Program-made: the position numbers and the translations under genes | Source: an uncultured Oscillospiraceae bacterium | GTDB taxonomy: Bacteria; Bacillota; Clostridia; Oscillospirales; Oscillospiraceae | Direction: 5' to 3' | NCBI GenBank assembly: GCA_905234005.1 | Contig: CAJOFW010000001.1 | Location: forward strand, 1-36,406 | Length of the DNA: 36,406 bases | The notes under the pieces: generated by a model | Seen by the model: the letters and a program-made list of their open reading frames with translations, nothing else | What the model was told of the DNA's origin: nothing | Database searches by the model: none | In this document: positions 1 through 36,406 of the stretch, piece after piece | Layout of the letters: each line of letters begins with the position of its first letter | How positions within the stretch are numbered: the first letter of the stretch is position 1

Positions 1-33
1 CGGCGCTTTAAATGGCGCCGCGGGGCTTTTGTT
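1..33. terminator. GC-rich hairpin plus T-run, cut by the window edge; near-identical copy of 1041..1073
   Basis: 1..33 matches 1041..1073 with one mismatch (T13 vs C1053, in the loop). Right arm GCGCCGCGGGGC is followed by TTTT. Confidence 0.6.
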
Positions 34-123
34 GTCTCTGTCTGCTCCATAGCAATTTTGGCGATCATCTAACCGGCTTTCCATAAAGCGTAAAATCCGG
101 TATGGGATGGGTCTTCCGGTTTC

Positions 124-678
124 TTATAGAGCCCACAACAGGGAGGATATACCCGCAGATCTGAAAACCAGCCAGAAAACAAACCGAACTGCCACGCTTA
201 TAAGAGCAGCTTTTCCCACGCCTGCCGCTTTTTTAGGCGTTCGGGTATAAAACACACAATACAGTATCAGTCCTATGATCGGAACAAAAAACGAAAGAAC
301 GTTCAGCCCCGTTGACGGAACGTCGTCCGGATCTGCTCTGCCCGTCGCACATCCGCAATGAGGACAGATAACCGCTTCGCGCATAATTGTTTTGCCGCAA
401 TACCTGCAAGAATGGTCGGCTATTTCAGGCAAGAGCCTTGACAGATCAGACTTGTTTGCATTATTTGTTTCGCTGTCATTATTATTTGACATCGCACTGG
501 CTTTGATTCTGTTGACGATGCGAACCCTCTCATCCTTCTTGATCAATGAATACCAATCAACAGAGGAGAATCCGCTATTGATTGTTTCGACTCCGCAGCC
601 GGAACATATTGTCCCGTTTGGTGTTTTGTTCTCATACGTCATACCGCATTTTGGACAAATATAAATGTATTCTGTCAA
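124..678 (-). CDS. double zinc-ribbon membrane protein, function unknown
   Basis: ORF 124..693. Two CxxC...CxxC pairs (CPKC/CSGC and CRYC/CPHC) followed by hydrophobic C-terminal segments. Start moved to TTG at 678 because GGAGGTG lies 6 nt upstream. Low-GC composition. Confidence 0.6.
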   Translation of the reverse strand: MTEYIYICPKCGMTYENKTPNGTICSGCGVETINSGFSSVDWYSLIKKDERVRIVNRIKASAMSNNNDSETNNANKSDLSRLLPEIADHSCRYCGKTIMREAVICPHCGCATGRADPDDVPSTGLNVLSFFVPIIGLILYCVFYTRTPKKAAGVGKAALISVAVRFVFWLVFRSAGISSLLWAL

Positions 679-736
679 GTCCGCCACCTCCAATAAGTAC
701 CTGTCAGTCCGAAGCCTCTAAACTATATCTCATTTC

Positions 737-766
737 GAGATAATTGTCAATATCTCAATCTGAGAT
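737..766. promoter_or_regulatory. overlapping inverted repeats in a divergent promoter region (candidate XRE operator)
   Basis: GAGATA-N8-TATCTC (737..756) overlaps ATCTCA-N3-TGAGAT (752..766), between divergent genes 124..678(-) and 796..1029(+). Confidence 0.4.
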
Positions 767-795
767 TTCATATGATAGGCGCAGAGGTGACCGCC

Positions 796-1029
796 ATGCG
801 CATAAACCGTATAAAGGAGCTGCGAGAGGACAGTGATCTGACACAGCGCGAGATTGCGGGAATTTTGGATGTCGCACAAAACACATATTGCAATTACGAA
901 AACGGTAATCGTGAAATCCCAATCGAGCTTCTTATCAGGCTCTCCAGATATTATGCTGTGAATATGGAATATCTGCTGGGGCTGACCGACGATCGCGCTC
1001 CGCTTCCACCCTCCAAGCGGATGCTGTGA
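796..1029 (+). CDS. XRE-family helix-turn-helix transcriptional regulator
   Basis: MRINRIKELREDSDLTQREIAGILDVAQNTYCNYENGNREIPIELLIRLSRYY is a typical Cro/C1 HTH. ATG at 796 is preceded by GAGGTG with 6-nt spacing. Confidence 0.85.
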   Translation: MRINRIKELREDSDLTQREIAGILDVAQNTYCNYENGNREIPIELLIRLSRYYAVNMEYLLGLTDDRAPLPPSKRML

Positions 1030-1030
1030 C

Positions 1031-1070
1031 AAAAGCCCCGCGGCGCTTTAAACGGCGCCGCGGGGCTTTT
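1031..1070. terminator. bidirectional intrinsic terminator between convergent genes
   Basis: AAAA-GCCCCGCGGCGC-TTTAAACG-GCGCCGCGGGGC-TTTT, a 12-bp GC stem flanked by A and T runs. Confidence 0.8.
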
Positions 1071-1071
1071 G

Positions 1072-1233
1072 TTATTCCGGCTCGCTGTCGGGGTGTATGA
1101 AGCGATCCTCGGCCTGCTGCTGCGCCCGGATCAGGCGCTCCTTTGCAAGGCCGATATTCTGCTGCTCCAGCATCACAAGCGCATCGGTGATGCCGTTGAA
1201 CAGCGTGAAGTATGATGCTCTGTACTCGTCCAT
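1072..1233 (-). CDS. small hypothetical protein (53 aa)
   Basis: MDEYRASYFTLFNGITDALVMLEQQNIGLAKERLIRAQQQAEDRFIHPDSEPE. GGGAGAG lies 7 nt upstream of the ATG at 1233. High GC3. The longer 79-aa track ORF has no RBS. Confidence 0.55.
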   Translation of the reverse strand: MDEYRASYFTLFNGITDALVMLEQQNIGLAKERLIRAQQQAEDRFIHPDSEPE

Positions 1234-1258
1234 TTTGCTGCTCTCCCATAATAAAAAA

Positions 1259-1282
1259 GTGGCACAGCCGAAGCCGTGCCAC
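1259..1282 (-). terminator. leader terminator hairpin immediately upstream of the RBS of 1072..1233
   Basis: Minus strand reads GTGGCACGGC-TTCG-GCTGTGCCAC followed by TTTTTTAT, then GGGAGAG and ATG. An alternative hairpin, GCTGTGC (1290..1296) with GCACGGC (1273..1279), competes for the left arm. Confidence 0.5.
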
Positions 1283-1307
1283 GAAAAACGCACAGCTCCG
1301 ATTGCTG

Positions 1308-1416
1308 CCACACAACCACAACGTCACAAACAATGCGCACGTCTTCAAAGCCCGCGTTTTTACCATGTAAAAGCGTGCGCCTTTGTTTGTGATAATATGC
1401 AGTTGTGGTAATGTGG
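1308..1416 (-). ncRNA. ~109-nt imperfect long hairpin at the 5' end of the predicted leader (unclassified cis-regulatory RNA candidate)
   Basis: Pairings: 1324..1333 with 1383..1392 (10 bp), 1335..1341 with 1374..1380 (7 bp), 1315..1322 with 1402..1409 (8 bp), 1308..1312 with 1412..1416 (5 bp). Apical TTTTAC-CAT-GTAAAA. Confidence 0.3.
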
Positions 1417-1423
1417 CAGAACA

Positions 1424-1452
1424 AGAATACCACGTTGTCACGGAAAAGGCAA
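1424..1452 (-). promoter_or_regulatory. candidate sigma-A promoter for the leader + small ORF
   Basis: Minus strand TTGCCT (1452..1447), 17-nt spacer, TGg-TATTCT (1432..1424). The predicted start coincides with the base of the long hairpin. Confidence 0.4.
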
Positions 1453-1523
1453 CAAAAAAACCGCCCTCCGCCCCGGCGGTCGCCGGTGACGGACGCGCAA
1501 AAAGCCCCGTCCATGCGGACAGC

Positions 1524-1559
1524 AAAAACCGCAGCGCTTCAAACGGCGCTGCGGTTTTT
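1524..1559. terminator. bidirectional terminator-like hairpin, paralog of 1031..1070
   Basis: AAAAA-CCGCAGCGC-TTCAAACG-GCGCTGCGG-TTTTT. Same architecture and loop as 1031..1070, with a compensated stem change (G:C to A:T). Confidence 0.65.
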
Positions 1560-1561
1560 GC

Positions 1562-1677
1562 ATACTTTTCGTAAAAGAAACAGTATCATACTGTTCTCAA
1601 ATTAAAAGCTCTGTTTCGTTACCGGGCGCAAAGCCTTGGAATTGCTGCCTTTTCGAGCGAATACAAAGTTCTTTTTG
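1562..1677 (-). repeat. copy 1 (permuted) of the ~120-nt structured repeat family
   Basis: Body 1587..1677 aligns to the copies at 5954, 10644, 22331 and 29308. The AT-rich hairpin (1562..1586, ATACTTTT-CGTAAAAG-AAACAGTAT) sits on the opposite side of the body compared with other copies. Confidence 0.8.
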
Positions 1678-2445
1678 GCAGTTGCTGTACCGCCAGTCCC
1701 CGGATTCGGCGCGCTCTACGCGCAGGTCGCAGGGGACGCTCTGGGTCGGGTCGGGGTGATCGTGCCACAGCTCCCAGAGCTTCGGCAGGAACACGGGCCA
1801 GCGGGACGCCTCGTATTCGCCGTGGTCGGTGGCGCTCGGCGGCACGGGCTTCGCGTCCGGGTTTTCCGCCAGCATCTCAAGGATGAACGCCGGCGGCTCC
1901 GACACGTTCGGGTCGGCCACCGCCGCGTCGAGGTGGACGCAGCCGCCCGGGGCGTCCTGCCACATGTGCACGGTCATATCGACGAAATCTCCGGCCCCGT
2001 TGAAAACGCCCTCCACGATGACGTGCCCGAGCGCGTCGGTGAACGGGAACCAGCCGAGATCGAGGCGGTTGATCTGCACGCCGTTGCCGCCGAACACCGG
2101 CATACCCTCGCCGACGGACTCGGATATCATGTGCGCCGACCGCAGAAACCCGTGCTTCCACGGCTCCCGCACCCACGAAAACCGCTTGTGCGAGCCGGGC
2201 GCCCAGAGGTAGTACCCCTTCTCCATGTTCGCCCACCACCAGTCGAGCATCTCCGCCGTCACGCCGGGCAGAAAATGCTGGTGCCACGCGTTCAGTACCC
2301 AGCCGCGTTTTTGCGCCGCGTCGTTCAGAACCGGCTCCGGCAGCGGCGGCTCGGGCCTCGGCAGCGGCTCATACGGCAGCGTTCGGACGTGGATGTTCTC
2401 CCGGAAGGGCATATACGTCTGCCCGGCGTTCGCGATGTATTCCAT
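1597..2445 (-). CDS. PhlG / phloretin-hydrolase-like C-C hydrolase (DAPG-hydrolase family); last ~26 codons derive from the repeat
   Basis: 282 aa. The AEMLDWWWANMEKGYYLWAPGSH segment and an HGEYE (HxxxE) motif match my recollection of the DAPG/phloretin hydrolase family. Next to an enoate-reductase-family gene. The C-terminal ...KELCIRSKRQQFQGFAPGNETELLI is encoded by repeat copy 1. Confidence 0.5.
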   Translation of the reverse strand: MEYIANAGQTYMPFRENIHVRTLPYEPLPRPEPPLPEPVLNDAAQKRGWVLNAWHQHFLPGVTAEMLDWWWANMEKGYYLWAPGSHKRFSWVREPWKHGFLRSAHMISESVGEGMPVFGGNGVQINRLDLGWFPFTDALGHVIVEGVFNGAGDFVDMTVHMWQDAPGGCVHLDAAVADPNVSEPPAFILEMLAENPDAKPVPPSATDHGEYEASRWPVFLPKLWELWHDHPDPTQSVPCDLRVERAESGDWRYSNCQKELCIRSKRQQFQGFAPGNETELLI

Positions 2446-2560
2446 ATAATCCTCCTCGATATGAAGCCCCGTCGGCGTGAACGGCCGACGGGGCTTCGTC
2501 CGTTTATGATTACAGGCAATCGTTCAGCAGTCCTGCGTCAGCGGACGCCGAACATCTGCA

Positions 2561-4486
2561 TTACAGGTTGATCGCGGCGTAGAAGGCCTCCTTCGTGCAC
2601 CACTCGACCGTGCGGGCGCGGACGCAGTCGCCGATCTCGTAGAAGTCGTCGGCGCTGTTCATGAAGGAATCGGCCTCGTCGCGGCGGGCGCGCAGACCGA
2701 CGGCGAGCAGCACGCTGTCGCAGTCGACCGACGCGGCCTGACCGTCCAGCTCGTAGCTGACCTTGCCGGGGACGACGCCGGTGCACCTCGCGTTCAGCAG
2801 GACGTGCAGCGTGTCGGCGTGGTCGCGTACCTCGACGAGCAGCTCGTCGCGGTGGGTCTTCGAGGCGTCGCCGGCGAGCTGGGGCAGCATCTCAATGAGC
2901 GTGACCTCGCGGCCGATCTTCTGCAGGTGGACGGCCGTCTCGAGGCCGACCTGACCGCCGCCGATGATGACGACCCTCTGGCCGATCTCGTCCTCATGGC
3001 CGTAGGCGGACACCGCCGTGCGGCAGTTCTCGACGCCGGGGAGCCAGCGCGGGACGACCGGCTCGGAGCCGAGCGCCGCGATGATCGAATCGAAGCCGTC
3101 CATCATGTCGGGCGTCGCGGCGGTATTGAGCTTCACGGTGATCTTCGGCTCCTTGTTCACCTGCATGATGAGCCAGTTCTTGTAGTCCGACAGCGGCCAC
3201 TTGAAGTTGCGGACGTGGTCGGCGTACTCGAGAAGACCGCCCAGAGCGGCGTTTTTCTCAAACAGCGTGACCGTGTGGCCCCGCTCGGCGCAGTAGAGCG
3301 CGGCGCGCATACCGGCCGGGCCGCCGCCGATGACGGCGACGTTCTTCTCCCGCTCGGGCTTTGCGGGGATGCGGTCGATCGGCGCCTCGAGACCGGCGCG
3401 GGGGTTCACGGCGCACTGCAGGTGCTGGGCGTAGTTGTCGGAGTCGTGGCAGCGCATGCACTTGATGCAGGGGATCACGTCCTCGGGGTGGCCGGCGAGA
3501 TCCTTCTTGATCCAGTCGAGGTCGGCGATGAACTCACGGGCGACGACGACGAAATCGGCGCTGCCCGCCGCGAGCACGGCCTCGCAGTCGGCGAGGTTCG
3601 TAAGACCGCCGATCGTGGAGATCAGGCACTTGTTGATGCGGCCGGACTTCTTCCAGGTGTCCGCGATGAACATATTGTGGTTCGGGGGCAGGAAGCCGCA
3701 GGGGTGCGTCCACGTCATCCAGTCGGAGTTGTGCATGCCGCACGACGCCTGGAGGATGTCGCAGTGCTCCTGCAGGATCTCCGCGATGCGCAGGCCCTCC
3801 TCGATGTCGATGCCGCCCTCCTGGTACTCGGTGCCGGAGATGCGCACGTCGATGATGAAGTCGGGGCCGACGGCCTTGCGGACGGCGTCCATGATCTCCA
3901 CCGCGTAGCGGCAGCGGTTCTCGGTGGAGCCGCCGTATTCGTCGGTGCGCTTGTTTGTGTACGGGGAGAAGAACTGGGCGAGGGGGATCGAGTGGCCCAT
4001 ATGCATGAGCATGCCGTCAAACCCGGCGGCCTTGATGCCGACGGCGGCCTCGACGTATTCGTTCTTGAACCACTCCATCTTCTCCTTCGGGATCTCGCGG
4101 CCGATGGGGGGCGAGCCCATGATCGAGCAGCCGTCCGAAACCGTGTAGCCGTCGGGGAACACGCCGATCAGCTCCATCGTGCACTTCGCGCCGTACAGGT
4201 GGATGCGCTCGGAGAGGTCGACGAGGCGGTTGGTGTGGTTGGGCTTCTTGAGATCCCAGCTCGCGTGGGTGCCGTCGTCGAACGCGCCGCCGATCGACAC
4301 GCCCGCGCAGGTCACAAGCCCCGCGCCGGCTCTGGCGCGGTCCTCAAAGAAGCGGATGCCCTCCTCGGTCGGATAGGGCTGGCCCGACGAGGCGGTATGC
4401 ACCGTGCTCGGGGCGGATATGATGCGGTTTTTCAGCACCACGCCGCCGACACGGATCGGGGAAAATACGTGCGGATATTTTTTCAT
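2561..4486 (-). CDS. Fe-S flavoenzyme of the enoate reductase / 2,4-dienoyl-CoA reductase family
   Basis: OYE-like barrel (HMGHSIPLAQFFSPYTNKRTDEYGGSTENRCRY), CIKCMRCHDSDNYAQHLQC cluster motif, and dinucleotide folds VAVIGGGPAGM and VVIIGGGQVGLE. Start set to the ATG at 4486, 9 nt after GGAG. Confidence 0.85.
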   Translation of the reverse strand: MKKYPHVFSPIRVGGVVLKNRIISAPSTVHTASSGQPYPTEEGIRFFEDRARAGAGLVTCAGVSIGGAFDDGTHASWDLKKPNHTNRLVDLSERIHLYGAKCTMELIGVFPDGYTVSDGCSIMGSPPIGREIPKEKMEWFKNEYVEAAVGIKAAGFDGMLMHMGHSIPLAQFFSPYTNKRTDEYGGSTENRCRYAVEIMDAVRKAVGPDFIIDVRISGTEYQEGGIDIEEGLRIAEILQEHCDILQASCGMHNSDWMTWTHPCGFLPPNHNMFIADTWKKSGRINKCLISTIGGLTNLADCEAVLAAGSADFVVVAREFIADLDWIKKDLAGHPEDVIPCIKCMRCHDSDNYAQHLQCAVNPRAGLEAPIDRIPAKPEREKNVAVIGGGPAGMRAALYCAERGHTVTLFEKNAALGGLLEYADHVRNFKWPLSDYKNWLIMQVNKEPKITVKLNTAATPDMMDGFDSIIAALGSEPVVPRWLPGVENCRTAVSAYGHEDEIGQRVVIIGGGQVGLETAVHLQKIGREVTLIEMLPQLAGDASKTHRDELLVEVRDHADTLHVLLNARCTGVVPGKVSYELDGQAASVDCDSVLLAVGLRARRDEADSFMNSADDFYEIGDCVRARTVEWCTKEAFYAAINL

Positions 4487-4525
4487 TCGATTCATCTCCT
4501 GCCTTTCAGACGTTATTCCATGGCA

Positions 4526-4534
4526 ATTGTATCA
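4526..4534 (-). promoter_or_regulatory. candidate extended -10 element for the reductase gene
   Basis: Minus strand TGA-TACAAT about 40 nt upstream of the ATG. The -35 is weak. Confidence 0.3.
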
Positions 4535-4576
4535 CATTCCTGCGAAAAAGGGAAACAAAAATCGTCCCCCGCCGCC

Positions 4577-4628
4577 GAGCGGAGCGCAATCCCCCGGATT
4601 CGCAGAGCCAAAGGCCCTGCGAATCCGG
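4577..4628. repeat. module 1: conserved 19-mer plus 12-bp hairpin
   Basis: GAGCGGAGCGCAATCCCCC, then CCGGATTCGCAG-N11-CTGCGAATCCGG. Confidence 0.7.
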
Positions 4629-4693
4629 CAACGCACCTTATATCGGCAACGTGTCTTATAACAGCAACGGTAACGATTTCAGCCCCCGTTGCC
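4627..4693. promoter_or_regulatory. three phased 18-bp direct repeats plus one inverted half-site (candidate activator sites)
   Basis: GGCAACG at 4627 and 4645, AGCAACG at 4663 (period exactly 18). Units 1 and 2 also share TTATA. Inverted CGTTGCC at 4687..4693. Confidence 0.4.
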
Positions 4694-4817
4694 TCGCAGA
4701 GTTTGCGCCCGCAGGCGCAAAAAAATGGAATCATTTTTTCCGGAAACCGCGCTTTTCGGAAAAAATACCTTTCGCGTAGCGAACGTGCGAACCCCGCCAA
4801 AGCGGGGTGAGTGCGCT

Positions 4818-4866
4818 GAGCGGAGCGCAATCCCCCTGATTGGAGCCGCTTCGCGGCTCCAATCAG
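4818..4866. repeat. module 2: the same 19-mer plus a 14-bp hairpin abutting the ADH stop codon
   Basis: GAGCGGAGCGCAATCCCCC, then CTGATTGGAGCCGC-TTC-GCGGCTCCAATCAG, ending 1 nt from the stop at 4868..4870. No U-run on either strand. Confidence 0.7.
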
Positions 4867-4867
4867 C

Positions 4868-5920
4868 TCAAAGGCTCGGGTCGATGAGCACCTTGAGGTG
4901 GCCGCGGCGGCTCGGGGCGCCGATGTATTTTTCGACCGCGTCGTCCAGACTCACGACGCCGGTGACCATGCCGGGGAACTTCACCTTGCCCTGCCGGAGC
5001 ATATCGAGGTACATCTCGACCTCCTCGCGGGTGTAGACGAACGTGAACTGGAAGGACGGCTCGTGGATCGAGAACTGTCCCGGGGTGATCTGGAACGGCT
5101 CGTTGATCGTGCCGATGACCATGACCTGCCCGCCGGGCTTGACGCACGCCACGCAGGTATTGAAGCTGGCCGGGTTGCCGGCGCACTCGTAGACGACCGG
5201 CGCGCCCACGGGGGTGCCGAGGATCTCCATGACCTTCGCCGGGACGTCGGGGCAGGTCTTCGAGTTGATGAAGTAGTCCGCGCCGTATTCACGGATGAGC
5301 GGCTCCTTCTCGTCGGAGGTGCCGAGGGCGATGATGCGCCGTGCGCCGGCGGCGCGCAGGAACTGGATGGCGGACAGGCCGATCGAGCCGGTGCCGGACA
5401 CGACGACGTCGTCGCCGATCTTGAAGCTCGACATGCGGATGCCGTGCAGGGCCACGCAGACGACGTCGAAGAGCACCGCGTCCTTCATGTCCATCCCGTC
5501 GGGGACGGGGATCAGCATCGTGTGCTTCACGTCCCGGATCAGGAAGTATTCGCAGTAGCCGCCGTCCGGGCCGCCGATGCCGGCGGTGTTGGGGAAGCCG
5601 TTGATGCAGATGTTCGTGCGGTTGACCTTGCAGAGCGGGCAGCCGTCCTCACAGGCGGCGGGCGGGCCGCAGAGGATGCGGTCGCCGACCTTGAAGTCCG
5701 TGACGCCCTCGCCGACCTCTACGACGGTGCCGGCGTTCTCGTGGCCGAGCACCATCGGGAGCTGGATGAACGGGGGATAGTGGCCGCCGTAGAACTCGAC
5801 GTCCGTGCCGCAGATGCCGACGTAGTCGATCTTGACGACGAGCTGGTTGGGGCCGGGATGGGGGACGGGCCGCTCCTCCAGCCGGAGGTCGCCCTTGCCG
5901 TACAGTGCCAGTGCTTTCAT
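4868..5920 (-). CDS. zinc-dependent alcohol/polyol dehydrogenase (MDR superfamily)
   Basis: GICGTDVEF, GHENAG, a structural-zinc Cys cluster (CEDGCPLCKVNRTNIC) and GTGSIGL Rossmann motif. AAGGAG RBS. Confidence 0.9.
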   Translation of the reverse strand: MKALALYGKGDLRLEERPVPHPGPNQLVVKIDYVGICGTDVEFYGGHYPPFIQLPMVLGHENAGTVVEVGEGVTDFKVGDRILCGPPAACEDGCPLCKVNRTNICINGFPNTAGIGGPDGGYCEYFLIRDVKHTMLIPVPDGMDMKDAVLFDVVCVALHGIRMSSFKIGDDVVVSGTGSIGLSAIQFLRAAGARRIIALGTSDEKEPLIREYGADYFINSKTCPDVPAKVMEILGTPVGAPVVYECAGNPASFNTCVACVKPGGQVMVIGTINEPFQITPGQFSIHEPSFQFTFVYTREEVEMYLDMLRQGKVKFPGMVTGVVSLDDAVEKYIGAPSRRGHLKVLIDPSL

Positions 5921-5953
5921 ATGTCAGATTCTCCTTTCAGCGGATAGCCGTTC

Positions 5954-6073
5954 TATACTGTTCTCCAATGAAAAGCTTTGTTTCGTTACCGGGCGCAAAA
6001 CCTTGGAAACGCTGCCGTTTCGAGGCGAATACAAAGTTCTTTTTGATACTTTTTCTTTGGGGAAAAAGTATTA
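5954..6073 (-). repeat. copy 2 of the ~120-nt structured repeat family
   Basis: About 13 mismatches in 120 nt against copy 3 by hand alignment. Hairpin ATACTTTTTC...GAAAAAGTAT overlaps the TAA stop (6071..6073) of the upstream gene. Confidence 0.9.
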
Positions 6074-7012
6074 TTTCTTCGAGGGCGCGGGGGTGGGGGC
6101 GATGAAGTCGGTGTAGAACTTCTTGCGGCGCTGGAATTCGGGGTCCTTGCCGAGGTTCATGAGCCGGCCCTCGTTCTCCTTGATGTCGTCGGCGTGCAGG
6201 AACTTGCCGGAGAGGGTGTCGTGCGCCTTGTGCTCGTCGGCGGGGTCAAATTTGAACGCCCACGCGCCGTTCTCGACGACGATCTCGCCCTCGAGACCGC
6301 ACAGCTCGCAGACGGCCTTCGTCGTGCCGGGTACAAGCCAGAAGTTCGAGCACTGGCAGTGCGGGCACACGCCCGGCTCGCCCTTGTATTTCGCCGCGGC
6401 GATGTCGCCGGCGGCCTCGGCGAGGTTGCGGCCGATCTCCTTCATGCGCTCGATCTTGTCGTCGTGCATGATGACGTCCTTCGACCAGGAGAAGAAGTCG
6501 TTGTCGATGATCTTCCACGCCGGGCTCATCGCGCACATGGCGTGATCGGTCTGGACGCGGCAGGCCCAGTCGGAGCCGCCGATGCCGACGAAGGACATGA
6601 CCTTCTCCTGCAGAAGCCTCGGGTCGACGCCGGGGCCGCCGGCCTCGCGGCTGATCTTGTCGCCGATGATGTTCATGCCCCGATCCATGCGCGGGCCGAA
6701 GCGGTCGCATACCGTGTGCACAAGCCCGGACGCGCCGGACTCGAAGATCGGGCTGACGAACAGGATGCCGTCCGCGTCGAGCAGAATCGACCGGAACGCG
6801 TCGAAATCGTCCTTCCGGGTGCAGATGTTGCCCTTGCCCATCACCAGCCCGCGTGAACAGGCCACGCAGCCGGTGCAGTGCTCGATGTGCCAGTCGAGCA
6901 GGTGGATGAACTCCACCTCCGCGCCGGCCTCCTGCGCCGCCATGAGCGCGACGCGGCACATGGTGTCGTTGTTGCCGTTTTTTGTACCGAAGGATACGCC
7001 CACGATTTTCAT
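6071..7012 (-). CDS. flavodoxin-fold / iron-sulfur flavoprotein (Isf-like) with C-terminal zinc ribbon
   Basis: MKIVGVSFGTKNGNND..., HCTGCVACSRG...NIC cysteine cluster, ADGILFVSPIFESGASG, and C-terminal CPHCQC...CELCG. AAAGGAG RBS. Confidence 0.75.
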   Translation of the reverse strand: MKIVGVSFGTKNGNNDTMCRVALMAAQEAGAEVEFIHLLDWHIEHCTGCVACSRGLVMGKGNICTRKDDFDAFRSILLDADGILFVSPIFESGASGLVHTVCDRFGPRMDRGMNIIGDKISREAGGPGVDPRLLQEKVMSFVGIGGSDWACRVQTDHAMCAMSPAWKIIDNDFFSWSKDVIMHDDKIERMKEIGRNLAEAAGDIAAAKYKGEPGVCPHCQCSNFWLVPGTTKAVCELCGLEGEIVVENGAWAFKFDPADEHKAHDTLSGKFLHADDIKENEGRLMNLGKDPEFQRRKKFYTDFIAPTPAPSKK

Positions 7013-7070
7013 GATAAAGCTCCTTTCAGACAGTTCGATGTCTCTGTTGGTTCTAATAATCCGGTACGGC

Positions 7071-7096
7071 GACCGCCGCGTGGGGCGGCGGCGGTC
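7071..7096 (-). other. intercistronic GC hairpin whose base includes the MFS stop codon
   Basis: Minus strand T-GACCGCCGC-N8-GCGGCGGTC. The GA of the TGA stop (7095..7097) begins the 9-bp stem. No U-run. Confidence 0.5.
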
Positions 7097-8402
7097 AGTC
7101 CTTCTTGCCGACGTAGGTGTCGTCGATGCGGAGCGCGACGATGACGGAGATGACGCACAGCAAGCAGATCAGCGCGTACGCGTAGGCGTAGCCGATCGGG
7201 AAGCTGTTGCCGAGCGCGCCGCAGATCGTGATGCCGAGCGCGCCGATGACGGCGACGGCGGGCTTCATGACGCGGTAGCCGTTGTCGAAGTCGTAGCGGC
7301 CCCAGATCGTGGAGATCAGCGAGACGAGGTAGTTCGCCGCGCCGCCGAGCATGATGCCCATGAACGGCTGGGCGACGAAGATCATGATGTACCCGGCGTC
7401 GCCGACCGTGCCGGTCGTGACAAAGCCGCCGGCGATGTTCATCGCGAGCGAGAAGATGCCGAAGAGGAACGTGATGATGATGGCCTTTTTCGTGCCGAGC
7501 TTCTGATCCATCATGCCGCAGAGGTAGCTGCCGACGCAGGCGACGAGACCGGCGCAGGCCAGCATCGGCGTGCACGCGGCGGTGTCAAAGCCGATCTGCG
7601 CCATGCGGGGCACAAAGTTCGACATGACGCCGAGGGAGAACAGCTCCATCACGCCGAGGGGGAAGATGATCCTCCAGACGTTTTTCGTCTTGAGGAAGGT
7701 CTTCGGCTGCCAGTACGACGTCTTCCGGTACGCGATGCCCTCGGCCAGCAGCCTGTCGGCGAGGGCGCGGTCAAAGCTCTCGTCGTTGTCGGGGTACGCC
7801 CCGGCCTGCTCGGGATAGTCCTTCACGAGCGCGAACACGAGGATGCCGAGCACGAGGCACACCGCCGCGAACATATAGTAGATGCCGTTTAAGCCGATGC
7901 CCGCGAGAAGTCCCGAGCAGAGCGGCGTCGCGATCGTCGCGGACAGGGGGAAGCCGATCGTCACGACGCCCATGGCGAGACCCTTCTTCGTCGGGTACCA
8001 GTTCGAGACGACGTTCAGGCTCGCGATGTAGTTGAAGCCCATGCCGCAGATGTTCGCGAGGCAGAGCAGAATCAGATACGCCGGGCTGCTGCCCGCGAAG
8101 CTCCACAGCAGGCAGACGACGGCGTTTACGATGAGGGCGAGGCCCCAGGAGAATTTGCAGCTCTTTTTGCCGCAGAGCCAGCCGAAGATGATCGCGCCGG
8201 GCACGCTGACCCACGCCGCGACGGTGGAGAACACATACAGGATGCTCGGGTTCTGCAGGCCGAACCGGACGGCCCAGCCGGCGGGGATCGTGACGTTGAG
8301 CGAGTCGTAGATGATCATCGAGTTCATCAGGATGCTGAAAAACGTCAGGATCAGGATGACCCAGCCCTTTTTGCCAAAGCCTCTGGCGGTGGATTGCTTC
8401 AT
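7095..8402 (-). CDS. MFS transporter (oxalate/formate-antiporter-like architecture)
   Basis: About 12 hydrophobic segments. Start set to the ATG at 8402, 7 nt after GGGAGG; the track start at 8417 is a TTG without an RBS. Confidence 0.8.
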   Translation of the reverse strand: MKQSTARGFGKKGWVILILTFFSILMNSMIIYDSLNVTIPAGWAVRFGLQNPSILYVFSTVAAWVSVPGAIIFGWLCGKKSCKFSWGLALIVNAVVCLLWSFAGSSPAYLILLCLANICGMGFNYIASLNVVSNWYPTKKGLAMGVVTIGFPLSATIATPLCSGLLAGIGLNGIYYMFAAVCLVLGILVFALVKDYPEQAGAYPDNDESFDRALADRLLAEGIAYRKTSYWQPKTFLKTKNVWRIIFPLGVMELFSLGVMSNFVPRMAQIGFDTAACTPMLACAGLVACVGSYLCGMMDQKLGTKKAIIITFLFGIFSLAMNIAGGFVTTGTVGDAGYIMIFVAQPFMGIMLGGAANYLVSLISTIWGRYDFDNGYRVMKPAVAVIGALGITICGALGNSFPIGYAYAYALICLLCVISVIVALRIDDTYVGKKD

Positions 8403-8450
8403 AATGCTGCCTCCCAATAATTAAAGAATTAACGTTTCCTGAACGTCTCT

Positions 8451-8479
8451 ATTATACAATCCAACCGTTTGTTTGACAA
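8451..8479 (-). promoter_or_regulatory. sigma-A promoter of the MFS/catabolic operon
   Basis: Minus strand TTGTCA (8479..8474), 17-nt spacer, TATAAT (8456..8451). Confidence 0.6.
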
Positions 8480-8480
8480 A
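8468..8480. promoter_or_regulatory. LysR-type T-N11-A box candidate
   Basis: TTTGT-TTG-ACAAA dyad overlapping the -35 of the MFS promoter in the lysR-MFS divergent region. Confidence 0.4.
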
Positions 8481-8496
8481 TAACTGTTTTAGTGGG

Positions 8497-8526
8497 TTGC
8501 CATTCCGTTTGGTTATGCTGTATACT
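8497..8526 (+). promoter_or_regulatory. candidate promoter of the LysR gene
   Basis: TTGCCA (8497..8502), 18-nt spacer, TATACT (8521..8526). Confidence 0.5.
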
Positions 8527-8563
8527 GTTGGGGAGCATAACGAACGAGGGGGAGGCGGAGCGT

Positions 8564-9436
8564 ATGGATCTCATGAAGCTGCGGTATTTCCTGTCCGCCG
8601 CGGAGACGGGGAGCTTCACGGCGGCGGCGGCGCGGCATTACACGACGCAGCCGAACATATCCAAACAGATATCCGCGCTCGAACGGGCGCTGGACGCGAA
8701 GCTGTTCATCCGGGAGCACCACGTCCTGCGGCTGACCCGGGCGGGGGAGTATTTATACGAGCAGCTCCGCGACCTGCCCGGGCAGCTCGACCGCGTCGCC
8801 GAGACGGCGCGTGCCCTCGCCCGGAGCGACACGGGCGTGCTGACGGTCGGGATGCTGTCCGGCCAGCGGCTCGATACGGACGTGATCCGCCGGTTCCAGC
8901 GGTTCACGGCGGCGTATCCCGACCTGCAGTTCACGCTCGAGCGGGCGGGTTTTTCGGAGCTTCGGCGGGCGCTGTCGTCGCTGCGGTTTGACATCATCCT
9001 GACGTTTTCGTTCGACGTGACGCCGGACGAGAATCTTGTCATCGAGAGCATACGCGCACGGCAGCAGCCGGCGATCTTCGTCAGCCGCATGAGCCCGCTT
9101 GCGGCGCTCGAGGACTTCTCCGACGCGCCGTACATCGTGATCTCCCCGAAGGAGAGCTACGGCGGCTACGAGCAGTTTCTCCGCTCGTGCCGCCGCAGGG
9201 GGTTTGAGCCGAACATCGTCCGCCTCGCGGACTCGCTCGACAGTCTTCTGTTTTACGTGGAAACCGGCGTCGGCGTCGCCGTCCTCGACCGGAACACCCG
9301 GCTCGAGACCGACCAGAGCATCCGCGTCATCCCTCTGGACGACGAGGACAGCCCCGGCCTCGTCGCCGTCTGGGACGCCCGGAACAAAAACCCGAACATC
9401 CGCAAAATGGTCGACTGCCTGACGGATGATACGTGA
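8564..9436 (+). CDS. LysR-family transcriptional regulator
   Basis: MDLMKLRYFLSAAETGSFTAAAARHYTTQPNISKQISALERAL is the canonical LTTR HTH. The ATG at 8564 is preceded by GGGGGAGG. Divergent from the transporter operon. Confidence 0.9.
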   Translation: MDLMKLRYFLSAAETGSFTAAAARHYTTQPNISKQISALERALDAKLFIREHHVLRLTRAGEYLYEQLRDLPGQLDRVAETARALARSDTGVLTVGMLSGQRLDTDVIRRFQRFTAAYPDLQFTLERAGFSELRRALSSLRFDIILTFSFDVTPDENLVIESIRARQQPAIFVSRMSPLAALEDFSDAPYIVISPKESYGGYEQFLRSCRRRGFEPNIVRLADSLDSLLFYVETGVGVAVLDRNTRLETDQSIRVIPLDDEDSPGLVAVWDARNKNPNIRKMVDCLTDDT

Positions 9437-9445
9437 CGGACGGGA

Positions 9446-10639
9446 CTATCGCGCCGCGACGAGGGCCTTCAGGCCCTCCTGCAGGCCCTCGAGGGTGAGG
9501 CGGTACATGGGCACCCTCGCCCTGATGACGCGGATGGTCTCGCTGCCGTAGCCGGACTCCCAGTTCCGTTCGGGCAGGGGGTTGAGCCAGATGACGCGGT
9601 CGTAGCGGCGCAGCAGCTTTTCGATCCACGCGATGCCCGGCTCCTCGTTGTAGCGGTAGTAGTCGCTGCACCCGCCGGGACGCAGCAGCTCATACGGCGC
9701 CATCGACGCGTCGCCGACGACGATGACCTTGTAGTCCTGCCCGAGCTGGGAGAATACCCACTCGGTGCTCACGCTGTCGGCGTGGTGGCAGCCGGGGGAG
9801 TTGTAGAGGTCGTCGTAGAAGCAGTTGTGGAAGTAGTAGGTTTTGAGATCCTTGAACTTCGACTCGCGGCTGACCGCCTGGAACAGGCTTGCGCACAGCC
9901 GCGTAAACTCCCACATCGACCCGCCCGAGTCGAACAGCATGAGAAGCTTCACGGTGTTGCGCCGGGGCCGTCCGAACACGAGCTTCAGCCGCCCGGCGTT
10001 GTCGCCGGTCTCGCGGATGGTGTCCTCGAGCTGCAGCTCGTCCTTCGGCCCGTCCTCGAGCGCGGAGAACTGGCGCAGGCGGCGAAACGCCATCTGAAAC
10101 TGGCGCACGTCGAGCACCGAATCCTCCCGGAAATCGCGGAAATGCCGCTCCCCGGCGACCTGCAGAGCGCTGCGGCTGCGGCCCTCGCCGCCGACGCGGA
10201 TGCCGCCGGGGTAATAGCCGCTGTTGCCGAACGGCGACGCCCCGCCGGTGCCGACCCAGTGGGTGCCGCCGTCGTGGCGTTCGGTCTGCTCTTTGAGACG
10301 CTGCTCGAGCATCGCCCGGATGGTGTCGATGTCAAGGCCCTGATTTTGAAGCAAAGCGGGGTCGTATTCGACCGGGTCGATCGGCGTATTCAGCCAGTCC
10401 TCCAGCTCCTTCGGCAGCTCGTCATACGACCGTATGCCCCTGAAATACTCGAGGAACACCTGATCGAAGCGGTCGAAATCCGCCTCCGAGTGGACGAGCA
10501 CCGCCCGGGCCAGCCGGTAAAACCCGGTCAGCGACGAGCCGTGCAGCCCCATCTGAAGCCCCTCCAGCAGCGTCTGCCACTCCTTGAGCGAGACCTTCAG
10601 CCCCCGCAGACGCAGAAGATAGAAAAAATCCGTGAACAT
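9446..10639 (-). CDS. VWA-domain protein (CoxE-like partner of a MoxR ATPase)
   Basis: N-terminus MFTDFFYLLRLRGLKVSLKEWQTLLEGL is typical of CoxE-like proteins. MIDAS-like DSGGS. Directly downstream of the MoxR gene. Confidence 0.8.
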   Translation of the reverse strand: MFTDFFYLLRLRGLKVSLKEWQTLLEGLQMGLHGSSLTGFYRLARAVLVHSEADFDRFDQVFLEYFRGIRSYDELPKELEDWLNTPIDPVEYDPALLQNQGLDIDTIRAMLEQRLKEQTERHDGGTHWVGTGGASPFGNSGYYPGGIRVGGEGRSRSALQVAGERHFRDFREDSVLDVRQFQMAFRRLRQFSALEDGPKDELQLEDTIRETGDNAGRLKLVFGRPRRNTVKLLMLFDSGGSMWEFTRLCASLFQAVSRESKFKDLKTYYFHNCFYDDLYNSPGCHHADSVSTEWVFSQLGQDYKVIVVGDASMAPYELLRPGGCSDYYRYNEEPGIAWIEKLLRRYDRVIWLNPLPERNWESGYGSETIRVIRARVPMYRLTLEGLQEGLKALVAAR

Positions 10640-10643
10640 ATTT

Positions 10644-10763
10644 TATACTGTTACCCAATCAAAAGCTTTGTTTCGTTACCGGGCGCAAAGCCTTGGAAGC
10701 GCAGCCGTCTCGAAGCGAATACAAAGTTCTTTTTGATACTTTTTCTCGAAAGAAAAAGTATTA
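10644..10763 (-). repeat. copy 3 of the ~120-nt structured repeat family
   Basis: Fills the moxR-vwa intergenic region. The hairpin overlaps the moxR TAA (10761..10763). The element ends 4 nt before the vwa ATG (10639). Confidence 0.9.
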
Positions 10764-11597
10764 CCAGCGGCGGGGATTGCCGCCCTGTGCGCGGGACTTT
10801 TGCAGCGTGTCGAGATCCTCGTTTTTCTTGAGCAGCACGCCGGCAAACGGCATCTCCTTTTCGATGCGGCCGGCCGGTATGCCGCCGATCTGCAGCGCCT
10901 GCACCCAGTCGATCAGCTCCGAGGTGGACGGCTTCTTCTGCAGGCCCCGGAGGGCGCGTATCGCGTAGAAGCTCTCGAGCGCCTGCTTTAAGAGCCTGTC
11001 GTCGAGCCTTTCGAAATGGGCGCGGACGATGCGCTCCATCATCTCCGCGTCGGGGAAGTCGATGTAGTGGAACACGCACCGGCGCAGGAACGCGTCGGGC
11101 AGCTCCTTCTCCGCGTTCGACGTGATGATGACGAGCGGCCGCACGGCGGCTTTGACCGTCTCCTTCGTCTCGGGGATGTAGAACTCCATGCGGTCAAGCT
11201 CCCAGAGCAGGTCGTTCGGAAACTCGATGTCGGCCTTGTCGATCTCGTCGATCAGGAGCACGCAGCGCTCCGTGCGGCGGAACGCCTCGCCGAGCTTGCC
11301 GAGCTTGATGTATTTTCCGATGTCGGACACGTCCGCGCCGAACTGGCTGTCGTACAGCCGCTGCACGGTGTCGTAGACATACAGGCCGTCCTGCGCCTTC
11401 GTCGTGGATTTGATGCTCCAGATGAGAAGCTCCAGCCCGAGCGCGTCGGCGACGGCCTGGGCCAGCATCGTCTTGCCCGTGCCCGGCTCGCCCTTGACGA
11501 GCAGCGGCTTCTCGAGCGCCGCCGCGATGTTTACGCTTGCAAGCAGCTCGGGCGCGGCGACATACCCCTCGCTGCCGGTGAATTGTGTCGTTGCCAT
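10761..11597 (-). CDS. MoxR-like AAA+ ATPase (CoxD/CbbQ/NorQ type)
   Basis: Walker A GEPGTGKT and Walker B LLIDEIDK. 278 aa. Confidence 0.9.
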   Translation of the reverse strand: MATTQFTGSEGYVAAPELLASVNIAAALEKPLLVKGEPGTGKTMLAQAVADALGLELLIWSIKSTTKAQDGLYVYDTVQRLYDSQFGADVSDIGKYIKLGKLGEAFRRTERCVLLIDEIDKADIEFPNDLLWELDRMEFYIPETKETVKAAVRPLVIITSNAEKELPDAFLRRCVFHYIDFPDAEMMERIVRAHFERLDDRLLKQALESFYAIRALRGLQKKPSTSELIDWVQALQIGGIPAGRIEKEMPFAGVLLKKNEDLDTLQKSRAQGGNPRRW

Positions 11598-11603
11598 GAC
11601 AGA

Positions 11604-12650
11604 TTATCCCTCTTTAACAGATGTATGGATGAACCGCTCCCCCGGGACGCGTTCGGGGAGGACGCCGGTGAGACGGGCCACCTTTTTCGCGATCTTCTTC
11701 GAGTCGTAGGAGCCGACGCCGCCCTTGAGCCTCGGGTCGAGCAGGTCGCGCACGCCGTCGCCGAACATATTCGCGGCGAACACCGTCAGCGCGATCGCCG
11801 CGCCCGGCGCGAACGCCAGCCACGGGGCGACGTACATATAGCTCTTGCCCTGGTTTGAGATGAGGTAGCCCCAGCTCGGCGTGCCGATCGCGACGCCGTA
11901 GCCGAGGAAGCTCAGGCTGGACTCCATCAGGATGACGCCCGCGAGCGACCCCGCCGCCGCCACGATGATGATGGGCAGGATGTTCGGGACGACGTGGCGG
12001 AGCATCTTCCAGCCGGACGTGCCGCCCATGAGGTCGGACATCTTGTTGTAGCCCGCGTCCTTGACGCCCATCGCGGCGGAGCGTATCATGCGGCTGCCGC
12101 CGATGCCGCTCGGCACCGACAGCGCGAAGATGAGCTGCGGGATGCCGTTTCCGAGCATCGACATGATGACGAGCAGCATGAGCATCGCCGGGATGCACTG
12201 CCAGCCGTCCACAAACCGCTGCACGATGAGGTCGACCCACCCGCCGAGCACGGCGGACAGCGTGCCGATGACGACCGATATCAGCGTGGACAGCACGCAG
12301 CAGCTCACGCACAGGATGATCGACGTCCGCGCCCCGTAGATGAGGTACGACAGCACGTCGCGTCCGAGCGTGTCGGTGCCGAGCCAGTGCGGCGCGCCGC
12401 CGGACACGGCGAGAAGGGCCCTCGCGCTCTCGCGTTCGGCCGCGTTCATGAAGAGGTACGGCTTCTGCAGCTTGCTGAACACGTCCACCTGCATCGCGCC
12501 GTCCGTCATCGGGTACGGGGCGATGAAGTCCGCGAAGATCGCGGCGGCAAACAGCAAAAGCAGAAAGATGAGACTTGCCGCCGCGAGCGGCTTCTTTTTG
12601 AACAGGTCGCGCAGAAACGGGCGGCCTGTTTTTTTCCTGTTTTTCTTCAT
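11604..12650 (-). CDS. ABC transporter permease, OppC/DppC/NikC family
   Basis: Starts MKKNRKKTGRPFLRDLF...; multi-TM; the ATG at 12650 is preceded by GAGG. The 549-aa track ORF is an in-frame upstream artefact. Confidence 0.85.
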   Translation of the reverse strand: MKKNRKKTGRPFLRDLFKKKPLAAASLIFLLLLFAAAIFADFIAPYPMTDGAMQVDVFSKLQKPYLFMNAAERESARALLAVSGGAPHWLGTDTLGRDVLSYLIYGARTSIILCVSCCVLSTLISVVIGTLSAVLGGWVDLIVQRFVDGWQCIPAMLMLLVIMSMLGNGIPQLIFALSVPSGIGGSRMIRSAAMGVKDAGYNKMSDLMGGTSGWKMLRHVVPNILPIIIVAAAGSLAGVILMESSLSFLGYGVAIGTPSWGYLISNQGKSYMYVAPWLAFAPGAAIALTVFAANMFGDGVRDLLDPRLKGGVGSYDSKKIAKKVARLTGVLPERVPGERFIHTSVKEG

Positions 12651-12661
12651 GGCCGCGCCTC

Positions 12662-13607
12662 TCAGTCCAGCTCGACGCGGGGGTCGAGCCATTTGTAGCA
12701 GATGTCCACGATGAGATTGATGAGCATGACGATCACCGCCATGACGAGCACGCAGCCCTGAATCACGGTGTAGTCCCGCTGATCGAGCGCCGTGATGAGC
12801 TGCTGGCCGACGCCGGGGATGTTGAAGAGGTTTTCGAGGATGACGTTGCCGCCGAAGACGCCGGCGACCGAGCCGCCGATCACCGTGACGACCGGGATCA
12901 TCGAGTTGCGGAATACGTGCCGGACGAGTACGCGTCCCTCCCCGCAGCCCTTGGCCCACGCCGTGCGGACGAAGTCCGTCCGCATCGTCTCGAGGCAGCA
13001 GGTGCGCACCATGCGAAGCTGCATGCCCGTCTGCGCGAGCGCGCCGATGATCGACGGGACGAGGAACATACCCATATTCGCCCGGAAATCCTGAAACAGG
13101 CCGGCGTATTTGATGTTCGGCGCGTAGCCCCACCACGCGGCGGGGTACACGAGCACGACCGACGCGACGAGAAACGTCGGTATCGCCATGAATATGATCG
13201 CGAACACACGGAACGTGTAGTCGGGGATCCCGTCCTGCCGTGCGGCGCACCACAGGCCGAGCGGGACGGAGAACAGAATCGTCCAGAACAGCTCGAGAAA
13301 GCCAAGCTCGAGCGTGACGGGCAGCTCCCGGGCGATGATGCCGCCGACGGATTCATATTGGAACAGGCTGTTGCCGAGGTCGCCCCGCATAACGCCGCCG
13401 ATCCAGATGAAGAACTGCGTCACGGCGGGCTTGTCGAGGCCGAGACGGACGCGCAGCGTCTCCACGTCCACGTTCTGTCCGGCGGCGGTCAGGCGCTTGA
13501 CCATGAAGTCGAGCGCGGAGCCGGGCAGCATCCGCATCATCGCGAACGTGAGCACGCACACGACGAGCACGGTCGGTATCAGAAGCAGTATGCGCTTTAC
13601 GATGTAC

Positions 13608-13615
<8 letters not shown>
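12662..13615 (-). CDS. ABC transporter permease, OppB/DppB/NikB family
   Basis: (M)GKYIVKRILLLIPTVLVV... is the canonical family N-terminus. TTG start at 13615 with GGAAGGAGGG upstream. Confidence 0.85.
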
Positions 13616-14608
<993 letters not shown>

Positions 14609-14612
<4 letters not shown>

Positions 14613-15634
14613 GTGCCCGCCTCCTTCCAGTCGGCCGCCGCAAGCTCGCGGCGGAAGCACGCGCATACGTGGCCCGGCGACGCCTCCTCGTCCGCCGGGC
14701 GCTCGGTGCGGCAGCGCTCGTACTCATACGGGCAGCGGTAGTAAAACGGGCAGCAGTCCGGCGGCGTTGCGGACATATCGGGCGGCTCGCCCCTGATCGT
14801 GTACAGCCCGTGGCTGCGCGGCAGGTCGAGCCGGGGCACCGCCCGGATGAGACCCATCGTGTACGGGTGCGCCGGGGACAGGAAGATGTCGTCCGTCGTG
14901 CCCGATTCGACGATGCGGCCGCCGTACATGATCTTCACCGAGTCGGCGTACCGGGCCACGACGCCGAGGTTGTGCGTGATGAGCACAAGCGACGTGCCGA
15001 AGCGCCTGCGCATATCGTTCATCTGCTCGAGCACCTGCGCCTGGACGGTCACGTCGAGCGCCGTCGTCGGCTCGTCGGCAAACAGGAGCTTCGGGCGGCA
15101 GCTCATCGCCATCGCGATCATCGCCCGCTGCTTCATGCCGCCGGAAAACTGGTGCGGATAGTCGCGTATCCGCGTCTCGGGGTTCGGGATGTCGACGAGG
15201 GCGAGAAGCTCCGCCGCCCGTTTTTCGGCCTCGGCGCGGGACACGCCCTTCTCGTGCAGGCGGATGTTCTCCGCGATCTGGGCGCCGATGGTCATGACGG
15301 GGTTCAGGGCCGTGCCCGGCTCCTGAAAGATCATGGATATCTCGCTGCCCCGGATCGACTGCATCTCCTTATCGCTCACGCCCATGAGGTCGCGGCCGTC
15401 GAAAATGATCTCGCCGCCCTTGATGAACCCGGGCGGGTAGGATATGAGCCGCATGACCGACAGGGCGCTCACCGATTTGCCGGAGCCGGATTCCCCGATG
15501 ATCGCGCAGAATTCGCCCCGGCGCACGGAATAGCTCATGTCGTCCACGGCGCGAAGCTCGCTCCCGTCGGCGAAAAAGCTCGTCCGCAGATGCCGGACCT
15601 CCAGTATGCTGTCGCCGCGAATGTTGTCGTCCAA
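14609..15634 (-). CDS. ABC transporter ATP-binding protein, OppD/DppD family
   Basis: GESGSGKSV, FSGGMKQR, LLFADEPTTALD. TTG start with AGGCAGGTGA upstream. Confidence 0.9.
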
Positions 15635-15685
15635 GCCGTATCACCTGCCTTTCGTGATGCTGCGTTCGGGTATGGCGCAGGCGCA

Positions 15686-15707
15686 ATCATATGATTTATA
15701 TATCATA
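15686..15707. promoter_or_regulatory. nested palindromes in the AT-rich ABC-operon promoter region (operator candidate)
   Basis: ATCATATGAT (perfect 10-bp palindrome) overlapping TATGAT-N6-ATCATA. Confidence 0.3.
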
Positions 15708-15759
15708 CGTTTCCTGCGTTCAATGCATTGAAATAAATATATGGTATATCGGCAGCCGT

Positions 15760-17205
15760 TCATTCCCCCTCCGCCTCGCGGCGGGCGCGCACCTCGCGGG
15801 CGATCGTCTCCACGCGCTCGTCGGTCAGAACGTACAGGCGGCGGAACAGCAGGAATGCCGCGATCAGCCCCACGATCGGGACGACCGCCATCGTCATGCG
15901 CAGGCCGGTCTTCGCGGCCTGTGACACGCCGACCGACCAGTCCACGAGCTTGTCGGCCTCGGCGACCTCCGTGCCGGACTGGAGATGGTTGACGCTCAGG
16001 CAGATCGACGCCACCAGCGCCGCCACGCCCGACGCCAGCTTCACGACGAACGTCTGCATCGAGAAGATCACGCTCTCGTCCCGCCGGCCGTTGCGAAGCT
16101 CGCCGTAGTCGACCGTGTTCGCGAGAAACACCGTCGTCACGACCGTGAGCATCCCGTTCGCCGAGAAGATGAAAAACGCCGGGATGAACAGCAGGTACAC
16201 GCTGGACATGGCCGTGAACGTCAGCATAAGCAGCACGGCGTAGCCCGCGATCGCCATGCCGACGCAGATGTAGAAGATCGACAGGCTCGAGAATTTCCTG
16301 CGCAGCAGCGGGTAGAACGCCATCATCGACAGCACCTGCATCGCCCCGCCGAACGTGTTGAACAGCACATACGCGTCGTTCCACGACGTGGTGCCGAAGT
16401 CGTATTTGAAGAAGTAGATGACGAGGTTCGAGGTGATGTACACCGAGCAGTTGATGAGCACGATGCCGACCGTCACGGTCATGGCCTGATCGTTCTGCAG
16501 AAGGGCGCGGAACATCTCCTTCACCGTCACCGTCCGCATATCGGCGGTCGACCTTTCGCGAACGTTCACGCACACCAGCGCCGTCGCCGCGATGAACAGC
16601 ACGGCGACGATCATCGCGAAATACTTGAAGCCCGTGATCTCGATCATCCTCGCGCCGGCGTCCTGTCCGGCGAAAAGACCGCCCAGCGCGGGCACGGCGA
16701 TCATCGTGACGATCGTGATGATCGCGCTGCCGACCCCGGCGCAGGTACGCGCCAGCGTCGTGAGGCTCTCACGCTCGCGTCCGCCCTCGGTGAACGCCGG
16801 GATCATCGACCAGTATGGGATGTCCATCATCGTGTACGTCACGCCCCAGAGGATGTAGGTGACCGCGGCGTAGGCCGTCAGCCCGGCCGCGTCCAGCCGG
16901 GGCGGGGCGGCGAACATCACAAAAAGCACCGCCGCGTTCGTGACCGTGCCGATCAGCAGCCACGGGCGGAACCGCCCCCACTTCGACCGCGTCTTCGCCA
17001 CGACCACGCCCATGATCGGGTCGTTGAACGCGTCGAATACCCGCGCCGCCAGCAGGATCACGCCCATCGCGATCGCGCTCACGCCGAGCAGATCCTGAAA
17101 GTAGTAGAGCACATAGCTCGCCGAGAGCATGTACACCATGTCCTTGCCCACCGCGCCGAGGCCGTAGGATATCCTGGATTTTGTCGATAGCCGCTGCGTT
17201 TCCAT
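15760..17205 (-). CDS. glycoside-pentoside-hexuronide (GPH):cation symporter
   Basis: DAFNDPIMGVVVAKTRSKWGRFRPWLL signature of the MelB/GusB family. About 12 TM segments. AAGGAGA RBS. Confidence 0.85.
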   Translation of the reverse strand: METQRLSTKSRISYGLGAVGKDMVYMLSASYVLYYFQDLLGVSAIAMGVILLAARVFDAFNDPIMGVVVAKTRSKWGRFRPWLLIGTVTNAAVLFVMFAAPPRLDAAGLTAYAAVTYILWGVTYTMMDIPYWSMIPAFTEGGRERESLTTLARTCAGVGSAIITIVTMIAVPALGGLFAGQDAGARMIEITGFKYFAMIVAVLFIAATALVCVNVRERSTADMRTVTVKEMFRALLQNDQAMTVTVGIVLINCSVYITSNLVIYFFKYDFGTTSWNDAYVLFNTFGGAMQVLSMMAFYPLLRRKFSSLSIFYICVGMAIAGYAVLLMLTFTAMSSVYLLFIPAFFIFSANGMLTVVTTVFLANTVDYGELRNGRRDESVIFSMQTFVVKLASGVAALVASICLSVNHLQSGTEVAEADKLVDWSVGVSQAAKTGLRMTMAVVPIVGLIAAFLLFRRLYVLTDERVETIAREVRARREAEGE

Positions 17206-17421
17206 GATCGCGTCTCCTTTTTACCGTTTCGTGTGCCTTCATTGTACCGCATCCGCCGGGAAAACGCAACGCCGACCGACGCGGTCATTACCCGCATCAG
17301 AAATGAAAATTTGGCCCCGCCCCTTGACAAGCGGGGCTTGTTATAGTATTGTAAAGGCTGTAATAAATTGTAACCAAGGGGACTGTCCGGCACAGTTTCC
17401 AATATCAGGGAGAACGCAGCT

Positions 17422-19350
17422 ATGCACCGTCTTTCAAAAATTCTGTCCCTTATTCTCGCGCTCACGCTGTGCGCGGGTCTGTTTTCCGCCGCGGCGCTGG
17501 CCGGGGTGGAGGACGTCGCGCTCGACATCGAGGACGTCTCCGACGGCCTTGAGACCGTCCGGGCCGACGGCGAGACCGTCGTTCCCGGCGAGGACGCCGT
17601 CGTCACGGACGGCGCGTCCGTGACCGTCGGCGACGCGGAGAAAAACCTCGCCGACATGATGGCGCGGTATCCGCACGGCTCGTACTGGACAAGCTCGTTC
17701 AACGGCGGCACCACCTGCTACGGCTTCGCGAACATGGTGGTGTTCAACGTCTTCGGCTACTCCACCACCAGCGGCCGCACCTACCGCACCTGGGCCTATG
17801 ACGGCTCCAGCTCGAGCGGCATGGTGAAGCTCGGCTCCGTCGCGAAGTGCACCGAGGCGAACGTGCGCGAGCTTTTAAGCCAGGCCATGCCCGGCGACGT
17901 GGTGCAGTTCGACACCTACAACGGCGGCGGCGGCCAGCACAGCAGCGTCATCTCCGCCGTCAGCGAAGACGGCGTGACGATCTACGAGTGCAACTGGTAC
18001 GGCAGCGGCCTCGTCACGAACACCTACCTCACGTTCGCCGAGTTCGCCCGCCGCCAGTACTCCTACTCGTCCGGCGCGCAGATGCGCGGCACGCTCTCGC
18101 TTTTGCGCTCGGACAACTACGACACGTCCGACGGCGGCACGACGGCGCTGTCGATCTACGGCGCGGTCTATCCCGCCGGTACGATCGCCGCCGGGCAGAG
18201 CTTCACGCTCAAGGGCGTGATCGTCTCCGGCTCCCGGCTCACGAGCGTCATCGGCGTCATCACGAACGCCTCCGGCACGCCGGTCATGAACTACAGCACA
18301 AACCCGGACGCCACGACCTACAACATCCAGACCGGCGGTCTCGACAGCGCGTTCCGCTTCGCCACGCTGGCAAACGGCAGCTACACCTACACCGTCACCG
18401 CCTCGAACGCCGAGGAGACGAAAACGCTCATCAGCAGCGTGTTCCACGTCGGCGCGCCCTCGACGTACACGATTCGCTACGACGCAAACGGCGGCGAGAA
18501 CGGGCCGGAAGCCGTCACCAAGGTCTACGGCGAGGACGTCACGATCTCCGACGTCGTCCCGACCCTTCCGGGCTACACGTTCATCTGCTGGGCGGACGAG
18601 TCCGGCGCCGGCACGATGTACGTCGCCGGCGATACATACGTCCTCAACCGCAGCGCGACGCTGGTCGCCATCTGGATACGGGACGACGAGGATCCCCCCG
18701 TACTGCCCACGGATGACCCCGTTCCCACGGATGACCCCGCGCCCACGGATGACCCCGTCCCCACGGACGTGATCGACGACCCCGACCCGGCGGCCGACCC
18801 CGACCCGGCGGGCCTTCTTCCGTTCACGGACGTGCCCGTGACCGCGTCGTACTACCCCGCCGTGAGCTGGGCGTACGAAAACGGCATCGTGAAGGGCACG
18901 AGCGCGACGACCTTCTCCCCCGCCGCCGCCGGTACACGCGGACAGATCGTCCTGATGCTCTACCGTCTCGCCGGCAAGCCCGACGTGACCGGCCTTGACA
19001 ATCCGTTTTCCGACGTGAAGAAGAGCGCGTCGTATTACAAGGCCGTGATCTGGGCGTACCACGAGGGCATCATCAAGGGCTCGTCCCCGACCCGCTTCCG
19101 CCCGAACGAGAGCGTTCCGCGCTGGCAGCTTGTCCTGATGCTCTACCGTCTGGCCGGGAAGCCGGCGGTCAGCGGCGTCGAAAATCCGTTCACGGACGTG
19201 AACCCCGGCGACGTCTACTACAACGCCGTCCTCTGGGCCTACGAGACCGGCGTCACCCTCGGCACGAGCGCGACGACCTTCTCCCCCTGCAGCGACTGTA
19301 TGCGCTACCAGCTCGTCACCTTCCTGAGCCGCTGCGGCGCTCTCCTCTGA
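17422..19350 (+). CDS. secreted SLH-anchored protein with papain-like (CHAP/NlpC-P60-type) domain and a Listeria-Bacteroides repeat
   Basis: Signal peptide. Cys...His pair (TTCYGFANMV ... GGGGQHSSVI). YTIRYDANGG...GYTFICW repeat. PTDDP linker. Three C-terminal SLH modules (FTDV...YY.AV.WAY). Confidence 0.8.
   Translation: MHRLSKILSLILALTLCAGLFSAAALAGVEDVALDIEDVSDGLETVRADGETVVPGEDAVVTDGASVTVGDAEKNLADMMARYPHGSYWTSSFNGGTTCYGFANMVVFNVFGYSTTSGRTYRTWAYDGSSSSGMVKLGSVAKCTEANVRELLSQAMPGDVVQFDTYNGGGGQHSSVISAVSEDGVTIYECNWYGSGLVTNTYLTFAEFARRQYSYSSGAQMRGTLSLLRSDNYDTSDGGTTALSIYGAVYPAGTIAAGQSFTLKGVIVSGSRLTSVIGVITNASGTPVMNYSTNPDATTYNIQTGGLDSAFRFATLANGSYTYTVTASNAEETKTLISSVFHVGAPSTYTIRYDANGGENGPEAVTKVYGEDVTISDVVPTLPGYTFICWADESGAGTMYVAGDTYVLNRSATLVAIWIRDDEDPPVLPTDDPVPTDDPAPTDDPVPTDVIDDPDPAADPDPAGLLPFTDVPVTASYYPAVSWAYENGIVKGTSATTFSPAAAGTRGQIVLMLYRLAGKPDVTGLDNPFSDVKKSASYYKAVIWAYHEGIIKGSSPTRFRPNESVPRWQLVLMLYRLAGKPAVSGVENPFTDVNPGDVYYNAVLWAYETGVTLGTSATTFSPCSDCMRYQLVTFLSRCGALL
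18707..18769 (+). repeat. in-frame 18-bp tandem repeat (3.5 units) encoding a PTDDP(V/A) linker
   Basis: CCCACGGATGACCCCGNN repeated at 18707, 18725 and 18743, with a partial unit at 18761. Confidence 0.9.
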
Positions 19351-19390
19351 CCCGGCGGTCAGCGGCCGATCGGCCAGAGAAAACGATAAA

Positions 19391-19424
19391 CCCCCGGCGC
19401 ACGCCATTGGCGCTGCGCCGGGGG
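19391..19424. terminator. terminator between the convergent SLH and carboxypeptidase genes
   Basis: CCCCCGGCGC ... GCGCCGGGGG 10-bp outer stem with a T-rich tract downstream. Confidence 0.7.
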
Positions 19425-19463
19425 TTCCTTCTGTTTTATCGGGGAACGGTATCGGGAAGCGGA

Positions 19464-21002
19464 TCAATCCTTGAAGAAGCTGTCGAAGAAGTCGTCGTCA
19501 ACCGTGGTGCTGCGGCGGCGGGGGGACGTGCTTTCGCGGGGGGCGCCGGCCTCGCGGGAGGCGGTGTGGCTCGAGGCGGTGGGCAGGAATTCCTTCTCCT
19601 CCTCCTCCTCGCCGGGGATGCTGAGCCACTGGGCGTTCTCACGCGTCATGCGCTGGGCGCGTTTGCGCTTCGCCGCCCGGACGCTGTGCATATGGCGCAC
19701 GCGGCGGATGTGGTAGTACACGACGAGCAGCAGATACAGCGCGAGCAGGATGATCAGGATCGTCACGATGCGGCGCACCGCCGTCGTCTGCAGAAGGCTC
19801 CGCGCCTGCGTGCGCAGATACTCGCCGCGGGACATCTCGATGCTGGACGCCGCCACGAGCTGCGACGTGCCGAGCGTACGGATCGTATCGCGGTTTTCGT
19901 CCAGCTCGACGACCGTCACCTCGCCGAGCACCTCGCCGGCGTTCACGGGGGCGGTCAGCGTCTCGCCGGCGGCCTCGTGGTAGAGGACGTATTTGTAGCC
20001 GATGCGGGTGATGTCGTAGTCGGACGGGAGGATGACCGATATCACGTCCTCCGCCCGGACGCCGACCGTCTCCGCCGTGCCCATGTCGACCGGGATCGTG
20101 AGGATCGTCTCCGTGGAGCTGAGCACCTGCCGGTACTCGTAGTTGTCGAACACGAACTGGTACAGCAGCAGCGTATCGGCGAAGTTGTCGCCCCGCTCGG
20201 CGCTGCCCATCACGACGCAGATGATGTCGATGTCGTCCTTCGACGCGGCGGAGGCGAGGCAGTAGCCGGCGTTCGTGAAGAAGCCGGTCTTGATGCCGTA
20301 GGCGTACTCGCTGTAATACTCGCTGTCCGGGTCGATCAGGCTGTTTGTGTTGACGAGCCGGCGCTCCTCGGCCATGTTCGTCGCGGGGACGGTGTGCTCG
20401 TGCGTGCCGCAGATGCGCTGGAAGATCGAGTGCGCCATTGCCTCCCGGGCGAACAGGGCGAAGTCGGCGGCGGTGGAGTAGTGGTTCTCGTTCTCGAGGC
20501 CGTTCGCGTTCGCGAAGTGGGTGTTGACGCAGCCGAGGGACTCGGCCCGGGCGTTCATGTCCTCGACGAAATCGGCGATCGTGCCGGATACGTACTCGGC
20601 GAGGATGTTGCACGCCTCGTTCGCGGACACGAGCATCGCGCAGTAGAGAAGATCCTCCACCGTCATGGTCTCGCCGGGCTGGATCTGCGGCTCGGCGTTG
20701 GTGGAGTCCTCATCGAGGTTGTAGTCGCAGTCGTTGTAGGCGGTGACGGTGTCGGTCAGGGCGATCTCGCCGCGTTCGACGGCCTCCACGACGAGAAGCG
20801 CCGTGACGAGCTTTGTCGTGCTCGCCGGCTGGATCTTGCGGCCTGCGCCCTTCTCGTAGTAGACCTCGCCGGAATTCATATCCACGACGATGGCCGACGG
20901 CGCGGTGATGTCCGGCTCCGTCAGCGCGAGCGCGGACACCGGCAGCAGCGTCACAGACAGCATGACTGCCAGAACAAGGGAGAGTATCTTGAATTTTTTC
21001 AT
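19464..21002 (-). CDS. serine-type D-Ala-D-Ala carboxypeptidase (PBP5/S11 family) with C-terminal TM and charged tail
   Basis: SxxK (ASTTK), SxN (SANE), KTG (IKTGF). Signal peptide. Start set to the ATG at 21002, 6 nt after GGAG. Confidence 0.9.
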   Translation of the reverse strand: MKKFKILSLVLAVMLSVTLLPVSALALTEPDITAPSAIVVDMNSGEVYYEKGAGRKIQPASTTKLVTALLVVEAVERGEIALTDTVTAYNDCDYNLDEDSTNAEPQIQPGETMTVEDLLYCAMLVSANEACNILAEYVSGTIADFVEDMNARAESLGCVNTHFANANGLENENHYSTAADFALFAREAMAHSIFQRICGTHEHTVPATNMAEERRLVNTNSLIDPDSEYYSEYAYGIKTGFFTNAGYCLASAASKDDIDIICVVMGSAERGDNFADTLLLYQFVFDNYEYRQVLSSTETILTIPVDMGTAETVGVRAEDVISVILPSDYDITRIGYKYVLYHEAAGETLTAPVNAGEVLGEVTVVELDENRDTIRTLGTSQLVAASSIEMSRGEYLRTQARSLLQTTAVRRIVTILIILLALYLLLVVYYHIRRVRHMHSVRAAKRKRAQRMTRENAQWLSIPGEEEEEKEFLPTASSHTASREAGAPRESTSPRRRSTTVDDDFFDSFFKD

Positions 21003-21221
21003 GTTCATCTCCGGAAAAGTATGGTATGATGGAACTGTTGGAACCTATTATATGAGAAACCGGCCGGAAAATCAACTCATATTTTATGTAAATTCGTCGG
21101 AGCTGTTCAGACACCCCCGCCCGCGGCCGACCAAACCCGGCATGGCCGGGTGCGATAAGCGCGAGCAACCCTGTTCGGAACCGGCGGTTCCGAACAGATA
21201 CAATTCGTCGGAGGACACGCC

Positions 21222-21596
21222 ATGCGTCAGGAAAAATCCGGCCGCCGCGCCGCTGTGCCGGTCATCGCGCTGGCGGCGGCGGTGGCCGTCACGCTCGCGC
21301 TGACCGCGGCGCTGTATCCCCGCGCGGACAGGACGCCCGTGGCGTTCCGGCCGTCGTCGTTCACCCGCGCCGCGCCGCTCGACATAAACGACGCGACGGC
21401 GGACGAGCTTGAAGCCCTGCCCGGCATAGGCCCCGCGCTCGCGGCGGCGGTCATCGAGTACCGGGAGGCAAACGGCCCGTTCACGGGCGACGATGACATC
21501 CTCGCCGTGTCCGGCATCGGCGAGAAGACACTCGCGGCCATCGCGCCGTACATCACCTGCGGAGAGGCCGGGACGGACGCCGAAGCCATCGGCTGA
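21222..21596 (+). CDS. comEA: ComEA-like helix-hairpin-helix DNA-binding protein
   Basis: N-terminal TM segment, then INDATADELEALPGIGPALAAAVIEYREANGPF...VSGIGEKTLAAI. Confidence 0.8.
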   Translation: MRQEKSGRRAAVPVIALAAAVAVTLALTAALYPRADRTPVAFRPSSFTRAAPLDINDATADELEALPGIGPALAAAVIEYREANGPFTGDDDILAVSGIGEKTLAAIAPYITCGEAGTDAEAIG

Positions 21597-21640
21597 CCGG
21601 CGCGGGGAACAACCGATTCAAGGATACGGAGACAACTGTC

Positions 21641-22333
21641 ATGAAAATACTGGTAGTGGACGACGAGGAGCTGCTCGTCAAGGGAATCAAATTCAACCTC
21701 GAGAACGAGGGCTACGAGGTGGACGTGTGCTACGACGGGCAGACCGCCGTGGACATGGCCGCGGCGAACGCGTACAGCCTCATCATCCTCGATCTCATGA
21801 TGCCGAAGCTCGACGGGCTTTCGGCGTGTATGCAGATACGCGGGTTCTCGACCGTGCCGATCATCATGCTCACGGCGAAGAGCGAGGACACCGACAAGCT
21901 CATCGGCTTTGAGTACGGCGCGGACGACTACATCACAAAGCCCTTCAACATCCTCGAGCTGAAGGCCCGGGTGCGGGCGCTGCTGCGCCGCTCGAGCATC
22001 CAGGCCGCCGGCGGGCAGGAGGCGGCGGGCTCGGGCCGCATCACACGCGGGTTCGTCACGCTCGACACGGAGCGCCGCACCGCCGAGGTGGACGGCCGCG
22101 TCGTCGACCTCACGGTCAAGGAATTCGACCTCGCGGAGCTTCTCATGAAGAACGCGGGCAAGGTGTATTCCCGCGAGACGCTGCTCGACACGGTCTGGGG
22201 CTACGACTACCAGGGCGACATCCGCACGGTGGACGTGCACATCCGCCGCCTGCGCGAAAAGCTCGAGCGCACGCCCGCGACGCCCGAATGCATCATCACC
22301 AAATGGGGCGTGGGGTACTACTTCCGGGACTGA
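21641..22333 (+). CDS. OmpR-family response regulator
   Basis: Receiver domain (LIILDLMMPKLDG) plus winged helix (TVDVHIRRLREKLE ... KWGVGYYFRD). Confidence 0.95.
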   Translation: MKILVVDDEELLVKGIKFNLENEGYEVDVCYDGQTAVDMAAANAYSLIILDLMMPKLDGLSACMQIRGFSTVPIIMLTAKSEDTDKLIGFEYGADDYITKPFNILELKARVRALLRRSSIQAAGGQEAAGSGRITRGFVTLDTERRTAEVDGRVVDLTVKEFDLAELLMKNAGKVYSRETLLDTVWGYDYQGDIRTVDVHIRRLREKLERTPATPECIITKWGVGYYFRD

Positions 22334-22450
22334 ACCTTTTCCTGAAAGAAAAAGGTTCCAAAAAGAACTTTGTATTCGCTTCAAAACGGCGGCGTTTCCC
22401 GGGTTCTGCGCACGGTAACGAGACGAAGCCTGTAATCGGGACGCGGTATC
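22331..22450 (+). repeat. copy 4 of the ~120-nt structured repeat family (most diverged)
   Basis: Starts with the TGA stop of the response regulator. Hairpin GAACCTTTT/AAAAGGTTC carries two compensatory pair changes relative to GATACTTTT/AAAAGTATC. The body aligns throughout, with many transitions. Confidence 0.8.
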
Positions 22451-22461
22451 AATGATATTAA

Positions 22462-24054
22462 ATGGATCGGTATGAACGAAAACGGAAGAGGGACGAGGCG
22501 CTGGCCGCGAGGGAGGCGCTGCGGGAGGAGAAGCTGCGCGACCGGCGCGGCAATCGCCGCCGCCGCAGAGCCGCGAAAAAGGCCGCGAAGATCAAGCGCC
22601 GGCGTGAAAAACGCGAGGCGCGGCGGGAGCGCCGCCGCCGGCGGGGCACGTCCGTCCGCTTCAAGATCGCGGCGGCGTTCTCTGGCTTCACGGCGCTTTT
22701 GCTTCTTCTCATCAACGTCTACCCCGTGCTCGTGACGCGGGATCTCGTGTTCGAGACGAAAAAGAGCGCCCTGCAGTCGCAGGGGCTTGTGATATCAAGC
22801 TCCCTCTCGGCGCTGGACGGTCTCACGCCCGAGGCCGTCGCCCAGGTCATGGAGCTGCTCGACGTGACGCCGGTGACGCGCATCCTCGTCACCGACGCGG
22901 GCGGGCGCGTGCTCTACGACACGTCGGAGCAGGAGGACACGCTGGGCCGCTACGCCATGCTGTCGGAGATCGCCGTCGCCCTCGAGGGCAAATCCGTGTT
23001 CTCCTGCCGCTACACCGGCAACGCGTTCGCGAGCCGCGCCGCCGTGCCGGTCGTATCCGGCGGCGTCGCGCTCGGGGCGGTGTACCTCTACGAAAACGAC
23101 GCCGGGCAGGGCGAGATCATCCGCCTTCTCCAGCGCGATATGCGCACGATATCCGCGGTCGCGGCGGGCGTGGGCTTCGTCGTCATCTTCGTGATCTCCT
23201 CGACGCTCACAAGCCGCATCAAGCGCCTGACCGCCGCCGTCGGCGTCGTCAGCTCCGGCGACTACGCCTACCGCATCCCGGTGCGGGGCGGCGACGAGAT
23301 CGCGAAGCTCTCGAGCGAGTTCAACGTCCTGACCGGCCGCCTCGAGAGCACGGAGGAGGCGCGCCGCCGGTTCGTGTCCGACGCGTCGCATGAGCTGCGC
23401 ACCCCCCTCGCGGCGATACGGCTTCTGTCCGACAGCATCACCCAGTCGGACGACATGGACGTGGAGACCATGCGGGAGTTCGCCTCCGACATCGGCAGCG
23501 AGGCCGACCGCCTCCAGCGCATCACGGAGAAGCTCATGAACCTCACAAAGCTCGACTCCGGCGTGAGCCAGACGACAAAGGAGCGCGTGGATATGAAGCT
23601 CGTGGCCGAACGGGCGCTGCACCTTCTCAGCCCGCTGGCCACGGCGCAGCGTGTGACCATCCGCACCGATCTCGGCGAGGGCTGTATCATCCGGGCCTCC
23701 GCCGACGACCTCTACCAGATCATCTTCAACCTCGTCGAAAACGGCATCAAGTACAACGTCGCCGGCGGCTTCGTGCTCCTGCGGCTCCGCCGGGAGAAGA
23801 CACGCGCCGTCATGACCGTGTCCGACACCGGCATCGGCATCCCCGAGGCCGACCTCGACCACATCTTCGACCGCTTCTATCGCGTGGACAAGGCCCGCTC
23901 CCGCGCCTCCGGCGGCAGCGGACTCGGCCTCGCCATCGTCCACGAGGCCGTCCGCGCAAACGGCGGCACGATCGCCGTGTCCCGCACCAGCCGGGGCGGC
24001 ACGGCGTTCACGGTCACATTCCCCATCAGCCGCAGGAGGGACAGAGGCACATGA
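22462..24054 (+). CDS. sensor histidine kinase with Arg/Lys-rich N-terminal extension
   Basis: H-box SDASHELRTPL, N-box FNLVENGIKYN, G-boxes DTGIGI and GGSGLGLAIV. The first ~62 aa are highly basic. Confidence 0.9.
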   Translation: MDRYERKRKRDEALAAREALREEKLRDRRGNRRRRRAAKKAAKIKRRREKREARRERRRRRGTSVRFKIAAAFSGFTALLLLLINVYPVLVTRDLVFETKKSALQSQGLVISSSLSALDGLTPEAVAQVMELLDVTPVTRILVTDAGGRVLYDTSEQEDTLGRYAMLSEIAVALEGKSVFSCRYTGNAFASRAAVPVVSGGVALGAVYLYENDAGQGEIIRLLQRDMRTISAVAAGVGFVVIFVISSTLTSRIKRLTAAVGVVSSGDYAYRIPVRGGDEIAKLSSEFNVLTGRLESTEEARRRFVSDASHELRTPLAAIRLLSDSITQSDDMDVETMREFASDIGSEADRLQRITEKLMNLTKLDSGVSQTTKERVDMKLVAERALHLLSPLATAQRVTIRTDLGEGCIIRASADDLYQIIFNLVENGIKYNVAGGFVLLRLRREKTRAVMTVSDTGIGIPEADLDHIFDRFYRVDKARSRASGGSGLGLAIVHEAVRANGGTIAVSRTSRGGTAFTVTFPISRRRDRGT

Positions 24055-25439
24055 AAAAAACCGCCGCCATCGCATGGCTTCTGGCCCTGCTTGTCACGCT
24101 GAGCGCCTGCGGCGTCCCGGCCCTGCCCGACCTTGCCGACGTGCGGGCATTTGTCGCCCGGGTCACGTTTACGCGGTCGTTTCCGTTCGTCGTCCTCGCC
24201 GAGGCGGACGAGCCGGAGGCGACGGTGTCCGTGTACCGCCTCGCCGCGTCGGGGAGCGGCAGCCTGATCGCGTGTGAGACGTTCCCCGCCTCCGACCCGC
24301 GGACGCAGGATTTAAGCGGCCTCATCGCCCTGCTCGCCGCCCCCGCCGGGACGGAGGAGCTCTCGTGCGCCCTGCCCGACGGCGTGACCGTCGAGGACTG
24401 GCGGCTCGAGGGCGGCGTCGTGAGCCTCACGCTCTCGCCGGCATTTCTCGAGCTTGGCGATATGCGCCGGTCGGCGGCGGCGTTCTGCGCCGTGCTGACG
24501 CTCTGCCAGCTCGACGGCGTGGAGGCCGTCGCGGTCGTGTCCGGCGGGCAGACCGTGTTTCCCTACCTCACGCCCGACGACGCCGTTCTCACCGACGAGG
24601 AGGGCGACCCGTACACCCGCCGCCTGCGCCTGTACTTCCCCGACAGCGAGGGGCGGTATCTCATCAGCGAATACCACACGCTGTCCATCGACGACGACGC
24701 CGACCTCGCCCGCTGCGTCGTGGAGGAGCTGCTGCGCGGCCCGAACAACGCCGAGCTGCGCCCCGCCGTCCCGGCCGGTACGGCGCTGCGCTCCTGCGTC
24801 ACGGCCGACGGGCTGTGCACGGTCGATCTCTCGGCGGCGTTTTACGACAACCGCCCGGATACGGCGCTCGGCGAACGGCTCACCCTCTGCGCCCTCGCAA
24901 ACTCGCTGACGGCGCTGTCCGGCGTGAAGGCCGTGCGCGTGCTCGTGGAGGGCGAGCCGGTCGACGTCTACGTCTACCGCCCGCTGACGGAGCCGCTTGC
25001 CATGTACGACGCCGCCGTCGGCCCCGTCTCGGCCCCGCTCGGGGAGATCGACGCCGATCTGTATCTCGCGCTGCCCGGCCTCGCCGGGGTCACGCCGCTG
25101 CCGTTTCGCGTCAGCGAGGCCGTCGGCGACTCCCTCGCGGAGGCCGTGCTCGACCGCCTCCTCAGCGCCGAGGAGCCGGGATACCCGGCGCTGTTTTCCG
25201 GCAGCGGCACCGTCGCCGGCGTCACCGTCCGGGGCGGCGTGTGCGCCGTGGAGCTGTCGGAGAGCTTTTTCGTGTCCCTGCCCGCCGACGCCGCCCCGCT
25301 CGCCGTGCAGTCGATCGCCGAGACGCTCCGCGCCCTGCCCGGCATCGCCGCCGTCACCTTCTCCGTGAACGGCGCGCCCGCCGTCTACGACGGCATGGAT
25401 TTCTCCGTCTACAATTCTATTAATATCGAGGTGCCATGA
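24051..25439 (+). CDS. GerMN-domain lipoprotein
   Basis: Lipobox LLVTLSAC. Repeated GerM-like segments (LRLYFPDSEGRYL..., VVEELLRGP). Its ATG overlaps the kinase stop (ATGA). Confidence 0.7.
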   Translation: MKKTAAIAWLLALLVTLSACGVPALPDLADVRAFVARVTFTRSFPFVVLAEADEPEATVSVYRLAASGSGSLIACETFPASDPRTQDLSGLIALLAAPAGTEELSCALPDGVTVEDWRLEGGVVSLTLSPAFLELGDMRRSAAAFCAVLTLCQLDGVEAVAVVSGGQTVFPYLTPDDAVLTDEEGDPYTRRLRLYFPDSEGRYLISEYHTLSIDDDADLARCVVEELLRGPNNAELRPAVPAGTALRSCVTADGLCTVDLSAAFYDNRPDTALGERLTLCALANSLTALSGVKAVRVLVEGEPVDVYVYRPLTEPLAMYDAAVGPVSAPLGEIDADLYLALPGLAGVTPLPFRVSEAVGDSLAEAVLDRLLSAEEPGYPALFSGSGTVAGVTVRGGVCAVELSESFFVSLPADAAPLAVQSIAETLRALPGIAAVTFSVNGAPAVYDGMDFSVYNSINIEVP

Positions 25440-25440
25440 T

Positions 25441-26511
25441 ATGTCCCGTATTGCCAGCATCCAGAACGCCCTCCGACAGACCGCCGACGGGGGCGTCGAC
25501 GCCCTGCTTCTGACCGACCCCATTTCCATCCGCTACGCCGCCGGGTTCCACATCGACGACGGCGCGGCCGTCATCGCGTCGGACGGCGCGTGGCTCGTCA
25601 CCGACAGCCGCTACATCGAGGCGGCGCAGGCCGCCGTGTCCGATATGACCGTGCTGTGCGTCTCCCGGGAAAAGCCGCTCGATACGATCCTCGCGGAGCT
25701 TCTTTCCGGGTACGGCGCCGTCGGCGCGGAGCAGAACCGCATGAGCCGCGCCGACTGGCTCAAATACGAGTCGAAGCTTGCCCGTTCCCTGCGCCCGGCG
25801 GATGATATCCTCGCCACGCTCCGGGCCTCGAAGGACGCGGCGGAGATCGCCCTGTGCACCGCCGCGCAGAGGATCGCCGAACGCGCCCTCGACGACGTGC
25901 TCGGCCTTCTGCGCCCCGGCATGACCGAGAAGGAGGCGGCGGCGGAGCTTGTCTACCGGATGTACAAATACGGCGGCGAGAAGAACTCCTTCGACCCCAT
26001 CGTCGTGACCGGCCCGAAGACGAGCATGCCCCACGGCGTGCCCGGCGACGAGGTCATAAGGGACGGCGATTTCATCACGATGGATTTCGGCACAATGGTC
26101 GGCGGCTACTGCTCCGATATGACCCGCACCGTCGCGATCGGCCATGTCACGGACGAGATGCGCCGCGTATACGACACCGTCCTCGAGGCCCAGCTCGCCG
26201 GCATCGCCGCCGCCCGCCCGGGCGTGACCGGCCGCGCCATCGACGCCGCCGCCCGGGACGTCATCGAGAGGGCCGGCTGGGGCGCGTACTTCGGCCACAG
26301 CTTCGGCCACTCCCTCGGCCTCGAGATCCACGAGGCCCCGAACGCCGCGTACTCGAACGACAGGCCCATGCCCGAGGGCGCGTTCATCTCCGCCGAGCCG
26401 GGCATCTACCTGCCCGGACGCTTCGGCGTGCGCATCGAGGACACGATGTGGCTGCGCGGCGGCGGCGCGGAGGTCATCACCAGGGCCCCGAAGGAGCTTA
26501 TTGTTCTGTAA
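25441..26511 (+). CDS. M24-family Xaa-Pro aminopeptidase/dipeptidase
   Basis: Metal-ligand motifs (DFG...D, GHSFGHSLGLEIHE, EPG..., IED). Located directly upstream of efp, as in Bacillus. Confidence 0.9.
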   Translation: MSRIASIQNALRQTADGGVDALLLTDPISIRYAAGFHIDDGAAVIASDGAWLVTDSRYIEAAQAAVSDMTVLCVSREKPLDTILAELLSGYGAVGAEQNRMSRADWLKYESKLARSLRPADDILATLRASKDAAEIALCTAAQRIAERALDDVLGLLRPGMTEKEAAAELVYRMYKYGGEKNSFDPIVVTGPKTSMPHGVPGDEVIRDGDFITMDFGTMVGGYCSDMTRTVAIGHVTDEMRRVYDTVLEAQLAGIAAARPGVTGRAIDAAARDVIERAGWGAYFGHSFGHSLGLEIHEAPNAAYSNDRPMPEGAFISAEPGIYLPGRFGVRIEDTMWLRGGGAEVITRAPKELIVL

Positions 26512-26516
26512 AGGGC

Positions 26517-26545
26517 TTGCAATGACGCGAAAAATATAGTATGAT
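26517..26545 (+). promoter_or_regulatory. sigma-A promoter of efp
   Basis: TTGCAA, 17-nt spacer, TATGAT. Confidence 0.6.
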
Positions 26546-26599
26546 AGTGCATACGCAATCATAAGATGTATATCTTTTCATATTGGAGGACAGATAATT

Positions 26600-27166
26600 A
26601 TGCCCATTACAGCAGGTGATTTCAGAAACGGCGTGACCTTCGAGATGGACGGCCAGCCCATGCAGGTCATCGAGTTCCAGCACGTCAAGCCCGGCAAGGG
26701 CGCGGCCTTCGTGCGCACCAAGTACAAGAACATCATCACCGGCGCGATCCGTGAGGAATCCTTCAACCCCTCCGCGAAGTTCGAGAACGCGTTTGTCGAG
26801 CGCCGCGATATGGAGTTCTCCTATGCCGACGGCAACCTCTACTACTTCATGAACCCCGAGACCTACGAGCTGGAGCCGGTCGACAAGTCGAACCTCACCG
26901 AGGGCTTCCGCTTCGTCAAGGAAAACGAGACCTGCACGCTGAGCTTCTACAACGGCTCGTGCTTCTCCGTCGAGGCCCCGAACTTCGTCGTCCTTGAGAT
27001 CACGGAGACCGACCCCGGCTTCGCCGGCAACACCGCGACGAACGCCACCAAGCCCGCGACGGTCGAGACCGGCGCGGAGGTCAAGGTGCCCCTGTTCATC
27101 GAGCCGGGCGAACGCATCCAGATCGACACCCGCACCGGCGAGTACCTCGGCCGCGCAAAGGGCTGA
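26600..27166 (+). CDS. efp: translation elongation factor P
   Basis: FRNGVTFEMDGQPMQVIEFQHVKPGKGAAFVRTKYKN. 188 aa. GGAGGA RBS. Confidence 0.97.
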   Translation: MPITAGDFRNGVTFEMDGQPMQVIEFQHVKPGKGAAFVRTKYKNIITGAIREESFNPSAKFENAFVERRDMEFSYADGNLYYFMNPETYELEPVDKSNLTEGFRFVKENETCTLSFYNGSCFSVEAPNFVVLEITETDPGFAGNTATNATKPATVETGAEVKVPLFIEPGERIQIDTRTGEYLGRAKG

Positions 27167-27170
27167 TACC

Positions 27171-27626
27171 ATGACCACCTCCGAAAAGGTCGCCTACCTC
27201 AAGGGCCTTGCCGAGGGCGCGGGACTCGATCCGGCGTCGAAGGACGGCAAGCTGTTTCATACGGTCATCGACATCCTCGAGGATCTCGCGTACGACGTCG
27301 AGGACGTGAACGACGCCGTCGCAGAGCTGGCGGAGGGTCTGGACGACGCCTGCGACGAGCTTGCGGACGTCGAGGAGATCCTGTTCGGCGACGTCGACGA
27401 GCTTGACGACGACGATGACGACGACGTCTGGGGACTCGAGGACGGCGACGAGCTGATCGACGCGGACGACCTCACCCTCTACGAGGCCGCCTGCCCCGCC
27501 TGCGGCGAGGTCATCACGTTCGACGAGGGCGTGCTGGCCGAGGGCGGCATCCCCTGCCCCAACTGCGGCGAAATGCTCGAATTCGACCTCGGCGAAGAGC
27601 CGGACGGGACGGCGGACGAGGGCTGA
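27171..27626 (+). CDS. acidic zinc-ribbon protein conserved downstream of efp in Clostridia
   Basis: MTTSEKVAYLKGLAEG..., a poly-Asp tract, and C-terminal CPACG...CPNCG. The ATG at 27171 lies 4 nt after the efp stop. Confidence 0.7.
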   Translation: MTTSEKVAYLKGLAEGAGLDPASKDGKLFHTVIDILEDLAYDVEDVNDAVAELAEGLDDACDELADVEEILFGDVDELDDDDDDDVWGLEDGDELIDADDLTLYEAACPACGEVITFDEGVLAEGGIPCPNCGEMLEFDLGEEPDGTADEG

Positions 27627-27889
27627 TATACCGCGAAGGCATTCCGGGACACCCGATCAATCAACATCCACGCGATCGGGGGACAGGCATCCCCCGGTTG
27701 CGCCGCCCTGTTACGCCGTCGTCCCATGCGGGCGGGATTCACCGATTGTTCACAAACTTCTCGCATTTTATTCATGACTTTTCGCCCCGGCTGTTGTATG
27801 ATACAGTCACAAGGGATGAGGGACACATCCCGAGGGTTTTAACAGTTGCTATTTCTCATTTTTTCACTCCTCTCTTCTTTTTTGTGCGA

Positions 27890-27917
27890 AGCCGGACGAC
27901 CGTGAGGCCGTCCGGCT
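27890..27917 (+). terminator. terminator-like hairpin ending the efp-region transcript
   Basis: AGCCGGACG-N10-CGTCCGGCT followed by TTGTG. Confidence 0.55.
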
Positions 27918-27940
27918 TTGTGCCGCTTTGCAAGTCCGGC

Positions 27941-27969
27941 TTGACATCCCGCGCAAAACGGGGTATGAT
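27941..27969 (+). promoter_or_regulatory. sigma-A promoter of the pheA leader
   Basis: TTGACA (27941..27946), 17-nt spacer, TATGAT (27964..27969). Confidence 0.75.
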
Positions 27970-28014
27970 GGCAGGCGAACCGGAACAAAACCGAACGATC
28001 GGAGAAATCACGCC

Positions 28015-28071
28015 ATGACACGCCGCTTTACCGCCGAATTTATCCTCTTTACCTTTGGAAACCGGAGGTAG
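28015..28071 (+). CDS. candidate Phe-rich leader peptide MTRRFTAEFILFTFGNRR
   Basis: GGAGA lies 9 nt upstream. 18 codons with 4 Phe (all TTT). The stop lies 33 nt before a strong terminator preceding pheA. Confidence 0.55.
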   Translation: MTRRFTAEFILFTFGNRR

Positions 28072-28104
28072 AGCGATTTCGGCTGCGGCAACCACGAATC
28101 TCAT

Positions 28105-28145
28105 CGGCTGCGCGGTGGAAATCACCGCGCAGCCGTTTTCTTGTG
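28105..28145 (+). terminator. attenuator terminator upstream of pheA
   Basis: CGGCTGCGCGGTG-GAAAT-CACCGCGCAGCCG (13-bp stem) followed by TTTTCTTGTG, ending about 20 nt before the pheA ATG. Confidence 0.8.
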
Positions 28146-28167
28146 TACAGAAAGGATACTTGACCAC

Positions 28168-29310
28168 ATGGATCTTCAGGAGCTGAACGAACAGATCACC
28201 GCCATCGACGACGAGCTGGCCGCCCTCTTCGCAAAGCGCATGGCGCTGTCGGCGGACGTCGCCCGCGAGAAGGCCGCAAACGGCATCATCACCCCGGACG
28301 TCGCCCTCGAACGCGCCGGACGCATCCGCTTCCGCGAAAACGCCGGCGGGGCGCTGGAGGGCTACGCGGGCGTTCTGTACTCCACGCTGACCGACGTGAG
28401 CCGCAGCTATCAGGCCGCCGTCACGACCGGGGAGAACCCGGTCGCCGCACGCATGGCCGCCGCGATCGAGCACACGCCGAAGCTCTTTCCGGAGAAGGCG
28501 GCCGTCGTCTGCCAGGGCGTCGAGGGGGCGTACTCGCAGATCGCGGCGGAGCTGCTGTTTTCGGAGGCGGAGCTTCAGTTTGTGAGCAGCTTCGAGTCCG
28601 TGTTCGCCGCGATCGACCGGGGCGACGCACGCTACGGCGTGCTGCCGCTCGAGAACAGCACGGCCGGTTCGGTCAACAAAATCTACGACCTCATGATGGA
28701 ATACAACTTCAGCATCGTCCGCTCCGCCCGCATCAAGATCGACCACTGCCTGCTGGCCCGTCCCGGCGCGACGATCGACGGCATCCGCGAGATATACTCC
28801 CACGAGCAGGCGATCAGCCAGTGCGCCGGGTTTCTGCAGTCGCTGCCGAACGTGCGCGTGACCGCCTGCGCCAACACGGCCATGGCCGCGCAGCTCGTGG
28901 CGGAGTCGGGCCGGTCGGACGCGGCGGCGCTGTCGTCGCACAGCTGCGCGGAGCTGTACGGGCTCAAGACGCTCCGCAACTCCGTGCAGGACAAGGGCAA
29001 CAACCACACCCGGTTCATCTGCATCGGCCGGGAGCTGGAGATCTACCCCGGCGCCGACCGGACGAGCATCATGCTCACGACGCCGCACCGCCCCGGCTCG
29101 CTGTACCGGATCATGGCCCGCATCACGGCGCTCGGCGTGAACCTGACTAAGCTCGAGAGCCGCCCCCTGCCCGACCGGGATTTTGAGTTCATGTTCTACT
29201 TCGACCTCGACGCCCCCGTCTACGCCCCCAAGCTCCACCAGCTCATGGCCGACCTCGACAACCTCTGCGAGACCTTCCGCTACCTCGGCAGCTACTCGGA
29301 AATCGTGTGA
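28168..29310 (+). CDS. pheA: bifunctional chorismate mutase / prephenate dehydratase
   Basis: N-terminal chorismate-mutase helices (LNEQITAIDDELAALFAKRMALS). Prephenate-dehydratase domain (GVEGAYSQ, NNHTRF). ACT domain (LTKLESRP). The ATG at 28168 follows AAAGGA. Confidence 0.9.
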   Translation: MDLQELNEQITAIDDELAALFAKRMALSADVAREKAANGIITPDVALERAGRIRFRENAGGALEGYAGVLYSTLTDVSRSYQAAVTTGENPVAARMAAAIEHTPKLFPEKAAVVCQGVEGAYSQIAAELLFSEAELQFVSSFESVFAAIDRGDARYGVLPLENSTAGSVNKIYDLMMEYNFSIVRSARIKIDHCLLARPGATIDGIREIYSHEQAISQCAGFLQSLPNVRVTACANTAMAAQLVAESGRSDAAALSSHSCAELYGLKTLRNSVQDKGNNHTRFICIGRELEIYPGADRTSIMLTTPHRPGSLYRIMARITALGVNLTKLESRPLPDRDFEFMFYFDLDAPVYAPKLHQLMADLDNLCETFRYLGSYSEIV

Positions 29311-29413
29311 TACTTTTTCTTGAAAGAAAAAGTATCAAAAAGAACTTTGTATTCGCCTCAAAACGGCAGCATTTCCAAGGTTTTGCGCCCGGTAACGAAA
29401 CAAAGCTTCGCCT
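29308..29413 (+). repeat. copy 5 of the ~120-nt structured repeat family
   Basis: Begins with the pheA TGA. 11-bp hairpin GATACTTTTTC-TTGAAA-GAAAAAGTATC. The body is near-identical to copies 2 and 3 up to 29408; the distal ~20 nt have diverged. Confidence 0.9.
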
Positions 29414-29424
29414 GTTTTCTTCGT

Positions 29425-30123
29425 TTATACGCCTTGCTCCGCGTGGCCCCAGAGCTTGGCTCGCAGGGGGGCGCAGGCCCGGCCGAAGGTCATCCATTCG
29501 GCGAGGGCGCACAGGGGCAGGGCGGCGAGGATGTCCACGACCGAGTGCTGCTTCACAAAGCTCACCGATACGCAGATGAGGAGCACGGCGACCGTGATGA
29601 ACGCCTTGAGCGGCTTCGGCGCGTCGGGCTTTCTCAGCCATGTGGACAGGATGCCCAGCGAGTAGCCGACGTGCAGCGACGGACACACGCCCGTCGGCGT
29701 GTCGAACCAGTACACGAACGCCATCGCCCGTGTCAGGAAATTGTCCCGGGGGAACGTCTCGGGCCGCAGCTCCTGCCGGCTCGGCCAGAGGATGTAGACC
29801 GCCATCGCGACCACCTGCGTGATGATGATGTACGTCTGCGCCCGCCGGAACGCGGGCACGTCGAACAGCAGGAAAAACAGCAGCGTGCCGAATACGAGCA
29901 CGTACCAGAACGAGTACGCCAGCAGAAACCGCTCGTCGAACGGGATGACGTCGTCGAGCGCGCAGTGGATGACGTGGCAGCGCTCGTACGGGATCAGCCT
30001 TTCCGTCAGGGCGTAGAGAACGAAATAGCCCACCCAGCCCCAGAGCAGGTTCAGGTGGTAAAAGCGCGGCTCGCCGAGACGTGACAGGCGAAAGCCGCTG
30101 TAATCATAGAGCTTCAGGTTCAT
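29425..30123 (-). CDS. PAP2-superfamily membrane protein
   Basis: Multi-TM. PSLH and VKQHSVVD motifs resemble PAP2 C2/C3 motifs. Confidence 0.65.
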   Translation of the reverse strand: MNLKLYDYSGFRLSRLGEPRFYHLNLLWGWVGYFVLYALTERLIPYERCHVIHCALDDVIPFDERFLLAYSFWYVLVFGTLLFFLLFDVPAFRRAQTYIIITQVVAMAVYILWPSRQELRPETFPRDNFLTRAMAFVYWFDTPTGVCPSLHVGYSLGILSTWLRKPDAPKPLKAFITVAVLLICVSVSFVKQHSVVDILAALPLCALAEWMTFGRACAPLRAKLWGHAEQGV

Positions 30124-30910
30124 GCGACGCTTCCTCTCCGGGGATGCTTGCGGGGATGTTTGCGGGATAGAGCCGCTTCGGGATGTTGCGGTACGGCACC
30201 ACGGTGTGCCTCGGCAGCGAGCACGCCATCGCCGTGATCGCCTCCATCAGCGCGGCGCAGATTCGCTCGCGCTCCGCCGCCGGGGACGCGGCGGGGTCGT
30301 ACACGACCGGCTCGCCGAAATACACCGTCTTCAGCGCCGGGGCGACGTACATCGGGACGAACGACAGCGCCCGTCCCGTCCTTTTGTGGTAGAACCGGGC
30401 CACGTCGACGAACTTGTCCCGAAACGCGTATAATATGTGGTTGTACGGCGCGTCGTACTCGGGAAATATCACGATGCCCGCGCCGTCGTCCAGCCGGGCG
30501 ATCGTCTCACGGAACGTCGTGACGATGCGGGTGTCGTGGTAGACCGGTATCGTCCGGGCGTTGTTGAACACGCATACCGAAAGCGGCGCGATGATATAGG
30601 ACAGGAGCCTGTAAAACCAGCGGACATATCGCGGCTTCTGCGACCAGAAATCGCTGTACGCGTAGGCGGGCACCTCGGACAGCGTCATCATCTCGGCGGC
30701 GCACCAGGTAAAGTGCTCGCCGGGGATGTACAGCTCGCTCACGATCGGCCCGTTCATCTGCGTGTGGTTGCCGACGATCACGCAGTCGCGTCCGGGCAGC
30801 GCCTCCGCCCCGACGACCGCCGTGCGGGGATAGAACAGCTTCACAAGCGCCCGGATGAGCCGGTACAGCCCCGGCGCGTGGTTGTGGTTGGGGTTGCGGT
30901 CAGACGCCAT
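30104..30910 (-). CDS. PlsC-like (lysophospholipid) acyltransferase family protein
   Basis: VGNHTQMNG at the position of the HX4D block (Asp replaced by Gly). FPEY motif further downstream. Overlaps the PAP2 gene by 20 nt. Confidence 0.6.
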   Translation of the reverse strand: MASDRNPNHNHAPGLYRLIRALVKLFYPRTAVVGAEALPGRDCVIVGNHTQMNGPIVSELYIPGEHFTWCAAEMMTLSEVPAYAYSDFWSQKPRYVRWFYRLLSYIIAPLSVCVFNNARTIPVYHDTRIVTTFRETIARLDDGAGIVIFPEYDAPYNHILYAFRDKFVDVARFYHKRTGRALSFVPMYVAPALKTVYFGEPVVYDPAASPAAERERICAALMEAITAMACSLPRHTVVPYRNIPKRLYPANIPASIPGEEASHEPEAL

Positions 30911-32185
30911 TTATTCCGCCTCCGTTTGCGTCACGCGCAGGCGTTCGACGCGTTTGTCGTCTGTCTCGAGGACGGTGATCAAAAGGTTTTTATACGTCAG
31001 CTCGTCGCCCGGGGAGACGAAGCCGCCCTGCAGCTCCATGACCCACCCGCCGACGGTCTCGCTCTCGAATTCGCCGCCGTCGTCCTCCAGTCCGGCCAGC
31101 TCGAGGAAGTCGCCAAGCGACATATCGCCGTCCAGCTCCCAGCCGCCGCCGGGCGTCTCGACGACCTCCGGCTCGACCTCGTCCGTCTCGTCCCAGATGT
31201 CGCCGACGAGCGATTCGAGCACGTCCTCCATCGTGACGACGCCGGCGGTGCCGCCGTATTCGTCGGTGACAATGGCGAGGTGCGTCTGCCGCCGCTTCAG
31301 CTCCTCGAGCACGGCGGGCAGCTTGACGGTCTTGTAGATGAAGCACGGCTCGGACAGCAGCGGCCGCACGTCGACCGGCCCGCCGTCCAGCATGGCGCGA
31401 AACAGCGCGTTTAAGTGGAGCACGCCGATGATGTTGTCGGTGTCGCCCTCGTAGACGGGCAGACGGGTGTGCGCCGCCTCGTTCGCGGCGGCGAGGATGT
31501 CCTCCCAGTCGTCGTCGATGTCGATCGCGGTCATGTCCACACGGGCGGTCATGACCTCGCTGACCGATATATCGACAAAGTCCAGCGCCGCCTGCAGAAG
31601 CTCGGAGCGGTCGCCGTCGATGACCGCCTCGTCCTCGGCGGTCTCGATGATGGACTGCAGCTCCTCGACGGCGGCCTCCTGCCCGTCGTCCCCGGACGCG
31701 TCCGGCGCGGGCAGACGCTTCGCGATGAACTCCGTGACCGTCACGGCGCACCAGACGAGCGGCGTAAGCACCGCCGCGAGGACGCGGACAGGGCGCGCCG
31801 AGGCGAGGGCGAACCGGTTCGCGTTCCTGCGGGCGAGGATCTTGGGGATCGTCTCGCCGAAGATGATGACGATCACGGTCACGGCGACGGTCGCGGCGGT
31901 GGCGCACAGACCGGCGGCGATACCCGTCCGCGCCGCGACGGCGAGGGCGATGACCGAGCTGAGCGACGACGCGCACACGTTCACGAGGTTGTTGCCGATC
32001 AAAATCGCGCCGAGCGCCCGGTCAAAGCGCTCGAGCAGCGCCAGCGCGGCGGCGGCGCGGCGGTCGCCGTCCTCCCCGGCGCTCTCGAGGCGCAGACGGT
32101 TCGCGCCGGACAGCGCCATCTCCGACGCGGAGAAGAACGCGGACAGCGCAAAGCACGCGATGAGCGCGATGATATAGCCCGTCAT
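30911..32185 (-). CDS. CNNM/CorC/HlyC-family transporter (DUF21 + CBS pair + CorC_HlyC)
   Basis: N-terminal 4-TM DUF21, a CBS pair, and C-terminal LAIVTDEYGGTAGVVTMEDVLESLVGDI. Confidence 0.85.
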   Translation of the reverse strand: MTGYIIALIACFALSAFFSASEMALSGANRLRLESAGEDGDRRAAAALALLERFDRALGAILIGNNLVNVCASSLSSVIALAVAARTGIAAGLCATAATVAVTVIVIIFGETIPKILARRNANRFALASARPVRVLAAVLTPLVWCAVTVTEFIAKRLPAPDASGDDGQEAAVEELQSIIETAEDEAVIDGDRSELLQAALDFVDISVSEVMTARVDMTAIDIDDDWEDILAAANEAAHTRLPVYEGDTDNIIGVLHLNALFRAMLDGGPVDVRPLLSEPCFIYKTVKLPAVLEELKRRQTHLAIVTDEYGGTAGVVTMEDVLESLVGDIWDETDEVEPEVVETPGGGWELDGDMSLGDFLELAGLEDDGGEFESETVGGWVMELQGGFVSPGDELTYKNLLITVLETDDKRVERLRVTQTEAE

Positions 32186-33462
32186 GTCGTCTCGCCCCCC
32201 TCCTTAACCGGCAGACGCCGGGCGGTCAGCTTGCGGATGCGGTGGCGGCGCACGTCGGACAGCGTGAACTCGAGGCCGTGGTACGTGAAGCTGTCACGCT
32301 GGGAGGGCAGCAGCGGAAAGTGCTCGAGCGCCCACTCGTTTAGGGATTTGTGGATCAGCGTCTCGTCGTCCTCGGGGTCGTCGAAATCGAGCAGCTCGAA
32401 CGCCTCGGCGACGTCCAGCCCGGCGTCCAGCTCGTACCGTCCGCCGCCCAGGGGCCGGAACAGCTCCTCCGGCTCGTCCTCCTCGTCGTAGATCTCGCCG
32501 ACAAGCTCCTCGAGGATGTCCTCCACCGTCACGACGCCGAGGGTGCCGCCCCACGCGTCCGTGACGATGGCCATGTTCTGCTTCTTGCGGCTCATCTCGG
32601 GCAGAAGGTCGTCGACCTTCGCCGTCGCGGGCACGAAAAACGGCGCGTCCAGAAGCTCCCGCAGGACGAGGGCGTCGCCCTCCCGCAGCCAGGCACGGAT
32701 ATACCGGCGTATCTGCAGCACGCCGATGATGTTGTCGATGTGCTCCTCGTAGACGGGCATGCGGCTGTGCCGCTGCTCGCGGATGAACGCGGTGATCCGG
32801 TCGGCCGGCCACGACGCGTCCACCGCCGCCATGTCCACGCGGGCGGTCAGGACGTGCTCGACCGTGATGTCGCCGAACTCGAGGGCGTTCTGCACAAGAC
32901 CGGCCTGCTCCTCGTCGAGACGGCCGGCGTCGGACATATCCTCGACGATGTCGTACAGCTCGTCCTCCGTGACGGAGACCGCGCCGTCGCCCTTCGTGTG
33001 CCGGGCGGCGGCCTCCCCGATCGCGGCGAGAAGACGCGCCAGCGGGCCGAAAACACGCATAAAAAAGCAGAGCGGCCCCGCGGTGCGCAGGCACAGCCGC
33101 TCACTGTATTTTTTGGCGACGGATTTCGGGAGCATCTCGCCGAACAGAAACAGCACCAGCGTCGTAGCCGCCGCGCCCCACACGGCCGCGCCGGCGCCCC
33201 AGCGCGTCGTGACGAGCACCGTCACGACGGCGGCGGCGGTCAGATGCGTGATGTTCGTGCCGATGAGGATCGTGGTTATGGCGCGGTCGATGTTGTCGAG
33301 CACGTACAGCGCCCGCTTCGCGCCGGGGTCGCCCCTGTCCTGCCGCGCCTTCAGCCGCGCCCGGGAAGCGGACGCGAACGCCGTCTCGGCGGCGGCGAAA
33401 AATATGGCGCAGGCCAGAAGCACGGCCAGCGCGGCGACGGACAGCCAACTGCCATCGTCCAT
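32182..33462 (-). CDS. CNNM/CorC/HlyC-family transporter, tandem paralog
   Basis: Same architecture (MAIVTDAWGGTLGVVTVEDILEELVGEI). Its stop overlaps the downstream start. Confidence 0.85.
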   Translation of the reverse strand: MDDGSWLSVAALAVLLACAIFFAAAETAFASASRARLKARQDRGDPGAKRALYVLDNIDRAITTILIGTNITHLTAAAVVTVLVTTRWGAGAAVWGAAATTLVLFLFGEMLPKSVAKKYSERLCLRTAGPLCFFMRVFGPLARLLAAIGEAAARHTKGDGAVSVTEDELYDIVEDMSDAGRLDEEQAGLVQNALEFGDITVEHVLTARVDMAAVDASWPADRITAFIREQRHSRMPVYEEHIDNIIGVLQIRRYIRAWLREGDALVLRELLDAPFFVPATAKVDDLLPEMSRKKQNMAIVTDAWGGTLGVVTVEDILEELVGEIYDEEDEPEELFRPLGGGRYELDAGLDVAEAFELLDFDDPEDDETLIHKSLNEWALEHFPLLPSQRDSFTYHGLEFTLSDVRRHRIRKLTARRLPVKEGGETT

Positions 33463-33666
33463 GGAGGAAAACCACCTCGCAATATGTCTATAATATGTAA
33501 TTCACATTATTTTATCACGAATGCGCCCGCTCGTCAACGCCCTGTGTGCCCCGCCGGGAAACCGCCGCGAAAAGACGCCTGACCGATTTTGCGAAAGCTG
33601 TTGCCAAAGCGATCCGATTATGTTAACATAGGCTGTATCATTCTGTCATATCCGGGAGGCTCTTCG

Positions 33667-34788
33667 ATGGCAATCGAACGGAGGACCTCGGCGGTCGTCC
33701 ACACGGAACGGCTCGCCGCGAACATCGAGAACATCCGCCGCCGGCTCGCGCCGGGCGCGGAGATCATCGCCGTGCTCAAGGCGGACGCCTACGGCCACGG
33801 CATCGAGAACATCTATCCCACGCTCCGGGACGCCGGCGTGCGGCGGTACGCCGTGGCGCTCTGGGAGGAGGGCGCGGCCCTGCGGCGGGCCGGGGCCGAA
33901 ACCGAGAGCATCCTTCTGCTCGGCGACACCTGGGACGGCTCTCTGGGCGAGCTTATCCAATGGCGGCTCACGCCGACGATCTTCGCCGTGGAGACGGCGG
34001 AGAAATTAAACGCGCTCGCGGCGGCGGCCGGGGTCGTCCAGCCGATCCAGCTCAAGATCGACACGGGCATGCACCGCATCGGCTTCCCGGCCGGGCCGGC
34101 GTGCTTCGAGGCGGTCGAACGCGTCGCGGCGATGGAGCACCTCTCCATCGAGGGCGCGTTCACGCACTACCCCTGCGCCGACGACGACGAGGCGCTGACA
34201 CGGGCGCAGCTCAAGTCGTTTCTCGATACGGTTTCGGCGCTGCGGGCACGGGGCGTCGCCATACCGTTTCTGCACAGCGCCGGCAGTCCCTCGCTTCTTC
34301 TGCACCCGTGGGCGCACCTCGACGGCGTCCGGGTCGGCGACCTGCTGTACGGCCTCAGTCCGTTCGACGATGAGACCGAATACCGCGCCATGGGCTTTCA
34401 GGAGGTCATGACGTGGCACACCTACGCCGCCCTCGTGAAGGACGTCGCCGCCGGGGAACGCGTCGGCTACGGCGGCACGTACACCGCGCCGCGTGATATC
34501 CGGCTCGCTACGCTGCCCGTCGGCTTCGCGGACGGCTACAGCCGCCGCCTGTCGAACATCGGCAGCGTGATCATCCGCGGGCAGGAGGCGCCGATACGCG
34601 GCCGCGTCTGCATGGATCAGATGATGGTCGACGTGACCGACATCCCCGGCGTGCGGCGCGGCGACGAGGTGACGCTGCTCGGCGGGCCGATGAACGCCAC
34701 CCGCATGGCGGCGCTGAGCGGCCTGAGCATCGACGAGGTCGTCTGCAATATCTCCCGCCGCGTCCCCCGCGTCCGCGACGGGGCGTGA
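33667..34788 (+). CDS. alr: alanine racemase
   Basis: VLKADAYGHG PLP-lysine motif. About 373 aa. The ATG at 33667 follows GGGAGG. Confidence 0.9.
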   Translation: MAIERRTSAVVHTERLAANIENIRRRLAPGAEIIAVLKADAYGHGIENIYPTLRDAGVRRYAVALWEEGAALRRAGAETESILLLGDTWDGSLGELIQWRLTPTIFAVETAEKLNALAAAAGVVQPIQLKIDTGMHRIGFPAGPACFEAVERVAAMEHLSIEGAFTHYPCADDDEALTRAQLKSFLDTVSALRARGVAIPFLHSAGSPSLLLHPWAHLDGVRVGDLLYGLSPFDDETEYRAMGFQEVMTWHTYAALVKDVAAGERVGYGGTYTAPRDIRLATLPVGFADGYSRRLSNIGSVIIRGQEAPIRGRVCMDQMMVDVTDIPGVRRGDEVTLLGGPMNATRMAALSGLSIDEVVCNISRRVPRVRDGA

Positions 34789-34806
34789 CAGGGGCTTTTC
34801 GGCGGC

Positions 34807-34835
34807 TTTACAATTTCGCCGGCGTGTGGTATAGT
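34807..34835 (+). promoter_or_regulatory. strong extended -10 promoter of the ATP-grasp gene
   Basis: TTTACA, 17-nt spacer ending in TGg, then TATAGT. Confidence 0.65.
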
Positions 34836-34887
34836 TTCATGCGCCGTCCGGGATACTACAGGTTGCCCGGCGCGGCCGCCATACCGG

Positions 34888-34917
34888 CACACACTGTATA
34901 CACACACACTGTATACA
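34888..34917. promoter_or_regulatory. tandem 15-bp repeat, each unit containing the palindrome TGTATACA (operator candidate in the 5' UTR)
   Basis: CACACACTGTATACA occurs twice head to tail (34888..34902 and 34903..34917). Confidence 0.45.
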
Positions 34918-34974
34918 AAAGTATGCATCACCTGCATACAAAACTATATATCGGATCATCAACGGGAGAACAAT

Positions 34975-35997
34975 ATGGGCTTTGCGAAATATTACATGCG
35001 TGTCGTCTCCGGCATGAGCTTCAAAAAATTCAACACCATCCTCGAACGGGCGCACAAGGCGTCGGGGCGCAGCAAGCTCTGGCTGACGAAGGACATCATC
35101 CACTGCGGACTCAAATTCGGCGGCGGCTACAACGACTACATGGCCTTCGGCTGGTGGGACTTAAACGACGAGCAGCGCTCCACCTACGTCACCCGCGTCG
35201 TATCGAAAAAGCTCGTGACGCTCTTAAACGACGAGAGCCAGTCGCATTTCTTCGACGACAAGGAGCAGTTTTACACGCTGTTTCACGACTACATCGGCCG
35301 CGAGTTCCTGAACTTCCGCACGGCGAAGAAGGAGGAGGTACGGGCGTTTGTCGAGCGGCATCCGGTCATCTTCCAGAAGCCCGCCCACGGCTCGTGCGGC
35401 CGGGGCTGTTCGCGGTTTGATTCGCGTCAATTCGAGAGCTTCGACGCGTTCTACGACGAGCTGAAGGCGCAGGACGCGTGGCTGATCGAGGAGGTGCTGC
35501 GCCAGCACCCCGATCAGGAGGCCGTCTACCCGAACGCGATGAACTGCATGCGCCTCATCACGCTCGTGGACTCGCAGAACGGCGAGCCGCACGTCATCTA
35601 CGCGACGCAGAAATTCGGCCTGAACGGCCGCGTCGTCGACAACTACGGCTTCGGCTGCCGGGTCGACCTCGAGACCGGCGTCGTGTGCTCCCCCGGCGTG
35701 TCCGGCGACGCGACCGAGGCCGTCGTCTACACCGAGCACCCGCTCACGCATATGCCGATCCCCGGCCACAAAATCCCGATGTTCCACGAGGCGTGCGAGA
35801 TGGTCAAACGCGCCGCCCTCGTCGTGCCGGGTATGCGCTACATCGGCTGGGACGTCGGCATCACCCCGGACGGCCCCGCCATCGTCGAGGGCAACAACTA
35901 CTGCGCCCACGATTTCTGGCAGCTCCCCGCCCAGACCCCCGAAAAAACCGGTATGCTCCCGGTCTTCGAGAAGTACGTCCCGGAATTTCACAGATAA
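34975..35997 (+). CDS. ATP-grasp protein of the sugar-transfer-associated (ATPgrasp_ST) type
   Basis: FFDDKEQFYTLF..., KPAHGSCGRG, MRLITL, GWDVGITPDGPAIVEGN match this ATP-grasp subgroup as I remember it. GGGAGAA RBS. Confidence 0.65.
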   Translation: MGFAKYYMRVVSGMSFKKFNTILERAHKASGRSKLWLTKDIIHCGLKFGGGYNDYMAFGWWDLNDEQRSTYVTRVVSKKLVTLLNDESQSHFFDDKEQFYTLFHDYIGREFLNFRTAKKEEVRAFVERHPVIFQKPAHGSCGRGCSRFDSRQFESFDAFYDELKAQDAWLIEEVLRQHPDQEAVYPNAMNCMRLITLVDSQNGEPHVIYATQKFGLNGRVVDNYGFGCRVDLETGVVCSPGVSGDATEAVVYTEHPLTHMPIPGHKIPMFHEACEMVKRAALVVPGMRYIGWDVGITPDGPAIVEGNNYCAHDFWQLPAQTPEKTGMLPVFEKYVPEFHR

Positions 35998-36055
35998 TGC
36001 CTTTCCCGAAGAAACGGAATAAGAAACAGCAAAACAGAAATGGTAAAATAATAAG

Positions 36056-36093
36056 CACAGGGCCGTTCCGAACGGAGCGGCCCTGTGTTTTTT
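36056..36093. terminator. terminator between the convergent ATP-grasp and Rrf2 genes
   Basis: CACAGGGCCG-N12-CGGCCCTGTG followed by TTTTTT. Confidence 0.85.
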
Positions 36094-36100
36094 GAGCGGA

Positions 36101-36406
36101 TCATATGACGTAGTTGTCCCCCGGCGCGCCGGTCTGGACGAGATCGGCGATCGTGTAGCGGTCGAGATATTCGTTGATGACGCGGTCGAGTCCCTGCCAC
36201 ATCTCCAGCGTGCGGCAGTTCACGGCCTGGTCGCACAACGGCGCGCCCGGCTCGAGACACGCCACCGGCGCGAGCGTTCCCTCCGTCATGCGCAGGATGA
36301 AGCCGACGGTGCAGCGCTCCGGCGGCATGATGAAGCGGTAGCCGCCGCCCTTGCCGCGCAGACCGGAGAGCACGCCGCCCTTGACGAGCAGCTTCATGAT
36401 GCTCTC
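36101..36406 (-). CDS. Rrf2-family transcriptional regulator, N-terminus beyond the window
   Basis: LVKGGVLSGLRGKGGGYRF (wing), then three Cys (CLEPGAPLCDQAVNC) typical of Fe-S-binding Rrf2 proteins. The ORF runs off the window end. Confidence 0.8.
   Translation of the reverse strand, partial: ESIMKLLVKGGVLSGLRGKGGGYRFIMPPERCTVGFILRMTEGTLAPVACLEPGAPLCDQAVNCRTLEMWQGLDRVINEYLDRYTIADLVQTGAPGDNYVI

Follow-up and report, generated by a model that had tools for sequence, protein, structure and literature searches.

A candidate phenylalanine leader-peptide attenuator upstream of pheA in uncultured Oscillospiraceae

The gene pheA of an uncultured Oscillospiraceae bacterium is preceded by a leader of about 165 nt that most probably acts as a phenylalanine-responsive, ribosome-mediated transcription attenuator, by which the expression of pheA would be linked to the supply of charged tRNA-Phe. 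The features of this class of attenuator are all found in the leader: a short open reading frame (ORF) with its own Shine–Dalgarno (SD) sequence and ATG, an enrichment in Phe codons, an intrinsic terminator, the alternative pairings 1:2 and 2:3, and an arrangement of these segments that suits control by ribosome position. These elements, their conservation, three alternative pairings and the dependence of the pairing on ribosome position were observed in silico. The DNA examined, hereafter the window, is the whole 36,406-nt stretch of contig CAJOFW010000001.1; the source organism is known from metagenomes only, and among public sequencing runs the locus was found in DNA metagenome runs and in no RNA run.

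Organization of the pheA leader

The features of the locus are listed in Table 1. The promoter, the SD sequence with its nine-nucleotide spacing and the 18-codon ORF with four TTT codons were all recovered at the positions given in an earlier note on this DNA. Two promoter-like sites were found in 3 kb, against 0.3 expected, and transcription of the leader probably starts near position 27976. The –35 sequence TTGACA is unchanged across five aligned leaders of the family described below, and the other leaders carry a TTGAC box at an equal distance.

Table 1 Features of the pheA leader region in the window
Feature	Coordinates	Strand	Remarks
Sigma-70-type promoter	27941–27969	+	–35 TTGACA 27941–27946, 17-nt spacer, –10 TATGAT 27964–27969; 11/12 match
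Leader SD, GGAGA	28001–28005	+	9 nt 5' of ATG 28015
Leader peptide ORF, pheL-like, MTRRFTAEFILFTFGNRR	28015–28071	+	18 codons plus UAG stop 28069–28071; homologous ORFs in 12 other distinct leaders
Segment 1, the Phe-codon part of the ORF, predicted 5' arm of the 1:2 anti-antiterminator	28022–28056	+	From minimum-free-energy structure and consensus helices
Segment 2	28065–28093	+	Starts in the last sense codons, crosses the stop and extends 22 nt past it; pairs back (segment 1) or forward (terminator)
Antiterminator 3' strand	28106–28125	+	Terminator left arm, loop and first 4 nt of right arm; conserved pairing in 13 leaders
Intrinsic terminator, segments 3:4	28105–28142	+	Stem 28105–28118:28122–28135, loop AAA, U-tract UUUUCUU 28136–28142
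Probable pheA ribosome-binding site (RBS), AAAGGA	28152–28157	+	Read from sequence; outside the terminator, unsequestered; GAAAGG aligned there in relatives
pheA, bifunctional chorismate mutase/prephenate dehydratase, 380 aa	28168–29310	+	Pfam CM_2 E 2e-08, PDT E 4.5e-58

The four Phe codons of the leader ORF (at 28027, 28039, 28048 and 28054) are all UUU, the non-preferred codon, as compared with only 20 of the 86 Phe codons in seven neighbouring genes (TTC 66 versus TTT 20), in which Phe accounts for 4.3% of codons. Four or more Phe among 17 codons have a binomial probability of 0.004, and the G+C content of the window is 64%.

The terminator was also confirmed as to its 13 Watson–Crick pairs and the following UUUUCUU; one G–U pair is added, and the stem (28105–28135) has a folding energy of –28.3 kcal/mol. 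The distance from the U-tract to the ATG of pheA, previously put at about 20 nt, is 25 nt. Since the downstream gene encodes both a CM_2 and a PDT domain, it is the bifunctional pheA. The interval from the terminator to this ATG (28143–28167) was searched for promoter-like sites and none was found, so that expression of pheA needs read-through and the terminator must be conditional.

A family of Phe-rich leaders upstream of pheA

The PheA protein was scanned against one genome per GTDB species, which gave 80 loci, nearly all from uncultured Oscillospiraceae or Clostridia of animal guts; PheA orthologues within Oscillospiraceae are 55–77% identical. At the four closest loci, L001, L002, L003 and L008 (62–74% identity), a homologous mini-ORF was found at an equal distance to pheA, encoding the peptides MRFFTAEFRFFTFPETR, MRFFTVEFSFFTFFEER, MRFGFTAEFSFFTFARQK and MRFSFTANFSFFTFFAKR, respectively. 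Eight more distinct leaders were identified by looking up further relatives of PheA (64–76% identity). The family thus comprises 13 distinct leaders, that of the window and 12 others, all with a common layout and all upstream of pheA orthologues in uncultured Oscillospiraceae. The earlier note had proposed conservation of a Phe-rich mini-ORF among relatives as a check, and this conservation was indeed found.

Each of the 13 leaders possesses a –35 box, an SD sequence, an ATG, a peptide of 17–18 codons and a terminator. The peptides follow the form M-R-F-x-F-[TA]-A-E-F-x-x-F-[TY]-F and contain four to seven Phe residues, namely four among 18 codons in the window and five to seven among 17–18 codons in the relatives. 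A GGAG-type SD sequence is present within 16 nt upstream of the ATG in 15 of 15 leader sequences, its spacing to the invariant ATG being 6–10 nt. The core of the ORF, CTTTACCGCCGAATTTAGCTTCTTTACCTTT, is conserved across the leaders, the stop codon lies within AGGUAAAG or AGGUAGAG, and the distance from the last Phe codon to the stop is 12–15 nt in every leader. The sole difference in ORF length is an in-frame 3-nt indel, and synonymous variation is seen at Phe (TTT/TTC) and Ala (GCC/GCG/GCA/GCT) codons; both read as signatures of a translated ORF.

The distance from the terminator to pheA ranges from 23 to 60 nt. The gene upstream of the leader varies, being EF-P with a zinc-ribbon protein gene in the window and Rnf subunits or a Dabb-domain gene in the relatives; since the leader stays constant, it belongs with pheA. 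A functional link of the leader to the EF-P gene was considered for the window and rejected, as in relatives the same leader follows Rnf or other genes.

A covariance model built from the leader family (R1) detected a single copy at each leader-bearing locus, in every case before pheA; a second copy was found neither elsewhere in the 36-kb window nor in the 76 other loci of the PheA scan. When a degenerate DNA pattern of the ORF core was searched against JGI metagenome contigs, six matches were obtained, all within AT-rich coding sequence unrelated to pheA.

Alternative folding of the leader RNA

The 175-nt leader folds far better than its shuffled versions (z = –5.35; 200 shuffles, none of them equally stable). 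In the ribosome-free state the leaders form a long hairpin between segment 1 (28022–28056) and segment 2 (28065–28090), followed by the terminator; the 1:2 hairpin was seen in the minimum-free-energy structures of five leaders. The pairing of the post-stop segment back to the peptide-coding part, which had been noticed by eye, is present in the minimum-free-energy structure of the window leader as 28022–28026 with 28086–28090 and 28033–28040 with 28075–28083. Among the leaders, the consensus helices 28033–28040:28075–28083 and 28047–28056:28065–28073 are 94–97% paired, with compensatory changes at three pairs. For the terminator 98% of cells are paired, and compensatory changes are found in 5 of 10 consensus pairs. 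Taken as a whole, the terminator state is paired in 96.4% of cells with eight pairs carrying compensatory changes, a result matched by none of 500 shuffles, while slid controls gave 40–54%.

The antiterminator was revealed by deleting the RNA that would be covered by a ribosome at the last Phe codons and folding the remainder. The forward pairing of segment 2 had been the weak point of the earlier note, in which only 6 of 8 positions were matched; the helix now identified is larger, with 13 of 15 positions of 28073–28087 paired to 28111–28125, and an antiterminator is present in 13 of 13 leaders, so that the stable alternative fold asked for in that note exists and is conserved. In the window, further inner pairs specific to this leader extend to 28106, together with segment-2 positions 28089–28093. 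The energy of the window antiterminator is –17.0 kcal/mol without the four nucleotides of the terminator right arm and –21.0 kcal/mol with them. As a duplex it reaches –23.6 kcal/mol against –14.5 ± 3.1 for shuffled sequences; over all 13 leaders, the duplex energies lie between –17.5 and –25.5 kcal/mol and the means of the shuffled versions between –7 and –15. For the leader at L008, the antiterminator wins even at equilibrium.

The core of the antiterminator, CUGCG:UGCAG, is nearly invariant, and the partners of the outer helix change jointly between lineages: GAUUUC/GAAAUC in the window, CGGAUUUC/GAAAUCCG at L095, GGCGC/GCGCC at L008, GGGC/GCCC at L099 and GAUCU/AGAUC at L003. Bulges shift the register between leaders, and because their positions differ, an alignment-free test was used, in which duplexes of cognate strands were compared with those of non-cognate strands. 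Cognate duplexes were the more stable (mean –21.9 versus –18.7 kcal/mol; permutation p = 0.00025, a value that overstates independence because the 13 leaders are related). In the column-wise comparison, 81–82% of cells were paired, against 32–56% when the partners were slid by 1–3 columns; covariation by columns was not significant, with 19–44 of 500 shuffles reaching the observed score in MAFFT and model-fitted alignments. The antiterminator is thus well supported by conserved complementarity among the sequences and moderately supported by covariation.

The resemblance of segment 2 to the left arm of the terminator, also pointed out before, is exact over CGGCUGCG, which occurs at both 28080–28087 and 28105–28112. 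A pairing of segments 2 and 4 was considered on this account as the productive alternative and rejected; the productive pairing would be 2:3, through the CUGCG/CGCGG core and the loop.

Modelled dependence of the fold on ribosome position

The position of the ribosome was modelled with a footprint assumed to reach about 13 nt past the A site. In all leaders the antiterminator strand of segment 2 begins 1–4 nt after the stop codon. In the folding model of the 13 leaders, a ribosome placed at the last Phe codon leaves the antiterminator with –15.1 to –28.5 kcal/mol, and one placed at the stop codon leaves it with only –4.8 to –11.8 kcal/mol; the folding energies are –18 to –28 kcal/mol for the terminator and –22 to –35 kcal/mol for the 1:2 hairpin. 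A modelled ribosome at the stop therefore masks segment 2, and one at the regulatory codons leaves it free.

Predicted mechanism and alternative interpretations

According to the attenuation model, transcription would begin at the promoter, and a ribosome would load at GGAGA/AUG of the nascent RNA and translate the 18-codon leader. When Phe-tRNA is plentiful, the ribosome should get to the UAG at 28069 and cover 28073–28082, where the outer antiterminator helix has its 5' strand; with segment 2 covered, the terminator (28105–28135) would form and transcription would end at the U-tract before pheA. When Phe-tRNA is scarce, the ribosome should stall at one of the four UUU codons (28027–28056) and mask segment 1, leaving 28073–28093 free to pair with the emerging 28106–28125, that is, the left arm, the loop and the upper right arm of the terminator, and the polymerase would read through into pheA. 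In the absence of a ribosome, segments 1 and 2 would pair and the terminator would again be formed. The footprint of the ribosome, the kinetic competition between the helices during transcription and the response to phenylalanine are what we infer from the model. Counting against the attenuator reading, Johnson et al. are said to have reported (Nature, 2020) that transcription and translation are uncoupled in Bacillus subtilis.

The switch might be real and yet be set by an RNA-binding protein, an uncharged tRNA or a small ligand stabilizing the 1:2 hairpin or the antiterminator, with the mini-ORF being incidental or modulatory. Such control is in line with the conservation of all three RNA structures, namely 1:2 hairpin, antiterminator and terminator, and with the nucleotide conservation of the ORF, which largely coincides with paired positions; since the Phe codons also sit within helices, structure could account for some of their conservation at the nucleotide level. 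In Firmicutes, moreover, such control is usually exerted by T-boxes or by protein-mediated attenuation (PMC2965389). No T-box or other known Rfam regulator matches the leader, however, the hits at E ≤ 10 being chance-level matches to unrelated families only, and the leader is short and made up of simple hairpins, in which conserved bulges or junctions hinting at a binding pocket are absent. A switch of this kind would also leave unexplained why the SD sequence and the ATG are conserved, why the indel is in frame, why the stop always follows the last Phe codon at 12–15 nt and why it is Phe that is enriched before a gene of the Phe pathway, and we regard it as unlikely. Still less is to be said for a leaky constitutive terminator or insulator that keeps pheA at a low basal level, with the Phe-rich ORF and the alternative pairing as by-products of a U-rich, repeat-containing leader. 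It would agree with the relatives L004–L007, L097 and L102, which manage without the leader, and with L093, which retains the terminator without the mini-ORF. A by-product, however, would not retain the SD sequence, the ATG, the frame, the positions of Phe and stop codons and three mutually exclusive helices among loci whose PheA proteins are 62–77% identical, and shuffled sequences give a far weaker alternative pairing; this interpretation is accordingly considered very improbable.

It is hardly credible, in our judgement, that the nascent peptide (F-T-A-E-F...F-T-F) is an arrest peptide that senses free phenylalanine or another signal in the manner of TnaC and tryptophan, in which case the sign of regulation may even be opposite. 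Amino-acid-sensing arrest peptides are known (PMC8429421), and the family also conserves residues other than Phe (Thr/Ala, Ala and Glu). The codons concerned, ACC GCC GAA, are, however, the very nucleotides to which UUCGGCUGCGG(U) of segment 2 pairs, by which pairing their conservation is explained, and substitutions do occur at these positions (Val replacing Ala, Asn or Gly replacing Glu, and Ala replacing Thr). A sensor in the exit tunnel would, moreover, be short at 17–18 residues, and an end product inducing its own biosynthetic gene would be physiologically senseless. Ribosome-mediated attenuation that follows the supply of charged tRNA-Phe is the preferred reading of the leader.

Comparison with known regulatory leaders

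By cmscan of the whole window against 4227 families of Rfam 15, no match was obtained at the gathering score. In the region 27850–28250, just two chance-level matches, to unrelated families, appeared at E ≤ 10, and neither T-box (which we take to be RF00230), Phe_leader (presumably RF01859) nor the leu/phe leader was among them. The leader is therefore not a T-box, and it falls outside the Phe and leu/phe leader families already in Rfam, of which the latter represents the leader of Lactococcus. In 20 relatives the 3 kb around pheA were searched as well, and neither a T-box nor any other Rfam family was found. The present leader resembles T-boxes in being a 5' leader with a terminator/antiterminator switch and, in effect, a response to tRNA charging; it differs in having no specifier loop, T-box sequence or Stem I platform, in its length of only about 165 nt and in its sensor, which would be the translating ribosome.

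The pheL peptide of Escherichia coli consists of 15 amino acid residues, compared with 17–18 here, and ends in an F-F-T-F-P-like sequence, as the peptides of L001 and L090 nearly do. The logic of E. coli pheL–pheA, which the earlier note had recognized, was recovered in silico with the same regulated gene for a bifunctional chorismate mutase/prephenate dehydratase and with the alternatives 1:2, 2:3 and 3:4. The differences are that the two leaders belong to different phyla and are without detectable homology in sequence or structure; that E. coli pheL contains a run of seven Phe residues, whereas here these are spaced as F-x-F...F-x-x-F-x-F with doublets or one triplet at most; that the 3' strand of the antiterminator here includes the terminator loop and extends to the right arm; and that the frameshift-prone ending CCC_UGA is absent here. 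As in the gammaproteobacterial pheL–pheA leaders, the Phe-rich short ORF, the pairings and the terminator are located just upstream of pheA (PMC3082878). In the survey of pheL made in 2010, the only members outside Proteobacteria were from Bacteroides and Desulfobacterium (PMC3082878).

Ribosome-mediated transcription attenuation has been demonstrated experimentally for B. subtilis bmrCD (PMC4191407). Among Firmicutes and Mollicutes, predicted leader-peptide attenuators have been described for His in the Bacillus cereus group, Peptostreptococcaceae and Erysipelotrichales (PMC9413887, PMC2965389) and for Leu in Streptococcus (PMC5314783), and an upstream ORF with Phe codons (uORFC-13-1) precedes aroF in Acholeplasma (PMC8632094). 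These leaders and that of leu/phe share with the present one a short ORF with codons for the end product, alternative hairpins and an intrinsic terminator, and the Acholeplasma motif shares in addition the Phe codons and the link to an aromatic-pathway gene. They differ in the amino acid or the gene (his, leuA and aroF as opposed to pheA), in sequence family and in lineage, the present one being from Oscillospiraceae of the class Clostridia. Leader-peptide attenuation is accordingly less exceptional for Firmicutes than the earlier note had supposed; what stands of that claim is that a pheL-type leader before pheA in Clostridia has no described precedent in our full-text search of the literature, which returned no Phe leader peptide upstream of pheA in this class.

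The mechanism itself is a known one, and the sequence family is new, being compact (about 150 nt) and absent from Rfam 15. Because the mechanism is of textbook type, the advance lies in distribution and evolution and not in principle. If confirmed, a Phe leader-peptide attenuator joins the repertoire of Clostridia, in which aromatic genes are generally thought to be controlled by T-boxes, TRAP or proteins. The family can be used to annotate the regulation of pheA and an unannotated gene of 17–18 codons in gut Oscillospiraceae. It also provides a natural series for experiments, in which intact leaders carry four to seven Phe codons, one leader is truncated and several have been lost, and it offers a test case of whether the coupling of ribosome and polymerase, reported to be weak in B. 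subtilis, suffices for classical attenuation in other Firmicutes.

Evolution and distribution of the leader

In the neighbour-joining tree of PheA, the leader-bearing loci are all included in one clade, and its sister clade (L009–L030) has none. In the five loci of the sister clade for which the upstream sequence was read (L009–L011, L013 and L014), pheA directly follows a coding sequence, which we take to be that of chorismate synthase. Within the leader clade, L005–L007 have a similar promoter (TTGACA-N17-TATCAT) followed by an untranslated region of only 30 nt and no leader, and other arrangements, likewise without leader, are seen at L004, L097 and L102. Since several PheA relatives of the same clade are without it, the leader is dispensable. 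L093 has lost the mini-ORF but still has its promoter and terminator, together with the end of segment 2. The simplest reading of this distribution is one origin of the leader, followed by its repeated loss.

One may go further and suppose that a pheL-type attenuator evolved independently and only in this one clade of Oscillospiraceae, and that the terminated leader RNA of about 165 nt and the peptide of 17–18 residues (F-T-A-E-F...F-T-F) act additionally in trans. Trans functions of a leader RNA and its peptide have been reported for rnTrpL and peTrpL of Sinorhizobium (PMC7298713, PMC7968998). We give this combined proposal only a small chance; if its independent-origin part were true, the coupling in this lineage of Clostridia should be tight enough for the position of the ribosome to set the choice of the terminator.

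The leader of the window is the poorest of the family, with four Phe residues and no Phe doublet. Position 3, which is Phe in most relatives, is not Phe here, and ILF replaces the SFF that most of them carry; the 5' untranslated region of the window leader contains an insertion of 16 nt. Judged by these features, it is the most eroded functional-looking version of the leader.

Sequence repeats and variation in the leader of the window

The octamer CGGCUGCG is present twice in the window, at 28080-28087 in segment 2 (around and after the stop of the Phe-rich mini-ORF) and at 28105-28112 in the left arm of the terminator (segment 3), while ACCGC is common to segment 1 (the Phe-codon region) and the right arm of the terminator (segment 4). 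Because these two motifs are each shared, segment 1 resembles segment 4 and segment 2 resembles segment 3 in sequence, and this pattern hints that the four-segment switch was perhaps born from the duplication of a hairpin.

Upon alignment with the leaders of the closest relatives (L001, L002, L003, and L008), the 5' untranslated region of the window leader (27976-28014) was found to carry a 16-nt insertion in the GGCGAACCGGAACAAAACCGAAC region, from which a small hairpin touching the SD of the leader ORF is predicted at 27991-28002. The number of Phe codons in the window leader, four, is the minimum of the family, the others having five to seven.

Distribution of the leader among PheA relatives

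Within the leader-bearing PheA clade, three loci (L005, L006, and L007) retained a similar promoter, TTGACA-N17-TATCAT, in the stretch of approximately 100 nt upstream of pheA, with a promoter-to-pheA start distance of about 30 nt and neither mini-ORF nor terminator, as if the attenuator had been cleanly lost. The attenuator was likewise absent from L004, L097/L098, and L102. A natural truncated leader, known from one metagenome contig only (L093), had neither SD nor mini-ORF, kept only a minor part of the outer strand of the antiterminator, and gave a score of 38.9 bits versus 109-142 for intact leaders; it is predicted to terminate transcription constitutively, or else to be a decayed element. 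Six metagenome matches to a degenerate pattern of the ORF core (L081-L086) were rejected as leaders, being chance matches in AT-rich coding regions of unrelated organisms.

In the sister PheA clade, a coding sequence directly precedes pheA in L009-L014 (upstream region read in L009-L011, L013, and L014). From its sequence it was read as the 3' end of a putative chorismate synthase gene (aroC), and this position suggests an aro operon. The 20 loci L001-L020 showed neither a T-box nor any other Rfam element within 3 kb of pheA.

Features of the truncated leader, the upstream intergenic stretch, and the genomic context
Feature	Location	Strand	Remarks
Natural truncated leader	L093:1350-1485		Promoter, end of segment 2 (GGCUGCGGUAAAA), and terminator retained
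Possible small transcript	window 27774-27925	+	Between zinc-ribbon gene and pheA leader promoter
Promoter-like site	window 27774-27802	+	ATGACT-17-TATGAT; same intergenic stretch
Strong hairpin, then weak U-tract	window 27884-27923	+	3' part of 27774-27925
SLH-domain surface protein	window 17422-19350		
GerM-like (Germane) sporulation/germination protein	window 24051-25439		

Upstream intergenic stretch and genomic context

The zinc-ribbon gene is separated from the leader promoter by a stretch that may code for a small transcript. Besides its promoter-like site, this stretch includes a 5' hairpin and a single-stranded CU-rich run, UCACUCCUCUCUUCUUUUUU, which looks like an anti-Shine-Dalgarno sequence, and its fold z-score was -2.98; no Rfam match was obtained for it. 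The element could be an sRNA, or simply the terminator belonging to the upstream gene.

The SLH-domain and GerM-like genes fit a spore-forming Gram-positive host, and such genes are consistent with the Oscillospiraceae assignment from the PheA relatives.

Follow-up and report, generated by a model that had tools for sequence, protein, structure and literature searches.

The window, by which we mean the whole stretch of 36,406 nt from an uncultured Oscillospiraceae bacterium that was analysed, contains five copies of one short repeat. A repeat search with alignment placed them where an earlier note on this DNA had located them, and nhmmer found exactly five in the window. The genes beside them, named beforehand from the sequence, were confirmed with Pfam as CM_2 and PDT domains (pheA), an AAA MoxR protein followed by VWA_CoxE, an FMN_red protein followed by a Zn-ADH, and a two-component pair consisting of a Response_reg/Trans_reg_C regulator and a HAMP-HisKA-HATPase kinase. 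No transposase had been noticed nearby, and none was detected among the 40 window ORFs scanned against Pfam. The element has about 45% GC in a genome of 65% GC. Its copies are listed below.

1563..1588, minus strand: unit after copy 1; TGA (1586-1588), then an imperfect hairpin, TACTGTTTC-TTTTAC-GAAAAGTA (1563-1585)
1589..1677, minus strand: copy 1; 5'-truncated core from the invariant block CAAAAAGAAC... to the right inverted end GAGAACAGTA
5953..6073, minus strand: copy 2; TAA (stop of the FMN-reductase-like gene, 6071-6073), 115-nt body (5956-6070), then TAG (5953-5955)
10643..10763, minus strand: copy 3; TAA (moxR stop, 10761-10763), 115-nt body (10646-10760), then TAA (10643-10645)
22331..22451, plus strand: copy 4; TGA (response-regulator stop, 22331-22333), 115-nt body (22334-22448), then TCA
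29308..29411, plus strand: copy 5; its left TNA triplet, TGA (29308-29310), is the pheA stop codon

Every copy whose 5' end is intact (four of the five) begins at a stop codon, as had been observed; the first three bases of each coincide with a stop in the ORF table. Copies 2 and 3 were 89% identical over 123 nt in the repeat search, or approximately 13-14 differences, in agreement with a previous hand count of about 13 in 120 positions. Copy 1 had been placed at 1562..1677; the position was right, but the element itself is only the truncated core, followed by TGA and a separate hairpin. This stand-alone hairpin appears to be either the remnant of a second copy, deleted except for its 5' hairpin, or a minimal end-loop-end unit. 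Upstream of copy 1, a DAPG-hydrolase-like ORF (1597-2445) meets no stop codon before it reaches the element, and it continues for 27 codons inside. The Zn-ADH gene downstream of copy 2 retains its own AAAGGAG ribosome-binding site, the vwa start codon lies 3 nt past copy 3, and the histidine-kinase start lies 10 nt beyond copy 4. Copy 4 is the most diverged of the window copies; it was carried by all six other contigs bearing the identical regulator protein and is therefore old and fixed. Copy 5 consists of the hairpin (29311-29334), an invariant 21-nt block (29336-29356), and a second conserved block (29385-29398). Approximately 20 nt of its 3' end are missing, the right inverted end included, and a convergent gene has its stop at 29425-29427.

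The body of the element measures 115 bp and is bounded by inverted ends, TACT...AGTA. On the 5' side the end reads TACTTTTTCT; on the 3' side it reads GAGAACAGTA, whose reverse complement is TACTGTTCTC. These ends are short and imperfect, with agreement at about 8 of 10 positions. The end motif occurs a third time (GAAAAAGTA) immediately interior to the left end and pairs with that end, which accounts for the leading hairpin described earlier. This hairpin (TACTTTTTC-6 nt-GAAAAAGTA) was paired in 94% of cells of a 17-sequence alignment, and the long-range stem reported with it (CTTTGT-A-TTCG with CGAA-ACAAAG) in 97%. The 21-nt block showed 1 change in 315 site-copies, compared with a rate of 7.4% for the whole element and 12% for the variable stretches. 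The element has no coding capacity: its open frames have no start codon and are broken by 1-nt insertions or deletions in copy 1 and in a metagenomic copy (L016), and a peptide-coding role of the open sense frame was rejected on these grounds.

Further copies were recovered by translating the element and then searching for ORFs that overrun it. At least 10 additional independent copies were found in chicken-gut and other metagenome contigs, which brings the total to at least 15 independent loci; these come from at least 8 metagenome assemblies, and their flanks are unrelated. Most of the outside copies were found through overlapping ORFs, and this sample is accordingly biased in position. The outside copies were seen within genes (in either orientation), downstream of a terminator, and, in reverse orientation, at a stop codon; one locus (L018) holds a tandem or nested pair joined at TTA. 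No copy was found by nhmmer in stretches of 13.9 kb and 5 kb from related genomes, and BLASTN of one copy against plasmids and phages gave no match. When the pattern GAACTTTGTATTCG-N25-45-GGTAACGA was searched in a genome set of 185,579 species, a metagenome set, and a viral set, only chance matches in a conserved coding sequence (L001-L004) or none were obtained, a weak negative given that the collections scanned do not hold the contigs known to bear canonical copies (e.g., L019 from JGI, and ERZ contigs).

The history of the element was read from sites with and without it. In L012, the element lies inside an SDR gene and splits it into ORFs of 104 and 207 aa; deletion of 118 bp restores a single frame of 286 aa. 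Intact 286-aa alleles exist at 99% protein identity, together with many at 95-99%. The empty site in L014 is GCTGTAAAAACC (GCTG-TAA-AAACC), whereas the filled site in L012 is GCTG-TAA-(TACT...AGTA, 115 bp)-TAA-AAACC, and the two BLAST segments share a 3-nt overlap. A second empty site was found in L020, in which MoxR is 92% identical and vwa begins 1 nt after moxR (TGG TAG g ATG); the junction in the window contains 121 extra bases relative to it. Empty-site alleles, proposed as a check in the earlier note, were found at two loci, and the TAA was duplicated at the SDR site.

An immobile regulatory or terminator sequence, arisen once and spread among gene ends by recombination or gene conversion, would fit the frequent location at gene 3' ends and the A-run before the long stem with a U-rich run after it. 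We consider this hardly credible: it is contradicted by the precise filled and empty pair with a duplicated triplet inside coding sequence, and the copies stand in unrelated contexts with no common flanks. No terminator-like site (GC-rich stem of at least 5 bp, short loop, and T-run) was found on either strand at copies 2 and 3, and the element separates genes that require co-expression (moxR-vwa and regulator-kinase). The scan for promoters showed only one promoter-like site, at chance level; it extends over the 3' terminus of copy 3 and is on the other strand from the element.

In the 12 copies with both ends, the flanking triplets were of the form T-N-A. The pairs were TAA/TAA (three copies), TGA/TGA (two), TCA/TCA (two), TAA/TAG (one), and mismatched (four). 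The middle base agreed between the two sides in 8 of 12 copies, where a proportion of 0.31 is expected by chance (P = 0.012); the four mismatched pairs require later mutation or recombination between copies. A duplication of 1 or 2 bp with correspondingly longer element ends fits a single empty site equally well. Taken together, the repeats are very probably copies of a MITE, a type of non-autonomous transposon, which duplicates a 3-bp TNA target. The suggestion of a new MITE was therefore borne out by the filled and empty sites, the second empty site, the inverted ends, the T-N-A flanks, the copies inside genes, and the tandem or nested pair.

The association with stop codons had previously been suggested as possible targeting. 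In the window, all four intact copies lie on a stop codon, and with 141 intergenic and 27 stop-codon TNA sites available the probability of this is about 7e-4; however, the preference is better called TNA targeting, of which TAA and TGA are the safest sites. Likewise, an exact start at the stop codon applies to all four intact copies of the window but fails for copies elsewhere, such as those inside genes. The element inserts at T-any-A triplets. In the GC-rich genome of this gut bacterium, such triplets frequently coincide with stop codons, and the link to stop codons would arise because the target is TNA, for which TAA and TGA qualify, and because duplication restores the stop. In the proposed course of events, TAA and TGA would be the TNA triplets available at every gene end, while insertions within genes would be purged. 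Duplication would leave an intact stop upstream and the original context downstream, so that insertion on a stop codon would be nearly harmless even at a tight operon junction.

The copies had also been described as always co-oriented with transcription. This holds within the window but not elsewhere, since the copy in L016 is antisense within an AraC-like ORF and that in L013a abuts the stop codon of a gene but runs opposite to that gene. Overall, about 9 of 11 copies were oriented with the upstream gene (two-sided P = 0.065). A symmetric TNA target leaves this excess unexplained; selection acting on co-transcribed copies, rather than the chemistry of insertion, is its most likely cause. Replication strand was rejected as its cause: orientation tracks local gene direction, and the GC skew has no origin-like switch.

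A single-strand "peel-and-paste" element (an IS200/IS605-derived PATE or a RAYT-mobilised REP-like sequence), inserted in one orientation 3' of a short target under the guidance of a hairpin, would account for such an excess relative to genes. The perfect 9-10-bp hairpin directly inside the left end, beside the target triplet, also fits, and a single empty site cannot by itself separate duplication from an element ending in the target's own triplet. The flanks, in contrast, have a variable middle base (A, G, C, and probably T) that co-varies across the two sides, which indicates duplication and not a fixed cleavage motif. Within one 36-kb contig, moreover, the copies are oriented with the local genes, whichever strand these occupy. 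The right end has no hairpin, unlike the subterminal hairpins at both ends of PATEs, and neither the inverted-repeat ends nor the missing GTAG/CGTC head suits a single-strand element. The earlier note had recommended a search for a RAYT or IS200/IS605-type gene; no Y1 transposase was present in the window or in any fetched locus. We therefore regard this reading as very unlikely, and the REP-like alternative raised at the outset falls with it: a target duplication is present, and the element is not a short GC-rich palindrome.

A functional role at the RNA level was weighed against the MITE reading. The element may be, or may have become, an intercistronic RNA kept by the host for mRNA processing, stability, or translational coupling, with mobility explaining only its spread; its sense strand would fold into a hairpin plus a multi-helix core, co-transcribed between cistrons. 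Copies 3 and 4 occupy operon junctions and must be co-transcribed by operon logic; the moxR-vwa junction is only 1 nt wide in the relative, so the flanking genes and the copy would be transcribed together. ERIC and similar MITEs affect mRNA stability when co-transcribed (PMC3184786). The 10-bp long-range stem varies only by exchange between A and G opposite U, giving G.U in 18 cells with 5 cells unpaired, and the same changes would make C.A mismatches on the opposite strand. The copy in L011b shows three compensatory hairpin changes, the internal blocks are nearly invariant, and the orientation excess tracks transcription, not position in the window.

Against such a role, the folding z-scores were modest and alike on both strands (-0.2 to -3.8 sense, -2.1 to -2.7 antisense). 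RNAalifold favoured an alternative stem that excludes the proposed pairing, and its covariation term was only -0.34 kcal/mol; the compensatory changes are confined to one or two lineages. Among strains with regulator genes 0-2 nt apart, copy 4 varies at several positions of the left hairpin arm and the loop; such variation in an old, fixed copy is not the behaviour of a constrained hairpin. Genes are also disrupted by copies (L012 and L016). No Rfam family had been recognised, and none was found at the gathering score; permissive hits had E values of at least 0.96, the best scoring 16.8 bits against a threshold of 67.5. The scans likewise gave no terminator and, apart from the one chance-level site at copy 3, no promoter. 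The RNA-structure evidence is thus weak and its covariation support thin, and we consider a host-retained RNA improbable. Slightly less probable again is a mobile intercistronic RNA module built for operon life, in which TNA duplication regenerates the upstream stop and the sense strand folds without terminating transcription. In such a module, second-frame stops would lie in the first 16 nt, the 3' end would hand the ribosome to the next start codon, selection would keep the sense orientation, and the two invariant blocks would act at the RNA level.

For the MITE that we favour, a DDE transposase supplied in trans would move the element, and the two nearly invariant internal blocks may be what this transposase or its cofactors need. 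The 3-bp TNA duplication, the single feature on which the assignment is based, would point to the IS5 family (IS1031-like group) or the PIF-Harbinger superfamily. Three-bp TWA, TNA, or ANT duplications are typical of the PIF-Harbinger/IS5 superfamily (PMC4482050), and the IS1031 group within IS5 is characterised by a target of three nucleotides (PMC2516522). Neither the window nor the 21 fetched loci contained an autonomous element with the same ends. The only transposase seen near a copy, that of an ISAzo13-family IS in L016, was rejected as the parent, the 35-bp inverted repeats of this IS being unrelated. A literature search for TNA-duplicating bacterial MITEs or stop-codon-targeting MITEs yielded general reviews only. 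The family is apparently undescribed; it adds a fresh example to a familiar class of element and does not amount to a novel RNA device.

These findings add a MITE family in uncultured high-GC Oscillospiraceae-like gut bacteria, and illustrate cleanly how, when the genome is GC-rich, target choice together with duplication can turn stop codons into safe places for insertion. Metagenome assemblies are interrupted by the element, as in contigs L018 and L021, both of which terminate within it. It also affects gene calls, producing spurious or extended ORFs (P0001-P0013) and, in the SDR case, a real gene that is split. It may be of use as a strain marker. It would represent a new mechanism only if both the orientation bias and the invariant blocks turned out to operate through RNA.

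Among known systems, REP/BIME sequences (RAYT) and the PATEs of IS200/IS605 resemble the element in being small, structured, and intergenic, often just past stop codons, with an end hairpin. REPs are 20-40-bp GC-rich palindromes with a GTAG/CGTC head (PMC3733652). Neither REP/BIME sequences nor PATEs duplicate a target, whereas the present element is AT-rich, 115 bp long, and has inverted ends and a variable duplicated triplet. An IS200/IS605-type PATE has hairpins at both ends and a fixed left target motif; here the hairpin is at the left only and the triplet varies.

The IS5 (IS1031-like) elements and the related PIF/Harbinger-ISL2EU-Spy (PHIS) superfamily of eukaryotes, with their Tourist-type MITEs, likewise make a 3-bp T-N-A or T-W-A duplication (PMC4482050), and the IS1031 group likewise has a three-nucleotide target (PMC2516522). 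Unlike members of these groups, the element is linked to no transposase of any family. Its TACT... ends also seem unlike the G-rich ends of IS5-type elements.

The bacterial MITEs include Correia (CREE) of Neisseria, ERIC (IRU) of enterobacteria, RUP of S. pneumoniae, Nezha, and Chunjie, and like these the element is in the range of approximately 100-150 bp, non-coding, and dispersed. They also share terminal inverted repeats, short AT-rich target duplications, frequent location at gene 3' ends, co-transcription, and occasional insertion into genes (PMC3184786). In sequence they are not similar to the element, which had no match in Rfam, plasmids, or phages. The target duplicated by Correia and ERIC is TA, and both are long, imperfect palindromes, whereas the element described here duplicates T-N-A, has inverted ends of only about 10 nt, and carries an extra internal end motif that gives it a hairpin at one end.

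A profile search (nhmmer) returned exactly the five copies listed for the window in the earlier note, and a repeat search recovered the same family as direct families D2 and D3 and inverted pairs I1-I5, with 1584-1706, 5951-6073 and 10641-10763 on one strand linked to 22331-22429 and 29308-29406 on the other. The element is a ~120-nt repeat, and its copies form dips to 47-57% GC in a window of ~65% GC.

1589-1677, minus strand: copy 1, the core without the leading hairpin
5953-6073, minus strand: copy 2; stop codon of the upstream gene at 6071-6073
10643-10763, minus strand: copy 3; stop codon of the upstream gene at 10761-10763
22331-22451, plus strand: copy 4; stop codon of the upstream gene at 22331-22333
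29308-29411, plus strand: copy 5, without the final ~20 nt; stop codon of the upstream gene at 29308-29310

Copies 2 and 3, which differed at about 13 of 120 positions in the earlier hand alignment, shared 89% identity. The claim that intact copies begin at a stop codon was borne out by the ORF table, in which copies 2-5 each begin with the three bases of the upstream stop. Pfam agreed with the neighbours that had been named: pheA (CM_2+PDT), a two-component pair (response regulator, then HAMP-HisKA-HATPase kinase), moxR/vwa (MoxR-type AAA ATPase, then VWA_CoxE protein) and a catabolic operon (FMN reductase, then zinc alcohol dehydrogenase). As the earlier note had stated, no transposase was found (0 of 40 scanned window ORFs). 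No Rfam family reached its gathering score; the best permissive hit scored 16.8 bits where 67.5 would have been needed.

The ORF upstream of copy 1 (1597-2445) has no stop ahead of the copy and ends 27 codons inside it; this DAPG-hydrolase-like ORF has an element-derived C-terminus (1597-1680, ...CQKELCIRSKRQQFQGFAPGNETELLI). Past the copy-1 core come TGA, then an imperfect hairpin of its own (1563-1585), then a terminator (1524-1559), the last being a strong two-way terminator-like hairpin (AAAAACCGCAGCGC, 8-nt loop, GCGCTGCGGTTTTT). Positions 1-1500 had 41-52% GC, compared with about 65% elsewhere, and none of their ORFs had the high GC at third codon positions that is seen in the host genes; an ORF on the minus strand (124-693) gave weak zinc-ribbon matches below the Pfam cut-off, and this region may be foreign or non-coding DNA. 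Two other repeats were seen in the window. A 642-aa ORF (17422-19350) with SLH and Listeria-Bacteroides repeat domains has three tandem 183-nt units at its 3' end (18819-19367; 71% and 60% identity to the first unit), and repeat family D5 (82% over 66 nt) joins adjacent paralogous CNNM/CBS/CorC_HlyC transporter genes of 424 and 426 aa (30911-33462).

Exact-pattern scans of genome, metagenome and viral collections gave only chance matches in coding sequence, and BLASTN against plasmids and phages gave no match to the element. Several reading frames run through the element without a stop, and its joined translations were therefore used as a single query against a protein collection, in order to detect ORFs drawn by gene callers across other copies. 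This search returned 13 proteins, whose contigs carried two copies each in the metagenome loci L011, L013, L018 and L019 and one each in L012, L015, L016 and L017. With the window included, the family occupies at least 15 independent loci in at least 8 assemblies, the majority from chicken-gut samples; the extra-window copies came through overlapping ORFs, and their positions are thus a biased sample. Close homologues of the neighbouring proteins were labelled Oscillospiraceae MAGs; other window genes encode GerM (Pfam 'Germane'), an SLH-domain protein and a D-Ala-D-Ala carboxypeptidase. The host is accordingly a probable clostridial bacterium (Clostridia) of high GC content. No copy was present in 13.9 kb (L020) or 5 kb (L014) of related genomes. 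In the JGI contig L019, the second copy (935-1084) has neither the left hairpin arm nor the loop; ahead of it stands instead a GC-rich hairpin, CTGTTCAGCACC-cagc-GGGTGCTGAACAG, with arms similar to the right-end motif of the element (GAACAG).

Empty-site alleles and target duplications, which the earlier note had proposed to look for, were found. The L012 copy interrupts a short-chain dehydrogenase (SDR) gene, leaving ORFs of 104 and 207 aa; removal of 118 bp restored a single 286-aa SDR frame, and uninterrupted 286-aa alleles were numerous in the protein collection (best 99% identity). The empty site in L014 reads GTGAACGCTGTAAAAACCGCG, and the filled site in L012 reads GTGAACGCTG-TAA-TACTTTTTC...GAGAACAGTA-TAA-AAACCGCG; 3 bases of the empty site fall within both BLAST segments. 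The comparison shows a precise insertion with duplication of the triplet. A second empty site is the moxR-vwa junction: in a relative with a 92% identical MoxR, vwa starts 1 base past the moxR stop (TGG TAG g ATG), and the same junction in the window has 121 bases more. Among the 12 copies with both ends, the middle base of the flanking triplets was the same in 8 (TAA/TAA in three, TGA/TGA and TCA/TCA in two each, TAA/TAG in one), against a chance expectation of 0.31 (P=0.012); the other four pairs were TGA/TCA (two), TAA/TCA and TGC/TGA. The element ends inside the triplets are inverted (5' TACTTTTTCT, 3' GAGAACAGTA). Furthermore, the L016 copy lies antisense inside an AraC-like ORF, and in L018 one copy is cut at TTA with a second directly after it. 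This head-to-tail pair (684-840), in which the first copy is cut at GCTTTTA and followed by TACTTTTTC... of the second, is either a nested insertion at a TTA within the first copy or a recombination product; the contig ends within the second copy. The single empty site is just as compatible with a duplication of 1 or 2 bp and correspondingly longer ends; 3 bp is the conventional reading. Taken together, the empty sites, flanks, inverted ends and other signs of mobility mark the element as a MITE that duplicates a 3-bp T-N-A target. The finding is real, and the MITE half of the interpretation first offered is right.

The association with stop codons has a simple explanation. TAA and TGA are T-N-A triplets, and the window, counted outside the elements and its first 1.7 kb (low GC, no confident genes), holds 864 such triplets in genes, 141 in spacers and 27 as stop codons. 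All four intact window copies lie at stops, more than expected from all non-coding T-N-A sites (P about 7e-4). Insertions within genes occur, as L012 and L016 show, and are mostly lost. At a stop codon, the duplication would leave the upstream gene a complete stop, and the downstream side would retain the original triplet and all sequence beyond it. The stop position would be safe because both sides are preserved, and at tight junctions such as moxR-vwa it would be almost the sole place where an insertion survives. The association held for copies 2-5 but was looser outside the window: the L015 copy starts 1 base past the stop (TGAgTGA), the ORFs upstream of L013b and L011b end at the TGA of the hairpin loop, and the L017 copy lies beyond a terminator, ~70 nt after the stop. 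In L013a the right-hand triplet serves as stop codon for a convergent gene, and the copy therefore points against the gene that it borders.

Co-orientation with the upstream gene likewise held for all five window copies (two-sided P=0.06) but only for about 9 of 11 interpretable copies overall (P=0.065). The T-N-A target is symmetric, and therefore the chemistry should not set orientation. An effect of the replication strand is unlikely, because orientation tracks local gene direction on both strands of the 36-kb contig and the GC skew of the window has no origin-like switch. The operon junctions that house copies 3 and 4 are too tight in the relative to contain a promoter, and we infer that these copies must be co-transcribed with their neighbours. 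The most economical reading, its cause apart, is selection against one orientation at transcribed positions. A terminator scan of copies 2 and 3 found none on either strand.

In the leading hairpin, the left inverted end (TACTTTTTC) pairs with GAAAAAGTA, an internal direct repeat of the right-end motif (3' GAGAACAGTA); the hairpin is followed by a TCA triplet. The element therefore looks as if an 88-nt core, which would supply the outer right end, had been joined to a minimal end-loop-end unit, and the solo hairpin past copy 1 would fit this arrangement. The loop is TTGAAA in most copies, TTTCGA in copy 3 (10737-10760) and TTTCAA, the reverse complement of TTGAAA, in its L021 orthologue (10541-10564); the left-end palindrome has therefore flipped at least once. 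The 21-nt block CAAAAAGAACTTTGTATTCGC had 1 change in 315 site-copies and the block TGCGCCCGGTAACGA had 4 in 225, compared with ~12% change in the stretches between and after them. These blocks are taken to be a transposition requirement; the alternative is an RNA role.

The hairpin and the long stem proposed in the earlier note were indeed paired, in 94% and 97% of cells. Long-stem variation was confined to A<->G opposite U (18 G.U cells), which suits the sense strand. Apart from a single cell in one copy-4 strain variant, changes on both sides of a stem occurred in L011b only. RNAalifold favoured a different stem with a common 3' strand (covariation term -0.34 kcal/mol), and folding z-scores were modest and alike on both strands. 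Strains with regulator genes only 0-2 nt apart (of 690) carry several differences in the left hairpin arm and loop of copy 4, a copy that is old and fixed. A selected RNA function is possible but unsupported. The copy-4 hairpin variants (window 22334-22350, L005 3511-3527, L007 and L009: AACCTTTTCCTGAAAG, ATTCTCTTTCTTAAAAG, AACCTCTTTCTTAAAAG, AAACTCTTTCTTAAAAG) could reflect a local mutation hot spot, template switching at the palindrome or assembly noise; the remainder of the copy is almost identical across strains, with single changes in L006 and L009.

Tested as a REP/BIME, an IS200/IS605-type element, a member of any Rfam family and a terminator, the element proved to be none of these. No autonomous partner of the element was found in the window or in the 21 loci retrieved. 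The AraC-like ORF carrying the L016 copy is immediately preceded by a low-GC ISAzo13-family IS (L016 45-1416; 413-aa DDE_Tnp_ISAZ013 transposase, 35-bp inverted repeats GGAACTGTAGAAAAATAAG...), which was rejected as the parent because its ends are unrelated. A 3-bp TWA/TNA/ANT duplication is a hallmark of the PIF-Harbinger/IS5 superfamily (PMC4482050), and the IS1031 group of IS5 likewise has a 3-bp duplication (PMC2516522). From the target duplication, this superfamily is our best guess for the candidate parent, with roughly an even chance of being correct. Correia, ERIC, RUP and similar elements are ~100-150 bp; they are co-transcribed, and the 3' ends of genes are a frequent location (PMC3184786). 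The present element works like these known bacterial MITEs, but it has no sequence in common with them and duplicates T-N-A, not TA; it is a new family of a familiar type.
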